From contig CAVRCI010000011.1 of the NCBI GenBank assembly GCA_963719495.1, positions 128,001-192,000 of the forward strand: a DNA stretch of 64,000 nt, written 5' to 3'. A program made the translations under genes and the position numbers. This DNA comes from an uncultured Verrucomicrobiae bacterium (GTDB lineage: Bacteria > Verrucomicrobiota > Verrucomicrobiia > Chthoniobacterales > JAATET01). Shown here piece after piece: positions 1 to 64,000 of this stretch. Under the pieces are notes generated by a model, which was not told where the DNA came from, ran no database searches, and worked only from the letters and a program-made list of their open reading frames with translations. The number at the start of each line of letters is the position of its first letter. Positions within the stretch are counted from its first letter, which is position 1.

Positions 1-65
1 GCGCGGCCGTGGCCAGAACGATTCCGATGAGGAGAGAGCGGGGAGTTTTCATTTTCGAGGAGGGA

Positions 66-1355
66 TCAAACGGGGAGGCCATAGCCTTCGCGGCGGGGAC
101 GGGTCATCCAGCGGGCGGCTTCGGAATCATCGGTGATGATCTGTTCATCGGGGTCCCAATGCACTGGGCGGCCGAGGCGTTCGGCGATGCTGGCGAGGGC
201 GCTGATGGAACCGCTTCGGTTGCCCACGCGGGCGTTGCAGATGGGCGCGGTGCGCGCGCGGACGCAATTTAGCCAGTTTGCGCGGTGGTCGTCGGAGATT
301 TCGAGTCGCTGGTCGGACGGGGAGAGGGGACGGGCGGCGAGTTCCGCGGGTTCCGTGGCGAGTTGCCCGTGGCGACCGACTTTGACCACGCCTTCGGTGC
401 CGACGAATTGGATCATGAAGGGGTCCGAAATGGGGTGGTCGCGGATGACTCGCACGCCGCTCGCGTATTGGTGATATTGGTAAGGTTCGTCTTGATAGCC
501 CTTGGGGACGAAAAGCGTGGGGCCGCTGTCGTCCTGATCGAGCGCCCACTGGATGATGTCGAAATGGTGGGAACCCCAGTCGCCGTTCCGACGGGATCCG
601 TAGTCCCAGAACAAGCGCCAGCCGTCGACCTCGGGACCGGCGCAGCGGAGCGGGTAGTAGGGAACGAACGGCGCGGGACCGAGCCATTTGTCGTAGTCGA
701 AGCCATCCGGGACGGGTTGTTCGGGCTCGAGGATGCCTGGGGGGAACTCGTCCAGCTTCGCGTAGACCTCTTTGATTTCACCGATCCACCCGTTGCGCAC
801 CATCTCGGCGGCGCGACGGAAGGCGGAGTCGGATCGCTGCTGGGAGCCAACTTGGAGGACGCGCTGGTAACGGTCGGTTGCTGCGACCATGGCTTTGCCT
901 TCGTCGATGGTCAGCATCATGGGTTTCTCGACGTAGACGTCCTTGCCGGCCTTCATGGCGGCGATGGCGATGGCGGCGTGCCAATGGTCGGGGGTGGCGA
1001 TCACGACGGCGTCGAGATCGGGTCGGGCGAGGAGTTCCTCGTAGTCCCCGTAGGTGTCACATTCGCTGCCCGCCTCGGAGGCGTAGGCTTTGGCTTTCGC
1101 CAAATCGGAAGCACGGACGTCGCAGAGCGCGGTCACCCGCGTCTCGGCGGAGCTGAGATAATAGCCGCGGTGGCTGAGCATGATGTTGCCGTTGCCGATG
1201 AGGCCGAGATTGATCCGGTCGTTGGCTGCCGGCGCGCCCTGACCGCGGGCGGTGGATCGGAGGATGAAGGGGACGGCGAGGAGTCCGGCGGCGGCTCCGG
1301 CACCCTGCTGGAGGAAGCGCCGTCGGCTGAAGGAGGTGGGGGACGAATTTTTCAT
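66..1355 (-). CDS. Tat-exported Gfo/Idh/MocA family oxidoreductase
   Basis: SRRRFL twin-arginine signal; GLIGNG Rossmann start; ATPDHWH, VYVEKP and QVGSQQRS motifs. Confidence 0.93.
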   Translation of the reverse strand: MKNSSPTSFSRRRFLQQGAGAAAGLLAVPFILRSTARGQGAPAANDRINLGLIGNGNIMLSHRGYYLSSAETRVTALCDVRASDLAKAKAYASEAGSECDTYGDYEELLARPDLDAVVIATPDHWHAAIAIAAMKAGKDVYVEKPMMLTIDEGKAMVAATDRYQRVLQVGSQQRSDSAFRRAAEMVRNGWIGEIKEVYAKLDEFPPGILEPEQPVPDGFDYDKWLGPAPFVPYYPLRCAGPEVDGWRLFWDYGSRRNGDWGSHHFDIIQWALDQDDSGPTLFVPKGYQDEPYQYHQYASGVRVIRDHPISDPFMIQFVGTEGVVKVGRHGQLATEPAELAARPLSPSDQRLEISDDHRANWLNCVRARTAPICNARVGNRSGSISALASIAERLGRPVHWDPDEQIITDDSEAARWMTRPRREGYGLPV

Positions 1356-1368
1356 GAAAAAAGAGGCG

Positions 1369-2343
1369 CTAACGTTGGCTGGGCGTCGTGTCGGCGGGTA
1401 AATCGCCGACCGCGAATTGGATGCCCGCGAGAAAATGACGGAGGAGCGTTGGGTTCTGAAAGATGTGGGGGTTGTGACCCAGCGAGGTGTAGAAGACGCG
1501 GCCCCGCCCGACGGACTGGACCCAGGCCACGGGGTAGCCGCCGTCGCCGCGGTTGATTCCTTCGACGGCGTCGCTTCGGTCGGGATCGAGGCGCAGGAGG
1601 ATGCGGAGTTTTTCCCGCGAGTCGGGGTCGGCTTTGAACTGATAGATCTCCTCGGTGAGTTCGAACGAGTCTTCGTCGAAAACCGGAGCGTTGAGCGCGT
1701 GGCCGGGATCCGCGACGACGACGGTCACTCGGCTGGCTGATTTCCACGGGTGGCCATCGAAGACCGCTCCGATCAAAGCGCCGTAGGCGGGTTGTTGGTA
1801 GCAGGCGTCGGCGGCGGCGTGGATCCCGACGAGCCCTCCGCCCTTCCGAACGTAGTCGACGAGCGATTGCGTGAGCCGGGCGTGCCGCTCGCGGAGTGCG
1901 GCTCGCTGGGGCTCCGGCTTGGCGGCGAATTCGTCGGCGGGTGGGAGGAAAAAATCGAGGGTGGGATTGAGGAGGACGACGGCGTCGAAGGTCGCGACGG
2001 CCGCGGGCTCGAAATTCGCCGGGTCGTCGCTGACGATGGCCTCATACGAGCCGGTCATCTCGCCCATGAGCGATAGGGCAATTTTTCCGTAGGGGATGGA
2101 TTTGTGCCGGAATCCGGCGGTCGCGCTGTAAACGAGAATTCGGCGGGGAGCCCGGGGATCGGCGATGGCCGAAGCGGGGATCGCGGCGGCGATCTTCGCC
2201 CGATCTGACGCGCTCACGGGACGATCGTCGAAGGTGGGCTGCCAACCGGCCGCATCCGCCGCGCCCGGACACAGGGCGACTGCGGCGAGGACCGCGACCG
2301 CCGCCAGGCACCAACGATTGGGTCCGAGGGAGGACTTTTTCAC
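1369..2343 (-). CDS. ThuA (trehalose utilisation) domain protein, exported
   Basis: Signal peptide; GFRHKSI, GLVGIHAA, GRGRVFYTSLGH motifs; GTG start overlaps upstream stop. Confidence 0.88.
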   Translation of the reverse strand: MKKSSLGPNRWCLAAVAVLAAVALCPGAADAAGWQPTFDDRPVSASDRAKIAAAIPASAIADPRAPRRILVYSATAGFRHKSIPYGKIALSLMGEMTGSYEAIVSDDPANFEPAAVATFDAVVLLNPTLDFFLPPADEFAAKPEPQRAALRERHARLTQSLVDYVRKGGGLVGIHAAADACYQQPAYGALIGAVFDGHPWKSASRVTVVVADPGHALNAPVFDEDSFELTEEIYQFKADPDSREKLRILLRLDPDRSDAVEGINRGDGGYPVAWVQSVGRGRVFYTSLGHNPHIFQNPTLLRHFLAGIQFAVGDLPADTTPSQR

Positions 2344-3209
2344 GGACGCTCGATCCCGACCCGGCCCGCGGGAGACATCACCTGATCGTCGGGAAGTCGC
2401 TCGATCCAGATGTTACGGAAGCTGATGGCCGCGGTGTGGTATTGGATTCGTAGGGGCAGGGAATCGGCGTGAGCTTGGTAGAGCTTACGGCGGGCATTGG
2501 ACGAAGGTCCGGTGAACGGGGTGTTGTCCTGGACGGTCACGCCGTTCACTTGCACGGTGACGCAGGCAGGAGTGAGCATCTCACCATTGGCGCCGAAGAC
2601 CGGGCGGCGGAACCACACATCGTAGGTCTGCCACTCCCCCGAGGGACGGAGGGCGTTGTGGGTCGGGGGTGCCACGCCGTAGAGCGAAGCGGCGATTCCG
2701 TCGGCGTAACTCTCGTTGTCGTAGGTGTCGAGAATTTGAATCTCGTAGTCTTTCATCAGAAAGAGGCCGCTGTTCGCCCGATCCTGCCCCGTCGCATTCG
2801 ACCCGGTGGGAGCCTTCCACTCGACGTGCAAGTGGCACGATCCGAAGGTCTCCCGGCTGGTGAGATAGAGCGACCGCGAGACCTCGAGCACACCATCCCG
2901 CACCGACCATGCCTGCGGCACGTTCCAGGCGGAAAGGTCGCCACCGTCGAACAAAATAACGGCGCCGCGCGGAGCGGTCGCTGATTCCCGAAGTTCAGCT
3001 TCGGACTTCGGCTCCGCTCGCGGCGGCAGCGGGCGGGACGGGTCGTGCACCTTCCACTTTCCGTCGGCGCTGAGACTCAAATCGGGATGTTGATTGAAGA
3101 CCGAATACGGTCCTTCGGTCGCATGGACGATCCCGCTGGCGAGGAAAATCAAGGCTGGGAGACCGAGGATTCGAAGCCACGGATTGGGAGTTCGACGGGG
3201 GAGTTTCAT
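2340..3209 (-). CDS. DUF1080 / 3-keto-disaccharide hydrolase family
   Basis: Signal peptide; LFDGGDLSAW, LHVEW, ANSGLF, YEIQILD, GEWQTYDV, FRNIWI motifs. Confidence 0.9.
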   Translation of the reverse strand: MKLPRRTPNPWLRILGLPALIFLASGIVHATEGPYSVFNQHPDLSLSADGKWKVHDPSRPLPPRAEPKSEAELRESATAPRGAVILFDGGDLSAWNVPQAWSVRDGVLEVSRSLYLTSRETFGSCHLHVEWKAPTGSNATGQDRANSGLFLMKDYEIQILDTYDNESYADGIAASLYGVAPPTHNALRPSGEWQTYDVWFRRPVFGANGEMLTPACVTVQVNGVTVQDNTPFTGPSSNARRKLYQAHADSLPLRIQYHTAAISFRNIWIERLPDDQVMSPAGRVGIERP

Positions 3210-3307
3210 GATTTTACTGATTGGGTTCGATGGGGCGGGACAAATAACGGTTGGACAAACAATCCCAAACCAACGTTAATCTGCTAAAACGTCATACCAT
3301 CGGCAAT

Positions 3308-3838
3308 ATGATTCTTTCTTCAACCAAAAATCAAGCCACCGACCTCGGGGCCACGCTCGCCGTTCTGCTTCTTCGCCTCTGGCTTGGGGTGCGGGCGTGG
3401 CAGACCGGATTGGAAAAATTTGCGGGCAAGCGCTCCGGCAGCGAAGCGGTCCTGATCGATGGACAGCGCAACGAATACGGGCTGACCGATGCCACGAGCG
3501 AAAAGTTTTACGCGCTCGGAAATTACCACGGCGTTCCCGCGGCGCTCGCGGACAAGTTCAAAGCCGAGCCGCTGCTGCCAGGCGTTTTGCTGACGGCGTT
3601 CGACTGGATGATCGGACCTCTTCTCCTGCTGACTGGACTCACACTGCTCCTCGGCGTCGCAACGCGGTGTTCGCTTTTCGTGATGGGACTTCTCTACGTC
3701 GGACTGACGTTTGGGCTGATCCTGATCAACGAAAACTCCGGCGTGGCGTGGTTGGCGATCCACGTGGTTTTGATCGCCCTGATGCTGTTGAACGCCCGAG
3801 CCAATCGATTCGAAATCACAGGACGTTGGGAAATCTAA
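3308..3838 (+). CDS. DoxX family membrane protein
   Basis: LLLRLWLG...GLEKF N-terminus, four hydrophobic segments; start placed at ATG 3308. Confidence 0.7.
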   Translation: MILSSTKNQATDLGATLAVLLLRLWLGVRAWQTGLEKFAGKRSGSEAVLIDGQRNEYGLTDATSEKFYALGNYHGVPAALADKFKAEPLLPGVLLTAFDWMIGPLLLLTGLTLLLGVATRCSLFVMGLLYVGLTFGLILINENSGVAWLAIHVVLIALMLLNARANRFEITGRWEI

Positions 3839-3851
3839 CGCGATCGCTTCG

Positions 3852-5231
3852 ATGAATTTCACCCCAACCCCCCAATCGCGCCGCCACTTTCTTCGGCAAG
3901 CTGGCTTGGCCAGCGCGGGCCTCGTGCTCGGAGCGCCGTCGATCCTGCGCGCGGGCAGTGCGAAGAATTCCGCCAACGAATTGCGCGTCGGCTTCATCGG
4001 TTGCGGCAAGCAGCACGACGTTTTGTTCAACGCGATGAAGAACATTCCCGGTCTGCACTACGCGGCCGTGTGCGACATCATGAAGGACCGGGTCGGGGCC
4101 GCCTTCGGTCGAATCCGAGGAATGTTCGATTACAACCCGAACCGCTACATCGACGCCGCGGAAATGCTCGAGAAAGAGACCGACCTCGACGCGGTGATCG
4201 TGGCGACGCCGGACTTCTGGCACGCGCCCCACACCGTGATGGCGCTCGAAGCGGGGTGCAACGTCTACTGCGAAAAGATGATGTCGAACACCATCGAGGG
4301 AGCCCGCTCGATGGTCGCCGCGGCGGACGCGAGCGGGAAGCTCTGCCAGATCGGGCACCAGCGCCGGAGTAATCCGCGTTACATTTACGTGCTCGAAGAA
4401 CTCATCCGCAAACAGCGGATCTGCGGTCAGATCGTGAACGCCAACGGCCAATGGAACCGGGCGATCGGATCGTCGCAGGATATCCAGGTCAAACCGTCGA
4501 TCCTCCCCGACGAAAAAACTTTGCTCAAATACGGCTTCGGGCGCTTGGGAGAGCATCTCTCGCTCGATGAGCTTCGCCATCGTTTTCTGAACTGGCGATT
4601 CTACAAAGATCTCTCGGGCGGCCCGATCTCGGATCTCGGCGCGCACCAGATCGACATTTTCAATTGGTTCTTCGGCGCTCAACCGACCTCGGTCATGGCG
4701 TCCGGTGGTCGGAACTACTTCAAGGACCGCGAACACTTCGACAACGTCATGTGCGTGTTCGATTACGCGACGGACGACGGCGGGGCGCGGGCGTTTTACC
4801 AGGTGCTCACCACCACCAGTGCGGGGGGCGGCTATAAGGAATCCTTCATGGGCACCGAGGGCACGATCGACATCTCCGAGCGCGCCGCCTACACGAACAT
4901 CTACCGCGAAGCCGGCACCGCGCCGAGTTGGGACGCGCTGGTCGATGGTGGCTACCTCAAACGTTCGACCGCCGCTCCGGCCGCGGACACGTCCGACGCC
5001 ATTGCTTCCTACGAATCGGCCGCGCCGGAAAAATACGAGCTTCCCGGCGGCCTCGACAAACCGCCGCATCAGCCGCACCTCGAAAATTTCCTCGCCGCCA
5101 TCCGCGGCGAGGCGAAGCTCACCTGCGACGCCCGGCACGCCCTCTATTCCGAGGCTCCGATCTATTGGGTCAACCCCGCCGCCGAGAGCGCCTCGACGAT
5201 CATCTTCACCCCCGAACACCTCCACGTATGA
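3852..5231 (+). CDS. Tat-exported Gfo/Idh/MocA family oxidoreductase
   Basis: SRRHFL signal; GFIGCG; ATPDFWH; VYCEKMM; QIGHQRRS. Confidence 0.93.
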   Translation: MNFTPTPQSRRHFLRQAGLASAGLVLGAPSILRAGSAKNSANELRVGFIGCGKQHDVLFNAMKNIPGLHYAAVCDIMKDRVGAAFGRIRGMFDYNPNRYIDAAEMLEKETDLDAVIVATPDFWHAPHTVMALEAGCNVYCEKMMSNTIEGARSMVAAADASGKLCQIGHQRRSNPRYIYVLEELIRKQRICGQIVNANGQWNRAIGSSQDIQVKPSILPDEKTLLKYGFGRLGEHLSLDELRHRFLNWRFYKDLSGGPISDLGAHQIDIFNWFFGAQPTSVMASGGRNYFKDREHFDNVMCVFDYATDDGGARAFYQVLTTTSAGGGYKESFMGTEGTIDISERAAYTNIYREAGTAPSWDALVDGGYLKRSTAAPAADTSDAIASYESAAPEKYELPGGLDKPPHQPHLENFLAAIRGEAKLTCDARHALYSEAPIYWVNPAAESASTIIFTPEHLHV

Positions 5232-5884
5232 AAAACCCCCTTCTCCTCACTTGTCTGGCGGCCACCGTTGTCATTGGACAATACTCGGCCCTCGGCCAGG
5301 TCGCTCTCACGACCGAAATCCCGCCCGAGCAAATCGAGGGGACCCCGATGCCGATCGAGGTCCCTGGCCTCGTCGCCGCGCCGACCGAGGCACCCACGAT
5401 CTCCGTGCCCGAAGGGACGATTTTGCTATCGGCCGGTAAACCCGTGACCGGAAGCGACGATTTTCCCATCGTCGGCGAACTGTCCTACGTCACCGACGGG
5501 GACAAACTGGGCGGCGAAGGCTATTTTGTGGAGATCCTCGACGGGCTCCAGTGGGTTCAGATCGATCTCGAGCGGTCCGCGACGATTCAGGCGATCTGGG
5601 TGTGGCACTTTCACTCCCAGGCCCGCGCTTACCACGACGTGATCGTCCAGATCTCGAACGATCCGGAATTTGCCGAGGGCGTGACCACCGTCTTCAACGA
5701 CGACTACGACAACTCCGCGAATCTCGGTCCCGGCGAAGACAAGCCCTACGTCGAATCCCGTTTTGGCCTGCTCGTGGACGCCAAGGAAACGAAGGGCCGC
5801 TACGTCCGGCTCTACAGCAATGGAAATACGTCCACCTCGATGAACCACTACATCGAGGTGGAGGTATTCGGCAGCGAAGGCTGA
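5228..5884 (+). CDS. Secreted discoidin / F5/8 type C-like protein
   Basis: ATG overlaps upstream stop (ATGA); signal peptide; QWVQIDL, GRYVRLY and EVEVFG motifs. Confidence 0.75.
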   Translation: MKNPLLLTCLAATVVIGQYSALGQVALTTEIPPEQIEGTPMPIEVPGLVAAPTEAPTISVPEGTILLSAGKPVTGSDDFPIVGELSYVTDGDKLGGEGYFVEILDGLQWVQIDLERSATIQAIWVWHFHSQARAYHDVIVQISNDPEFAEGVTTVFNDDYDNSANLGPGEDKPYVESRFGLLVDAKETKGRYVRLYSNGNTSTSMNHYIEVEVFGSEG

Positions 5885-5939
5885 TCTTCTCCGATTGGAG
5901 TCGCCTCCTGTCCGACCAAGGCACGCCCCCCACCCATTC

Positions 5940-7184
5940 ATGTCCCCCGAACCCGCCGTCAGACCATCCCGTCTTTTTGTCGCCAGTTGCATCGCGCTGA
6001 TCGTTACGGCGATGAGTTTCGCTCTGCGCGGCGAGGCGACTGGCGCGTGGGTGGCCGACTTCGGTCTCAGCAACGCGCAGGTCGGGTGGATCAACGGCAC
6101 CGCCTTCTGGGGATTCACTCTCGCCATGCTCGTGGGCGGATCGCTCTGCGACGCGATCGGGTTGGCTCGGATCACGCGGATCGCGTTCTTCGGTCATCTG
6201 ATCGGGATTCTGCTCACAATTTTTGTGTGGGATTATTGGAGCCTCTACGCTGGCACTCTGATTTTTGGAATCGCCAACGGATCGGTCGAAGCTGCCTGCA
6301 ACCCGCTGATCGCCACGCTTTATCCCGCGGACAAAACGACGAAGTTGAACCGCTTTCACGTCTGGTTCCCGGGCGGCATCGTGATTGGTGGGCTGCTTGC
6401 CTTCTCGCTCGGTTGGGCTGGTTTCGGGTGGCGCGTGCAGTTTGCGATCATGCTCATCCCGCTGGCGATCTACGGGGTCATGTTCCGGGGGCAGATGTTT
6501 CCGGTGACCGAGCGCGTGCAGCGGGGGATATCGACCAAGGCCATGTTTGCCGCCTGCCTCAACCCGATCTTTCTGTTGATGGTCGGGTGCATGCTGCTGA
6601 CCGCCGCGACGGAGCTGGCTCCTGGTCAATGGATTCCGAATATCCTGAGCTATTCCGGCGTCTCGGGGATTCTCGTGCTCGTTTGGATCACGGGTCTCAT
6701 GGCGATCGGTCGGAGCTTTGCGGGCGTCTTCGTCCACCGCATCGCGGCGGAAGGAATGTTGATCGGGAGTGCCGTCGTGAGCGCGCTCGGGCTGTATCTC
6801 ATGAGTCAGACCAGCGGCGGAATGCTGTTCGCGGCCGCGACGGTCTTCGCCATCGGTGTCTGTTTTTTCTGGCCGACGATGCTGGGTTACGTCAGCGAAA
6901 AATTCCCGAGCACCGGCGCGCTTGGACTCGCGATCATGGGCGGTGCCGGGATGTTGAGCGTGAGCATGGTGCTCCCGATCATGGGTGGCATCTACGACGC
7001 TGGGATCGTCGAGCGGGTCGCCGACGGCGGCGAAGTGACGGTGGCCATTCAGGCTGCGGCCGGTCTGGGGACGCTCGAGAGGATCGCCATCGTCCCGGCG
7101 GTGCTGGCCATCGCGTTTCCGGTCATCTTTCTCCTGCAAAGGCGTCGCTCTAATCGGTTCACCGACTCTTTTCGAAACGAGTAG
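5940..7184 (+). CDS. MFS transporter, probably sugar
   Basis: About 12 hydrophobic helices; GIANGSVEAACNPLIATLYP and FFWPTMLG motifs. Confidence 0.88.
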   Translation: MSPEPAVRPSRLFVASCIALIVTAMSFALRGEATGAWVADFGLSNAQVGWINGTAFWGFTLAMLVGGSLCDAIGLARITRIAFFGHLIGILLTIFVWDYWSLYAGTLIFGIANGSVEAACNPLIATLYPADKTTKLNRFHVWFPGGIVIGGLLAFSLGWAGFGWRVQFAIMLIPLAIYGVMFRGQMFPVTERVQRGISTKAMFAACLNPIFLLMVGCMLLTAATELAPGQWIPNILSYSGVSGILVLVWITGLMAIGRSFAGVFVHRIAAEGMLIGSAVVSALGLYLMSQTSGGMLFAAATVFAIGVCFFWPTMLGYVSEKFPSTGALGLAIMGGAGMLSVSMVLPIMGGIYDAGIVERVADGGEVTVAIQAAAGLGTLERIAIVPAVLAIAFPVIFLLQRRRSNRFTDSFRNE

Positions 7185-7345
7185 AACAGAGAATGTCTGG
7201 TGGAATTAACGCTCCGTGCGGGTTGGCGGGCGGTGACGCTTGGAAGGTCGGCGTCGTGTTCGCGGACGGAGTCGCTCGCCAGGGTCCACGGAGTGCCCGC
7301 TCCACCCGCTCGCTATGGACGAGATCCGGGAATAGGCACGAGCAA

Positions 7346-8185
7346 TCAGTAGAGCCGCCGGAGGGTGCCGTCGGGTGTTTCGGCGACGACGGATTCGACG
7401 TAGGGGCAATCGCGGGCGACCTCGGGGATTTCTTCCGGGGTCATGAGCATGGCGGCCGTGGTCCACGCGTCGGCGAGGGCCGCCGTCGCGGCCACGCACC
7501 AGATTCTTTTGAAGGCGTAGATCGGCGGGTCCGGCTCGATCTCCAGCGGTGAGGCGATGTGGCTGCCCAGGACGGCTGTGCCCGATACGCTCATGGCCGC
7601 GGTCGCGAGGCGGACTTCGCGTTGGTCGTTGTCTGTAAGGAGGAGCAGCGGCCAATCTGCCGCTCCCAGCGCGAGATGCGTGCTCGCTCCCGCTGCGAGG
7701 AGGGCGTCCGAAATGCCCCAGTCCGTGAGGATCCTCCCGAGATCGTCCAGTGCAAATCCTTTGCCGATCCCGCCCAGGTCGATCTCCCGCCCGGCTTCCT
7801 CGCAGGTGACCATTGGGCGTTTGGGGTCGAGGATCAATCGCCCACCCAACCGCGGCGGTGGGCCGGATTTACCGGCTTTGAAGTGTTCGATCCGCCGTCC
7901 GAGCGTCACGTCGAATAGGCCGCCCGTATCTCCGCCAACCCGGGCGGCGAGCCGAAGGCAGGCGTCGCACGCTTCGCCGATGATCAGGGTCTCGCCGGTC
8001 CGCATCGAGTTGATTTGATGCACGTCGCTTCCTCCCCGGAAGCGGCTGAGTTGGCTCTCCAACTCGTCGAGTCGATCGTGGCATGCCCGGGCGATCCCGG
8101 GGAGCGGTGAATCGGGGTTCGCCGCGAAGCGCAGCCAGAACGTCGTGTTCATCGCGCCGTGTTGGAAGAGCTTGGATTCTCTCAT
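7346..8185 (-). CDS. apbE: FAD:protein FMN transferase (ApbE family)
   Basis: AMNTTF, SQLSRF..SDV..IN, TGGLFDVT, IDLGGIGKGFALD, SHIASP, ADAWTTA; ATG overlaps upstream stop. Confidence 0.88.
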   Translation of the reverse strand: MRESKLFQHGAMNTTFWLRFAANPDSPLPGIARACHDRLDELESQLSRFRGGSDVHQINSMRTGETLIIGEACDACLRLAARVGGDTGGLFDVTLGRRIEHFKAGKSGPPPRLGGRLILDPKRPMVTCEEAGREIDLGGIGKGFALDDLGRILTDWGISDALLAAGASTHLALGAADWPLLLLTDNDQREVRLATAAMSVSGTAVLGSHIASPLEIEPDPPIYAFKRIWCVAATAALADAWTTAAMLMTPEEIPEVARDCPYVESVVAETPDGTLRRLY

Positions 8186-9615
8186 CGCGCCACCTCCTCC
8201 ATCCAACGGTCCCAAAGATCCCGGCGCACGAAGCACGAAAGCAGCACCTCTTCGCGCAAGCCGCGGAAGATGACCGCGTGCGAGTCCGCCAGCTGCCCGC
8301 CGACTGCGACTGCCTCGCTCGGGAGCGCGATCACTACGGGGAAGTGCGCCATTTCGTCGGAAGGGTTCGGCCAATAGCCGACCGGATCCTGTCCGCGCAG
8401 GACCCACGGCAGCGGCCAGTATCCCGAGCCCACCACCGCGACTCGCCACGGACCGACCGCCAGTGGACGCAGCTCGCCCAGCATTTCCGCAACCGCTGCA
8501 GCGTCCGGGGAGGTCGCCGCGTAGGCGTAGGGATTACAGACCGCAACGCGCTGCGTTTGCAATCCGATGAGCGCGACGCACCCGGCGGCAACCGCGATCC
8601 GACTGGATGATCGGCACCGCATGATCAGACCCACTCCGCAGCCGGCCAACAGGCAGGCTTGAATCCAGGGAACTACCGCCAGCCAAGGCACCTTGTAAGC
8701 AAGAACGCTGTAGCAGAGAAACTGCGCTGCCGTCGCCCAACCCAGGAAGCGGGCCTGTCTTGAAAGCCGGGAGCCGCGGTCGATCCAACCGAGCGCGAAT
8801 CCGGCGGCGGCGAGCAGGACGATGCCCGGCTCGGCCGAGATCATCAATTTCGCGTAGTAGCCAAACGGTTTGGTGTGGCCCGGCGTTGTCTCGTAGACGA
8901 AAAATGTCCGCACCGCATCTGCCAATCCGCCCGCGTAGCCTACGAATGCCGTGGCCGCGGCTACCGCGACGACCAAGGCCGCTGGCCGCCACCAACGACG
9001 AAACCGGATTCTCCGTCTCGCCTCCAGCCAGACCAGCGTCCCACCGAAGGTCCACCCCGCCACCGACACGACGAACGTTTCCTTCGTCGCAAACATCAAT
9101 CCGAGCCCCAAGCCGACTCCAACGGCCGCCGCCCATGGATTTCGACGGTCCCAGGCGGACAGAAAAGTGAGGGTGAGAAGGGCGAAGAATCCGAGGATCG
9201 TCTCGTGGATGAACGTCCGGCTGAATGTCACCAGGAGCGGCGAGATTGCCAGCAGCGCCGCCGCCGTTAGCGCACCCGCATTGCCCAGCCGGTGCCGCCA
9301 AAAAACGAGCAGCGCCACGGTGAGGCACCCCGCCACCGCCGTGACGAGCCGCAGCGAGATGGCCGTGAGGCCCAGCCAATCGAATTCGCCGCGGAAGTGG
9401 GCGACGACGGCCCCGGCGAGACTGAGGGTGGGACCGTGAAAATGGACCGGGTCGAATTCGTAGCCCGCCCCCTCGAGACGATCGGCGACGATCCGGGCAC
9501 CCGTGGCTTCGTCGGCGTGCATTGGGGACACCCCAAGATCCTGGAAACGCAGGAACACAGCCGCGATGATCACCGTGACACACAATCCGAGATCAATCAC
9601 CCGGTGCGCGATCAT
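8182..9615 (-). CDS. Integral membrane GT-C/PMT-like protein (TIGR03663/Agl23-like)
   Basis: RFQDLG..PMHADEA, YEFDPVHFHGP, SRTFIHE, ATKETF, GHTKPF.YY, YKVPW, YWPLPW motifs. Confidence 0.75.
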   Translation of the reverse strand: MIAHRVIDLGLCVTVIIAAVFLRFQDLGVSPMHADEATGARIVADRLEGAGYEFDPVHFHGPTLSLAGAVVAHFRGEFDWLGLTAISLRLVTAVAGCLTVALLVFWRHRLGNAGALTAAALLAISPLLVTFSRTFIHETILGFFALLTLTFLSAWDRRNPWAAAVGVGLGLGLMFATKETFVVSVAGWTFGGTLVWLEARRRIRFRRWWRPAALVVAVAAATAFVGYAGGLADAVRTFFVYETTPGHTKPFGYYAKLMISAEPGIVLLAAAGFALGWIDRGSRLSRQARFLGWATAAQFLCYSVLAYKVPWLAVVPWIQACLLAGCGVGLIMRCRSSSRIAVAAGCVALIGLQTQRVAVCNPYAYAATSPDAAAVAEMLGELRPLAVGPWRVAVVGSGYWPLPWVLRGQDPVGYWPNPSDEMAHFPVVIALPSEAVAVGGQLADSHAVIFRGLREEVLLSCFVRRDLWDRWMEEVAR

Positions 9616-9657
9616 CGTTGGAGCGAGACTAGCACGGTTCTGGTCTGGCCGTGCCGA

Positions 9658-10293
9658 TCAATAGTTGACGACGACTTGACCTGAGAGGCCCGAGACGAGG
9701 ATCGAGGCGGTCTTGTCCACGACTTCGGTCGTCCCGCGCATTTCGCGGAGCGGGATTTCGATCCAAGCCGACGTCGCGGCGGGATCGAGCAGGGCTTCGC
9801 CTTGCGGTGAGAACGCGATGATCGTTCCGGTAAACGAGACCGATTGGCCGTCGACCGGGGCTGCGAATACGAATGGGCTGCCTTCAAGCACCCTCGTGCC
9901 GACGGGAGTGCCGTCGGTGCGCGCGGGGAGGAGTTTGACGTTCTCGACGCGGACCGGACGGGTGAGGGGGAGGAGGTTTGCGCTGGTCGTGTCCCGCGTG
10001 CCGTCGCGTGAGATGACGGTGGTGATGGCGAGCTCGGGCGTGCTCGCGGCGTTGGCCTTCGTGGTGTCCGCCACGCCGACCCAGACCCATGTGCTTTGAG
10101 CCATGGCTTCCGTTCGCGCGAGTTCGAGAGAATCCGAGACCGACGTAATGGCCCGGCGCATTCCGCTTCCCTGGGTCAGGCTGACGAGCGCGGGGACCGC
10201 GAGGCCGACGAGCACCGCGATCACGGCGATGACGACGAGAAGCTCGACGAGGCTGAAGCCGGTGCCGCGGTGAGGGGGGAAGGATTGGATCAT
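9658..10293 (-). CDS. Prepilin-like protein (Verru_Chthon cassette D / GspH-FimT-like)
   Basis: Class III signal G^FSLVELLVVIAVI; LELARTEAMA. Confidence 0.85.
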   Translation of the reverse strand: MIQSFPPHRGTGFSLVELLVVIAVIAVLVGLAVPALVSLTQGSGMRRAITSVSDSLELARTEAMAQSTWVWVGVADTTKANAASTPELAITTVISRDGTRDTTSANLLPLTRPVRVENVKLLPARTDGTPVGTRVLEGSPFVFAAPVDGQSVSFTGTIIAFSPQGEALLDPAATSAWIEIPLREMRGTTEVVDKTASILVSGLSGQVVVNY

Positions 10294-10317
10294 GGTCGGG
10301 CTCGAAATGGGTCAGGG

Positions 10318-11142
10318 TCAAGGCGGCGTCGGTGGACGGTATTTCTCCGCGAGTTCTTCCCGCCAGCGGTCCAGTTCGTCCCGGAACGATTGGGGCGGAT
10401 CGAGCTGCGGCGCGTCGAACTTGTATTGGTAAGTCCGGACGTTCTCGCCGTCGTCGACGTAGACGGGCAGTCGGGAGGCGGCGTCGATCAGCGCGACCAG
10501 TGGACGGGCGTCGGCGGCCTGGGTGGCGGGACCTTCTTCGGCGTCGATCCTTCGCTGGGCGACCTCGCGGGGGGAGAGGCGTTTCCCGGCGGGCGTTACT
10601 GAATATTGAAGGAGAGTGCGGTCGCCGACTTCGTGCGTGGCGACGAAGTTCGCCGGGTCGATCCACTCGGCTGCTTCGAAGTCGCTCCGGGAGTAATCGG
10701 AAAAGTTGGACGGGTAGTTGACGAGATCGATTCTGGCGATGCGCTTCGACGTCGGGGTCTCGTAAACCTGGAGGCCCCCGGACACCCATTTTTCCGTTTT
10801 TCTTCCGCTCGCCCAGTGGGTGACTTCGCGGTAAAGCGTGCCCTGCTTGGAGACTACGATCTTCTCGACGACCGCGGCGGCGATGGATTCGGGAACCTCG
10901 TCTCCGGAGTCGGTGGGATCCGGTGCCTCCTCGGGCTTCAACGTTGCGGCGAGCGCCGCTTCCGGATTGCGTTCCACGGTGATCGTCCATTCGGATCGAT
11001 CCGGAGCGCGCATGGCCGGGAGGTCGGTCGATGTCTCGGATTGGGCGAAGCCGGACACCGCGATGGCGAGGGTGAGCAAGCAGGGCAATCCGAATGACCT
11101 GGCAAGGTGACGTTTTGGGTTTTGTTGAAGCGGCGGGGTCAT
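10318..11142 (-). CDS. Exported hypothetical protein inside the pilin-like cassette
   Basis: Signal peptide ending FA-Q; co-oriented and tightly packed in the cassette. Confidence 0.65.
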   Translation of the reverse strand: MTPPLQQNPKRHLARSFGLPCLLTLAIAVSGFAQSETSTDLPAMRAPDRSEWTITVERNPEAALAATLKPEEAPDPTDSGDEVPESIAAAVVEKIVVSKQGTLYREVTHWASGRKTEKWVSGGLQVYETPTSKRIARIDLVNYPSNFSDYSRSDFEAAEWIDPANFVATHEVGDRTLLQYSVTPAGKRLSPREVAQRRIDAEEGPATQAADARPLVALIDAASRLPVYVDDGENVRTYQYKFDAPQLDPPQSFRDELDRWREELAEKYRPPTPP

Positions 11143-11146
11143 CTGA

Positions 11147-14100
11147 TCAATCGTTGACCGCTTCGGCGAAGCGGGCGGTGACGCCGCCGGTGTAGCGGTC
11201 GATGGCGAGGTGAATCCAATAGCGTTGTTCCCCGGAGATCGAGAACTCGTCGAGCGTGGCCGCGCTGGCGGGGTAGCGACCGGATTGAACGATGAGGTCG
11301 ATGAGAAAGGCCCACGTCCGGGTCGTGCCGCCGTCCACCAGGGCGCGTAGGACATTCTGCCGTCGGACCTGCAATGTCCGATCCTCGGAGCTGCCGAGCT
11401 GGGCGGCGAGTTCGGTGGAGAAACCGGCGAAGTTTTCCGTCGCGGCCCCGCCGAGGTCGGGGTCAAAACGGCCGACGATCTCGGCCCGGTTGCGAAGCGG
11501 ACCTTCTCCGGGGTCGGTGCCGCTGGTCCATTCGACAAAAGCTTCGGCGATGGCGTTGGCCTCGCCGTCGGGGAGGACGGCACCGTCGGTCCGGGCGACG
11601 CCGCGAAGCAGCGCTTCGACGACCGGGGCCTGGCGGGTATTCAGATTGACTCGGCCGCTCACGATGGGTTCGGCAGTGGGCTCGTTCGGCTCGTGAATGC
11701 AGAAGACGTCGAGCAGCGCGACGTCGGCGCTCTTCGGCGTCCAGAAATCGAGTTGTTTCCAGGGCTGACCGCGAAAGGCGTAGCCCAGCTCCGCGACGGA
11801 GCGGAAGGGACGGTCGAGGATGACGGGGCGGCTGCCCAGGTTTCCGGTCGCGAACGGGAGGCCGAGGGTGCCCGCCCCGTCGAACTCGGCGGCCATCCCG
11901 GCGCGGATGACGCCGTCGGGGTCGCCGTAGTGGATGTCGTCGCTCGGGGAATTCCGGGCGATGGGCATCCAAAATCTCCAAGTCCCCGTGTCGTTGATCG
12001 TCCAGTTGACGGCATTTGGGTCGGTCGCGCCACCGTTGCTAAATTTGCCGAGCTGAAGCTGGGGTTCGGAGCCGTAGGGGGCGGGATACGGGTTGGCCGC
12101 CCAAGCCGACCAGCCCTGAAACCAATGCCGATACTCGTCGGTCGTGCCGGATTTGTGGACGTAGTTGTTCCCGTCGCGCGGGCCGTAGCGGTCGGTGCGC
12201 GGGTCGATCTTGAGCGAGAATCGCATCATGGGACGACCGCGATTGGTGACGCCGGCGGGGATGTCGTGCCACGCGGGATTGGACGCGCTGAAGGCTGGGA
12301 AGACGTCGTAGGTGGCCCAGCCCCCGGCGGGAGTGCGGTATTGAAGCTCGAAATCGATGCCATTTCCCAGCACGCGGCAGGAGCGAAACCACTGGTGGAC
12401 CTCGCCGTCGGTCGTGGGGCCGCCCCAGATCGTTCCGACCTTGAAACCGATCACGCTGGTTGCCGGAGTCGTCGCCCCATCGGCCTCCTCGTTGGGCTCC
12501 TCCCCGGCCAACACCGGCTGAGTCCAGTAACCGGTGGCTTCGCTGCCCGGCGGATAGTTTGGCGAGGAGAGTGTGTAGGGGTCCCGGAAGGCGGCTTTAC
12601 CAGTGGAAGTCGTGCTGAACGACATGACGTCCGTGGCCGGATTGAACGCGATGACCGCTCCGCCGGGTAAGCTGTTGTCCTGCGGATTGGAACTGGGAAA
12701 ATAGTCGACGTATCCGCCGATCCGCGGTGCCCAGGTCGAGTTCGCTCCGGCGAAAACGTCGAATCCGCTGGACGCCGTGATCCGGAACTCCGTCGGTCCA
12801 TCGCCGAGGTTCGTGGTGGGTGCGTGGGGATTCCAAAGCGTGGGCTGAAGCATGAGAGCGCATCGGTAAATGATCGGCGGCGTCTCCTCGGGCGATGGAG
12901 TGGCGGGCACGGGCACGGTGATGTCCGCCGGATCGACGATCTCGACCCGGTAGGGCGCGGTGCGGATGAGGTAGAGATACGGGAGATTCTCCGCGCCGAA
13001 AAAAGTGCGCCCCTCGAACTCGATGCGGGTTGGGTAGCTGTCGGCGTCGAACTGGTCGATGATGTTCGCGGCGATCTGGATGATCTGATAATTCACGCTG
13101 CCGTGCGAGCCGCCGATCAGCCGCGGTGATCCCGGCGGCTCGGGCGGTGAGGTGTTTTGAAATTGTCCGCCGAGCGAACCCACGCCGATGGCGGCCTTGA
13201 GCAACTCGACGAAATTGGGTTCGCGTCCGCTGATCTCTGACAAGCGCTTGATCTCGGTCGTGCTGCCGTCGACCTGGTAGCGCCACGCGTAGGAGCTGGC
13301 GTCCCACGTCAGGCCAAATTCGTCGGCAACTTCTCCAGGTTCGGGTGGGTCGGGGACTACGGCTTCGAGGCGGTCGAGCGGGAAACGGCGTTTGGCGACG
13401 GGATCTCCGTTCGAGTCGGTGACGGTGAGAAAATTCGGATTGATCCCGTCGTCGGATCCGTGGGCGTCGTTTCCACCAGAGGCCCGGTCACGCTGAATCT
13501 TCGGACGGCCCGGATCGGGGGCAAAGGACGGTTGGTCGAGGTCCGCGGAGAAGGTCGTGAGAAACGGAAGCGCGTCGGGGGTGATCGCACCGCTTCCGTG
13601 CGTCGCGACGTAGTCGAGTAGGTCTTGGCGACTGTAGAATCGATTTTCGCTGGCTCCGGAAGTGACGTAGGGGGCGCTGAATCCACGGGGTTCGCTCCAC
13701 TCGTTCACCAATTTCTCGTAACCGTTGGCGGATCCGGCGGTGAGTTTGTTCCGCCAAAGAAAAAAGTCTTCGATCGCCGCGCGGTCGCTCAAGCCGGGGA
13801 GAGCGGTCAGGTCCGCCCAGGCGACGGAGCCCTTGTCTGCCGCTTCGCTGGCGGCGGCGGCGGGGAACCCGGCGGCGTTGATGTCGAGGAGGCCGCCGAC
13901 GTCGTAGATGTTGTAGGCGAAACGGCCGATCACGTGGTCGCTATTGCCTTCCGTCGCATCGTTGAAGTCTCCGGGATTGCCTCCGTCGGCGAGCGGCCCA
14001 TCGCGCGAGATGAGGATCCAGTCGGGGAGTTGATCGGTCGCGGTGAAGCCGCCGCCGCCGAGGAGGCGGGGTTGGTTCCAGCGCTCGGTGCTGACGAGTC

Positions 14101-14587
14101 GACCGGAGGTGCTGGGGTCGGCGGTGCTCACGCTGGACCCGCGCGTGCGACCCTCGGCGTTGGCCGCCGAGCCTTTGGCCGTGAAGGTTGCGGGGTTAGT
14201 GCCGGGGTAGAACGGGGCGGAGCGGCGACTTTGTTTGACGAGATTGGCAAACTCGGGGTCGGCTGGAGCGATGGTCGCCGCGAGCACGCGACCGGGGACC
14301 ATGGCCCAGGGTTGGGAGACGAGGAACGGATCGCCGTCGGCGGGCGGAGCGGCGCCGTCCGATCCGGCGAGCATTTCCTGCCGAATGTCGGCGACGATGG
14401 CTGCCGTGGCGGTCTCGGCCAGGAGTTCGGTGTGGGTTATGGCGGCGCTGGACGTGCTGCGTTTGAGCGAGCTTCGCGTGGTGGCGAGATAGGTGAGGAG
14501 AATGACCGTGATCAATACGACGAAAGCCAGCACGATGAGTAACGCGCTGGCCGTTGTCGGGCGGGGATGAGGAAGTCGGTGGCTCAC
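11147..14587 (-). CDS. Large PilX-type protein (Verru_Chthon cassette A-like)
   Basis: SALLIVLAFVVLITVILL N-terminus; GRFAYNIYD.GGLLDIN; RPFRSVAELG; GRVNLNT; GTG start overlaps upstream TGA. Confidence 0.82.
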   Translation of the reverse strand: MSHRLPHPRPTTASALLIVLAFVVLITVILLTYLATTRSSLKRSTSSAAITHTELLAETATAAIVADIRQEMLAGSDGAAPPADGDPFLVSQPWAMVPGRVLAATIAPADPEFANLVKQSRRSAPFYPGTNPATFTAKGSAANAEGRTRGSSVSTADPSTSGRLVSTERWNQPRLLGGGGFTATDQLPDWILISRDGPLADGGNPGDFNDATEGNSDHVIGRFAYNIYDVGGLLDINAAGFPAAAASEAADKGSVAWADLTALPGLSDRAAIEDFFLWRNKLTAGSANGYEKLVNEWSEPRGFSAPYVTSGASENRFYSRQDLLDYVATHGSGAITPDALPFLTTFSADLDQPSFAPDPGRPKIQRDRASGGNDAHGSDDGINPNFLTVTDSNGDPVAKRRFPLDRLEAVVPDPPEPGEVADEFGLTWDASSYAWRYQVDGSTTEIKRLSEISGREPNFVELLKAAIGVGSLGGQFQNTSPPEPPGSPRLIGGSHGSVNYQIIQIAANIIDQFDADSYPTRIEFEGRTFFGAENLPYLYLIRTAPYRVEIVDPADITVPVPATPSPEETPPIIYRCALMLQPTLWNPHAPTTNLGDGPTEFRITASSGFDVFAGANSTWAPRIGGYVDYFPSSNPQDNSLPGGAVIAFNPATDVMSFSTTSTGKAAFRDPYTLSSPNYPPGSEATGYWTQPVLAGEEPNEEADGATTPATSVIGFKVGTIWGGPTTDGEVHQWFRSCRVLGNGIDFELQYRTPAGGWATYDVFPAFSASNPAWHDIPAGVTNRGRPMMRFSLKIDPRTDRYGPRDGNNYVHKSGTTDEYRHWFQGWSAWAANPYPAPYGSEPQLQLGKFSNGGATDPNAVNWTINDTGTWRFWMPIARNSPSDDIHYGDPDGVIRAGMAAEFDGAGTLGLPFATGNLGSRPVILDRPFRSVAELGYAFRGQPWKQLDFWTPKSADVALLDVFCIHEPNEPTAEPIVSGRVNLNTRQAPVVEALLRGVARTDGAVLPDGEANAIAEAFVEWTSGTDPGEGPLRNRAEIVGRFDPDLGGAATENFAGFSTELAAQLGSSEDRTLQVRRQNVLRALVDGGTTRTWAFLIDLIVQSGRYPASAATLDEFSISGEQRYWIHLAIDRYTGGVTARFAEAVND

Positions 14588-15372
14588 GGGAGGGGGAGGT
14601 AGCGTTGGTTGAAGCGGACGTTCCGGCCGACGAAGGGCGGGTAGGCGGAGAAATCGCCGACGGTCCACGCGGTCGACGGCGCCGACCCATTCGCCGCGTC
14701 GGGCAGGGCGGTCGCGAGGGAAGCGCGTTGGGCGGAGGTGAGTTTGGCCAGGGAATCGGCGTCGAGCGATGCGGTGGCGCAAACCACGGCGGAGATCTCG
14801 TCCGCTGGCGGTGGGGTGGCGACGAGTGTCCCGTCGGTTGTCAGGAAGGCGAGTTCCAGCCGGAAGACGCCGCGTCCGAGTGGCTGGAGGTCGGCGGCCG
14901 CCGAGGGATCGACCCGGGTGACGTCATCGGTCCAGAGAAACGGCTCCGCGCAACGCAGGAGGGCCGTCGAGGCGTATCCCGGCGAAGTCGACGTCGCCTC
15001 GCCCACTTCGTAACCGATCCGGGCGAAACGCGACGCGGCGCTGGTGGTCCGCGTGGCGGCGAGGAAGCGGATCGCGTCGTTGGGTGACGTGACCGAGCCG
15101 ACGGCCTGGGAATTTTTGAGAAACTCGATCCCAATGCCGCCGCGGCGAACGCTGGCGTCGAGGTCGAACGCGAGTCGGTCGAAGATTGTCCGGGATTCGT
15201 TGCCGCTCTCGATCCGGTCGGTCGAGGAATCGGTGAGGCCGACGAAATTCGAGAAGAGGCCCGCCAGGATCGTCGTGAGCAGCGCGAGGACCGCGCACGT
15301 GACGAGAATCTCGAGGATGGTGAACGCGTCGGATCGGCGGGCGGGTCTGGGGGAAGACGGCATCGGGGGCAC
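14584..15372 (-). CDS. Prepilin-like protein (Verru_Chthon cassette C / PilW-like)
   Basis: A^FTILEILV signal; FDRLAFDL. Confidence 0.8.
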   Translation of the reverse strand: MPPMPSSPRPARRSDAFTILEILVTCAVLALLTTILAGLFSNFVGLTDSSTDRIESGNESRTIFDRLAFDLDASVRRGGIGIEFLKNSQAVGSVTSPNDAIRFLAATRTTSAASRFARIGYEVGEATSTSPGYASTALLRCAEPFLWTDDVTRVDPSAAADLQPLGRGVFRLELAFLTTDGTLVATPPPADEISAVVCATASLDADSLAKLTSAQRASLATALPDAANGSAPSTAWTVGDFSAYPPFVGRNVRFNQRYLPLP

Positions 15373-15377
15373 CGGGG

Positions 15378-15860
15378 TTACATTGCCGCCTTCATCGCGA
15401 CGCTTTCGACGGGGCTTCCGAGGGTCTTGTCGCCGGCACCGGGGGCGGTGCGTTGGATGCGCAAGAAGAGGCGGTAGTTGGCGAAGCGCGACGCCGGGGC
15501 CTCGACCGCGTAATTGACTTTAAACCGTTGATCCATGGCGGCGATTTGAAAATTTTCGTCCAAGCCGATGGAACCTTCGGTCGCCGACGCGCCGATGGCG
15601 GGAAGCTGGATTCCGTAGGCTGTCGAGTGCGTCTGCCCGGTGGGGATGGATCGAAAGTCGGCGGCGACGGCCGAGAGCACTTCGAGCGCCAGTAATTGGT
15701 CGGTGGATTGGCGCTCCTGCTGAAGTCCGACGGACGCGAGCCCGAGCATGGCGACGAGGCAATACGACATCAACCCGATGGCCATCGTCACTTCGACCAG
15801 TGAGAAGCCGCCGGTCAGTCCGACACGACGGGATGGGCAATGGGGAGGAGAGACTTGCAT
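15378..15860 (-). CDS. Prepilin-like protein (Verru_Chthon cassette B / PilV-like)
   Basis: G^FSLVEVTMAIG...MLGL..VGL. Confidence 0.82.
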   Translation of the reverse strand: MQVSPPHCPSRRVGLTGGFSLVEVTMAIGLMSYCLVAMLGLASVGLQQERQSTDQLLALEVLSAVAADFRSIPTGQTHSTAYGIQLPAIGASATEGSIGLDENFQIAAMDQRFKVNYAVEAPASRFANYRLFLRIQRTAPGAGDKTLGSPVESVAMKAAM

Positions 15861-15984
15861 GCGGGGGGGAATTGGAAAAGTGCCGGGAAACGAGGGTCGT
15901 TGCGATGCGGGAGTTTCAGGACGGCTCGCCGGAGAAAAACTTCTCGCATCGCCGGAAGCATCCGCTATATCCTTTTAGCTGTCA

Positions 15985-17319
15985 ATGAAGTTGCCGCGAA
16001 ATTTGCGAAGGAGTCGGTCGGCGGTGGCGGGATGTCTGATCCTGGCGGTGGCGGTGGCGGCGATCGCTCGGGGCGGTTCGGTTCCGCTTGTGGCCGGGCC
16101 GCCGGTCGAGGTGGCGCGGAGTGCCGACGCGCGGAACGCGCCCTTGGTCTCGCCGAGTCTGCTGCGGCTGGATGGGGGGCGATTGGTCGCGACTTACACG
16201 GAGGTGAGCAAGCGGGATGCGGAGGGACGAGATGAACAGGTGATGCTGACGTCCGGCGACGGGGGACAGCGGTGGGACGAGCGCGCGAGGTTGGCCGCGG
16301 TGCAGGGGCGGGTTTTTGCCAGTGGGGATGATCTGTATTATTTGGCGACGGGTCCGGGACTTCCGATCAGTAAGTCGGAGGATCGCGGGGAGACCTGGAG
16401 CGAGCCGGTCGACCTCACGGATCGGAGCCAAACGTGGCAGCAGACGGCGGCGAACGTTTGGTATGCCAATGGGAACGTCTACGTCGCGATGGATCTGCGG
16501 ATGCGCGAGATCGACGCGTGGGGAGCGGGTGAAAAAGCTCCCGTGTTGCTGCGGGCGCGGGTAGGGGACGAGCTGACGGACCCCGCGAGTTGGACGTTCT
16601 CCGAGTCGATGGCGTTCGCCGACCTCATCCCCGGCTACCGGGAGAACGAGCCGGAGATCGATTTCTTCGGCATCCCCTTCTATCGGCAGGAATACCCGGA
16701 GCGGGCGCGAATCGTTCCGGGTAGATCCTTTTCGCCGATGGGGTGGGCCGAGGGAAACGTGGTGCAGATCCTCGATCCCGACGACTACTGGTTCGACGAG
16801 TCGGGGCGGACGTTTCACATCTTTCTGCGGGCGCTCACCGGGATGGCGAACTACGCCGCGGTGATCAAAGTGGTCGAGCGTGCCGACGGGTCGATGACGA
16901 CGGAGGTCGAGCGGGCTCCGTCGGGCAAAAAACTGCTCTTTCTTCCATTCCCGGGTGGTCAGATGCGGTTTCACGTCCTCTACGACGAGGCGACGAAACT
17001 CTACTGGCTGCTGTCGAATCAGACCACGGATTCGATGAAGCGAGCGGATCGTCTGCCGGAGGACCGGCATGATCTGGCCTACGGGGAGCGTCACCGGCTG
17101 GTGCTCCATTTTTCGAAGAACATGGTGGACTGGTGTTTCGCCGGGGTAGTGGCGATCGGCGAGAGCGCGAAGGCATCCCGACACTACGCGGCGATGGATT
17201 TCGACGGGGACGACCTCGTGATCCTATCCCGCAGCGGAGACGAGGACGCGCACGATGCGCACGACGGCAACCTCATTACTTTTCACCGCATCAAGGATTT
17301 CCGCGAACTGGTTTACTGA
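15985..17319 (+). CDS. Secreted BNR/Asp-box beta-propeller (sialidase-like)
   Basis: Signal peptide; Asp boxes SGDGGQRW and SEDRGETW; C-terminal LITFHRIKDFR. Confidence 0.78.
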   Translation: MKLPRNLRRSRSAVAGCLILAVAVAAIARGGSVPLVAGPPVEVARSADARNAPLVSPSLLRLDGGRLVATYTEVSKRDAEGRDEQVMLTSGDGGQRWDERARLAAVQGRVFASGDDLYYLATGPGLPISKSEDRGETWSEPVDLTDRSQTWQQTAANVWYANGNVYVAMDLRMREIDAWGAGEKAPVLLRARVGDELTDPASWTFSESMAFADLIPGYRENEPEIDFFGIPFYRQEYPERARIVPGRSFSPMGWAEGNVVQILDPDDYWFDESGRTFHIFLRALTGMANYAAVIKVVERADGSMTTEVERAPSGKKLLFLPFPGGQMRFHVLYDEATKLYWLLSNQTTDSMKRADRLPEDRHDLAYGERHRLVLHFSKNMVDWCFAGVVAIGESAKASRHYAAMDFDGDDLVILSRSGDEDAHDAHDGNLITFHRIKDFRELVY

Positions 17320-17336
17320 AGCTGCTGACTCCCTCT

Positions 17337-18065
17337 ATGAAAACACCTCATCCCTTCCCAAGATTTTCCCGTTTGGGAGCCATCCTTGCCCTGACCGCCG
17401 CGGCGCATCTGCCAGCCGAAGTGCTCGTTGGCTGGAACCCGCAGGGGTTCATCTACGTCGGACCCGACCGAGCCGCCGCTCCCGACCCGTGGTTCGAAGC
17501 GCGTCTCGATCGGGATGGGCATCCGGTAGGCGTGGTTCACGTGGCCGATCACGTGAAGCTCGTGGAGGGGCTCACACGAGGAAGTGCGTGGCGGGCCGGT
17601 GCCCTGAACCACGGCTGGGGTGGCCGGATGAACCCGGCGGCGACCTACGATCAGGAAGAAGCGGCGGATACCGGAACCTGGATTCAATTTAAAATCGCTC
17701 CGGATGACGGCTGCGAGTTGTCGCTCGAGTCCCTCTCGGCGAACGTGCGGCTACCTCCCGTGGGGGCTGAATATTTTTACCGTTGGCAATATGCGGTCGG
17801 CACCGGGAAATTCGAGGACATCGGGGACGTGGTGGAGGGAACTTACGGATCGGTCGCGCGGCCCGGTGACGACGGATTTGCGCTGCCGGTTGTCGAGCTG
17901 TCGGGGGTCGAGGCTCTACAGGGTCTCGCGGAACCGGTGACATTGCGCATTCTCGTGTGGATGGCCCCCGATTACCTGCCTGAGGCTGACTTCGCCTGGA
18001 TTTTTGGCCGGACGTCGGGCGATGACCTAACGTTGCGGGGGAGCGTGACGCGGGTGTCCCGGTGA
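17337..18065 (+). CDS. Secreted hypothetical beta-rich protein
   Basis: Signal peptide; directly follows the upstream gene. Confidence 0.62.
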   Translation: MKTPHPFPRFSRLGAILALTAAAHLPAEVLVGWNPQGFIYVGPDRAAAPDPWFEARLDRDGHPVGVVHVADHVKLVEGLTRGSAWRAGALNHGWGGRMNPAATYDQEEAADTGTWIQFKIAPDDGCELSLESLSANVRLPPVGAEYFYRWQYAVGTGKFEDIGDVVEGTYGSVARPGDDGFALPVVELSGVEALQGLAEPVTLRILVWMAPDYLPEADFAWIFGRTSGDDLTLRGSVTRVSR

Positions 18066-18309
18066 CGTTCTTGACCGAGGCCGTCGGGCTTGGACGCCGC
18101 TTGGCTTTTGCGATAGTTCCCTTGAGAACGCAGGCCTGACGGGCGGGGGTGACGATCATCGAAGCGACGGCGCGGGCGGAGCGAGGGGGTGGATGGGCGG
18201 CGGTCCGGGATACCGGGTCGGCGGGGCTGAGCCGAGGGTGAACGCGTTGGCTCGGGTGGGGCCGAGCTAATCAACGGGACGGGCGATCCGTCTCGGGTAG
18301 GCTCATCTC

Positions 18310-19455
18310 ATGATGTCTTTTCGAATCTGCACGGTTTTGGCCGCAACTATTTTCACGATGCCAGTCGTTTCGGCGGAATTTCCGGTTGGGTTGCATCGGT
18401 CGAACCTTCCTTGGCACGAGGATGGGGATCTGGGGGCGGCGGAGGAGTTGATCGACGAGATGGCGGCGGCGGGGGCGGCGTTCATTCGGTTGTCGGTGAA
18501 CAATCGGAAGGAATTCGACCTGGTCGCGGCGCACATCAAAATGTGCGAGGCGAAGGGGATGCGGACGGTGCTGCTGCTTTCGATCACGGGGGAGCCGCTG
18601 ATTTATCCGGATGGGGCGGAGCGGCGTGCGGGGCGCGAGCCGCTTTGGCCTTCGTATCTGCACTCGCAGATCGATCCGGAGAAGTTTCGCGAATGGACGA
18701 CGGATCTTTGTGAATTTCTTAAGAAGGAGAACGCGATTCCGGGAGCGCTTCAGGTGGGCAACGAGGTGAATTGGGCGGGGTTCAACGGGGACTTCGAAAT
18801 TCTTCTTTCGGGGGAGGGTCATGGATTCGACGGGAATTCGAAGTGGGACGATCTGCCGGAACCGGTGCGGATGGGGGCTCGGAAGTGCGGGCAGATCGCG
18901 GTGATCGCGAAGGAGGCGGTGGACGCGGTGTTCGCGGACGGGCGGAAGCCGGAGGTGATTTTTGGGGCGCTGAACAAACCGGAGGACGATGGTTGGCTGG
19001 CGCGGAGTGGCGGGACTTACCTCGTGCCGGAGGTTTATCTGGAGATCGCGGCGGGGACGCTTCCGGGGATGCCGGAGACGGAGAAGGAGAACTATCTGGA
19101 GAAGCTGGATGGGATCTCGGTTCACTTTTATCCGAAGATCAACCGGACGAATCTGCGGCAGGGCAAGCAGTTCAGTCGCGAGTATCTGCGGGATTTCATG
19201 GGGCCGGTGAGCAAGGTGACGAAGCTGCCGATCTACGTGTCGGAATTCGGCTTCCCGAAGGAGTATTTCGACAGTGAAGAGGATCGGGCGGAGGCGTTCG
19301 AGGACTTTTTGGGGGCGATGCGATCGAGCGACTATCCGTGGCGGGCGGTGGCGGTTTTCAGTTGGGACCAGATGGTGCACGCGATCCGCGATCCGGCGAC
19401 GGGGACGGCGGATGATTTGTTCATTGAGGCGCTCGGGTGGAAGCGGGGGGAGTGA
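18310..19455 (+). CDS. Secreted TIM-barrel glycoside hydrolase-like protein (clan GH-A-like)
   Basis: Signal peptide; QVGNEVN (acid/base), ISVHFYP, IYVSEFG (nucleophile). Confidence 0.72.
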   Translation: MMSFRICTVLAATIFTMPVVSAEFPVGLHRSNLPWHEDGDLGAAEELIDEMAAAGAAFIRLSVNNRKEFDLVAAHIKMCEAKGMRTVLLLSITGEPLIYPDGAERRAGREPLWPSYLHSQIDPEKFREWTTDLCEFLKKENAIPGALQVGNEVNWAGFNGDFEILLSGEGHGFDGNSKWDDLPEPVRMGARKCGQIAVIAKEAVDAVFADGRKPEVIFGALNKPEDDGWLARSGGTYLVPEVYLEIAAGTLPGMPETEKENYLEKLDGISVHFYPKINRTNLRQGKQFSREYLRDFMGPVSKVTKLPIYVSEFGFPKEYFDSEEDRAEAFEDFLGAMRSSDYPWRAVAVFSWDQMVHAIRDPATGTADDLFIEALGWKRGE

Positions 19456-19596
19456 CGGCTTCGCCGTTAGGGTTGGTGCGGTCCGGCGGCTGCCGGACCG
19501 CTCCTTGAAACTTCGGCTCTCTCGCTTTGCTCGACTTGCCTCGCGTGACGCGGCGGGACGCCGCATCTCGCACGCGGGGACGCGTGCGTTCCCCAT

Positions 19597-20757
19597 CTAT
19601 TCCAGGAGTTGGGCGCAGACTTTTTTGGCGTCGAGGTGGGTCTCGGCGAACTTTTTTGCGGCCTGGCAGTGGTGGTCGTAGTTCGTGGCGACTTCGGCGA
19701 TGGCTTTGGCGGCTTTTTCCATTGTGGTGAAGGCGAGGATGCCTTCGCCGGCGGGGAGGTGTGCCGTCCAGCCGGTGTCTTGGACGACGACGGGCTTGCC
19801 TAAGGCCAGGTAACAGGCGCTGCGGCAGCTGAACCAGCCGCTGTGGCTTTTGACGTAGCCGTTCTTGGCGATGCTCCACTCGGCTTTGCTGTTGGCTAGG
19901 AAATCGTGGTAGGTGGCGTAGTCGGGGAGGTGGACGTCGGGTTCGATGATCTCCCAGCCGGCGGCGCGGATCTCGTCGGTGGGGCGGCTGCGCCCGACGC
20001 CCTGGCCCATGGCGAGGACGAAGCGTTCGGTGGTGTGGCGGGGGAGGTCGAGGAAGCGGCGAAATTCGAGGTCCTTGTTGCCGTAGGTCTCACCGTCGAA
20101 TTCCTGGGGCGGGTAGCTGGCCCAGTTCATGACGGTGGTCCAGGCTTCGCGGGCGACGTGGGTCGCGGTGGGCGGGAGGAGGTTTTTCCGCCACCAGTCG
20201 ATGGCGATGGGTTGGACGGTGGGTTTCCAATCGAAGCCGGCGGTGGGAACTTTGCAGCCGGGCTGGCCGACGTTGAGGCCGAAGGTGAGGTGGTCGGTGT
20301 GGGCTCGGAGGTGGTCGATGTAGCCTTGGCGTTCCAGGTTGGTGAGGCCGATGTGGGTGAACATGGGGTCGCCGTCGACGAAGAGTTTGCGCGGGATGGC
20401 GGCGGTGCAGTCGCGGAGCCAGCAGGCACCGGAGACGTTGACGAGGACGTCGGCTTCGCGAATGACGCGCTCCGAGTCGTCGCCGGCGGGGCCGTGGTAG
20501 CGGCCGTCGGCTTCGTTGCGGTAGATCCACCGGTCGCCGAGGTCGAACTCGTGCATGACGCGTTCGAGGTAGTTGACGTTGTGGTGGCAGTCGGCGGACG
20601 GCTCCTGAGCGACGGGGTCGTAGGCCCAGGTGGCGGTGTCTTCGAGATACCAGACGTCGTGGCCGAGGTCGCGGAAGCCGAGGACGTATTGGACGTAGTC
20701 CCAGGTGACGCCGCCGAAGGCGTAGTTGCCGATGAGGCCGGTGACGAGGATGCGCAT
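19597..20757 (-). CDS. Uncharacterised GT-B-like glycosyltransferase
   Basis: GGVTW..QY..G...LGHDVWYLED; AKNGYV...SGWFSCRSACYLALGKPVVVQDTG. Confidence 0.65.
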   Translation of the reverse strand: MRILVTGLIGNYAFGGVTWDYVQYVLGFRDLGHDVWYLEDTATWAYDPVAQEPSADCHHNVNYLERVMHEFDLGDRWIYRNEADGRYHGPAGDDSERVIREADVLVNVSGACWLRDCTAAIPRKLFVDGDPMFTHIGLTNLERQGYIDHLRAHTDHLTFGLNVGQPGCKVPTAGFDWKPTVQPIAIDWWRKNLLPPTATHVAREAWTTVMNWASYPPQEFDGETYGNKDLEFRRFLDLPRHTTERFVLAMGQGVGRSRPTDEIRAAGWEIIEPDVHLPDYATYHDFLANSKAEWSIAKNGYVKSHSGWFSCRSACYLALGKPVVVQDTGWTAHLPAGEGILAFTTMEKAAKAIAEVATNYDHHCQAAKKFAETHLDAKKVCAQLLE

Positions 20758-20764
20758 TTTGAGC

Positions 20765-20799
20765 TGGTGATTGGTGACTGGTGAATGGTGATTGGTGGA
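20765..20799. repeat. Heptamer tandem repeat (TGGTGAN)x5
   Basis: tggtgat tggtgac tggtgaa tggtgat tggtgga read directly. Confidence 0.75.
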
Positions 20800-20872
20800 G
20801 GGCGGGCGGCTCTCTCGCTTCGCTCGATTTGCCGGGCGCTTTCAAGCTGGGAGGTTGTGCTACGGTGTGGCG

Positions 20873-22006
20873 ATGAAAATTGTCATCGGAGTGGGGATTG
20901 CGGCTCAGCCGATCTCGGCGATCGGGATCGCCTGGACGGCGTTGAATTGGCCGCTCGGATTTCGGGAGCTCGGGTGGGAGGTCTGGCTGGTCGAGGCGCT
21001 CGATTCGGCGAAATGTATCGATTCGGATTGGAATTCGGTGCCGTTTTCCGGGAGTGCGAACGAGGCGCATTGGGGGGCGATGATGGCGGCGTTTGGCTTC
21101 GAGGGTCGGTCGACTTTGTTGGTCGATGGGGAGGCGGGGAATTTGGAGGAGTTGCGGGCCTTCGCGGAGGAGGCGGACGTTTTTCTCAATTACTCGGGGC
21201 ATTTCCGGTCGGAGGCGGTGGAGTTTCCGCGGGCGGTGAAGGTGTATCTGGATGGGGATCCGGCTTTCTCGCAGACTTGGGTGGAGAGCTACGACTGCGA
21301 CATGAATTTTGCGGCTCACGACCGGTTCGTGACGGTGGGGACGACGTGGGGGGCGGCGGACCGGTTTGCGCCGGATTGCGGGATCGAATGGGTGCCGACG
21401 TTTCCGCCGGTGACTTTGCGATACTGGCCGTTCGAGCCGCTGGCGGAGTTCGGGCGGTTCACGACGATCGCGCACTGGGAGGGTTACAACAACGTGGAGT
21501 GGGGGGGGCGGTGGTTGACGGGGAAACGGGAGGAATTTCAGAGGTTCGTGGACGTTCCTCGGTTGGTCTCGGCTCCGATCGAGTTGGCGATGCACGTGGC
21601 GGATCACCGGCTGGAACTGGATCCGTTTCACGCGGCGGGGTGGCAATTTCGCGAGGCGCGTGAGGTTTGTTCTTCGCTGGACGCTTATGCGGACTACCTG
21701 CGGGGATCGTCGGCGGAGTTTTCGGTGGCTAAGGGGGGTTACGTAATTTCGCGGGCGGGGTGGTTCAGCGATCGGAGCGTGTGCTACGCGGCGCTGGGGC
21801 GGCCGCTGGTCTTGCAGGATACGGGGGCGAGCGCGGTGTTGCCGGAGGGGGAGGGGTATTTTGGATTCGTGACGCCGGATGGGGCAGTGGCGGCTTGTGA
21901 ACGGGTGGTGGGGGATTTTGCGAATCAGCAGCGGGCGGCGCGGCGGTTGGCGGAGGATTTTTTTGCGAGTGACGTGGTGTTGCCGAAGTTGTTGGCGCGG
22001 TTGTAG
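20873..22006 (+). CDS. Uncharacterised GT-B-like glycosyltransferase, paralog of 19597-20757
   Basis: AKGGYV...GWFSDRSVCYAALGRPLVLQDTG, DGDP.F shared with the divergent neighbour. Confidence 0.65.
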   Translation: MKIVIGVGIAAQPISAIGIAWTALNWPLGFRELGWEVWLVEALDSAKCIDSDWNSVPFSGSANEAHWGAMMAAFGFEGRSTLLVDGEAGNLEELRAFAEEADVFLNYSGHFRSEAVEFPRAVKVYLDGDPAFSQTWVESYDCDMNFAAHDRFVTVGTTWGAADRFAPDCGIEWVPTFPPVTLRYWPFEPLAEFGRFTTIAHWEGYNNVEWGGRWLTGKREEFQRFVDVPRLVSAPIELAMHVADHRLELDPFHAAGWQFREAREVCSSLDAYADYLRGSSAEFSVAKGGYVISRAGWFSDRSVCYAALGRPLVLQDTGASAVLPEGEGYFGFVTPDGAVAACERVVGDFANQQRAARRLAEDFFASDVVLPKLLARL

Positions 22007-22015
22007 AGAAGCCAC

Positions 22016-22039
22016 GGCTCGGCGGGAGCCTCGCCCTCC
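22016..22039 (-). repeat. REP family A copy (GGAG-type)
   Basis: GGCTCGGCGGGAGCCTCGCCCTCC between convergent genes. Confidence 0.85.
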
Positions 22040-22049
22040 CGGGGGGCTT

Positions 22050-23366
22050 TTATCGTGGCTCTGCGGCCAGGATCTCGCCTTCGGACTGAGCTTTGCCTCG
22101 GTAGGTTTCGCGGAGGAAGGCGCAGGAGATGATGCCGAGGAGCGAGAGGGCGGGGAGGAGGATCATGGCGTTGCGGAAGTCGGCGGCGGAGAAATCTCCG
22201 CTGCTGATGGCGGCCGGGGATTGGGCGAAGTGGTCGAGGAGGACGCCGACGAGGGGTTGGAGGAGGCCGCCGAGGAGCATGACGATCATGTTCACGCAGG
22301 CAATCGAGGTCGCGGCGGCGGGTAGGGGATTTGCCTCGAGGCCGGCGGCGAATCCGACGACCTGGACGCTGGAGGCGAGGCCGATCGCGAAGAGGAGGAT
22401 GATCATGCCGGGGATCGTGGTGGGTGGGGCGAGGACGAGGAAGATGGTGGTGAGGAGGGTGAGGGCTGCGGATCCGGCGAGCATGGATTTGCGGCGGCCG
22501 AGGCGGTCGGAGAGCCAGCCGGCTGCGGGGCCACCGATGAGCCACCCGACGTAGAGGACGGAGATGACGCGGGAGGCGTCGACGACGCTGATGCCCGAGA
22601 CGGCGGTGAGATAAGGGACGCCCCAGAGACCGCCGAAGACGGAGAGTGGGAGGTAGAGGCAGGACGCGACGAAGCCAATGATCCAGGTCTGGGGATTGAA
22701 GAGGACGGCTCGCAGGTGGCCGAACATGCGGGTGAAGGCGGCGGATTTTTCCCGCGGGACTCTGGGTTTCGGATGGGGGTCGGCGGGTGGCTTGGGGAGC
22801 AGGAAGAAGATGGCGGCGGCCACGACCAGGCCGAACAGCGCGGCGTCGCGCAGAGATGCCTGCCAGCCGACGGAGGCGACGAATTGCGCGACGGCGGCGT
22901 TGCCGATGATGGCGCCGACCATGCCGAGGGCGGTCGTCAGGCCCGAGATGAGGGCCATTCGCTGGGGTGGAAACCACTGGGCGGCGGCGTGCATGGCCCC
23001 GACGAACGCGAAGGCCGAGCCGCTACCCTGGAGGAGGCGGGCGGCGAGCAGGACGCCGCCGGAGCCGCCGAGGACTTCAAGAAAGCACCCGGCGACGCAG
23101 AGTAGAATGGCGGGAATGAGGACGCGGCGGGTGCCGAATTCGTCGAGGAATCCGCCGACGACGAGTTGGAGTGGCGCGTAGATGTAGTAGTAGGCCCCGA
23201 GGGCGGCTCCGAGTCCGGCGGCGCTGAGGTGAAAGGATTTCTGCAGCTCCGGCTCCATGACGGAGGGAGCGACGCGGATGAGAAATTCGTAGAGGTAAAA
23301 GAGCGAGACGACTCCCCACGCGATCCAGCCGACGAGCGGGGTGCGAGTTTTTTCCCGAGCTTTCAT
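22050..23366 (-). CDS. MFS transporter
   Basis: 12 TM pattern; GGFLDEFGTRR and GWLSDRLGRRK motif A. Confidence 0.9.
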   Translation of the reverse strand: MKAREKTRTPLVGWIAWGVVSLFYLYEFLIRVAPSVMEPELQKSFHLSAAGLGAALGAYYYIYAPLQLVVGGFLDEFGTRRVLIPAILLCVAGCFLEVLGGSGGVLLAARLLQGSGSAFAFVGAMHAAAQWFPPQRMALISGLTTALGMVGAIIGNAAVAQFVASVGWQASLRDAALFGLVVAAAIFFLLPKPPADPHPKPRVPREKSAAFTRMFGHLRAVLFNPQTWIIGFVASCLYLPLSVFGGLWGVPYLTAVSGISVVDASRVISVLYVGWLIGGPAAGWLSDRLGRRKSMLAGSAALTLLTTIFLVLAPPTTIPGMIILLFAIGLASSVQVVGFAAGLEANPLPAAATSIACVNMIVMLLGGLLQPLVGVLLDHFAQSPAAISSGDFSAADFRNAMILLPALSLLGIISCAFLRETYRGKAQSEGEILAAEPR

Positions 23367-23430
23367 GATGACGTGAGGGGCTTGCAGGTTGCGGGCCAGA
23401 AATCGAGATCGGCGATTCTGCCGACGAAGA

Positions 23431-23476
23431 CCATCACCGATAAAACGTAACGGCCGTTACGTTTTATCGGTGATGG
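23431..23476. repeat. Perfect 46-bp palindrome without loop
   Basis: CCATCACCGATAAAACGTAACGG directly followed by its exact reverse complement. Confidence 0.95.
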
Positions 23477-23574
23477 CGCAAATGGTTTGTGGGTAATTGG
23501 TGTGGGTGATTGGAGCGACGATGGGCGGTTGCGTTGGGACGATTGAGGGCTGGCGCGTATGGTGGTGGGCTGAG

Positions 23575-23658
23575 TGTGAGGTTGGGCGTGAGGTTGGGCG
23601 CGAGGTTGGGTGTGAGGTTGGGTGTGAGGTTGGGTGTGAGGTTGGGTGTGAGGTTGGG
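23575..23658. repeat. 12-bp tandem repeat (YGYGAGGTTGGG)x7
   Basis: Seven consecutive units counted upstream of bioB. Confidence 0.92.
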
Positions 23659-23693
23659 ATTGCGGAATTTGGGTGGGGGTTTAGAAATTCCGG

Positions 23694-24671
23694 ATGGCGA
23701 CGTTTGCTGCATTGAAGGAGATCTATGACCGACCGTTTTTCGATTTGATCGAGGCGGCGCGGGGGGTTCATCGGGCCAATTGGCCGGAACGGGAGATGCA
23801 GCTTTGCACTTTGTTGAGCGTGAAGACGGGGGGGTGCTCGGAGGATTGCAAATATTGCGCTCAGAGTGCGCGGTATCAGACTGGGGTGGAGCGGGAGCAG
23901 CTGATGACGGCGGCGGAGGTGATGCCGATCGCGGAGCAGGCTCGGGCGAATGGGTCGACGCGGTTCTGCATGGGGGCGGCGTGGAAAGGGGTGCGCGCGG
24001 GGGATCCGCGGTTCGAAACCGTCCTCGAGACGATTCGCGAGGTGAGCAAGCTGGGGATGGAGGTGTGCGTGACGCTGGGTCAGGTCGGGGACGCGGAGGC
24101 GGAGCAGCTGCGTGACGCGGGCGTGACGGCTTACAATCACAACATCGACACGTCGCCGGAGCATTACGGCAACATCGTGACGACGCACTCGTTTCAGGAT
24201 CGCCTCGATACGATCGGATCGGTGCAGCGGGCGGGGATGGCGGTTTGTTGCGGCGGGATTCTGGGGATGGGGGAGTCGGAGAAGGACCGGCTGCGGATGC
24301 TGGAGGTGCTGTCGAATTTCGATCCGGTGCCGGAGAGCGTGCCGATCAATTGCCTGATGCCGATGCCGGGGACGCCGCTTGAGGACGCGGTGCCGATCGA
24401 TCCGTTCGAGTTGGTGCGGCTGATCGCGACGGCGCGAATGACTTTGCCAAAGGCGAAAATTCGGCTTTCCGCGGGGCGGACCATTCTGTCGCGGGAGGCG
24501 CAAGCGTTGTGCTTCTTCGCGGGGGCGAACTCGGTTTTTTACGGCGAGAAACTGCTCACGGCGGGGAATCCGGAGGTGAACGAGGATCTGGATCTGATGC
24601 GGGAGTTGGGGCTCGAGGCGCAGCGGCCTTTCAGTGATGTGGCGCGACCGAGGCTGGCCGTGGGGGCCTAA
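23694..24671 (+). CDS. bioB: Biotin synthase
   Basis: KTGGCSEDCKYCAQS radical-SAM motif, YNHNIDTS, PESVPIN, RLSAGR; the N-terminus is short, so the start is uncertain. Confidence 0.95.
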   Translation: MATFAALKEIYDRPFFDLIEAARGVHRANWPEREMQLCTLLSVKTGGCSEDCKYCAQSARYQTGVEREQLMTAAEVMPIAEQARANGSTRFCMGAAWKGVRAGDPRFETVLETIREVSKLGMEVCVTLGQVGDAEAEQLRDAGVTAYNHNIDTSPEHYGNIVTTHSFQDRLDTIGSVQRAGMAVCCGGILGMGESEKDRLRMLEVLSNFDPVPESVPINCLMPMPGTPLEDAVPIDPFELVRLIATARMTLPKAKIRLSAGRTILSREAQALCFFAGANSVFYGEKLLTAGNPEVNEDLDLMRELGLEAQRPFSDVARPRLAVGA

Positions 24672-24712
24672 TTTACTTTGATGTCACGAGCGTTTGGTTG
24701 CAGTTTACGGAC

Positions 24713-24937
24713 ATGACGGTTGAGCGGGTGAAAGATGCGATCGAGTCGAATGACCCGTTCGAGATTCGGATGGCAGACGGGCAGTCCTACTTGGTGCCAC
24801 ACCGGGATTTTATCTCATTCACGCGAAAACAGACGACGGTGATCGTAAGCGGAGAGGATGATCGGTCGCACTTTCTGCCGTTGTTGACGATGACGGGGAT
24901 TTCGCGTCCGACGCGCGATGAATCAATCGCAGCTTAG
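24713..24937 (+). CDS. Small hypothetical protein (PFEIRMADG..Y.VPH.DF type)
   Basis: Compact ORF between bioB and rpiB with a protein-like motif pattern. Confidence 0.65.
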   Translation: MTVERVKDAIESNDPFEIRMADGQSYLVPHRDFISFTRKQTTVIVSGEDDRSHFLPLLTMTGISRPTRDESIAA

Positions 24938-24945
24938 GGCGCAAG

Positions 24946-25407
24946 ATGAAAATTTCCATTGGATCGGATCACGCGGGGTTTGCCTACAAGCGGCGGATCA
25001 TCGAGCACTTGAGGGCGGCTGGGCACGAGGTGCTGGATTGTGGGACGGATTCGGCGGAGGCGACGGATTATCCGTTGTTCATCATTCCGGCGGCCGAGGC
25101 GGTGGTGCGCGGTGACGCGGATCGCGGGATCGTGCTGGGGGGCTCCGGGAACGGGGAGGCGATCGCGGCGAACAAGGTGAAGGGGGTGCGGTGCGCGCTT
25201 TGCTGGAACTCGCAGACGGCGGAATTTTCACGCATGCACAATGACGCGAATGTTTTGTCGATCGGGCAGCGGATGACGTCGATCGAGATCGCGTTGGACA
25301 TCGTGGACATCTGGTTGCGGACGGAATTTCAGGGCGGTCGGCATCAGGGGCGGATCGACGAGTTTGCGCGGTATGAGGTGACGGGGGAGTTGCGGCGGTC
25401 GTCGTGA
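24946..25407 (+). CDS. rpiB: Ribose-5-phosphate isomerase B
   Basis: IGSDHAG, DYP, GGSGNGE.IAANKVKG, HNDANVL, FQGGRH. Confidence 0.95.
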   Translation: MKISIGSDHAGFAYKRRIIEHLRAAGHEVLDCGTDSAEATDYPLFIIPAAEAVVRGDADRGIVLGGSGNGEAIAANKVKGVRCALCWNSQTAEFSRMHNDANVLSIGQRMTSIEIALDIVDIWLRTEFQGGRHQGRIDEFARYEVTGELRRSS

Positions 25408-25436
25408 GGCGCCGGGAGCCGCTGGGCTTTTCTTTC

Positions 25437-25545
25437 GGAGGGCGGGGCTCCCGCCGAGCCGTGGCTTTGTGGGCGTGGCGGCCGTTTTGAGAATGATCGG
25501 GAGGTTTGGGTGATTGATCACGGCTCGGCAGGAGCCTCGCCCTCC
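25437..25545. repeat. REP family A inverted doublet (REPIN) left of RAYT1
   Basis: GGAGGGCGGGGCTCCCGCCGAGCC (25437-25460) facing GGCTCGGCAGGAGCCTCGCCCTCC (25522-25545). Confidence 0.88.
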
Positions 25546-26004
25546 GGTTTGGACGATGTCGGCCGCAGGCGGCCGGTGCACCTGGCGTCTATCGAGCGGT
25601 GCAATACGCCGATCATTGTGTTTTTGACGGTTTGCACGAAGGGGCGGCAGCGGGTGCTGACTACGCCGGAAATGCACGGGGTGCTTCGCAAGGCTTGGGT
25701 GGCTGCCGGGGAGTGGCGGGTGGGGAAATACGTGATTTTGCCGGAGCATCTTCACTTGTTTTGCGGGCCGGGGGTGGCGGGGTTGAACGATCCGACTCGG
25801 TGGGTGCGCTACTGGAAGTCGTTGGTGACGCGGGAGCTGGGTGAATCGATTTGGCAGAGTGGGCATTGGGATACGCAGTTGCGGCGGAGCGAAAGCTATT
25901 CGGCGAAGTGGGAATACGCGCGGTCGAATCCGGTGCGGCATGGGTTGGTGGAGCGGGCCGAGGATTGGACGTTTCAAGGGGAGGTCGCGGAGTTGCGGTG
26001 GTGA
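25510..26004 (+). mobile_element. REP-associated tyrosine transposase (RAYT1, short Y1 HUH type)
   Basis: FLTVCT..R, YVILPEHLH (HUH), WQ...WD..LR, EYARSNPVRHGLV...DW; the real start may lie downstream of the REP. Confidence 0.9.
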
Positions 26005-26030
26005 TTCTTCCCGAAGGGAATCCATAACCC

Positions 26031-26134
26031 GGAGGGCGAAGCTCCCGCTGAGCCGTGGTTGAATGGATTCGGCGTCCTGGGAACGTTTGCAGCGTTGGGG
26101 TGAAGATCACGGCTCGGCGGGAGCCTCGCCCTCC
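26031..26134. repeat. REP family A inverted doublet (REPIN) right of RAYT1
   Basis: Copies at 26031-26054 and 26111-26134 in inverted orientation. Confidence 0.88.
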
Positions 26135-26190
26135 GGGTTTTGGTTTGCCCTTCGGGCGTCCTGCGGACTTGGGAGTTGCGTAGTTTCTAC

Positions 26191-28941
26191 GTGATTGAGG
26201 TGCGTTATTCTCGGGGGGTGGAATTGCCGGAGCTGGGGGCTTCGGGACTTTGGCTGGACCCTCGGGGGCCGACGGACTTTGCGTTTGTTTCGCACGCGCA
26301 TTCCGACCACACGGGGCGGCACCGGGAGTCGATTCTGACGGACGGGACTTCGCGGTTGATGCGGGCTCGGCTGGGGGTGCCGGTGGGGACGGAGCACGTG
26401 CTGGGGTGGCACGAGCGGCGGGAGTTTTCGAACTTTGCGATGACGCTCGTTCCGGCGGGGCACGTGCTGGGTTCGGCGCAGTGTCTGATCGAGTCAGCGG
26501 CGGGTTCTTTGCTTTACACGGGGGATTTCAAACTACGGGCTGGGCTGTCGTCGGAGGTGGCGGAGGCGGTGCCGGCGGAGACGCTCATCATGGAGACGAC
26601 GTTTGGGTTGCCGCACTACGTGTTTCCGCCGGCGGAGGAGGTGATCGCGGGGGTGGTGAAATTCGCGCGGGAGGCGCTGGAGGAGGGGGACGTGCCGGTG
26701 CTGCTGGGTTATTCGCTGGGGAAGGCTCAGGAGATCCTGTCGGCGCTGTCGACGGCGGGGGTTCCGATCATGCTGCACGGGGCGGTCTGGAAGATGACGC
26801 GGGTTTACGAGGGGCTGGGGATCTCGTTTCCGGAGTATCGCAAATACGAGGCCGGGGCGGTGTCGGGTCATGCTCTCATCTGTCCGCCGAACGTGAACGG
26901 GTCGGCGATGCTGCGGAAAATCCGGAACCGGCGGGTGGCGATGCTTTCGGGGTGGGCGATGAATCCGGGGGCGAAGTTTCGGTATCAGGCTGACGCGGCG
27001 TTTCCGCTGTCGGATCACGCGGGGTATGACGATCTGCTGCGGCACGTGGAGGCGGTGGGGCCGAAGCGGGTGCTGACGCTGCACGGATACGCGCGGGAAT
27101 TCGCGGCGGATCTGCGCGAGCGGGGGGTGGAGGCTTGGGCGCTGACGGGGGATAATCAGTTGGAGTTGGCTCTGCCCAAAAAGCGGGAGGCGGCGGTGGC
27201 GGGGGCGCGGGTGAACGAGGCGCTTGGGGCTCCGGTCGAGCCGGTCGAGGTCGGCGGATTCGGAGCGTTTTGCGCGGTTTGTGAGGGGATTGGGCGGACG
27301 ACGGGGAAGCTGGAGAAGGTGCGGATCTTGCGGGAGTTCTTTGCCGGGTTGGGGGACGCGGAGTTGCGGGTGGCGGCGGTGTGGCTGACGGGCAACGCGT
27401 TTTCGCAGGTGGCGGCGCGGCCCTTGCGGGTCGGGTGGGCGGTGATTCGGCGGGCGGTGCTGGCGGTGTCGGGGTTGTCGCCGGGGGATTTTTCGGCGAT
27501 TTCGCGGCGGTGGAATGATTTGGGGTTGACGACCGCGGAGGCGCTGGGTGGAGGCTACGGCTCGGCGGGAGCCTCGCCCTCCGGGGGTGGACGTGGCTCG
27601 GCGGGAGCCTCGCCCTCCGGGGGTGGAGTTTCGCCCTCCATTTTGGAGGTGGATGGGTTTCTGCGGAAGTTGGAGGCGGCGCGGGGGCCGATGGGGAAGG
27701 GGGGGCTGCTCGAGGAGATGTTGCGGCGGATCTCGGCGGGGGAGGCGAAGGTGTTGGTGACGATTCTCACCGGGGAGCTGCGGATTGGTTTGAAGGAGGG
27801 GCTGGTCGAGGAGGCGATTGCGGAGGCTTTCGGGGTCGATGGGGCGGTGGTGCGGGAGGGGAATATGTTGCTCGGCGATCTGGGGGAGACGGCGGTGCGG
27901 GCGCGGGCGGGGTCGTTGGACTCGGTGGAGCTGCGGCCGTTTCGACCGATGAAGGCGATGCTGGCGAGTCCGGAGCCGGATGCGGCGGCGGTGTGGGGTC
28001 GGCTTGGTGGGGCGACGGGGACGGTCTGGCTCGAAGATAAATTGGATGGGATCCGGGCGCAGATGCACGTGGCGGGTGGGGAGTGCCGGATTTTTTCGCG
28101 GGAGCTGAAGGACGTGACGGCGACCTTTCCGGAGATGGCGGCGGCGGCGGTGGCGACGGGGCGGGAGTTCGTGCTGGATGGCGAGATGCTGGCTTGGCAG
28201 GACGGGAAGCCGCTGGGGTTTTTCGAGCTGCAGCGACGCTTGGGGCGGAAGGAACGGGATCTGTTCATGGCGAACGAGGTGCCGGTTTCGTTCCTGGCGT
28301 TCGACGTTTTGTGGGCGGAGGGGCGGTCGGTTTTTCGGGAGGAATTGGCGGAGCGGCGGCGGGTGCTGGATGCGCTAGGGTTGGAAGGATTGTTGAGCGC
28401 GGTGCCGCTGGTGGCGGCGGGGTCGGCGGAGGAGATCGACGCGGCGTTCGACGCGGCGCGGGCGCGGGGGAACGAGGGTCTCATTGCGAAGGATCCGACG
28501 AGCGCGTATTCGCCGGGGCGGCGGGGGCTCTCGTGGATCAAGTTGAAGAAGGCGTTCGCGACGTTGGATTGCGTGATCGTGGCGGCGGAATACGGGCACG
28601 GGAAGCGCGTCGGGGTGCTGAGCGATTACACGTTTGCGGTGCGGGACGCCAAGGGCGGGTTGGCGAACATCGGAAAGGCTTACAGCGGATTGACGGACGT
28701 GGAGATCGCGGAGCTGACCGAGGAACTGCTCGGGCTGGTGGTGCGTCAGCGGGGTCGGGTCTACGACGTCGAGCCGCGGATCGTGCTGGAGATCGCGTTC
28801 GATTCGTTGAACGAGAGCGACCGACATTCGAGTGGGTTGGCGATGCGGTTCCCGCGAATCAAGGGGGTCCGGCGGGACAAGGGGGTCGACGGGATCGACA
28901 GCGTGGCGTCGGCTCGGCGGTTGGTGGCGGGGCGGGGGTGA
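26191..28941 (+). CDS. MBL/beta-CASP nuclease fused to ATP-dependent DNA ligase
   Basis: SHAHSDH, AGHVLGS, YTGDF, LSDHA in the N-terminal part; EDKLDGIR (motif I), NEGLIAK, WIKLK, RFPRI in the ligase part. Confidence 0.92.
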   Translation: MIEVRYSRGVELPELGASGLWLDPRGPTDFAFVSHAHSDHTGRHRESILTDGTSRLMRARLGVPVGTEHVLGWHERREFSNFAMTLVPAGHVLGSAQCLIESAAGSLLYTGDFKLRAGLSSEVAEAVPAETLIMETTFGLPHYVFPPAEEVIAGVVKFAREALEEGDVPVLLGYSLGKAQEILSALSTAGVPIMLHGAVWKMTRVYEGLGISFPEYRKYEAGAVSGHALICPPNVNGSAMLRKIRNRRVAMLSGWAMNPGAKFRYQADAAFPLSDHAGYDDLLRHVEAVGPKRVLTLHGYAREFAADLRERGVEAWALTGDNQLELALPKKREAAVAGARVNEALGAPVEPVEVGGFGAFCAVCEGIGRTTGKLEKVRILREFFAGLGDAELRVAAVWLTGNAFSQVAARPLRVGWAVIRRAVLAVSGLSPGDFSAISRRWNDLGLTTAEALGGGYGSAGASPSGGGRGSAGASPSGGGVSPSILEVDGFLRKLEAARGPMGKGGLLEEMLRRISAGEAKVLVTILTGELRIGLKEGLVEEAIAEAFGVDGAVVREGNMLLGDLGETAVRARAGSLDSVELRPFRPMKAMLASPEPDAAAVWGRLGGATGTVWLEDKLDGIRAQMHVAGGECRIFSRELKDVTATFPEMAAAAVATGREFVLDGEMLAWQDGKPLGFFELQRRLGRKERDLFMANEVPVSFLAFDVLWAEGRSVFREELAERRRVLDALGLEGLLSAVPLVAAGSAEEIDAAFDAARARGNEGLIAKDPTSAYSPGRRGLSWIKLKKAFATLDCVIVAAEYGHGKRVGVLSDYTFAVRDAKGGLANIGKAYSGLTDVEIAELTEELLGLVVRQRGRVYDVEPRIVLEIAFDSLNESDRHSSGLAMRFPRIKGVRRDKGVDGIDSVASARRLVAGRG
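27559..27639. repeat. Two tandem REP-A copies plus a degenerate third inside the ligase CDS
   Basis: Copies at 27559-27582 and 27595-27618 (36-bp period), translated as GSAGASPSGGG twice. Confidence 0.9.
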
Positions 28942-28955
28942 AGGGTCAGCGGCTT

Positions 28956-30302
28956 TCAGCCGGGTTGGGTTGGTGATTGGCTGGAAGCCAATTCCACGGT
29001 GGTTCGCCAGGTGTCGAGGAGGGTGGCGGGGTCGGGGCTTTCGTCGAAGTCGCGTTGGAGCTGAAGGAGGCCTTGTTGGTGGACGGCGGAGTGGAGGAAC
29101 TTGCGGTCGTTGCGGGCGAAGAAGGCGTTGGCGGTGGTGGACATCGTGGTGGCGATGGGTGGGCCGGGTTCGGCGAGGTATCGGGTCCAGGCTTCGGGCG
29201 CGTCGAGGCTGGTGATGGGGTAGAAAATGTTGAGGAGAATGTCGGTGATGCGCTGGGTGCCGAGGAGGGCGACGGGTTTGGGGAGCGGGGCGGCGGCGAG
29301 GGTGTAGTGGGCGTCCCAGAAGGGGTGGGTGAGGGTGGCGAGGGCGGCTTGGAATTTTTTGGAATCGGCGGCCTCGAGCGCGGACCGAATGGGTTTCCAA
29401 TGGGTCGCAATGGCGTGGAGGGCGGCGAGGCGGCGGTGGGGGTGATTCGCGGGTCGGATGCCGGCGAGGTTCCATTGGGTGGCGGGGAGGACGAGGCGTT
29501 CGAGGCGGGCGCGGTGGTCCCACCAGTCGTCCCAGAGCGCGCGGAGGGCGGTGCGGATCCCGGGGTCCTTCGGGTGGCGGCCGTCGGTGGCGAGGAAGCC
29601 GGCGAGGCCGAAGAGGAGGCCCTCGCCGCCGGGGGCGCGGGCGGCGGCGAGGCTGGCGCGTTGGGCGACGAGCTGGAAGGGGAGTTTGTTGCGCTTGTAG
29701 CCGAGGGCGACGGCGATGGCTTCGAACCAGGCGTTGTCGCGGCCGCGGAGCCGGGCGGCTTCGGCGAGGACGGCGGCTTTGTGGCGGAGGCGGTGGTGGG
29801 CGGCGGCGTGGAGGAGGGCGGAGGCGCGGGCGGGGTCGTCGGTGACGAGGCGGGTGGGTGGGGTCGGGCCGCGGACGGGAGTGTCGGCGTGGAGTTCGAC
29901 CTGGGCGACGTCGCGGTGGGCGGTCGTGCGGGTGAAGCTGCGGGCGGCGGGGCGGCGGAGGAAGACGTGGAGGATGGTGTCGTCGAAGGCGGGGTTGATG
30001 GCGTGGCCGTGGTGGTCCCAGTCGCGGACATCGGTGTCGATCTCGATGGCTCCGCGGCGGGGTGGGTCGTCGCCGAAGCGGACGGTGGCGCCGACGAAGT
30101 CGGGGCCGGCCTCGTGGTTCCAGGTGCCGAATTCGAGGAGTTCGGCGGGGCGTCCGTCGGTGGTGGTCCAGCGGCTGCCGAAGGCTCCGGCGAACCAACG
30201 GGCCTGGATGTCGAGTTCGCCGCCGGTGAGGTCGAGGGGTGGGGTGGTGGCTTCGGCGACGCGGCTGTTTGGATCTAGGAGGGTGGCGGGGTAGTCGATC
30301 AC
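28956..30302 (-). CDS. DUF2851 family protein
   Basis: G.WNHEAGPDF, GAIEID....DW..HGH..NPAF, LGYKRNK.PF, GIRPANHPHRRL. Confidence 0.85.
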   Translation of the reverse strand: MIDYPATLLDPNSRVAEATTPPLDLTGGELDIQARWFAGAFGSRWTTTDGRPAELLEFGTWNHEAGPDFVGATVRFGDDPPRRGAIEIDTDVRDWDHHGHAINPAFDDTILHVFLRRPAARSFTRTTAHRDVAQVELHADTPVRGPTPPTRLVTDDPARASALLHAAAHHRLRHKAAVLAEAARLRGRDNAWFEAIAVALGYKRNKLPFQLVAQRASLAAARAPGGEGLLFGLAGFLATDGRHPKDPGIRTALRALWDDWWDHRARLERLVLPATQWNLAGIRPANHPHRRLAALHAIATHWKPIRSALEAADSKKFQAALATLTHPFWDAHYTLAAAPLPKPVALLGTQRITDILLNIFYPITSLDAPEAWTRYLAEPGPPIATTMSTTANAFFARNDRKFLHSAVHQQGLLQLQRDFDESPDPATLLDTWRTTVELASSQSPTQPG

Positions 30303-30335
30303 TGGGGAGGCGGTGAGGTGAGGAGTGTGAGCCAG

Positions 30336-30363
30336 AGATGCTTCGCTTCGCTCAGCATGACAG
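30336..30363. repeat. Short hairpin intergenic repeat (GATGCTTCGCTTCGCTCAGCATGACA)
   Basis: ATGCT..AGCAT stem around GCTTCGC; a related CGCTT(C/T)GCTC core occurs near 19520, 20815 and 34772. Confidence 0.5.
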
Positions 30364-30395
30364 GGTTGGATGGGCTTTGCCCGACTGCGTCGGGC

Positions 30396-31946
30396 TTAGT
30401 TTAGATCCAAGGCGATTTTGTCCAGGATCGCGGTCTGGGCCGGGGTTCGGAAGTCGCCCAGGGCCTCGGATAGGACCATTTTTGCGGCGGGTTTGTCGTT
30501 GGCTCTTTGGTGGATTTCGATTCGTTCGAGGGCGAGGCGGAAGCGGATGGCGGTGGAGCGCTCCATCCTGGCGGCGGCTTCGAGGGCCTTGATGGCCGGA
30601 CCGTATTTTCGCTCGCCGGCGTAGGCTTGGCCGAGGGCTTCGAGGAACATGGAGTCGCCGGTTTCCTGGGCCAGGGCGCGGAGCTGGTCGGCGGCGTCGG
30701 TGGGATTGTCGCCGCCGGCGAGGACGGCGTTTCGGTATTTTTGCCAATTCGATCGGGCGGGGGCGCCGGGGTTGTCGATCCACTGGGCGTAAGGGCGGTA
30801 GAGCGGGTCGCCGAGGACGATGCCCATCCAGGAGAGCCCGCGCATGGAGGCGTAGGCGGATTCCGCGAGGGTGAGGCCGGTCATGAGGCGGTCCTGGAGG
30901 ACGTCGAAATTCGCGGTGAGGCTCAGGTAGGGTTCGTAGACGTTGCCGACGGTGGCGGCGGCTCCGTGGACCAGAATGGGCGCGGACCAGGTTTTCTTTG
31001 GGTTGCGGAGCGTGCTGGCGCTGAAGGAATGGAGGTGGCAGGCGACGGCTCCGGGGAGAAACGAGAAGCCGCGGGCGGCGAGGGCTCCGGCGACGTTCTG
31101 CGTATACCAACCGTAGTAAACGGCGGCGTCGGTGATGGGGTAACCCGCGGGGAAGATCTCGGGCGAAAAGTCGGAGATCACGGGGATGCCGCGCTGCCGC
31201 ATGGAGCGGGAGACTTCGATGAGCCAATCGTCGCCCTCCTTGTAGCCGCCCGACGTGATGTTGCGGGCGTCGACGTAGGCCCAGCCCCAGAGGCCGGTTT
31301 TCTCGGTGGCGATGGCGTCGTCGATCATCGCGCGCACGGTGTCGGCGGTCGGGGCGTCGAGGCGGCAGACGAGGAGCGGGCTGGCGCCGGGGGGTTGGGC
31401 GAGGATCGGGGTGAGGCGGCGGTAGTAGGGATTCGCGACGACCGAGGGGCGTTCGTCGGTGAGCGCGAAGAGGGCGGCGAGCTCGGAATCGACGGAGGCT
31501 TCGTTGTGTTTGAAGAGGGTGGCGATGGGCGAACCGGGCTTGATCTCGCCGGGTGCGGTGGTGCTTTCGCGGCTGTCGGGCGAAATTTTCAGCGGAACGC
31601 CGCGCATGATGGCGACGAAGCGTTTGCTGGCCGTGGCGACGAATTGGTTGCCGTCGGCACCGCGCTCCCGGGTCCACCAATTCCGGTCGGTGAACGCGCC
31701 GCGGACCGGGGCTTCGATGGTCACGAGGTAGCTGTCGCGCGTGATCTCCTCGTCGGTCGAAACGTTGAGGCCGAGGACCTGGCTGAACGGGATCTCGCGC
31801 CGCTCGGCGTAGTATTTCGCCAGGTCGCGGGATTCGGCGTCGTTGCGGTTGTAGAGGACGATCGTGGCGTCGGACTCGGGGCTCGCGACGGCGAGGCGTG
31901 CGGCTCCGAAGAGGATCAGGGCGACGCGGGCGGCGAGCGCTCTCAC
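30396..31946 (-). CDS. TIGR03790 family protein with C-terminal TPR-like region
   Basis: ASVDSELA, LVCRLD, YYGWY, GAVACHLHSFSA, GNVYEPYL, SWMGIVLGDPLYRP; GTG start overlaps upstream stop. Confidence 0.85.
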   Translation of the reverse strand: MRALAARVALILFGAARLAVASPESDATIVLYNRNDAESRDLAKYYAERREIPFSQVLGLNVSTDEEITRDSYLVTIEAPVRGAFTDRNWWTRERGADGNQFVATASKRFVAIMRGVPLKISPDSRESTTAPGEIKPGSPIATLFKHNEASVDSELAALFALTDERPSVVANPYYRRLTPILAQPPGASPLLVCRLDAPTADTVRAMIDDAIATEKTGLWGWAYVDARNITSGGYKEGDDWLIEVSRSMRQRGIPVISDFSPEIFPAGYPITDAAVYYGWYTQNVAGALAARGFSFLPGAVACHLHSFSASTLRNPKKTWSAPILVHGAAATVGNVYEPYLSLTANFDVLQDRLMTGLTLAESAYASMRGLSWMGIVLGDPLYRPYAQWIDNPGAPARSNWQKYRNAVLAGGDNPTDAADQLRALAQETGDSMFLEALGQAYAGERKYGPAIKALEAAARMERSTAIRFRLALERIEIHQRANDKPAAKMVLSEALGDFRTPAQTAILDKIALDLN

Positions 31947-32731
31947 GGGATTTGAATCGTCAGCCCGTCGTGCGCGAGGCGGATGTCGGGCGGGAGATCG
32001 GCTTCGGTGGCGGCGTGGCCGAGATCGTGGCAGATGTGGGTGAAGTAGGTGCGGCCGGCGTTCATTTCGCGGGCGAAACTGGTGGCCTGCTCGACGGTGA
32101 GGTGGGTCGGGTGCGGCTGGTGGCGGAGGGCGTCGATGATGAGGACGGGGACGTCGCGGGCGGCGGCGATCGCGGGGGGCGGGACGGCGTGGCAATCGGT
32201 GAAGTAGGCGGCGAGCTTGCGGCCGCCGACGGCGAGGACGTAGCCGGTGACGTCGAACCGGCCGTGCGGGAGGGTGACGGGCGTGAGCTCGACGTCGCCG
32301 ATGGTGAAAGGCGCGGTGACCTCGTGGGCGTCGGGGCGGACGTAGCCGGGCCAGGTGTGCTGGGCGGTGAACGCGAATTGAAAAACCCGCCGCAGGTCGG
32401 TGAGCGTCGCGGGGTCGGCGTGGATCGGGATCGTGCCGCCTTCGCTGAAGCGCCGCAGGTCGTCGAATCCCATGACGTGGTCGGTGTGCGAGTGCGTGTA
32501 AACGATGGCGTCCAGGCGCCGGATGCCCTCGCGGAGGACCTGGGTGCGGAAGTCGGGGGGGGTGTCGATGGCGAACGCGGTGGTGGCCGTGCGGACGAAG
32601 GCGGCGGTGCGGGTGCGTTGGTCGCGCGGGTCGTCGGACCGGCAGACGTCGCAGTCGCAATTGATCATGGGAACGCCGTGGGAGGTGCCGGTGCCGAGGA
32701 AGGTGATCGAGAGTGCCGCGGTGCCGTCCAT
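31943..32731 (-). CDS. MBL-fold metallo-hydrolase (PhnP-like)
   Basis: FLGTGTSHGVP..C.C.VC, IDTPPDFR.Q, THSHTDH..G.DD. Confidence 0.9.
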   Translation of the reverse strand: MDGTAALSITFLGTGTSHGVPMINCDCDVCRSDDPRDQRTRTAAFVRTATTAFAIDTPPDFRTQVLREGIRRLDAIVYTHSHTDHVMGFDDLRRFSEGGTIPIHADPATLTDLRRVFQFAFTAQHTWPGYVRPDAHEVTAPFTIGDVELTPVTLPHGRFDVTGYVLAVGGRKLAAYFTDCHAVPPPAIAAARDVPVLIIDALRHQPHPTHLTVEQATSFAREMNAGRTYFTHICHDLGHAATEADLPPDIRLAHDGLTIQIP

Positions 32732-32830
32732 GCCTGGGCGCAAGCTGTCACAGGAACGATGAGGTGTGCAATCGCGCGGATGGGTTTTTGGTCGGGGAAA
32801 TGGGCGGTGCTGAAAATGACGACCCAATAC

Positions 32831-32866
32831 ATTCGCATTGACGAATATGCGCCAAAAGGCATATTT
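32831..32866 (+). promoter_or_regulatory. Putative ArsR operator and promoter
   Basis: ATTCG-N6-CGAAT inverted repeat overlapping TTGACG (-35-like) just upstream of arsR. Confidence 0.55.
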
Positions 32867-32871
32867 GCCCC

Positions 32872-33240
32872 GTGGAATTGATCCGAATCTACGAGTGCCT
32901 GTGCGAGCCGACGCGGCTGCGCATCGTGCATCTGCTGACTCACGAGCCGCTGTGCGTGTGTCATTTCCAGGACGTTCTCGAGCTGCCGCAGACGCAGGTT
33001 TCCCAGCACCTGGCCTACCTGCGCAAGCGCGGGATGGTGGTGACCGAGCGGCGGGGGACGTGGATCATCTACAGTCTGCCGGAGAAACCTTCGCCGGAGT
33101 TGGCGGCGAACCTGAGGTGCCTTCAGGATTGCGTGACGTCGGACCGGTTGTTTCGGGACGATCTGAAGCGGTTGGCGTCGCTGAAGAAATGCGGTGCCGA
33201 CGAGCGGGTGGCGACGCGGGTCGTGGGGGCGGCGCGATGA
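32872..33240 (+). CDS. arsR: ArsR/SmtB family repressor
   Basis: PTRLRI..LL, LCVCH, VSQHLAYLR, R.G.WIIY. Confidence 0.9.
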   Translation: MELIRIYECLCEPTRLRIVHLLTHEPLCVCHFQDVLELPQTQVSQHLAYLRKRGMVVTERRGTWIIYSLPEKPSPELAANLRCLQDCVTSDRLFRDDLKRLASLKKCGADERVATRVVGAAR

Positions 33241-33752
33241 AGCGATTCAAGATCCTGTTTCTTTGCACGGGGAATTCCGCGCGGAGCATTCTGGCCGAGG
33301 CGCTGATGACGAGGCTTGCGCCGGAGCGGTTCGAAGCGTTCAGCGCGGGGAGCGATCCCAGACCCGCTCCGCATCCGCTGGCGCTGCGGGTGCTCGAGGA
33401 AGAGTTTCAGCTGAACGTCGCGTCGGCGCGCAGCAAGTCTTGGGAGGAATTCGAGGACGTGAATTTCGATTTTGTCGTCACGTTGTGCGACAGCGCGCGG
33501 GAGGTTTGTCCGGTGTGGCCGGGGCGTCCGATCCTGGCGCATTGGGGATCGCCGGATCCGGCGGCGGTGCCGGGATCGGAGGCGGAACGGGTGGACGCAT
33601 TCTGGCAGGTGGCGCGGCAGATCCAAAGGCGCCTCGAGCTTCTGACCGCACTCCCCTTCGCGAAGCTCGACGAGCTTCGTCTGGAACTCGAAACCCGGGC
33701 GATCGGCGATCGCGAGTGCTTGGATCCAATGCCCACCTCAAACCCAACCTGA
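33237..33752 (+). CDS. arsC: LMW-PTP family arsenate reductase
   Basis: LFLCTGNSARS, SAGS, VTLCD....CP.WPG, HWG.PDP. Confidence 0.85.
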   Translation: MKRFKILFLCTGNSARSILAEALMTRLAPERFEAFSAGSDPRPAPHPLALRVLEEEFQLNVASARSKSWEEFEDVNFDFVVTLCDSAREVCPVWPGRPILAHWGSPDPAAVPGSEAERVDAFWQVARQIQRRLELLTALPFAKLDELRLELETRAIGDRECLDPMPTSNPT

Positions 33753-33756
33753 CACC

Positions 33757-34233
33757 ATGAAATTATCCGAATTCCACCAAACCCTGACCGATCACCCCGA
33801 CGCGAACCTGGCATTTATCCTTCCCGGCGGTGGCTCGGTCCCGTCGCACGCGCACGTGACCGAAGTCGGGCGGACTCTGAAGACTTTCGTGGATTGCGGT
33901 GGGAAAACGCGTCAGCAGGCCTTCGTCTCCCTGCAGGTCTGGGTGGCGCACGACACGGACCACCGGCTGCCGGCGGCCAAGCTTGGGGTCATCATCGAGC
34001 AAGCTGGATCGATCCTGGGGAGCGACGATCCGGAGGTGCAGGTCGAGTGTCAGGAGAATTCCATCTCGCTCTTCGCGGTCGATGGGGTGCGCGTCGTGGA
34101 CGGGACGCTCGCCTTCAGCTTGGCAAACAAGCGGACGGCCTGTCTGGCGATGGACGTTTGTTTGCCGGACGGCGAGGGGGGAGCCGACTCGTCCGTCGAG
34201 AGCGGCTGCGGCGAAGGCACCGGTTGCTGCTAG
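33757..34233 (+). CDS. DUF6428-like protein with C-terminal Cys cluster
   Basis: HVTEVG....FVDCGG..R, QVWVA.D..HRL, TACLA..C, terminal GCC. Confidence 0.75.
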
Positions 34234-34256
34234 GTCGCTTGAACTCGCCAACCGTC

Positions 34257-34706
34257 ATGAAGCCGACCGTCCTCATTCTTTGCACCGGGAATTCCTGCCG
34301 TAGCCACATGGCGGAGGGGGTTCTACGGGCGGCGGCGGGCGATCTCGTCGAGGTGCGAAGCGCGGGGTCGAAGCCCGCGGGATTCGTTCACCCATTGGCG
34401 ATCCGGGTGATGGCGGAGATCGGGATCGATTTGGCGGATCACCGGTCGAAGCATCTGGACGAATACCTCGAGGCGGGTGTTGCGACGGTCATCACGGTGT
34501 GCGGGAACGCCGACGCGGCGTGCCCGGTGTTTCCGGGTCAGATTCGGCGCTACCATTGGGGCTTCGACGATCCGGCGCACGCGACGGGGAGCGACGAGGA
34601 GGTGCTGGCGGAATTCGTGAGAGTGCGGGATCAGATCCGGCTGGTTTTTGGGGCTTATGCGGCTGGGTTGCGGGAGGCGGCCGGGTTGCGGGAGGCGGTG
34701 GGGTGA
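34257..34706 (+). CDS. arsC: LMW-PTP family arsenate reductase, second copy
   Basis: [37 protein letters not shown]. Confidence 0.88.
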
Positions 34707-34730
34707 GGCGCCGTTATGGGTGACAGTCAC

Positions 34731-34793
34731 GGCTCGGCGGGAGCGTTGTCGGAGAGTTTCCCGACTGTCTCCGCTTCGCTCCGGCTGCCCTCC
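34731..34793. repeat. REP-A copy interrupted by an insert of about 40 bp
   Basis: GGCTCGGCGGGAGC + insert + GCCCTCCGGG. Confidence 0.7.
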
Positions 34794-34827
34794 GGGTTTT
34801 TGGGGGCCTCCGGCGGCGGAGTGCGGG

Positions 34828-35754
34828 TCAGCGGAAGCGTTCGTTCAAGAGGTTGGCGAGGCGGTAGCCGGCTAGAGTGACTCGTTTTTCGGCGATGGTG
34901 CGGGCGGGTTCGACGTAGTCGGACGTGAGGAGGACCGGGTTGGTATCGGGGCCGCCGGGGAGTTTGCCGTAGCCGGTGTCGAAGCCGATCTCGTGGCTCT
35001 CGGCGACCCATTCCTCCGGCGTGGCGGGTTGGCCGAGGGTGGCGGCGGGATATTTTTTCTCGAATTCCGTGGCTTTCTCGCGGACGAGGTCCATGGCTTT
35101 GAGGTGGCCTTCGACGGGCGCGTCGCGGGAGTAGAGCGGCGCGGCGAAGAGGCCGGTCACCCCGGTTCCATCCCCGGTCATGCCGGCGCGGTAGCCGATG
35201 TCCCAGAACCAATGGAGGTTGCCCTCGCTGTTGAAGATGGCGAGCTCGGGGTCGATGAGGTTGGGGATTTTTACCATGTTGCCGCCGCGATCGTCGTTGT
35301 TGCTGGTGGTGTGGAGCGGCTGGTGGACGTCGCCGACGAGGTGGGTGAGCATGACGAGAGCGCGGTCGCGGTCGACCTTCGAGTCGGTGGCCCGGCCGTC
35401 GATGATGGCGAGGCATTTTTTGATGGCCCAGAGGACGTTGACCTCGGATTCGGGCGGGAGCGGGAGGCCTTCGCGGGTGAACGGGAGGTTGATGTAGTGC
35501 CAGGCGTTGTAGTCCCGGGTCTCACCGCGAATGTCGTCCATGTAGCAGCCGGCGACGACGAAGGTGTATTCGGATTTCTCGCGCCGATTGAAGTCGGCGA
35601 TGGACTTGTCGACCTTCGTTTTCGCGGCGGGGGTCAGGTTGTCGTAGGCGATCTGGTTGACGATCATGTGACCGAGGCCGTCCCAGGCGCGGGCGGGCGC
35701 GAGGGCGGTGAGGGCGAGGGTCAGGACGAGGAGGGGAAGGAAGGATCGGCGCAT
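34828..35754 (-). CDS. S1/P1 nuclease, secreted
   Basis: Signal then W...GH, WHYIN, HLVGDVHQPLH, DRGGN, NLHWFWD, LAGYRLA. Confidence 0.93.
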   Translation of the reverse strand: MRRSFLPLLVLTLALTALAPARAWDGLGHMIVNQIAYDNLTPAAKTKVDKSIADFNRREKSEYTFVVAGCYMDDIRGETRDYNAWHYINLPFTREGLPLPPESEVNVLWAIKKCLAIIDGRATDSKVDRDRALVMLTHLVGDVHQPLHTTSNNDDRGGNMVKIPNLIDPELAIFNSEGNLHWFWDIGYRAGMTGDGTGVTGLFAAPLYSRDAPVEGHLKAMDLVREKATEFEKKYPAATLGQPATPEEWVAESHEIGFDTGYGKLPGGPDTNPVLLTSDYVEPARTIAEKRVTLAGYRLANLLNERFR

Positions 35755-35859
35755 GGTTTTATAGGGTGAAGTAGGGGTCGGGTGAGCAATTTGGAAGCCA
35801 CAACCGGCGAGGTTGGAGCTTGTCGGGGACCGGACTTTTGTTTTACGACTCCCTTTCAT

Positions 35860-36525
35860 ATGAAACTCGGTTGGATTTTGGCAGTGGGTGCGATGGTGAC
35901 AATGGTGGGCTGTGCGTCGATGAATCCGACCCTCACTGACGAGGAGCGCGCGATTCTCGGGTTCGACCTCGAGGGGATTCAGCTCGGCGACCAACCCGGC
36001 AAATTGGCCGTCTTCTCGCAGGTCCAACGGGTGCCGATCCAGATCGACGGGATGGACGTTTACGAGATTTACAACCCGATCCCGCAGATCTCGAACATGG
36101 TGGCGTCGTTCTACGAGAACAAACTCCGCAAGCTCGAGATCCGCTATTTCAACGGACCGGGCGTGAATACGCTCACCCGCGCCGGCGGTTGGGTCGGCAT
36201 CCGAAATTACCTGATGGAATCCTACGGTCCGCCTTCACGCTTCGGTGGCGACGTGCCGATCGTGGCCGCGCAGAAGGGCCTGCAGGTGCGCTACGCGAAA
36301 TTCAACGGCGAGTGGATCTTCTCGCGGGTCAATCGCAAGCTGAATTACATCGCGATGTCCGACGACAAGAGCACCGATGGTGTCGGCGTCGTCGTGATCC
36401 AGGACATCTCGCCGCGGCCTCCGGTCGTGCAGCCGATCGACCGGGGCCGGACGACGACGACGGCGGCGGCTGCCCCGACGACGAGCGCGCCGGTGCAGCA
36501 GACTCGGACCGGCCCGGGATTTTGA
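35860..36525 (+). CDS. Hypothetical lipoprotein
   Basis: Lipobox MVGC after a hydrophobic stretch. Confidence 0.7.
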   Translation: MKLGWILAVGAMVTMVGCASMNPTLTDEERAILGFDLEGIQLGDQPGKLAVFSQVQRVPIQIDGMDVYEIYNPIPQISNMVASFYENKLRKLEIRYFNGPGVNTLTRAGGWVGIRNYLMESYGPPSRFGGDVPIVAAQKGLQVRYAKFNGEWIFSRVNRKLNYIAMSDDKSTDGVGVVVIQDISPRPPVVQPIDRGRTTTTAAAAPTTSAPVQQTRTGPGF

Positions 36526-36656
36526 TTCCGCGGAGGAACCCAAATTCGTTGCCCGCCAAGAACGCGAATGACGCGGAAGGGGGGGTGAGGGTCGACGTCG
36601 TCAGCCTCCGGGTGCGGGAACCGGCACCTTCTCCCCACAACGCTGGCCCGTATCCC

Positions 36657-36680
36657 GGAGGGCGAGGCTCCCGCCGAGCC
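36657..36680 (+). repeat. REP family A copy
   Basis: GGAGGGCGAGGCTCCCGCCGAGCC, intergenic. Confidence 0.85.
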
Positions 36681-36794
36681 AACGCAGACCTGAGGATGAC
36701 CATCATGAAAGATTGGGGGCCCGCAGTCTAATTCAGGCTCCGGATTCGCGTTCATTCGCGTCCATTCGCGGTTCCCAAGCGCATTGATCCGCTG

Positions 36795-38153
36795 ATGAAT
36801 CGGAATATCCCGCTCTTCGTGGCGTTCCGTGTGTTGTTCAACGCGCGGTTCTACTACCCGATTCTCGGCGTCCTCTTCCTCGATCTCGGACTCACCCTCG
36901 AGCAATACGCTCTGCTCAACGTCGTGTGGGCGGTCACCATCGTGACGCTCGAAATCCCGTCCGGCGCGCTCGCCGACGTGATCGGTCGCAAGCGGATGGT
37001 CGTGATGGCGGCGGGCCTCATGGTGGTGGAGCTGGCGATCTTCAGCTTTGCGCCAACCGGGACTGCGGATCTGCTTTTCTGGTTGCTGGTGATCAATCGC
37101 GTTCTCAGCGGCGCGGCGGAGGCTTCGGCGAGCGGGGCGGACGAGGCATTGGCCTACGATTCGCTGCCGCCGGAGGACCGGGAGGAAGGCTGGCCGACGG
37201 TGTTGGAATCGCTCACTCGCTGGCAATCGGGCGCTTTCTTCGTGGCAATGGTCGCGGGCGGGGCGCTCTACGACGCGGAATTCATCGGCGGAGTCGCGGA
37301 GTGGTTTGGCTCGGGCTGGCGACCCGCGGCGGCGGACGTGGCGCGGTGGCCGGTCTTCGTGACGTTCGCGATGTCGATCGGGTGCTTCCTCGTGGCGCTG
37401 GCGATGCGGGAGGTGGGCGTTTCGGACGGGGACGGCGCGCTGGGTGAAGATCACGGCTCGGCGGAGCCTCGCCCTCCGGGATCTGGGGGCCTCCGGCGGA
37501 TGAGGTTGGCCGTCGCCAACGTTTGGGCCGGGGCGCGCTTTGTCGTGACCGACCGGCGGATTCTGCTCGTGCTGCTTGCGGCGGTCGTTTGCGACAGCCT
37601 TGTGCGGTTGTTCATGACGTTTGAAAGCAATTACCTGCGGCTGATTCTCCTACCCGAAGTGTTGTTCGGTGTCATCGGCGCGGGCATGGCGCTGCTCGGA
37701 TTCGTGGCGGCACCCGTAGCGCGGAAAATGGTGCGGGGCGGCTCGGCGCCGCGCAATTTTGCCGTACTCGGTGGACTGATGCTCGCCGGCCTGATCGCCG
37801 TGGCGTTCGCGGTCCCGCGTTGGGGCGTGCTCGCCGTCCTCCCGCTCGGCGCCGCTTTCCCGATGCTGAGTTTCTTCGTCTCGCACTACCTCAACTCCTG
37901 GACCGCCTCGGAACTCCGCGCCACGGTCCTGAGCTTCCGCGGGGTGGCGTTCAACCTGGCTTACGGCGCGGCGGGGCTGCTCTTCGCCGCGCTCACCGGG
38001 CGATTGCGATCGGCTGCGCCGGATGCGAGCGAGAACGCCGTGTTCGCCGACGCGATCCTCTGGTTGCCCGGGACGTTTGTTGTCGTGGCGGCGGCGGTCG
38101 GCGGGTTTGCGCTCGCGTCGCGGGGGCGGATCGCGAAAAGTCGCCGGGAATGA
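36795..38153 (+). CDS. MFS transporter with a REP-derived insert in its central loop
   Basis: LEIPSGALADVIGRKR, SGADEALAYDSL, RATVLSF; REP-A at 37455-37477. Confidence 0.88.
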   Translation: MNRNIPLFVAFRVLFNARFYYPILGVLFLDLGLTLEQYALLNVVWAVTIVTLEIPSGALADVIGRKRMVVMAAGLMVVELAIFSFAPTGTADLLFWLLVINRVLSGAAEASASGADEALAYDSLPPEDREEGWPTVLESLTRWQSGAFFVAMVAGGALYDAEFIGGVAEWFGSGWRPAAADVARWPVFVTFAMSIGCFLVALAMREVGVSDGDGALGEDHGSAEPRPPGSGGLRRMRLAVANVWAGARFVVTDRRILLVLLAAVVCDSLVRLFMTFESNYLRLILLPEVLFGVIGAGMALLGFVAAPVARKMVRGGSAPRNFAVLGGLMLAGLIAVAFAVPRWGVLAVLPLGAAFPMLSFFVSHYLNSWTASELRATVLSFRGVAFNLAYGAAGLLFAALTGRLRSAAPDASENAVFADAILWLPGTFVVVAAAVGGFALASRGRIAKSRRE

Positions 38154-39262
38154 TCCGCGTCCTGCACGTCATCGACAGTTTGGACCTCGGTGGGGCGCAG
38201 ACGGCGCTGCTCAATTTGGTGAAATTCACCGATCCGGAGCGCTTCCAGCACGAGGTGGCCGCCATGCACGGGGACGGCTTTTTTGCCGCGGCGTTTCGCG
38301 GAATCGGCGTGCCGGTTCATTCCCTTTCGCGGCGAAAATGGCCTCCAGAATACCTCTGGCGGCTTCCGGGATTGCTCCGGCGGGGGCGGTTCGACGTCGT
38401 CCAATGCCACCTCTTCGGCGCGAACTGGATCGCCAAACCCATCGCCGCCCTCGCGCGCGTGCGGGTCATTTACCACCACGACCAGTGCAACGACGCCTTC
38501 CGGACGGATTCGCGGATTGCCACCTTCGTCGACGCGGCGTTCAACCGTCTCTCGACGCGCGTCCTGGCCGTCTCGCGGTCGGTCGAGCGTTTCGCCGTGG
38601 ACGTGGAAGGCGTCCCCGCCGAGCGCGTGACGTATCTGCCGAACAGCGTCGACCTCACGGTCTTCTCTCCGCCGTCGGAGGTCGAGCGCGCGGCGGCGCG
38701 GCGGCAATTCGGGCTCCCGGAGGCGGGGCTCGTGGTCGGCGCCGTGGGTCGCTTGGTTCATCAGAAAAACTTCGACCTCCTCATCGAGGCGATGCGCTCC
38801 GTGCTGGCGGATCGGGACGACGCGACACTCGCGATCTTCGGAGACGGGCCGGACGCGGCGAGCTTGCGCGGTCTCGCTGCGCCCATGGGGGGCCGAGTGC
38901 GGTTTCTCGGTCGCGTGATCGAGCGGCGGGCCGTGTATGCGGCTCTGGATTTGCTCGTGTTGCCGTCGCGGTTCGAAGGACTACCGATGACGGTGCTCGA
39001 AGCGATGGCGTCGGGTGTCCCGGTCATCGCCACGGCAGTCGACGGGATGATCGAACTCGTGGGGGGAGACCCACGCGCGGCCCGTCTCGTGCCGCCGGGT
39101 GACGTCGCGGGCCTTCGGGAAGCCGTGATCGAACTGCTGAGCGACCGGGACGCGAGGAGCGATCTCGCGGCGGCGGCGCTGCCGCTGGTGCGAACGACTT
39201 TCGATGCCCGGCGGCTGGCGGCACAGCTCGAGGCGCTTTACCAAAGCGATTTGGCGCGATGA
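38150..39262 (+). CDS. Glycosyltransferase family 4
   Basis: L..GGAQ, VGRL..QK, PSRFEGLPMTVLEAMASGVPVIAT. Confidence 0.92.
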   Translation: MIRVLHVIDSLDLGGAQTALLNLVKFTDPERFQHEVAAMHGDGFFAAAFRGIGVPVHSLSRRKWPPEYLWRLPGLLRRGRFDVVQCHLFGANWIAKPIAALARVRVIYHHDQCNDAFRTDSRIATFVDAAFNRLSTRVLAVSRSVERFAVDVEGVPAERVTYLPNSVDLTVFSPPSEVERAAARRQFGLPEAGLVVGAVGRLVHQKNFDLLIEAMRSVLADRDDATLAIFGDGPDAASLRGLAAPMGGRVRFLGRVIERRAVYAALDLLVLPSRFEGLPMTVLEAMASGVPVIATAVDGMIELVGGDPRAARLVPPGDVAGLREAVIELLSDRDARSDLAAAALPLVRTTFDARRLAAQLEALYQSDLAR

Positions 39263-39738
39263 GGCGGTCGCTTGGCGCGCTCTTGTCTTTGCTCGTCGCA
39301 GGCTGCGCCGGAGTGAATTTTCTTCCGGGCGAGGAACCGATTTCCCTCGTCGTCCGCGGCGGGGCTCCGTTTTGGACCTACGGCCCCCAGCAAGCCGGCG
39401 GCCCGAATGAGCGTTTGACGCTTGGCGACCAAATTGCGGTTTTGCGCTGGGAATATGGATTCAGTCGAGTCCAGTTGGAGTCCGGTGCGACCGGATACGT
39501 CGCCAACGAAGACATCGAACCCGCCCCACCCGGGACTCCCCGGCGAATCGCGGTCTCGAACGTCGCGGCACCCCGCCCGCGCGGGCGACCGGTCGACCCG
39601 ATCCCGGCCGCGGTCGAGAATCCCGACCAACCTTCCCGCCCCCGCTACGAGGGCCCGATCGTCGACGACGCCCCGCTCCCGATGCCGGACCCCGACCTCG
39701 ACACCGCCCCGCCGGATGCGCCAGGTGAGTTGTTTTAG
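39259..39738 (+). CDS. Lipoprotein with SH3b-like domain
   Basis: Lipobox VAGC; GFSRVQLESGATGYVANEDI; Pro-rich tail. Confidence 0.7.
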   Translation: MRRSLGALLSLLVAGCAGVNFLPGEEPISLVVRGGAPFWTYGPQQAGGPNERLTLGDQIAVLRWEYGFSRVQLESGATGYVANEDIEPAPPGTPRRIAVSNVAAPRPRGRPVDPIPAAVENPDQPSRPRYEGPIVDDAPLPMPDPDLDTAPPDAPGELF

Positions 39739-39777
39739 CCAGGGGGGAAAAAATCGCCACCCGCAGCGCTGCATCGA

Positions 39778-40101
39778 GGCAAAACTGAACCAATGAACGG
39801 ACTGACCCCTTCGACCGCCAGCGTTGATCGAAAAGACCCCGGTTGCCAATGATCTCGCGCGGGACGGCCTCCAAGCCGTCCTCACCTCCTTGCGCTCTTA
39901 ACCGAAAACCCGCTCAAAACAGTGCCATTCCGGACCCCTTCGACAGTCGCGGCAAAATTGAACCAATGCACGGACTGACCCCTTCGACCGTGCCGAGAAT
40001 GGGTTCCGTTTAGAAAATTGAACCAATGAACGGACTGACCCCTTTGGCGTTTAGAAAATTGAACCAATGAACGGACTGACCCCTTTGGCTGACCCCTTTG
40101 G
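39778..40101 (+). repeat. Left cluster of repeat family B (AAAAYTGAACCAATGMACGGACTGACCCC)
   Basis: Copies at about 39781, 39954, 40014 and 40055 (last two form a 41-bp tandem), a variant at about 39916-39940, and a 13-bp terminal stutter. Confidence 0.92.
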
Positions 40102-40195
40102 CAATGAAACGAACTTGTCACAGTGGGAATGTTGCTGAGCAAAGTGGCGTCCAAGAGTGTTCGTGAGCGGTCAGCGATCCGGTAGGGTCCGAACG

Positions 40196-40211
40196 TGGCA
40201 TGCCTTCTGCT
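40196..40211 (+). promoter_or_regulatory. Putative sigma-54 promoter
   Basis: TGGCATGCCTTCTGCT = GG-N10-GC, about 50 bp upstream of the PEP-CTERM gene. Confidence 0.55.
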
Positions 40212-40258
40212 GATCTCGGGACAAACACGAAACGCGAAAATTCAACCAAACAAACTAA

Positions 40259-40993
40259 ATGACCAAAACACTACTCACAGCAGCCTCCACATTGATTCTT
40301 GCAGCCAGCGGATTACAAGCCCAACTCGTTGCTTTCTCAGGTTTTGAAGCTTCGGGCGATACTTGGGCGGGCGTCTCCGTCTCCGGGACAAACAGCTCCT
40401 TCTCCACTTCACCTGGTTCAAGTGATTCCCCAGCAAACCAGCGAATTCTCGAAGGTAGCCGCTCATGGCAGACTAATGACGGCACTGGAACCGTGAATTT
40501 CGATGCGCTCGATCTGTCGGCCTTTGCGGGGCGATCTTTCGTATTGACTCTACAACTCTCCTCGACGTCAGGCTCTTCTGGGAACGGAGCCGACGTTTCT
40601 GACTACGTCCGCGCCTTCGTAGCCTTGAATGGAGCGGGGTTTTTGGCTAACACGGAGTCAAATGCAGACATCAACTTGTTTGGAAATTCTAACGCCCGCT
40701 GGGGTTACGGATCAGATTTGACGGCGTCGACAGCCGCTGGGACCTCAGCCTCGTTTAGCGCTCCACAGGGTGGAACGAGACCGGAAAATTACTCGACTTT
40801 CTCGATCACAGCTCCAGCCGGGACGACTAGTTTCGACCTACGTCTCATTGCCCTCAACAACAGTAACAATGAATACTGGAACGTCGACAGCGTTTCGCTC
40901 ACAGCCGTCCCTGAGCCGCACCAGTACGCTTTGGGCATTGGTGCTTTGGTCGTTCTCGTGGCGTTCGCTCGCCGCCGCCGACTTTCTGCCTGA
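40259..40993 (+). CDS. PEP-CTERM sorting domain surface protein
   Basis: Signal peptide; C-terminal VPEP, TM helix and RRRR; visibly lower GC than neighbours. Confidence 0.92.
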   Translation: MTKTLLTAASTLILAASGLQAQLVAFSGFEASGDTWAGVSVSGTNSSFSTSPGSSDSPANQRILEGSRSWQTNDGTGTVNFDALDLSAFAGRSFVLTLQLSSTSGSSGNGADVSDYVRAFVALNGAGFLANTESNADINLFGNSNARWGYGSDLTASTAAGTSASFSAPQGGTRPENYSTFSITAPAGTTSFDLRLIALNNSNNEYWNVDSVSLTAVPEPHQYALGIGALVVLVAFARRRRLSA

Positions 40994-41015
40994 ACCGCAA
41001 CCTTACCGACTTTGG

Positions 41016-41049
41016 AAAACCCGCGGGGCGTAAGCCTCGCGGGTTTTTT
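41016..41049 (+). terminator. Rho-independent terminator
   Basis: AAAACCCGCGGGGC-GTAA-GCCTCGCGGGTTTTTT after the PEP-CTERM stop. Confidence 0.85.
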
Positions 41050-41055
41050 GCGTCC

Positions 41056-41289
41056 GTCGAAGGGGTCATCGAAGGTCAAAGTCAAATCAAAGGGGTCAGT
41101 CCGGAATGGCGCTGTTTTAAGCCGATTTTCGGGGGGAAAAGATGGAGACGAAGGGGTCAGTCCGGAATGGCACTGCATTAAGCGAAGGATCGGGATTTGC
41201 CGCGGTGAGGGATTTCTTGGTAGAGAGCGCGAGGAGCGGTGAGATAACTGAAGTTTTTAAAAAAGGGGTCAGTCCGTTCATTGGTTCAG
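41056..41289 (-). repeat. Inverted cluster of repeat family B upstream of RAYT2
   Basis: AGGGGTCAGTCCGGAATGGC at about 41091 and 41152; AGGGGTCAGTCCGTTCATTGGTTCAG at 41264-41289; partial copy at 41056. Confidence 0.9.
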
Positions 41290-41330
41290 AAACGGATTGA
41301 CGGTTGGGACGCTGGTTCGGAGAAGGGCGG

Positions 41331-42329
41331 ATGCCGAGAGCCGTTCGAGTTGAATATGTCGATGCCGTCTATCACGTGATTTGCCGAGGTGATCGGCGGG
41401 AGGCGATTTTCAAGGATGACCGGGATCGGCGAACTTTCTTGAAGACCCTCGCGGAGGTTTGTGAACGAACAGGATGGAGAGTTCGTAGTTACGTGCTGAT
41501 GGACAACCATTACCATCTACTCCTCCACACGCCTGAGCCGAATTTGGTTCGGGGGATGCAGTGGTTTCAAGGGACGTATACGGCGAGATCGAATGCGCGG
41601 CACTGCGAGCGGGGACACCTATTTCAGGGCCGCTACAAAGCGATTCCGATCGAGAGCGAAGCTGGGAGCTACGGGCGAACGGTTAGCGATTACATTCATT
41701 TGAATCCGGCGAGAGCGCGGGTCGTCGACTTCTCCGTGGGCCGACTAGCCGACTACCAATGGAGTAGCTTTCCCCGACTGATCGAGGGAGAAGACTTGCC
41801 AGTTTGGCTCGATCCTGGGGCCGCTATGGCTTCGCACGGATGGTCGTTTCTGGCGGCGCCGGATCGGGCGGCCTACGCAGACTACTTGGAAAGTCGGAGT
41901 AGAGAGGTCGCAGAAAACGAAGGGAATGACGAGCAAAGGACCGAGGTGAAGCGTCGATGGTTTTTGGGAAGCGAAACGTTTCGCGAGAAATTGACGCAGC
42001 TCGCCGCCGAAACGGTGGCAGCGGGTAAGCCAGATTCTTTCGAGCCGCAATCGAGCCAATCTCACGACGAAGATGCGGCGACTCGTCTTTTATCCGAAGG
42101 AATGAAGCGACTTGATCTATCGCCGGAGGTGCTGGCCCGTCTACGCCCAAGCGATCCGCTCGTCCAAGGTTTGATCTGGTCGATCAAGACGCGGACGGTC
42201 ATGGGCGACGAATGGGTGGCTGATCAGATCGGGTGCGGTCACCGAAGTAACATTGGGCGAGCTGTCCGTCGATTTCGGTCGAGCGAAGAAGACTTGGTTC
42301 GGAAGATACGTGAAAAACTGAACCAATGA
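41331..42329 (+). mobile_element. Long-type Y1 HUH transposase (RAYT2) with C-terminal extension
   Basis: MPR..R.EY..AVYHV..RG.RRE.IF.DD.DR, YVLMDNHYHLL (HUH), GHLFQGRYKA, DYIHLNP, YQWSS. Confidence 0.9.
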
Positions 42330-42445
42330 ACGGACTGACCCCTCTGGGTGATAAAAAACTGAACCAATGAACGGACTGACCCCTCTGGGTGATGAAAAAC
42401 TGAACCAATGAACGGACTGACCCCTCTGGTGACCCCTCTGGGTGA
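42311..42445 (+). repeat. Right array of repeat family B: 41-bp unit x3 plus 12-bp stutter
   Basis: CTGAACCAATGAACGGACTGACCCCTCTGG at 42318, 42359 and 42400; TGACCCCTCTGG duplicated. Confidence 0.95.
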
Positions 42446-43384
42446 CTACGCCCGGCGGCAGAGCTCTTGAGCGGCTTCGGGCCAGGTGGGGTGTTGGAAT
42501 GCGAAGCCGCTGGTGGTGAGGTGGCCGGGGGTGACGGTGCGGCTCTTGAGGATGAGCTCGGTTTCGGTGCGGAGGGCGCGGGCTCCGAGTTCGAGCATCC
42601 ATTCCGTCGCAGGGAGGCCGATGGGGACGCCGGTGGCCCGGCGGAGGGCTCGCATGAAGGCGGCGTTGGGGAGGGGATTCGGCGCGGCGAGGTTGATGGG
42701 GCCGGCAAGATTTTCGTGGTCGATGATCCAGCGGGTGGCGGCGATGAAGTCATCTTCGTGGATCCAGGAGACCATTTGGTTGCCGTCTGCGGCGCGTCCG
42801 CCGAGGCCGAGGCGGACGAGATTGCGCAGCACGTCGAAGGCTCCGCCCCGATCGGGGCTCATGACGATGGCGGAGCGGAGGAGGACCTTCCGGGTGCGCG
42901 GGGTTTCGACCTCGTGGGTGGCGCGCTCCCACGCGTTGGCGACGTCGAGGCTGAAGCGCCAGGTGTCGGGGAGATTGGGCTCGTCGCCGCCGAGGATGCC
43001 GGTGGCTTCGTCGTTCGGGGCGTCGTAACGGTGGGCGTAAATCGTGGCGGTGCTGGATTGGAGCCAGATGCGGGGTGGGGTGCTGGCTTTGGCGATGGCC
43101 TCGCCGAGGATGCGGGTGGATTGGACTCGGCTGTCCAGGATGAGGCGGCGGTTGGTGGGGTGGTAGCGGCAGTTGACGCTGCGGCCGGCGAGGCCGATGA
43201 CGACGTCGGCGGATTCGAGTTCGGTTGTCCACGGGCCAAGGGTCTGGGCGTCCCATTGGGTCATTCGCCAGGGGGCGGGGCGGGGTGAGCGGCTGAGGAC
43301 GATGACTTCGTCGCCGAGGTCGTGGTAGGCGCGGGCGAGGAGGGTGCCGACTTGGCCGGTGCCGCCGGCTAGGATGATTTTCAT
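42446..43384 (-). CDS. TIGR01777 family NAD-dependent epimerase-like protein
   Basis: GGTGQVG, LAGRSV.CRY, DSRVQST, Q.VSWIH..D, F.F..P.W. Confidence 0.88.
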   Translation of the reverse strand: MKIILAGGTGQVGTLLARAYHDLGDEVIVLSRSPRPAPWRMTQWDAQTLGPWTTELESADVVIGLAGRSVNCRYHPTNRRLILDSRVQSTRILGEAIAKASTPPRIWLQSSTATIYAHRYDAPNDEATGILGGDEPNLPDTWRFSLDVANAWERATHEVETPRTRKVLLRSAIVMSPDRGGAFDVLRNLVRLGLGGRAADGNQMVSWIHEDDFIAATRWIIDHENLAGPINLAAPNPLPNAAFMRALRRATGVPIGLPATEWMLELGARALRTETELILKSRTVTPGHLTTSGFAFQHPTWPEAAQELCRRA

Positions 43385-43663
43385 GGGGTTGATTTTCTCA
43401 CGCAGAGGCGCGGGGGCGCGAAGGAAATACGAATGCGAATACGGTTCTCACGCCGAAGGGCGAGACACTGGAACCGACGGGGGTCGAGCGAAAGCACCTG
43501 CCGATAGGCAGCCCGAAGGGCGGAGCCGTGGGAACAGCTACGGTAACCGGGAGTGAGCGAGTCATCCGCAGAGGCGAGTCGGGTGAGGGGACCGTTGGGT
43601 GTCGACACCGATCTGGGTGAGGAAGGACATCGTTCCCCGTGGCCAACCTCTGGGAGACGAAAT

Positions 43664-43691
43664 GGGAACCCGGCGGCGCGGCTTCCCTACC
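43664..43691 (-). repeat. REP family C (GTAG-type) single copy overlapping the tyrS stop
   Basis: Reverse complement GGTAGGGAAGCCGCGCCGCCGGG matches the arm at about 47213. Confidence 0.8.
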
Positions 43692-44859
43692 CTTGCCCGA
43701 TGCGGACGGCTCGCTTTTTGTCGAGTTTGAGGGTGCCGGGTTCGGTTGGGTCGAAGGTCGCTTTGGGATCGGTGATCTTTTCTTCCTGCCATTGGATGCT
43801 GCCGCCTTCGACGAGGCGGCGGGCTTCGCTGCGGGTGCGGGTCGTCTGGAAGCAGGTGGCGTAGGCGGCTACGACGATCGAGACGATGTCGCTGGCTTGC
43901 GGGTCGATGGTGAAGTCGGGGAGGTCGGCGCTGGCGAGATCGCGCTGGCTGAAGCGGGTGTTGAAATCGTCGAAAGCGGACTGAGCGGCGTCGGCGGAGT
44001 GGAAGCGGGTGACGAGCCGGCGGGCGAGGGATTTCTTCGCGTCCATGGGGTGGGCGCTGGCGTCGAGGGGTTCGGCGAGGAGGAGGTTGTAGTAATTGGG
44101 CATCACCGCGTCGGGGATGCTCATGATCTTGCCGAACATGTCGTTGGGGGCGTCGTTCACTCCGATGGAATTGCCGAGGCTCTTGCTCATCTTTTTGACG
44201 CCGTCGACGCCTTCGAGGATGGGGAGGAGCATGGCGACCTGCTGCGGTTGGTTCTCGTCCTTCTGGAGGTCGCGGCCGACGAGGATGTTGAAGAGCTGGT
44301 CGGTGCCGCCGAGCTCGACGTCGGCCTGGATCATGACGGAATCCCAGCCTTGCATGATGGGATACTGGATCTCGTGGGCGCGGACGGGCTGGCCGGCGTC
44401 GAGGCGGTCGCGGAAGTCTTCGCGCTGGAGCATTTGTTGGAGGGTGACGCGGCTGTTGAGGCGAATGACCTCCTCGAAGGCCATCATCTCGAACCATTCG
44501 CCGTTGAAGACGACCTTGCAGCGGTCGGTGTCGAGGATTTTGAAGGCCTGCTCCTGGTAGGTGCGGGCGTTGGCGAGAACGTCTTGGTGGGTGAGTTGGG
44601 GCCGGGTGACGGAGCGGCCGCTGGGGTCGCCGATCATGGCGGTGAAGTCGCCGATGATGAGGATGGCTTGGTGGCCGAGGTCTTGAAATTGCCGGAGCTT
44701 GGTGAGGCCGACGGTGTGTCCGAGGTGGATGTCGGGGGCGGTGGGATCGACGCCGAGCTTGATGCGGAGCGGGCGGTCCTCGGCGAGTTTCTTGCGGAGC
44801 TCGGCCTCGGTGGTGACCTGGGCGCAATTGGCGGCGAGGACGGAGAATGGGTCGGACAT
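43687..44859 (-). CDS. tyrS: Tyrosine--tRNA ligase
   Basis: KLGVDPTAPDIHLGH, IGDPSG, ELGGTDQLFN, KMSKS, C-terminal S4 domain. Confidence 0.97.
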   Translation of the reverse strand: MSDPFSVLAANCAQVTTEAELRKKLAEDRPLRIKLGVDPTAPDIHLGHTVGLTKLRQFQDLGHQAILIIGDFTAMIGDPSGRSVTRPQLTHQDVLANARTYQEQAFKILDTDRCKVVFNGEWFEMMAFEEVIRLNSRVTLQQMLQREDFRDRLDAGQPVRAHEIQYPIMQGWDSVMIQADVELGGTDQLFNILVGRDLQKDENQPQQVAMLLPILEGVDGVKKMSKSLGNSIGVNDAPNDMFGKIMSIPDAVMPNYYNLLLAEPLDASAHPMDAKKSLARRLVTRFHSADAAQSAFDDFNTRFSQRDLASADLPDFTIDPQASDIVSIVVAAYATCFQTTRTRSEARRLVEGGSIQWQEEKITDPKATFDPTEPGTLKLDKKRAVRIGQG

Positions 44860-44875
44860 CCGGGCGGTGAGTTTT

Positions 44876-45442
44876 TTACTGCGTATCCTGGCCTTTGTTC
44901 AGGAGTGCGCGGACGTCTTCGATGGAAAGGTCCTGCGAGAGGTTGTTGACGAAGCCCTGCATCTCCTGAGTGGAGTCACTCTGGCGGGAGCGGGGGTCGA
45001 AGACGGCGAATTCGCGGGGTTCGAGCGCGGTCGGGACGCGGGTCTCGGCGAGCCTGCTCTCGTCTTCGCCGGTCTCGTAGGACTTCGCCAGGAAGTCGGC
45101 GGTGCTGAAGGTCTTGTCGGCACTGCCGTCGGACTTCTGGGAAAGTTTGTCGGTGGGGGCGTCGAAGATCTTGTTGCCGAACCACGGGTTTTTCACGCCG
45201 AAGAAGGAGCGCGTGGTGTAGTCCTTCGTCTCGGCGGGTTTGACTCCGTCGAAGGTGGCCGATTGGAATTCCTCGGAGGCGAAGCGGTTGGTCCCGCCGA
45301 ATTGCTTGTTCTGCATCGGATCGGTCTCGTCGGTCTTGCTCTTGGAGAAGATGCGCTCGAGGAGGCCTTCCTCCTGCTCCTGGGCTGCGGCGGTCCCGAC
45401 GACGAACGCGGCGGCGAGAATGGCGGCTAGGAAGGGTTTCAT
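44876..45442 (-). CDS. Exported hypothetical protein
   Basis: Signal peptide MKPFLAAILAAAFVVGTAAA; co-oriented with tyrS. Confidence 0.65.
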   Translation of the reverse strand: MKPFLAAILAAAFVVGTAAAQEQEEGLLERIFSKSKTDETDPMQNKQFGGTNRFASEEFQSATFDGVKPAETKDYTTRSFFGVKNPWFGNKIFDAPTDKLSQKSDGSADKTFSTADFLAKSYETGEDESRLAETRVPTALEPREFAVFDPRSRQSDSTQEMQGFVNNLSQDLSIEDVRALLNKGQDTQ

Positions 45443-45513
45443 GGCGGGTCGCCAGTATGCGTCGCGGGCTGGGAGTTTCAAGTGCCGCGATCCTTTCTGC
45501 GATCCTTTCGGGA

Positions 45514-46056
45514 TCAGCTATGCAGCGCGGCGTCGAGCAGCTTCCGGCGGCGGGTGTGTTCCGCGTCGTCGAGGGCGGGGGTGAAGTGGGATGCGGGCGG
45601 CTCGGGCATCTCGACCCAGGAGCGGCAGCCGCCGTAGCGTTTTTCGAGTGGGAGCGTGAACGATGGCTCGAGGCGGTGGGCGCGGACGAAGGCGACGTGG
45701 ACGCCCTCGGCTTGGTCGTAGTGGAAACGCTCCTCGACGACGGAATCGCGGAGAACGTGCAGGTCGGCGAGGCGCCGGGCGGCGGCGAGGTCGGTGACGA
45801 GTCCGGTCCATTCGACGGTGCCGGCGAATTGAAGGGTGATCTCGTCGGTGGGCGCGGGCGGGACGATCGTGTCGGCGGGGAGGGTCGTGCTGGCGACCTG
45901 CTCGTGGAACCACGTCGGGAAAAGCAGGAATCGGTCGTGCTTGAACTCGAAGCCGGCCCGTCCCTCGGCGATGCCGCCCTTGCGGATGAGAACGCTTTGC
46001 CGACCCGCGCCGAGGGCGTCGCAGACGACGGCCCACTCTTTAAATGCCATGATCAT
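45514..46056 (-). CDS. DUF1802 family protein
   Basis: AFKEWAVVC.AL..G.Q...IRKGGI.EG, FPT.FHE, YGGC.SWV. Confidence 0.88.
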   Translation of the reverse strand: MIMAFKEWAVVCDALGAGRQSVLIRKGGIAEGRAGFEFKHDRFLLFPTWFHEQVASTTLPADTIVPPAPTDEITLQFAGTVEWTGLVTDLAAARRLADLHVLRDSVVEERFHYDQAEGVHVAFVRAHRLEPSFTLPLEKRYGGCRSWVEMPEPPASHFTPALDDAEHTRRRKLLDAALHS

Positions 46057-46116
46057 AAGTGTTGCGAGGTTGATTCGGTCTTTGCCGCGCGGGAAGGGGA
46101 AACGGTAAAAGCGGCG

Positions 46117-46815
46117 ATGCGATACCGCTTCGACCTGCACGTGCATTCGTTTTTTTCGTCCGACGCGGCGAGTTCGCCGGAGTCCTTGGTGGCGGCGGCG
46201 AAGAAGCGGGGCTTGGATGGGATCGCGATCACGGATCACAACTCGTGCCGGGCGGGCGCGTATTGTCTCGAGAAGGGACTCATGAACGCGGACGGCACGG
46301 CGGTGGATGGCTTTCTCATCGTGCCCGGCGTCGAGGTTTCGACGGCGGACGGGCATTTGCTGTGCATCGGAGTGACGCTGCCGGACATGATCGGCGTGCC
46401 GGCGGTCGAGGTGGAACGGGCCGTGCTCGCGCAGGGGGGCGTGGCGATTCCGGCGCATCCTTTCGACCGGTGGCGGGCGGGGATTCGGCCCGAGGTGCTG
46501 AGGACTCTGCGGACTCCGGTGATCGAGGTGTTCAACGCGGCGGTGACGGCGCGGGGGTTCAATCACCAGGCCTTGGCCCACGCGAGCGAGCGGGGTCTCG
46601 TCGGGACGGCGGCCAGTGACGCCCACCACGCGTCGGCGGTCGGGACGGCGGTGACGAGTTTTGAAATGGAGGATCTCAGCGTGGCGGAGCTGCTGCGCGC
46701 GATTCCGAAGGGCGGCGAGCGGGAGGAGCGGTATCTCACGCGGGTCGAGGGCTTCAAGAAGCACTTTGGAAATTGGTTCCGGGTCTTCAATCCCGCACCG
46801 CGTCCGGCGCGGTAG
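46117..46815 (+). CDS. PHP domain phosphoesterase
   Basis: DLHVHS..S.D, AITDHN, GVEVST..GH, AHPF, SDAH. Confidence 0.88.
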   Translation: MRYRFDLHVHSFFSSDAASSPESLVAAAKKRGLDGIAITDHNSCRAGAYCLEKGLMNADGTAVDGFLIVPGVEVSTADGHLLCIGVTLPDMIGVPAVEVERAVLAQGGVAIPAHPFDRWRAGIRPEVLRTLRTPVIEVFNAAVTARGFNHQALAHASERGLVGTAASDAHHASAVGTAVTSFEMEDLSVAELLRAIPKGGEREERYLTRVEGFKKHFGNWFRVFNPAPRPAR

Positions 46816-46880
46816 GCTCGCGCCGTAGCTCGGGTGTGCCGGAGTATTTTCGATTGAGGCAGGCCGCTGGGGAGGTCGGG

Positions 46881-47768
46881 CGTCACCGGAGAAGAAGGTG
46901 GGAAGCTCATCGAGCCGCCCCGACCCGAGGGGGTAGGGCAGCCGCGCCGCCGGGTGCCCACTTTGGTTAGGGTTTGCGATCGAAAACGAAGGGCGACCGA
47001 TGGGCTCAGACCGGCGTGGCAGACGAAGCCGTCGAGAAGTTCGCGGGTCCATCGAGGAGGCGACGGCACCCGGGGCCCGGCTGCCCTACCGATTTTTACG
47101 AAGGCGCTGACGCGGTCAGCTCAAGCCGCATCAACTGGAGTAAGCGCTGGGGTCTTTCGAACGTCACCGGAGAAGAAGTGGGGCAGCTCGTCGAACTGCA
47201 CCTACCCGAGGGGGTAGGGAAGCCGCGCCGCCGGGTGCCCACTTTGGTTAGGGGTTGTGATCGAAAACGAAGGGCGACCGATAGGCTCAGACCGGCGTGG
47301 CAGACGAAGCCGTCGAGAAATTCGTGGGTCCATCGAGGAGGCGACGGCACCCGGGGCCCGGCTGCCCTACCGATTTTTACGAAGGTGCTGACGCGGTCAG
47401 CTCGAGCACCATCAATTGGAGTAAGCGCTGGGGTCTTTCGAACCTCACCGGAGAAGAAGTGGGGCAGCTCGTCGAACTGCACCTACCCGAGGGGGTAGGG
47501 CAGCCGCGCCGCCGGGTGCCCACTTTGGTTAGGGTTTGCGATCGAAAACGAAGGGCGACCGATGGGCTCAGACCGGCGTGGCAGACGAAGCCGTCGAGAA
47601 ATTCGTGGTTCCATCGAGGAGGCGACGGCACCCGGGGCCCGGCGGCCCTACCGATTTTTACGAAGGCGCTGACGCGGTCAGCTCGACCAATTTTGATGGA
47701 AGCAGGACGCTGAATAGTCCGAACGTCACCGGAGAAGAAGTGGGGCAGCTCGTCGAACTACACCTACC
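46881..47768. repeat. 281-bp tandem array (about 3.2 units), each unit holding an inverted GTAG-type REP doublet
   Basis: Unit starts at 46881, 47162, 47443 and 47724; arms GGTAGGGCAGCCG..CGGGTGCC and GGCACCCG..CGGCTGCCCTACC. Confidence 0.93.
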
Positions 47769-47927
47769 GACGTTGCTGGGGACCCCTCGCCGAAGGGTTC
47801 GTCGACTGCTCTCGTTACGGTCGCTTATTCGGAGAATGCTTCGGACTGCGTTAGCGATGTCGCATTTTCACGGCGAGTTCACGGGGGCTTCATCGGATTT
47901 TCACGGTCGCCCGGCACGGTGGCTTCC

Positions 47928-49043
47928 ATGAAAGCTCTGCTGGCCGCGCTATTGGTTCTCTCCGTTGATCTCTCCGCCGCGGAATCGGGTGAGGTGACTT
48001 TACCGCTCGCGGAATATCTCGCGCAGCGGGCGGCGGACGCGCCGGTCGCGACGCCGGAGCGTCCGCCGGTCGAGTTCGCCGTCACGAACGCCGCGGTCAC
48101 GCTTTCGCTCACCGAGGGCCGGCTCACGGGGATCGCGCGATTCGGCGTCGCGACGTTTGCCGAAGGTTGGCACCTCGTTCCGCTGATCGGTGGCGAGGTG
48201 AACGTCTTGAGCGTCGAGCCCGCCGACGCGGCTCTCGTGACTCGGGAGGGTTGGCTGGCGCTGCAGATCCGCGACGCGGGTCGGCGCGAGGTGGTGATCG
48301 AATTCTCGAGCGTCCGCGGCGACGGGGCGTCCGGGTGGGGCCTGGACCTTCCCGCGGTCGTGGCGGGATCGGTCGAAGTGATCGCCAAACCCGCCGATCG
48401 GGAAGTGCTGCTCGTCAGTTCGGGAACCCGCGTCGACGGCGCGACGGCCTACCTGACGAGCCGCGCGGCCTCGCTCGAGATCGCGTTGACCGATCAACGT
48501 CGCGGCCCGGCACCGAAGGAATTGCCGAAGATCGCCGTCGACGGCGCGACCGTGCCCAAGGCCGAATTCCGGACCCGTGTCGTCGCGGACGGCGCGCTCT
48601 TCTGCGAAGCGAAGATCGTCGTGCGGCATCTCGATCGGACGAGCTGGACGTTTCGATTACCCAAGGAGAGTCGGCTGCTTGCCTGCACGGTCGGCGGCGA
48701 ACCCGCGAGTCCGGCTGTGCTGGAGAATGGCGACCTCGCGCTGCCGCTCGACGCCCCGGGGAAGGATCGGTCGACGGTCGTCGGGATCACCTACACGGGG
48801 GCGGTGTCGGAGTTCGATCCGGTGCGTGGGGACTTCCGCGTCGCACTGCCGTGGACGCCGCTCTTCGTCGAAGAGATCGATTGGCGGCTGACGCTGCCGG
48901 GTGGTTACGAGGCGAGCGCGTTCGACGGCAACGTCGAGGTCGCCCCGGCAGGCGAAGGCGGCGACTTGCACTTTCAAAAACGCCTGGCCCGCGGTGAGGC
49001 GGCGGCGGTTCAGATTTTTTACACGAAAAGCGTCACCGATTAA
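47928..49043 (+). CDS. Exported hypothetical protein upstream of the creD-like gene
   Basis: Signal peptide; beta-rich; 12 bp from the next gene. Confidence 0.7.
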   Translation: MKALLAALLVLSVDLSAAESGEVTLPLAEYLAQRAADAPVATPERPPVEFAVTNAAVTLSLTEGRLTGIARFGVATFAEGWHLVPLIGGEVNVLSVEPADAALVTREGWLALQIRDAGRREVVIEFSSVRGDGASGWGLDLPAVVAGSVEVIAKPADREVLLVSSGTRVDGATAYLTSRAASLEIALTDQRRGPAPKELPKIAVDGATVPKAEFRTRVVADGALFCEAKIVVRHLDRTSWTFRLPKESRLLACTVGGEPASPAVLENGDLALPLDAPGKDRSTVVGITYTGAVSEFDPVRGDFRVALPWTPLFVEEIDWRLTLPGGYEASAFDGNVEVAPAGEGGDLHFQKRLARGEAAAVQIFYTKSVTD

Positions 49044-49055
49044 CCGATCCAATTC

Positions 49056-50261
49056 ATGAACACCCAACGTCTCACCATCCTCCGGCTTCTCGCCATCGGC
49101 TTCATCTTTGCCTGCACGGCGGGCGCGTGGTTCGTGCTCGGCGGCGCGCTCGTCGTCCGCACGGCGCAATCCGATCAGCAACTCGGCCCGGAGGTCGACG
49201 GGGCGTGGGGCACGCTGCTCCATCAACTTCATCCGCGGGCCTGGTATCGCTCGCCGACGGGAGAGCGTGGCCGCAAGGCGATCCTGCCCGAGGCGAGCGC
49301 CGTGGCGGTGAAATTGAGTTCCGATCCGAAACGGAAGGGCTTGCTCTGGTATCGGACGTTTGGCGTGGAATTCGCCGCGGACTACACGATCAAAAATCCG
49401 ACACCGATCCCGCAGACGCTCTACGTCGCCTTCGCGTTGCCCGAGTCGAACGCGAGTTTTTCGGACGTGTCGTTTCGACTCGGCGATGGGCCGCCGACCG
49501 AGGCGGAGCCGGTGGACGGAGTGATCACGGAGGCGGTCGTCGTGCCCGCGGGCGGAGCGGTCCCGTTGCGGGTGACCTACCGGACGCGGGGTCGGGACGC
49601 GTGGAGTTACGGCTTCGGCGAGACGGAGCGAATTCGGAATTTTGCGCTTGCGATGACGACCGACTTCGCCGCGATCGATTTCCCGCCGGGGACTGGATCG
49701 CCGACGGAACGCACGGCGACGGACGCGGGTTGGGACCTCGGATGGAACTATCCCGACGTCGTGAGCCCGGCGGCCATCGGCATGGCGATGCCGAAAGTGC
49801 TCAACGCGGGGCCGGTCGCGGCGAGGATCAGTTTTTTCGCGCCGGTGTCGTTGCTGTTCTTCTTCGCCGTGCTGCTCATTTACGGGGCGGTGCGGGGGCT
49901 GACGCTGCACCCGATGAATTACTTTTTCCTGGCCGCCGGCTGCTTCGCGTTTCAGCTCCTGTTCGCTTATCTGGTCGACGTTCTGCCGGTGCACGCCGCG
50001 TTCGCGATCTCGGCGGCGGTGTCGCTTCTCCTGGTGACCGGCTACGTTCACGCGGCGGCGGGCTGGCGCTTGTCGCGGGTGTGCGGCGTCGCGCAATTCG
50101 CTTACATGGTGCTGTTCAGTTACAGCTTTTTCTTCGACGGAATGAGCGGCCTCACGATCGCGATCGGGGCGGTCGTCACCCTGGCAATCCTGATGATCGC
50201 GACGGCGAAGGTGGATTGGTCGGGCAAATTCGCGCGCACCCCGCGCGAGGTCGCGGCGTGA
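49056..50261 (+). CDS. CreD-like inner membrane protein
   Basis: N-terminal TM, periplasmic domain, C-terminal TMs with LHPMNY and T.KVDW; adjacent to creBC. Confidence 0.72.
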   Translation: MNTQRLTILRLLAIGFIFACTAGAWFVLGGALVVRTAQSDQQLGPEVDGAWGTLLHQLHPRAWYRSPTGERGRKAILPEASAVAVKLSSDPKRKGLLWYRTFGVEFAADYTIKNPTPIPQTLYVAFALPESNASFSDVSFRLGDGPPTEAEPVDGVITEAVVVPAGGAVPLRVTYRTRGRDAWSYGFGETERIRNFALAMTTDFAAIDFPPGTGSPTERTATDAGWDLGWNYPDVVSPAAIGMAMPKVLNAGPVAARISFFAPVSLLFFFAVLLIYGAVRGLTLHPMNYFFLAAGCFAFQLLFAYLVDVLPVHAAFAISAAVSLLLVTGYVHAAAGWRLSRVCGVAQFAYMVLFSYSFFFDGMSGLTIAIGAVVTLAILMIATAKVDWSGKFARTPREVAA

Positions 50262-50309
50262 GGATGGGGCTCGATGCCGGGCGCGGGAATGGGTAGAAGC
50301 TGGGGAGTC

Positions 50310-51017
50310 ATGACGTCCGCCCGTCCGCGCATTCTGATCGTCGAAGACGAGCCGTCCATTCGCGACACGATCCAGTATCCGTTGGATTCGGACGGGTGCG
50401 AGACGCGGTGCTGCGGGACGGGGGGCGAAGCGCTGACCGCATTGGGCGAGGCGGCTTTCGACCTCGTGATCCTGGACGTGGGCCTGCCGGATGTGAGCGG
50501 GTTCGACGTTTGTCGGCGGCTGCGCGAGCGCTCGAACGTGCCGGTGCTCTTCCTCACGGCGCGATCGGATGAGATCGACCGGGTGGTGGGGTTGGAAATC
50601 GGGGGCGACGATTACGTGACGAAACCGTTCAGTCCGCGCGAACTCGCCGCGCGGGTGCGGGCCGTGCTCCGGCGCACGCGGGGTGCGGTCGCGATCGAGC
50701 CTGATGCGGCTGGGAACGAAGTCTTCGCCGTCGACGCCGACCGGCTGGCCATTCGTTACCACGGCACGCCGCTCGATCTGTCGCGCACGGAATACCGGCT
50801 ACTCGCCGCGTTCGTCGCGCGGCCCGGGCGGGTTTTTTCGCGGGCGCAATTGATGGACGCCGCGTGGGACGAGCCCGAAGCGTCGTTCGACCGGACGGTC
50901 GACGCGCACGTGAAAACGCTCCGCGCCAAACTGCGCGCCGTCCGTCCGGAGGAGGACCCGATCCGCACGCACCGCGGGTTTGGGTATTCCCTCGCCGAGG
51001 CCAGCGACGTCGCGTGA
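50310..51017 (+). CDS. creB: OmpR-family response regulator CreB
   Basis: ILIVEDE, LDVGLPD, DDYVTKPFSPRE, DRTVD.H.KTLRAKL, THRG.GYSL. Confidence 0.82.
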   Translation: MTSARPRILIVEDEPSIRDTIQYPLDSDGCETRCCGTGGEALTALGEAAFDLVILDVGLPDVSGFDVCRRLRERSNVPVLFLTARSDEIDRVVGLEIGGDDYVTKPFSPRELAARVRAVLRRTRGAVAIEPDAAGNEVFAVDADRLAIRYHGTPLDLSRTEYRLLAAFVARPGRVFSRAQLMDAAWDEPEASFDRTVDAHVKTLRAKLRAVRPEEDPIRTHRGFGYSLAEASDVA

Positions 51018-52438
51018 GCCTGACTTTTCGCGTCCTCGCCGGGTTCATCGTCTGCGCGGTGGCGGCGATTTATTTGCTGCTCAACCCGATCCTCGACCGC
51101 GTCGAGCGGCAGTATTTGGAGGCGACCGAAGAGCCGATGGTCGACACGGCGGAGATCCTCGCCGCCATCGTCGCGCGGGAATACGCGGACCGCGGGGAGC
51201 TGCCGAGTTCGTTTGGGGCTGGATTCGCCGCGGCGCGCGATCGCGAATTCGAGGCCGTCATTTACAACCTGCTCAAGACAAGGGTTTCCATGGGCGCCTA
51301 CGTGACGAACGCGAGCGGGAAGGTGGTTTTCGATTCCGACGAACCGGCGAACGTCGGGCGCGATTTCTCCGATCGGCAGGACGTCTACCTCACCCTGCGG
51401 GGGCGCTACGGCGCGAGGTCGAGCCGCACCGACGAGAGCGACGATCTGTCGTCCGTCATGTTCGTGGGAGCGCCGTTGCTGATCGACGGGAAAATCGTCG
51501 GCGTCCTCTCCGTTTACAAACCGCAGCGGAGCCTGCGCGAGTTCGTGCTCGAGACCAAGCGGTGGATTTTGTTCTTCGGACTCTCCGGGACGGCGGCGTT
51601 TCTGCTGTTCGGGTTTCTGCTCTCCCGTTGGGTTACGCACCCGCTCGCCCGGCTGACGCGGCACGCGGAGGACGTAACGCGCGGTGCCCGGCCGGTGCCG
51701 CCGCGCATGCCCGGACGTCACCTGCGCGTCCTCGGCGAGTCCGTCGAACGCATGCGCGACGCGCTCGAGGACCGCGACTACGTCGGGAATTACGTCCAAA
51801 CGCTGAGCCACGAGATGAAGGCGCCGGTCGCCGCGATCCGTGGTGCGGCCGAGTTGCTCGACGAAGATCTGCCGCCGGAGCAGAGGCGAAGATTCATGGC
51901 CAACATCCGGTCCGAGGCCGCGCGGCTCCAGAAATTGATCGAGCAACTCCTCGCCCTCGCCTCCCTCGAAAGCCGCAAACGCCTCGAACACCCCGCCACC
52001 GTCGACGTGGCGGAGATCGCCCGCCGGGTCGTCGAGGAAAGTGGCGAGCATTACCCGGATCGTGAAATCCGGCTGGATGCGGTCGGCGAGTCGATCGTGA
52101 GCGGCGACGAATTCCTGCTCGCCACGGCCATCCGCAACCTCGTCCAGAACGCGGCGGAATTTTCGCCGGACGGCGGCACGATCCGCGTTAGCGTCCGGCG
52201 CGAATCAACGAACGTCGTTGTCCGGATCCGCGACGACGGTCCCGGCCTGCCGCACTACGCCAAGGCGCGCGTCTTCGAGCGATTCTATTCGCTGCCCCGC
52301 CCGGGAACGGAGCGAAAGAGCTCGGGACTTGGGCTGTGTTTCGTCCGCGAGGCCGTCGCGCTCCACGGGGGAACGGTCGCTTTGAGTAACCGGGCTGGCG
52401 CGACCGGAGCCGAGGCGACACTGACCCTGCCCGCCTGA
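51014..52438 (+). CDS. creC: Sensor histidine kinase CreC
   Basis: DVYLTLRG.YGARS, YVQTLSHEMK.P, FERFYSLPRP, KSSGLGL.FV.E. Confidence 0.87.
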   Translation: MSLTFRVLAGFIVCAVAAIYLLLNPILDRVERQYLEATEEPMVDTAEILAAIVAREYADRGELPSSFGAGFAAARDREFEAVIYNLLKTRVSMGAYVTNASGKVVFDSDEPANVGRDFSDRQDVYLTLRGRYGARSSRTDESDDLSSVMFVGAPLLIDGKIVGVLSVYKPQRSLREFVLETKRWILFFGLSGTAAFLLFGFLLSRWVTHPLARLTRHAEDVTRGARPVPPRMPGRHLRVLGESVERMRDALEDRDYVGNYVQTLSHEMKAPVAAIRGAAELLDEDLPPEQRRRFMANIRSEAARLQKLIEQLLALASLESRKRLEHPATVDVAEIARRVVEESGEHYPDREIRLDAVGESIVSGDEFLLATAIRNLVQNAAEFSPDGGTIRVSVRRESTNVVVRIRDDGPGLPHYAKARVFERFYSLPRPGTERKSSGLGLCFVREAVALHGGTVALSNRAGATGAEATLTLPA

Positions 52439-52517
52439 CCGCGGAGCTGGGACAAATTCGGACTTGGCAGGAGTGGGAAGCCGTGGCAATTTCCCCGGCT
52501 GCCACGGCAGAAGCAGA

Positions 52518-52589
<72 letters not shown>

Positions 52590-52660
52590 GTCTTTCTGAA
52601 CGACAGCAAACGTCAGGCAATGAGGGGTTTAGGATGGGGTTACCGAGCTGTTTTCGCGAA

Positions 52661-52718
52661 AGACTGGAACAGACAGAAAACGACAGGAACGGCCTCGAAA
52701 CTGTCCCCAAACTGCCCC
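52661..52718. other. Putative att-arm repeats
   Basis: Three imperfect 10-bp repeats (52661-52690) and AAACTGTCCCC/AAACTGCCCC direct pair (52698-52718). Confidence 0.5.
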
Positions 52719-52830
52719 GCGATTTTAAGATCTCTCAAGAAAAAGTCGTTTCTGCGAAGCCCCCAGCCTCAGTTTTCGCTTCCTACGTGTAAATCGTTCA
52801 CTATCAATTGCTAGCGTTGCAATAATGGTC

Positions 52831-54093
52831 TCAGTTATTGCTCAGTAAACCGAGAATCGCTTTTGCTTCTGCGACCGTCCGGATTCCCCAGACGTTCGGT
52901 ATAACCATGCTTGCGGTCACAATCTTCCCAAGCGCTTCTTGTTCGCTTTTGTAAGCCGCCACCTTCGCAACGAGACGGGCAAGGTCGGAAAGTTGGTTTT
53001 CGCCGATGAGATGGCGCGCTTCCTCGAGAGTCGTTCGGGTGAGGCGAATCGCATAACCGTAGGTCTCCACGCTGATTGATTCGCGCTCAGGCTCGCGTAG
53101 CAAGTGATACAGCAAAGCGTATTGGTGAGTCCTGAAGAGCAATCGTCTTGAGAAGGCGATCGGAACAGATTTGGGATCAGGGAAGATTGAGGCGAACGCT
53201 GCGCAGTAGGTGGCAATTGGGTCGGGACCCACTTTGTAGGTAGAGCGCATCTGCGATGAAATCCGATCCCAGTGGATCTGCCATCCAGAGGTATCGATCT
53301 CATACATTGGGAAATTTTCCGGCGGACGATCCGGGTCGGCGCGGGCAATCAGATAGCCGAACCGAGCAAGCAGACCATCAACCATCGACTCGGAGGAATT
53401 GTGCCGAGTCCAGAGCTCGGTCTGGCTGAGAAAGTAAAGGGAGATACAGTGATCAGAGATTCTCAGGCTTCCGTCTCCCCTTGTTCTCCAACTGATCTCA
53501 TCGCCCGTTCCGAGGGCGAGCAAAATTGACTTGAGCTTGGCTTGATCTGCCTGGCTAGCCCAACGAAGAAACTGACCCGCCTCGTCCTGAATCCACAGAC
53601 CTCGCGAGTCGTCGGAAATGGCGTCGAAAAGGGCGCGAGCGCTGGCCACCCCTGCGGCATCTACCCGAGGATCCTCGATGACGGACAACAGCTTCTTCAC
53701 GGTCAGAGATTTTCCGGTTCCCGAGTCGGCCAGAACGACGGTCCAGATGTTGGGCTGAATTTCCGTTCCGCCGCAGCTTGCAGTAACTCCCCTCCGAGCA
53801 GCCAAACCAGCAATGAGATGCAGCGCCGTCATATAAGGAATTTCGAGCGGCAAGTCGCTTCCCGCGCGAAAACTTTCGCAGACCGCCTCGAGCAACGAAG
53901 CTGGCGGGAGGAGGTTGTCGCCACGCCACCTGCGAATAGGGCCTGCTTGCTGAACGGCTAGCCAGCCGCGCAGTTCGTCGCGAAATGTCGAGTCGCTGAT
54001 TCGCGATACGAACGGCAATTCGGGCTGCCCGCTCCGGCGGCCTCCCTTCTTCCTGGGAGACCGCTTCCGAGCGGAATCGGTCGAACTACCCAT
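52831..54093 (-). CDS. DUF3987/YfjI-like P-loop NTPase
   Basis: PNIWTVVLADSGTGKS Walker A, QDEAG Walker B-like, DGLLARF. Confidence 0.72.
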   Translation of the reverse strand: MGSSTDSARKRSPRKKGGRRSGQPELPFVSRISDSTFRDELRGWLAVQQAGPIRRWRGDNLLPPASLLEAVCESFRAGSDLPLEIPYMTALHLIAGLAARRGVTASCGGTEIQPNIWTVVLADSGTGKSLTVKKLLSVIEDPRVDAAGVASARALFDAISDDSRGLWIQDEAGQFLRWASQADQAKLKSILLALGTGDEISWRTRGDGSLRISDHCISLYFLSQTELWTRHNSSESMVDGLLARFGYLIARADPDRPPENFPMYEIDTSGWQIHWDRISSQMRSTYKVGPDPIATYCAAFASIFPDPKSVPIAFSRRLLFRTHQYALLYHLLREPERESISVETYGYAIRLTRTTLEEARHLIGENQLSDLARLVAKVAAYKSEQEALGKIVTASMVIPNVWGIRTVAEAKAILGLLSNN

Positions 54094-54289
54094 TCTGGCG
54101 GGCTGGTTGATCAGCTAGGGCCGAGAAGGATGCAAGGATGTGGTCAACCGCAGAATTGATATCTGCTCGAGTCACCGAATCGAGGTTCAATCTCTCTGCT
54201 GTCGCAAGACGCAGAGCACCTTCGGCGGAATCGAGAAGGGTCTGAACTCGGTCCCGCTGTGACCTGGAAATTGGTGTTCGGGGCATCAA
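54086..54289 (-). CDS. Small hypothetical protein
   Basis: Overlaps both neighbours (translational coupling); helical composition. Confidence 0.5.
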   Translation of the reverse strand: MMPRTPISRSQRDRVQTLLDSAEGALRLATAERLNLDSVTRADINSAVDHILASFSALADQPARQNG

Positions 54290-56201
54290 ATTTTTTGTCC
54301 CTCCGCTTCTTCGCCAGAGTCCTCGCCGATCTCAACGACTTGGTTTGCAGTGAGCTGGATAACGTCATTCCAATCCTTGCCAGCAGTGGGGCAGTCCCGC
54401 TCGAATCGATCCGTGACGCCGCGCCTCTCTGCTTCCTGACGTAGCTGGGAGTGCATTCGCTCACCCGCCTCGTCGTTGTCGAATGCCGCGACGATCTTCG
54501 CCCCGACGCGGATCGCGAGCCGGACGATCAGCTCGACGATGCGGAGGCCGAATCCGCCACCGGTGCTGAGGTAAACTGCGTCACTTGGGAGCCCGTGCGC
54601 TTGGGCGTGGCTCATGCAGTCTATGGCGGATTCGCAAACGACGATCACGCTCTCATCCCGCCCGGGACGACTCATCCACAAGCCCCGCTTGCCGCCCTTG
54701 CTGAATCCTTTCGCGTCTGGACCGCGATATTCGTAGCCACTCCCACCGGCGATCGAGTGCGCGAAGCGGACCGTCTCGTTCGATCCGAATTCCACTGACT
54801 GTGCGAAGTGGGAGAGCGTCTCCTCGGTTAGTGCCCGCGAGCGGAGGTAGCAGCTCGCGTAAGTCGCACTTTCACGCGATTCCGCCCGAGTCGCTGAATC
54901 GCGATGGGCTGGAGCTGCCGCTCTCTTCGGCGGTCGGGAAAGAAAAATCTGCGCGGCTGGCTCGGGTAATTCCGTCGAAAGTATCTCCGCAAGTCTCCTG
55001 CGAACCTCCCCAAGGTTCCCCCAAGAAAGTTCGTTTTGGCAAAAATCGATGACGCTCCCGCTAGAGCTACCGTTACGGGAAAAATACGTCCAATGCCCAT
55101 CGTCGGCCCTCATGATGACGATCTCGCGGCTTCTGTCGGGGTGACGCATCTGGCCAGACCCACCGGAAAGATCGACCACCCATCCGTGGACACCGGCTAG
55201 ATTTCGTAGGGATATTTCCTTTTTCAATCTGTCGAGATCTGGGAGCGGTGTTGATTGATCCGATCTGCCGCTTCCTGCGGAGTCAGCCGACACGGAACTC
55301 CGTCGATGAGGGTCTCGCCATTTTCCGACCAGATTTTCCCCACCGTCGCCGGGACGAGCCAAATTCCTCCGACGTATTGGAGGCTGGAGGTCAGTTGTTC
55401 GAGCTCGTCGGCGGTTCGCTCGAGTTCTCTCGCGAGCCGTAGTGCATGCAATGCTGACGAGCGATTCGTCGTCGGCTGTGGCCTCTCTGTTTCGCCGCTT
55501 GGATCCATAATTGTATTCGGAGTTTCCTCGCATTGCTGCGTTCGCTTTTGCGCCAATATGGATTGTTGGAACCAACGGAATGCCGTTTTCTACGTGCGAT
55601 AAGTGACTCACTCGTTGATCGCACCCCGCACGCTCCAGTGCTCGGTTGGTTCGGGATGCCCACTCTTCACGCATTCCGACGAGCGCAGCCCGCATCGCTC
55701 TGATGTCGGAACTCATGGCGCGGATTTTTTTGGGTCCAAAGCCGCTTCCATCACACGTTCGCGTGCTCCAAATCAGGTGGGCGTGGTGATTTCGTTCATC
55801 ACCTTTTTCGTTTGGTTTATGGATTGACCAAGCCACCGCGCAGCCATGTTGATCGCGCAGCCATGTTGATCGCGCAGCCAGCAGGTATATCCTACCACGA
55901 GTCTCCGCCGCTCCGAATCAGATAGCTCATATGGGAGGGCAATAACCGCAGATCGGGCAACGCACGCGTCACGTCGAATTTCCGCATTTTCGAGGGCCAA
56001 CGCGAACGACTGTAAGTCTCCATTCCATCCGACAATCCCGGTTGCCGTGATTTCATCCGCCCGCCGCGAGACCAACCATTTTGGGATCAGTGTCCCGCTT
56101 GATTCCTTTAACTGTTCTCCGAAAGCGTATCCCAATGACCGTGGAGCAGATTGGTTTTTCGAGCGGCAAACGGGCGTCACGGCTAGGTGGAAGATGGCCA
56201 T
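54286..56201 (-). pseudogene. MobA/MobL (MOBQ) relaxase fused to DUF3991/TOPRIM primase-like domain, frameshifted
   Basis: MAIFHL, IALPYELS, NHHAHL, PT.H.G motifs split over two frames by a 17-bp duplication at 55837-55870; C-terminal ESAID.MSH, STGG, AFDND.AG, KDWND. Confidence 0.85.
55224..55508 (-). CDS. Candidate overlapping gene within the relaxase-primase linker (MobB-like position)
   Basis: The alternative frame reads as a helical protein (LRLARELERTADELEQL) while the main frame is Arg-rich and low complexity. Confidence 0.45.
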   Translation of the reverse strand: MDPSGETERPQPTTNRSSALHALRLARELERTADELEQLTSSLQYVGGIWLVPATVGKIWSENGETLIDGVPCRLTPQEAADRINQHRSQISTD

Positions 56202-56271
56202 CTGCTTATCTTTCCCGACCGCCGAATTGGCAAGCGGCAGCGCGCCCTCCGAGCACCCGCGAGGCGCATTT

Positions 56272-56304
56272 GTATCGGCGCTCTGGCCGATACCTAATTG
56301 CGCT
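56272..56304 (+). other. MOBQ-type oriT
   Basis: GTATCGGC-N6-GCCGATAC hairpin followed by TAATTGCG^C, about 70-100 bp upstream of the relaxase start. Confidence 0.75.
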
Positions 56305-56349
56305 TCCGTCAGCAGGCGGAACAGCTGGATTCAGCGATCTAGCGAACAT

Positions 56350-56616
56350 TTAAGAATCCGTTTCGGGAAGACGATGGATCGGCCCGTCTTGGGCCGGTGG
56401 GAGGCACGACTCGATCAATCGGCGTTCACGGTCACGAAGTGACGGAAGCAGAGTTCGGACTTCTTGTGGCCGCTCCTTCATAAAATAGAGGCCAATAGCC
56501 TCAGCTGCTCGCATGACGTGCAGACGTTTGAGGATTTTCTGGCACTCTTCAGCCTCTTTCGCTCGCTTGATTAGGGCTTGTGCTTGTTCTCGAAGTTGTT
56601 GAGGTGATTTTGCCAT
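56350..56616 (-). CDS. Small helical protein, possible mobilisation accessory factor
   Basis: Coiled N-terminus; directly upstream of oriT. Confidence 0.55.
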   Translation of the reverse strand: MAKSPQQLREQAQALIKRAKEAEECQKILKRLHVMRAAEAIGLYFMKERPQEVRTLLPSLRDRERRLIESCLPPAQDGPIHRLPETDS

Positions 56617-56923
56617 TTAGTTGTATTTTTTGGTTTGATCTGAACTGGCCAGAGGGGGCGGAACTTTGCCTGCTCGTGGAGGATGCTGGCGCGGCTAATT
56701 TGTCCTCCATTTCGCAAGCTGCCCTACATGGCCATGGAGGGGGGATAGCGCCCGACTGTAGGCGCTTAAGGAGCTTCGCAACGTCGGACTCAAGATACTT
56801 CGGGTCCCGTGTCGACGGAACGACTGGTCTAATCCAACCAGCGCGAAGGGAGCGGCGAAAGCGATCGCGCCCGACGATTTTGTCAACTTGAGGGCCTGAA
56901 AGCGTCCGTATCGAAAAGCTCAT
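56549..56923 (-). CDS. Excisionase/MerR-like DNA-binding protein (putative)
   Basis: R...AGWIRPV......Y..SDV..LL.RL pattern; first gene of the mobilisation operon. Confidence 0.5.
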   Translation of the reverse strand: MSFSIRTLSGPQVDKIVGRDRFRRSLRAGWIRPVVPSTRDPKYLESDVAKLLKRLQSGAIPPPWPCRAACEMEDKLAAPASSTSRQSSAPSGQFRSNQKIQLNGKITSTTSRTSTSPNQASERG

Positions 56924-56925
56924 AG

Positions 56926-56950
56926 CGCATCTATAGAAACTATAGATGCG
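56926..56950. promoter_or_regulatory. Palindromic operator-like site between divergent genes
   Basis: CGCATCTATAG-AAA-CTATAGATGCG. Confidence 0.6.
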
Positions 56951-56996
56951 TCGGCAAGCCTTTTCTTTTTTGGGTCAGCCCGCTACTTCTCGCGGC

Positions 56997-57398
56997 ATGA
57001 CGGATCGCCGAAAGAAGACCGCAATGATCTATGAGCGATTGGTGGATGATCTCGAAGAGATCTCTGCGGTTCTTCAGATGTCTGGAAATGCGCTCGTCAA
57101 TGCTGGTCTTGAGTCGCTGTTCAAAGAGATGAAGTCGAAGAAGAAGCCGGAGGTTCCGGCGATAGTTCAGCTATACAGAAAAGCGACTCGAAGAGATTTA
57201 ACGGCAGCGGACAAGTTGGTCTTCGGATGGCTAGAATCTCATTTTCCGGATTGGGCGGCGAAGACTGCCGAATTCCGACGTCTAACCGTGAAAATTGCGA
57301 GTGAGTCCGAGGATCTGGACGTCAAAAAAATACAGTCTGCAGCGGACGCTGCTTGGAAAATCGTCTGCGAAAAAGAAAGGGATGGTGTCCTCAAATAA
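56997..57398 (+). CDS. Hypothetical protein, possible regulator
   Basis: Divergent from the xis-like gene; basic N-terminus with a ribbon-helix-helix-like pattern. Confidence 0.55.
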   Translation: MTDRRKKTAMIYERLVDDLEEISAVLQMSGNALVNAGLESLFKEMKSKKKPEVPAIVQLYRKATRRDLTAADKLVFGWLESHFPDWAAKTAEFRRLTVKIASESEDLDVKKIQSAADAAWKIVCEKERDGVLK

Positions 57399-60060
57399 CT
57401 TTCGTGATTGCAGTAAAATCCAGAGCACTCGGCATCACAAAAAGGCATTTGCCGCCGCTGCGGCTGGCCCAGATTGCTCCGACGGCCGCTTTATCGGCTG
57501 ACTCGGAGACGAGGTGGGAACCCTTGTATTCGACTACGAGAATTCTCCCGTCGGTGAGTTGGCAGACGAAGTCGGGGTAGAACCAGTCGGTGCTGGTTTG
57601 GAGGCGAAAGGATGAGCGTTTGCGTGAAAGGTTCCGCACCCAGAATTGCACCTCCTTCATGTCGTCGAGGTATTGGGCGCATTGGAATTCTTCGGTGAGG
57701 CTGTTGTCCGCTCGCTTCTCCTGGAGTTCACCCGGCTTGCTGCCGAAGTAATGTTTCTTGAACGCGAAGGCTCCCTCGTAGAGCCAGCCCGGTTCATAGA
57801 TGGACTCGCGGAAGTTGATCGCGGCGTCCGGCGTCACCGATAGTGCGGATTCGGGTAGCAACCAACGATCAAATGCCTGGCTCTGTTCGGCGGCTCGGTG
57901 CGTTTGGATTCGAGTTTCGATCTGGTCGCGCAGTCGGAATCGGTCGAGGGCGAGGATGCTGACTTCCGTGATCCCATGCTTCGACATCACTCCGGTGATG
58001 GCTTTTCGGAGGAACCCCGCGGCTTCTCCGGCGGGAATGTCGGTGTGACTGATTCGCTGATCGATCCAGCGGATGAGGGCTTCCATCGTCCAGTCGGTGG
58101 TTGTCCCGAGACTCAACGCGCTCTGGTGCAACTTCCCGACGAAATCCTCGGAACCTTCGGCCTCGGAGACGCTGGCTTTCACGTCGCCCGATTGGGCAAT
58201 GTCGATGGTTCCGGCTCGGCCCTTGGGACGCAGAAGCGGGTTGTAGGAATCTGGCAAGCTGGCATCTCGTTCCGATAGCCGCCACGGGTGTTCGAGGAGA
58301 ATGGACCGCTCGAACTCGAAGAAATCACCATCCTCGTTGACCGCGAGAAGCGGGACGATGAAGTCCATTTGTCGCTCGAAGGGTGACGGGGAGAGCGTCG
58401 CCGAATTCGGGTCGAAGACGCGGGCGTTTTCGCGCATGACGTTGACCGCGCGAGTGATCCGCTCCCGCGCTTCGGTCGTCGTCGCGCATTGCTCGATCTT
58501 CGTCGCTTCCGCCTCGTCGAGTGGAACGAGAATGGTCACGGCTCCCGTTTCTACGTCAAGCTTGAGCTTGCCTCCCAACGAGCTGACGGCGGCCTTCGCG
58601 CTTTCGAGATCCAATTCCGATCCTGGTTCAAGTTGGACGATTCGTGGCTGCGATCCCAGCGGGGTTTGGGTCACGGGTATGACGATCCGGTCGGCTTCGG
58701 TCTGGGTGAATCCGTTGCTGACGAGCGCATCGCGGAGTTCGGCGAGGACTTCGCCAATCGCGGCAGACAGCGAGAAGGCGTAGGCGCAGTTCAGGTCGGG
58801 ATGCGACTTGGGCCGGGCGTTGGGGAGCCGGAGGATCCGCCCGACGATTTGCTCGATGGCGGTGGCCGAACGGGTCTGTTTGAGTGAACAAAGGACGTAG
58901 GCAAACGGACAGTCCCAGCCCTCGCGGAGCTTCTCGACGGTGATGATGATCCGCACGGGCGACTTGGCGCTGGAAACATCCAGAGCGCCTTTGAGTTCAT
59001 CCTTCGTGCCGGTCGAGATGAGGATCTGTTCCTTCGGGATTCCGTGGTTCGCGGTGAGTTGTTCGCGGAGGGGTTCGCAGGCGTCGATTCGCTCGGCTTG
59101 GACGAGAAGGATAGGGCGGAGGTATTCACCGGTGGCCTGAGCCTCCGAGACTGCGAGTTGTTCGAGGTCGTTCCGTAGCGTGATGGCGTCGGCGACGAGT
59201 TCGTCGCGCTGGCTGGGGTCGCGGACGATCACCCGCAAGGGCAGCTTCACCATGTCCGCCGCCTTCAACTCGGAGGCCGAGACGTAGTGCAGGAGATTCG
59301 ACGGCGATTTTTTTCGGTCCGGGGTTGCCGTGAATTCGACGATGCAGGCCGGTAGGACGCTGGCCAGCGTGGCGAAGGAAAGAGCCGTGCGGGAGTTGTG
59401 GGCTTCGTCGACGATCACCACGGGGCGACGGAGCCGAAGCAGGTTCACGAGCGAGGGAATCGGACGGCCGTCGGGTCCGGGGAGCAATTCCGCCTCCCGC
59501 CCGGCTGGGAGGTTGAGGAGGTGCTCCAAGAATACGCCGTTCTGGGAGTAGACCTTGCGCCCGGTGGTGTCCTCGGCCCGGAAGGCTTGGATGGTCGAGA
59601 CGATGACAACGGTCTGATCCCGGCTCGTCGAAAACGGGAGTTGGAGCGCCTCCTCGATGGTCACGACTTCGACTGGCCCGCCGCACGCGGTATTGAGCGC
59701 TAGGCGGTAAGGGTGGTTCGGGTCGCGAAGGGCGTCAGCGGTCTGGGCGAGAATCGTGGTCGTGGGGACGAGCCAGAGGACGATGCCGGTGTCGGCTTGG
59801 AGAAATTCCTCGATGGCGATTCCAGCCGCGTGGCAGCCGAGCAAGGTCTTCCCTCCTCCCGTCGGGACTCGGAGACAGACGAAGGGCATCTCGGTCGAGA
59901 AGCCATCCGCTTTGACCGTGAGATACTGTTCCGGGTCGCGCCCGTTGGCCGCAACGACGTTTCGGTAGGCTTCCGCGACCGGAGTTCCTTTGCCCGCCGC
60001 GCGGAGGAAGGAACGGAGCGAATCAAGGACGCGGCCCTGGTAATCTTTTAGAGCGATCAT
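57391..60060 (-). CDS. res: Type III restriction endonuclease Res subunit
   Basis: VPTGGGKT, IVDEAH, LREGWDCP, EQIVGR.LR, C-terminal FYPDF..VVEYKG. Confidence 0.92.
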   Translation of the reverse strand: MIALKDYQGRVLDSLRSFLRAAGKGTPVAEAYRNVVAANGRDPEQYLTVKADGFSTEMPFVCLRVPTGGGKTLLGCHAAGIAIEEFLQADTGIVLWLVPTTTILAQTADALRDPNHPYRLALNTACGGPVEVVTIEEALQLPFSTSRDQTVVIVSTIQAFRAEDTTGRKVYSQNGVFLEHLLNLPAGREAELLPGPDGRPIPSLVNLLRLRRPVVIVDEAHNSRTALSFATLASVLPACIVEFTATPDRKKSPSNLLHYVSASELKAADMVKLPLRVIVRDPSQRDELVADAITLRNDLEQLAVSEAQATGEYLRPILLVQAERIDACEPLREQLTANHGIPKEQILISTGTKDELKGALDVSSAKSPVRIIITVEKLREGWDCPFAYVLCSLKQTRSATAIEQIVGRILRLPNARPKSHPDLNCAYAFSLSAAIGEVLAELRDALVSNGFTQTEADRIVIPVTQTPLGSQPRIVQLEPGSELDLESAKAAVSSLGGKLKLDVETGAVTILVPLDEAEATKIEQCATTTEARERITRAVNVMRENARVFDPNSATLSPSPFERQMDFIVPLLAVNEDGDFFEFERSILLEHPWRLSERDASLPDSYNPLLRPKGRAGTIDIAQSGDVKASVSEAEGSEDFVGKLHQSALSLGTTTDWTMEALIRWIDQRISHTDIPAGEAAGFLRKAITGVMSKHGITEVSILALDRFRLRDQIETRIQTHRAAEQSQAFDRWLLPESALSVTPDAAINFRESIYEPGWLYEGAFAFKKHYFGSKPGELQEKRADNSLTEEFQCAQYLDDMKEVQFWVRNLSRKRSSFRLQTSTDWFYPDFVCQLTDGRILVVEYKGSHLVSESADKAAVGAIWASRSGGKCLFVMPSALDFTAITKVI

Positions 60061-61676
60061 GAAGCACGAATCCCGTAGGGGGTCTGTCGGACCGTGATGC
60101 CGAGGTCGCCCAGCTTTTCGCTGCTGAGTAGATTTCCCGCGCAGAAGATCACTTTCGGGCCCTCGAACTTCGGTAGCGCGGCGAGCATCGCCCGAGTGAG
60201 GACGTTTCCGCCGTTCCGGGTCTTGTCACCCATGATGCCATTAAACAAAAGGTAGATGCCGACCCCGCGATGGGAGCCGAGGAATGGCGTATTCGGCACC
60301 CGGTCCTTGGGAAGCGGCGCGCCGGTCTCGGAGAAATAGACGTGCCGCGCGAGGTCAGCGAAGCGAACCGTTTCCCGGATTTGGCCGGTTTCGTCGAAGA
60401 GCGGCTCCCCGAGTTCGCAGTAGCGGAATCCTCCGCCAAGGCCTGGCACCTCGACGCCTTTCTGTGAAGTGTAGCCCTCCGCGACGCGCTGAACTCGTTT
60501 TGCCGTCACGTCCTTCGCAATTTTATCGTCCAACTCGACGATGATGAAACGTCGCGCGGGTTGATCGGGAATTGAGGCGTTCTTCTGGAGCACGGAGTGC
60601 GCCGTAGTTCCAGAGCCGCCAAATGAATCAAGGATGAGGTCGCCGGGATCTGAACCGATTTCAATCACTCGCTCCATCAGACTTTTGGGTTTTGGAGTGA
60701 TGAAAAGGTCCTGGGATGCTCCTGCCGACATTGCCTGACTGAGTTCCTGTTTGGCGTGCCGTGTGCTCCCGACCTCCTTCCAGAGCCAAAGTGTCTGGGG
60801 AACTACTCCTGCCCTCACCTCTGAAATGAACCGCTTAACCCCGGGGCGGTTGTCTTGGTTTTTGCCCCACCAAATCCGGTTATCTCGATCAAGCTCGCGA
60901 AATTTTTCTTCGCTCACTCGCCAGTAACTTCCCGCTGGAGGACCTTCAATCACTCTGCCCTTTGGCGTTTTGATTGAATACCGCCCTTGAGAATAGAAAT
61001 TGCGCGCTGCCAAGTCGCTCAAGAGCCATTCACCTCGCGGGTCGTTGTCGGGGTTCTTGTATCGCGCCACCATCGCCTCCGTTCTGGGAACGCGATTTGG
61101 CCTCCAGACTGCTGCGTCCCTCGCGTAGATGAGGATGTAATCGTGATCAACGCTCAGATGGACAGCAGTGTTCTTGGGACTGTCCATTTTCTGCCAGATC
61201 ACGGAGGCGATGAAGTTTTGGCGTCCGAAAATCTCATCCATCAAAAAGCGAAGAGATTGGACCTCGTTGTCGTCGATGCAGACGAAAATGGCTCCATCAC
61301 GCGTGAGGAAATCGCGGAGGAGCCGCAGCCGAGGATACATCATGCACAGCCACCGGTCATGGCGGTCGAGGGTTTCGCCTTCCTTGCCGACGACCTTCCC
61401 GAGCCATTCGCGGAGAACGGGGCTGTTGACGTTGTCGTTGTAGGCCCAACCCTCGTTGCCGGTGTTGTAGGGTGGATCGATGCAGACGCATTTCGCGCGT
61501 CCGGCGTAGTAGGGTAGCAGGGCTTTGAGGCCGACAAGGTTGTCCGCTCGAAGGATCAGATTCCCGGAATCGGGATCGCCGCACGCGAGGGATGGAACAT
61601 CTTTGAGGAGGTGAAAGGGAACCTCCCGGTGGTGATTCACCACGGCGTCCTTCCCTATCCAATTCAGCGTCGGCAT
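60057..61676 (-). CDS. mod: Type III R-M DNA methyltransferase Mod subunit
   Basis: MPTLNWIGK, IDPPYNTG, WLCMMYPRL, TPKP, LDSFGGSGTT; overlaps res start. Confidence 0.93.
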   Translation of the reverse strand: MPTLNWIGKDAVVNHHREVPFHLLKDVPSLACGDPDSGNLILRADNLVGLKALLPYYAGRAKCVCIDPPYNTGNEGWAYNDNVNSPVLREWLGKVVGKEGETLDRHDRWLCMMYPRLRLLRDFLTRDGAIFVCIDDNEVQSLRFLMDEIFGRQNFIASVIWQKMDSPKNTAVHLSVDHDYILIYARDAAVWRPNRVPRTEAMVARYKNPDNDPRGEWLLSDLAARNFYSQGRYSIKTPKGRVIEGPPAGSYWRVSEEKFRELDRDNRIWWGKNQDNRPGVKRFISEVRAGVVPQTLWLWKEVGSTRHAKQELSQAMSAGASQDLFITPKPKSLMERVIEIGSDPGDLILDSFGGSGTTAHSVLQKNASIPDQPARRFIIVELDDKIAKDVTAKRVQRVAEGYTSQKGVEVPGLGGGFRYCELGEPLFDETGQIRETVRFADLARHVYFSETGAPLPKDRVPNTPFLGSHRGVGIYLLFNGIMGDKTRNGGNVLTRAMLAALPKFEGPKVIFCAGNLLSSEKLGDLGITVRQTPYGIRAS

Positions 61677-61729
61677 TGAGCCTTCGCAAGATAGGGAGAG
61701 GAGCCGAGCGGCAAATCAAAAAATGCGGA

Positions 61730-61954
61730 TCAGTGGCCGAGCCGCTTCTTCGCCTTTTCGACGGCTTCGTCGGACCCCGTCAATTCGATCTCGGTTTTGC
61801 CACGGCGTTCGACCACGCGGGCTCGTGCGCCGGTCCCCCGGATCTTGCGGTTAACGTCCTCTCGAGCGGCCGCGAGGATGGACTTTTTGATTTCGCGGTC
61901 GAATTGGGATCGATTCGAGATCGAGTGGCCGTTGAGGGTGATGTCAAAAATCAT
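61730..61954 (-). CDS. Small hypothetical protein
   Basis: Co-oriented between the DUF2188 gene and mod; protein-like composition. Confidence 0.55.
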   Translation of the reverse strand: MIFDITLNGHSISNRSQFDREIKKSILAAAREDVNRKIRGTGARARVVERRGKTEIELTGSDEAVEKAKKRLGH

Positions 61955-62009
61955 GAGTTTTTAGAGGATGGGACCGACCGGCCAAGAGCCAATCGGTCCC
62001 GGTTCCCTT

Positions 62010-62243
62010 CTAGCCCTTGGATTTGCGAGGGTCGTTTCCGTAGCTGTATGCCTCGCGGAACTTGCCGTCTTCTCCGTGGATGCGGAGTTCGCCGTGGGTT
62101 TGCTTGGCAAGATCCCGACCCCGGTCGATGGCCTCGCGTTGAGTGCGAGTGACCGCTGAAGCGCGTTCACTGCCCTCCCGTTGGGTTTTCCATCCGCTGC
62201 CATCGGCGCGGCTGACGTGGTAATGTTTGCTAGGTGTAGCCAT
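62010..62243 (-). CDS. DUF2188 family protein
   Basis: HV....GW..REG.ERAS....TQ.EAI..GR..A.....EL.IHG.DG.FR...SYGNDP. Confidence 0.9.
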   Translation of the reverse strand: MATPSKHYHVSRADGSGWKTQREGSERASAVTRTQREAIDRGRDLAKQTHGELRIHGEDGKFREAYSYGNDPRKSKG

Positions 62244-62466
62244 GATGATGTGTCTTTTTTGAGACCACCTCGGACCTTGACGAAACGTCGGGATTTCCCG
62301 ACTGTCCCAAACAGCGATACCCATCGTGTCTGAGATTCGTCCTCCTTCGAGGTGGTTGTTTTTTTGGAGTAGAAGCCGTCCTCGTATCAGCGAAGACGGT
62401 TTCTTTTCGGTTGCTGGGTTGACTTGTAAGGTTGACAGTAGGGTTAGGCAAATCAAAAATATCAAC

Positions 62467-63552
62467 ATGATCCCCGGTGTGAGCGAAATTTTCCCCCAGC
62501 GACTTCACCAGGCCCGCGTCATGGCCAAGATGTCCCTGCGCGAGCTGTCCGCCGCGATGAACGGCTTGGTCTCCTACGCGGCGATCTCGAAGTATGAGAA
62601 AGGGGAGATGATGCCGGGTGGCGAGGTCATGGCCGGACTGTGCACCGCTTTGAAACAGCCCGCCGATTTCTTCTTCCGGGGCTATCGGGTCGAGCTGGAC
62701 GAAATCAATTTCAGGAAGCGGGTTCGGCTATCGGCCGGAGAGGAAAATTCGATTCGAGAGCGGGCTCGTGATTTTTTCGAGCGCTACGGGGAGATCGAGC
62801 AATTGCTTGGGGCTGAACTCAAATTCGAGCCTTTGGTGGCCCCGGAGTTCGACGTTTGCGATTTGGAGGGAGCCGAGAGGGCGGCGGAAAGGCTGCGTAA
62901 GGAGTGGAATCTCGGCGACGGACCATTGCTGAACGTCCATGAGCTGCTGGAGCGTCAGGGGATCAAAGTTCATGAAGCCCAAACCGATGACGAGGCCTTC
63001 GACGGATTTTCTGGCCTGGCCGGTGGGAAGCCGGTTGTGGTGATCGCGCGTTGGTTGAACCAGAACCTGCCGCGTAAGCGCATGACCGAGGTTCACGAGC
63101 TGGCGCACATCGTTTTGAGGTTTCCCGCAGGGATGCCGAAGAAGGAGCAAGAGAAGCTCGTGAGTCGGTTCGCGGGTGCCTTCATGCTTCCCGAGAGCAC
63201 CTTCCGAAAAGTATTCGGCGGCAACCGGGGGTCGGTCGCTCTGGGAGAATTGATCTCGATGAAGGCATTCTACGGGGCGTCGATCATGGCGATCATGAAA
63301 CGCGCTGAGCAGCTAGGGATGATCTCGCCGTCGGTTTACGAGCGCTTCTGGATCATCGCGAGCAAGCAGCGCTGGCGGAGCGATGGAGAACCCGGGAATG
63401 GAAAATACCTTGGAAACGAGAGCAACGGTCGTTTCCGGCAGTTGGTGTTCCGCGCTGTCGCCGAAGGGGTGATTAGCTCATCGCGGGGAGCGGGGTTTCT
63501 CCAGATCGATCTGGAGTCGTTTCGGAACGATTTTCAGCAGCTGTTCGCGTGA
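62467..63552 (+). CDS. XRE HTH fused to ImmA/IrrE metallopeptidase
   Basis: RL.QAR...MSLREL....ISKYEKG HTH; FDGFS; HELAH zinc motif; FAGAFMLP. Confidence 0.9.
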   Translation: MIPGVSEIFPQRLHQARVMAKMSLRELSAAMNGLVSYAAISKYEKGEMMPGGEVMAGLCTALKQPADFFFRGYRVELDEINFRKRVRLSAGEENSIRERARDFFERYGEIEQLLGAELKFEPLVAPEFDVCDLEGAERAAERLRKEWNLGDGPLLNVHELLERQGIKVHEAQTDDEAFDGFSGLAGGKPVVVIARWLNQNLPRKRMTEVHELAHIVLRFPAGMPKKEQEKLVSRFAGAFMLPESTFRKVFGGNRGSVALGELISMKAFYGASIMAIMKRAEQLGMISPSVYERFWIIASKQRWRSDGEPGNGKYLGNESNGRFRQLVFRAVAEGVISSSRGAGFLQIDLESFRNDFQQLFA

Positions 63553-63561
63553 TCCACTGGA

Positions 63562-64000
63562 ATGAGAGTTGTTGTCGAAGATGCCAACGTCCTCCTCGAC
63601 CTCGTGCATGGCGAGGTCTTCGCGCTGTGGCTGGGAATGGACTACGAGCACGTGACGACGCACCTAGTCTGGCAAGAGGTCAGAACGCCCGCGCAACGTG
63701 CGAAAATCCAGCCTTTGATCGAGGCCGGTAGCCTCAAGCTCCAAGATTTCGCCGCACCGGTCTGGGTGGAGATCGTCGAGTTCTCGGAAACCCATCGGGT
63801 CAGCATCGCCGACGCGTCCGTCTGGATGGTCGCGCGGTCCGAGGGAGGAATTTTGCTGTCGGGTGATTTGAAGCTACGTCGCTCCTCCTCATCGACGGGC
63901 ATTGACGTTCGTGGTGTCCTGTGGGTGTTGGATGAGTTGATCGAAGCAGGGAGGATCAACAAAAAGGAAGGGCTGGCTGCGATGGAACGGATGATCGAGC
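63562..64000 (+). CDS. PIN-domain protein, truncated by the window end
   Basis: Hand translation: MRVVVEDANVLLDL...VWQEV...SIADAS...LLSGD.KLRR....V.GVLWVLD. Confidence 0.82.
   Translation, partial: MRVVVEDANVLLDLVHGEVFALWLGMDYEHVTTHLVWQEVRTPAQRAKIQPLIEAGSLKLQDFAAPVWVEIVEFSETHRVSIADASVWMVARSEGGILLSGDLKLRRSSSSTGIDVRGVLWVLDELIEAGRINKKEGLAAMERMIE

Follow-up and report, generated by a model that had tools for sequence, protein, structure and literature searches.

Fixed junctions at the repeat ends of a TIRtron and an exchanged PEP-CTERM gene in an uncultured Verrucomicrobiae bacterium

Described Y1 systems and the class of the element

TIRtrons consist of a Y1 transposase gene (TIRYT) between TIRs with a GGGGWSAS motif, one of which overlaps the gene end, and they have no REPs. 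The enzymes carry a C-terminal DnaA-like extension, and the TIRs are dispersed as single, paired or clustered copies. The names were given by Di Nocera et al. 2013 (PMC3733652), and the proteins correspond to subclass 2.1 of the TnpA-Y1 enzymes of Quentin et al. 2018 (10.1101/279083) and to group 1 of the RAYTs of Bertels et al. 2017 (PMC5581495), the latter equivalence being drawn in 10.1101/2020.03.09.984088. Among Y1 transposase-like proteins, subclass 2.1 ranks second in size and is found in 14.9% of strains (10.1101/279083). The name TIRYT is rare in the literature, whose accessible text reports no activity for these proteins. The accessible sections of the two TIRtron papers (PMC3733652; 10.1101/279083) describe no cleavage position, fixed-boundary duplications or deletions, cargo, or IS4/IS110 targeting, and Di Nocera et al. 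(PMC3733652) name binding and cleavage assays as future work.

Several other systems resemble this locus in part. TnpA-REP of the BIME system (Ton-Hoang et al. 2012, PMC3333891; PDB 4ER8) has the HUH core in common with TIRYT. Its HUH chemistry and a nick-extend-religate model are published: after a nick and primed synthesis, the new 3'-OH is proposed to attack the first tyrosine link and thereby add a unit, with degradation of the 3' end as another source of variation. TnpA-REP depends on a GTAG hairpin and cleaves at C|T at a variable distance (PMC3333891), whereas the locus described here has no GTAG hairpin and its junction is set by distance and not by sequence. IS801 of the IS91 family (PMC6354349) likewise has one fixed and one variable end, moves or deletes adjacent DNA and has ends usable in trans. 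However, it has ori and ter ends with the tetramer stops GAAC and CAAG, while both ends are the same inverted repeat here, and pieces here pile up at existing repeats. In the prochlorosin/TnpA-REP case (Laurenceau et al., 10.1101/2020.03.09.984088), a subclass 2.1 transposase lies beside a gene family whose members combine a conserved anchor with a hypervariable region. Diversification was proposed there, inverted repeats were not found, and causality was left unresolved in a later note; repeats and junctions are explicit in our case, yet bodies are also exchanged without the transposase. Lastly, PEP-CTERM substrates of exosortases have a signal peptide, a diverse body and a PEP tail, and are single-gene units with an upstream sigma-54-type motif (Haft et al. 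2006, PMC1569441); a link to transposase repeats is absent from the accessible text of that work.

The window analysed is a stretch of 64,000 nucleotides from an uncultured Verrucomicrobiae bacterium (genome G000), and the locus occupies positions 39778..42445. A sequence-only reading had proposed an undescribed element; it is a TIRtron, an already described kind. The TIRYT gene (41331..42329, + strand) codes for 332 residues, with a Y1 HUH core followed by a C-terminal domain, and its stop codon lies inside the right TIR. The protein has the class-2 Y---NP motif (PF01797, E 2e-13). Among 119 relatives, H60-Y61-H62, Y121 and P126 are invariant and N125 is nearly so, and Y1_Tnp is the only family that matches all 119. 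The best fold match of the model is 4ER8 (Z 16.4). The exact inverted pair reported around the gene was recovered as 26 nt at 100% identity (41264-41289 and 42318-42343), with the GGGGWSAS motif as GGGGTCAG at 41265. No REP hairpins adjoin the gene, and the TIR family is dispersed in 72 copies over the genome. Among homologous loci, 33 distinct TIR pairs were found, and 7 further loci have no perfect pair of at least 10 nt. GGGGTC-type flanks are carried by TIRYT homologues, as the earlier reading would have it.

Other assignments fit less well. The Y1_Tnp ORF scores below the cut-offs of both NCBIfam models that it matches. REPtrons and RAYT groups 2-3 have flanking GTAG-tagged palindromic REPs, which this gene lacks (NF047646, 54.7 bits against a cut-off of 80), and IS200/IS605 elements have a short Y---Q TnpA with subterminal hairpins and no TIRs, in contrast with the 332 residues, Y---NP motif and TIRs seen here (NF033573, 24.9 bits against a cut-off of 55). 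IS91 and ISCR transposases act on distinct ori and ter ends, unlike the single inverted repeat found at both TIRYT ends. The IS91 enzymes are of the Y2 type. The trait of one fixed and one variable end of the moved DNA is shared with IS91 and ISCR, as a likeness in working and not in membership. No integrase gene is present between the two chromosomal anchors, and the cargo boundaries vary, in contrast with integrons, which have the tyrosine recombinase IntI and precisely bounded cassettes that carry attC. No Rfam family matched within 39500-43700.

The C-terminal domain is predicted to fold like DnaA domain IV. Residues 248-332 of the model resemble 3pvp (Z 11.0, rmsd 2.3, 83 residues aligned) and 1j1v (Z 10.9); four DnaA entries rank above unrelated ones, the match being helical and with Z under 13. 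DnaA-C was not detected in TIRYT by sequence (Pfam, own-genome search and hhalign), a single-sequence fold prediction reached a pLDDT of only 38, and a single-sequence PDB search returned no match.

Repeat clusters, cargo gene and relatives

The locus lies between a lipoprotein-like gene (39259..39738, +), whose ortholog in the closest relative, G003, is 92% identical, and a TIGR01777 oxidoreductase gene (42446..43384, -). No Pfam or NCBIfam family matched the former, which had been labelled SH3. Beyond the TIR pair, full repeats start at 39785, 39959, 40019, 40060, 42359 and 42400. The repeats are not due to chance, given 72 near-exact copies of two main types in the genome and 24 matches in the closest relative against 0 for a reversed control. 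A candidate 'second repeat type' (GGGGTCAGTCCG-GAATGGCAC) turned out to be the end of an IS4 element lying within the repeat, where 11 bp of the target are duplicated. That the repeats have no strong internal hairpin is correct for the repeat itself, the right one folding weakly (z -1.0), but not quite for the left end, where the repeat and 12 inner bases could form a stem of 10-11 bp (-6.1 kcal/mol, z -3.05).

The two clusters described earlier are present, but they are not made of repeats only: IS4-family stubs are found inside them (39815-39930, 41104-41147 and 41165-41259). On the left, a 'solo' repeat (39785-39809, within 39770..39814, +) with the 5-nt flank TTCGA occupies the same place in G003, and resembles the final codons of a different TIRYT gene (EAKLNQ*). 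It is followed by a stub of an IS4-type MITE of about 280 bp (39815..39943, +; 95% to G000:C2:755535-755413), joined at +5/+6 after GACCC and terminating in a target half-repeat with the flank TTCGA. A stack (39944..40101, +) of the three full repeats at 39959, 40019 and 40060 and a short CTGACCCC copy comes next, with flanks TTCGA and TTTGG. To the right of the cargo gene, short copies and half-repeats are stacked (41057..41164, -) with flanks TCGAA, TCAAA and ACGAA, and include the IS4-MITE end stub at 41104-41147. The adjoining 95-nt remnant of the end of an IS4 transposase gene (41165..41259, -; 100% to G000:C2:757155-757249) is severed exactly 6 nt past GACCC of the left TIRYT repeat, and a contig of run X1 continues from it into the remaining IS4. 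The left TIR (41265-41289, within 41260..41302, +) has the flank AAAAA and a -35-like TTGACG just inside, a layout that homologous loci share as judged by eye. The right TIR (42318-42342) is followed by two full copies and a short one (42318..42445, +), all with the flank TCTGG.

The gene between the clusters (40259..40993, +) codes for a PEP-CTERM surface protein of 244 residues with a tail of the VPEPH[QE]YALGI family. Its lower GC content (0.548 against 0.63 for the genome) bears out the earlier description, and its Pfam score is 20.6 for a cut-off of 20.7. A strong intrinsic-terminator-like hairpin (41016-41047, within 41016..41049, +; z -4.8) lies 9 nt from a GACCC+6 junction. The likely promoter (40116..40210, +) combines a TGTCACA box (40116-40122) with a sigma-54-type -24/-12 motif (40196-40210, GG-N10-GC) that follows the -24(GG)/-12(GC) pattern of Haft et al. 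2006 (PMC1569441); a sigma-70 scan found nothing. Both motifs also precede the genes of G003, G001 and G004.

Comparison with relatives supports a hotspot of cargo exchange. In G003 the flanks are the same, as is the left repeat as far as GACTGACCCCT, after which a different PEP-CTERM gene follows on the opposite strand; none of 16 family genomes contained a match to the cargo body. In none of the genomes compared was the same gene syntenic without the repeats. In two more species, genes of the same PEP-CTERM family are bracketed by repeats that face outward, at a different site. Between G003 and G001, the cargo promoter is 91% identical over 384 nt and the repeat with the TIRYT 5' part 96% over 605 nt, for only 82% in TIGR01777, and the cargo units are at different chromosomal sites. 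Matches per 100 columns amount to 38-65 in the cargo body as against 85-93 in the promoter. To call the G001 and G003 bodies unrelated would be too strong, as they align at 53% over their first 84 residues. G001 stacks stubs derived from different TIRYT lineages. The orthologous left repeat has the 5-nt flank TTCGA in G000 and TCCCT in G003, a difference not expected if the flank simply stayed with the receptor, and a G003 duplication at this repeat ends at +11.

Fixed junctions and their possible origin

The outer boundary of the repeat ends is fixed. All 30 perfect tandem duplications among 82 neighbouring pairs in G000, which are not independent as they lie in fewer arrays, have at least 6 nt beyond GACCC in common (exactly 6 in 14 of them, and compatible with +6 in 26), with inner parts of 5-82 nt. 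A slippage null predicts 14.2 of them below 6, and none of 200,000 runs gave zero. At protein-selected loci of other genomes, all 14 duplications (12 loci) end at 6-14 nt, the range over which the boundary is spread in other repeat families (null, 4.8 below 5; P=0.0015). In another set of 30 loci, chosen in advance for having CCCCT behind each of the two copies and therefore given less weight than the protein-selected loci, values below 5 occurred in 7/46 and 3/25 pairs, several of which are 6-7-nt units or non-TIRs. Outer-only duplications were seen at 1 of 95 ends. The sequence at the boundary is free: all four bases are present at +5 to +8 among 74 flanks, which excludes the flank being a conserved part of the repeat. 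Ten junctions to other identifiable DNA, picked by eye with 199 ends queried, begin at +5 to +8. The 5-bp flank is not a target duplication either, with none in 31 testable TIRtrons and one 3-mer at +6. Microhomology is limited to 0-1 nt in 24/38 junctions. On the C-rich strand, 13 of 38 inner ends are at C|T, the dinucleotide cut by E. coli TnpA-REP, which makes any strand polarity assigned to the putative cut tentative.

The fixed boundary and all-base flanks point to a putative nick at a fixed distance, independent of sequence. With moderate confidence, we propose that the repeat ends of this TIRtron are joined to variable DNA at one fixed point about 5 bases outside GGGG, probably as the result of a nick made at that point by its repeat-bound Y1 transposase. 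The double-stranded repeat would be bound by the DnaA-like domain and its G-rich strand nicked, with the enzyme staying linked to the repeat-side 5' end; whichever 3'-OH is ligated next would decide the product. A primed and extended end would yield a duplication of the repeat with variable inner DNA, and a 3'-OH on the outer side would give the observed inclusion of the repeat side at nearly all ends. A resected end would delete outer DNA, a loss that would trim IS4 to stubs and come to a halt at the terminator of the cargo, and the end of an incoming strand would dock a piece begun at another repeat, e.g. TIRYT with its upstream PEP-CTERM gene. Recombination between inverted repeats may have flipped the latter, the middle of which might be renewed by ordinary recombination between the conserved promoter and tail. 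Turnover is further raised by IS4 and IS110, which insert into the repeat.

A passive hotspot would require a single TIRtron insertion followed by IS4 and IS110 insertion, recombination between the 25-bp copies and host repair, with no repeated TIRYT action. The repeats do attract insertions, since 30/45 IS4-type ends abut an 11-mer with at most 3 mismatches from CGGACTGACCC and five of five IS110 copies lie inside TIRs; furthermore, PEP-CTERM bodies differ among G002, G004 and G005, of which G002 and G005 have no repeats there. We nevertheless regard this scenario as unlikely, as IS4 junctions lie at +0 and those of IS110 within the repeat rather than at +6, recombination and slippage yield no fixed outer boundary, and the scant microhomology does not fit. 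Even less probable is an ordinary two-ended transposon, with its true ends about 5 variable bases outside GGGG or with cuts on the C-rich or both strands, the seams being adjacent deletions and failed transpositions. Near-identical mini-elements running from TIR to TIR at several places, two G001 TIRYT loci that differ neither in their repeat nor in their match to the query, and the C|T preference at inner ends are in its favour. However, all 31 testable TIRtrons lack target duplications at CCCC, the G000 TIRYT copies are mutually just 35-40% identical, and the duplications include the repeat side at nearly all ends.

A dedicated, integron-like platform, with the outward-facing pair of repeats serving as a receptor where surface-protein genes are taken up and exchanged for others, appears similarly improbable. 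Four of six genus genomes carry the PEP-CTERM family between outward-facing repeats beside the closest TIRYT, but these four are kin. PEP-CTERM motifs are within 3 kb of a repeat in 9/50 cases in G000 (2.1 expected), at 3/6 TIRYT loci for a background of 8.5%, and at 8/69 multi-copy repeat loci; yet 41 of the 50 are far from repeats, and the remaining inserts consist of metabolic genes or pieces of IS elements. No cassette-borne site is present, and the boundaries lie 9, 18, 42 and 57 nt from the terminators of the various cargoes. Specialisation of TIRYT ends for surface proteins was rejected: with L178 dropped (match inside the TIRYT gene) and L101 omitted (same DNA as L061), PEP-CTERM genes lie within about 4 kb of 2/16 other genus TIRYT loci and of 0/13 outside the family, and in G002 and G005 the PEP-CTERM family is variable although no repeats are present. 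The gene is most plausibly a passenger, carried by this single TIRYT lineage.

Returning to the nicking model, the TIRYT enzyme may also capture foreign DNA, the part of the earlier 'capture or exchange of surface-protein cassettes' that goes beyond the exchange seen at the hotspot. The donors that could be identified are mostly interiors of an IS or a TIRYT, and local deletion or duplication would be enough to produce such junctions. The preponderance of IS stubs among the joined pieces argues against a dedicated capture system, as does the targeting of the repeat by IS4 and IS110 themselves. TIRYT repeats might be general docking sites, nicked at a fixed distance whatever the sequence and ligated to any free 3' end, so that strands with neighbouring genes, here a surface-protein gene passed between species, would be stacked onto resident repeats; this broader reading is tentative, and we hold it somewhat doubtful.

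The seams yield a concrete prediction, namely the strand and position of the nick and any 3'-OH as acceptor. The nicking model, if true, would account for the role of the TIRYT protein and for the variable DNA bordering its repeats, and would provide a single-strand ligase that is directed to a site and whose junction does not depend on sequence. The docking reading would imply a widespread route of gene acquisition without integrase, attC or target sequence, and the deletion and duplication part alone would still be a first mechanistic handle on the family. In searches of the freely accessible literature, judged from listings and abstract starts, neither joining at a fixed boundary nor cargo was described for the ends of TIRYT elements. 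Within that literature, the fixed seams and exchanged cargo are an undescribed behaviour of a known element. Contigs of the sequencing runs, at low cover, contained no joint form at the repeats. Metagenome and viral scans gave 0 matches to the anchor pattern, and 1 and 0 to the repeat. Lastly, a general drop in GC content outward of the repeats was considered and rejected, with GC outward not lower than inward (27/48 clusters, p=0.36).

The transposase and its element

The ORF at 41331–42329 of the window (contig C11:128001–192000 of the source genome, G000) codes for a Y1 transposase of 332 aa, whose HYH and Y---NP motifs are conserved in an alignment with 119 relatives; the named relatives belong chiefly to Verrucomicrobiota. 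In an alignment-based structure model (pLDDT 87), residues 1–208 are predicted to match Escherichia coli TnpA-REP (Z 16.4), and residues 248–332 domain IV of DnaA (Z 11.0, rmsd 2.3). The exact inverted pair, the extra repeat copies and the bracketed gene reported in the sequence-only reading are all present. Y1 genes flanked by GGGGWSAS terminal inverted repeats (TIRs) were named ‘TIRtrons’ by Di Nocera et al. (2013; PMC3733652), and Quentin et al. (2018) assigned most of them to subclass 2.1, with a DnaA-like tail. As each defining feature that could be tested is present, the element is a TIRtron; it is therefore already known, rather than the undescribed system first proposed.

The left TIR stops immediately before a TTGACG motif and the stop codon of the transposase gene (TIRYT) sits in the right TIR, a layout seen again by eye in homologue loci. 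Homologue loci yielded 33 distinct TIR pairs, and seven loci lack a perfect 10-nt pair. G000 harbours six related TIRYT genes matching near full length, the other five being 35–40% identical, and 72 near-exact repeats genome-wide. Seven short TIR-to-TIR mini-elements with ~92 nt between their ends, four of them nearly identical, are candidate non-autonomous TIRtrons (G000 C5:99144, C5:99438, C6:135456, C6:139208, C7:43360, C13:501034 and C15:805). Y1_Tnp matches were also found within open frames of 926–1163 codons (G000 C10:2659, C14:101784 and C13:379694), and a long intergenic repeat unit is present twice at 46974–47498 of the window.

The outer boundary of repeat duplications

G000 has 82 pairs of adjacent GACCC at its repeat ends, and 30 of these represent perfect tandem duplications. 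In none of the 30 is the stretch shared after GACCC shorter than 6 nt; it measures exactly 6 nt in 14, and 26 are compatible with a junction at +6 (6 nt outward of GACCC). The inner part varies from 5 to 82 nt. With random endpoints, 14.2 duplications would be expected below 6, and zero below 6 occurred in none of 200,000 runs, a significance that is overstated because the duplications cluster in fewer arrays. In the closest relative, G003, at least 6 nt are shared by 22 of 25 pairs, and in a partly preselected set of other loci 39/46 share at least 5 nt. In unbiased, protein-selected loci, all 14 duplications share 6–14 nt (P=0.0015). Thus, the boundary floor is general, with a less sharp peak.

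The junction letters are variable, with microhomology of 0–1 nt in 24 of 38, and duplications of outer DNA only concern a single end out of 95. Ten junctions to identifiable other DNA, chosen by eye after 199 ends were queried, begin between +5 and +8; the window contains two of these junctions (after 39808 and before 41266). We looked for target duplications at TIRtrons and found none. At G000 C15:2281–5105, a TIRYT gene is followed by 5′-truncated self-copies, each joined ~6 nt past the preceding GACCC.

According to Ton-Hoang et al. (PMC3333891), HUH chemistry forms a 5′-phosphotyrosine and frees a 3′-OH, and BIME amplification is modelled as a nick, primed synthesis and religation. We infer that TIRYT nicks DNA, presumably the G-rich strand, ~5 nt before GGGG and stays on the repeat side. 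Duplications would then always include the repeat, deletions would proceed outward, and strands begun at another repeat could dock there. Such a process would be akin to the one-ended transposition of IS801 (PMC6354349), although the window's TIRtron is not an IS91 element. No description of fixed-boundary cut-and-join behaviour was found in the literature searched, mostly titles and abstract beginnings. This behaviour offers a testable first mechanism for the large TIRYT family.

Composite clusters and the PEP-CTERM gene

Both repeat clusters are stacks of pieces. The left one contains the apparent last codons of another TIRYT, then an IS4-type MITE stub and further repeats. In the right one, a MITE end is combined with a 95-nt stub of IS4 that matches a complete copy elsewhere at 100% identity. 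On a contig of sequencing run X1, which may derive from the source sample or from a closely related strain, 41090–41259 runs on into the remaining IS4, with different DNA on the outer side. Genome-wide in G000, TIRYT repeats serve as targets of IS4-family elements and their ~280-bp MITEs, whose insertion duplicates 11 bp of the target (e.g. C2:755400–757260 and C6:139299–143183), and 30 of 45 IS4-type ends adjoin a near match of CGGACTGACCC (≤3 mismatches). All five IS110-family copies considered in G000 lie inside TIRs, at the same position and in more than one repeat family (C2:757352, C4:310002, C9:184096, C14:87221 and C14:89208; also relatives' loci L059:4567 and L061). The IS110 guide RNA may target a core common to the TIR families.

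The bracketed gene (40259–40993; GC 0.548 vs 0.63) codes for a PEP-CTERM protein and has a sigma-54-type motif and a strong terminator hairpin. No match to its body turned up in 16 genomes of the family (79–99% complete), and its seven full-length relatives (41–58%) are all on short contigs. In four genomes, the distance between the terminator and a +6 point is 9, 18, 42 and 57 nt. The anticipated cargo swapping was observed in G003, which has the same lipoprotein-like and TIGR01777 anchor genes and left repeat, but carries a different PEP-CTERM gene of 257 aa on the opposite strand, with only a 34-aa tail in common. The G000/G003 alignment ends at GACTGACCCCT. The G003 locus further contains a repeat interrupted by an IS110, a stub of IS4, a duplication of repeat plus promoter, and a frameshifted TIRYT gene (69% identical). 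In the four other genus genomes, neither a PEP-CTERM gene nor a TIRYT was found within 11–12 kb of the left anchor. In G001 and G004, the PEP-CTERM tail family occupies a different site on the chromosome, between outward-facing repeats beside the closest TIRYT; in G002 and G005 it is present without repeats. Between G003 and G001, identity is 91% for the promoter, 96% for the repeat and TIRYT 5′ part and 82% for TIGR01777, and divergence of the PEP-CTERM bodies is far above that of the promoter and repeat/TIRYT 5′ part.

Several PEP-CTERM genes of the genus read as a domain-swapping slot, in which the body is replaced while promoter, signal start and tail stay, with or without repeats (L059:3366–4546, L060:4368–5465, L061:10273–11990, L159:7026–8720 and L160:7098–8836).

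Possible gene capture at the repeats

We propose that 40102–42347, or a similar piece, came as a strand begun at the right TIR and joined to a resident repeat. The cargo may have flipped afterwards between inverted repeats, since a TTCGA flank accompanies the first left repeats and also adjoins the terminator; recombination would have renewed the body of the cargo gene. Relative to G000 C8:102168–102223, G003 has a 5.6-kb insert (L092:4544–10173) that opens with a repeat array, followed by a 2.6-kb region and another array oriented the same way. This region, with metallo-hydrolase-like and GTPase-like genes (labels by eye), is 94.5% identical to G000 C4:321342–323938; the flanks are at 83–87%.

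Capture of foreign genes by TIRYT repeats is plausible. A dedicated capture system for surface-protein genes is unlikely. The donors mostly come from the interior of IS or TIRYT copies, for which local deletion or duplication suffices, and no drop in GC is seen on the outer side of the repeats compared with the inner side. PEP-CTERM enrichment is modest in G000, with 9/50 PEP-CTERM motifs within 3 kb of a repeat (2.1 expected) and three of six TIRYT loci, and weak beyond it (2/16 other TIRYT loci in the genus and 0/13 outside the family). The left repeat, orthologous in G000 and G003, has unlike flanks in the two genomes, which also argues against such a system.

Two other outward-facing brackets were noted in G000, one with a PEP-CTERM gene that neighbours another TIRYT (C13:434123–436530) and one with a low-GC gene of 183 aa with a signal-like start (C2:752483–753476).
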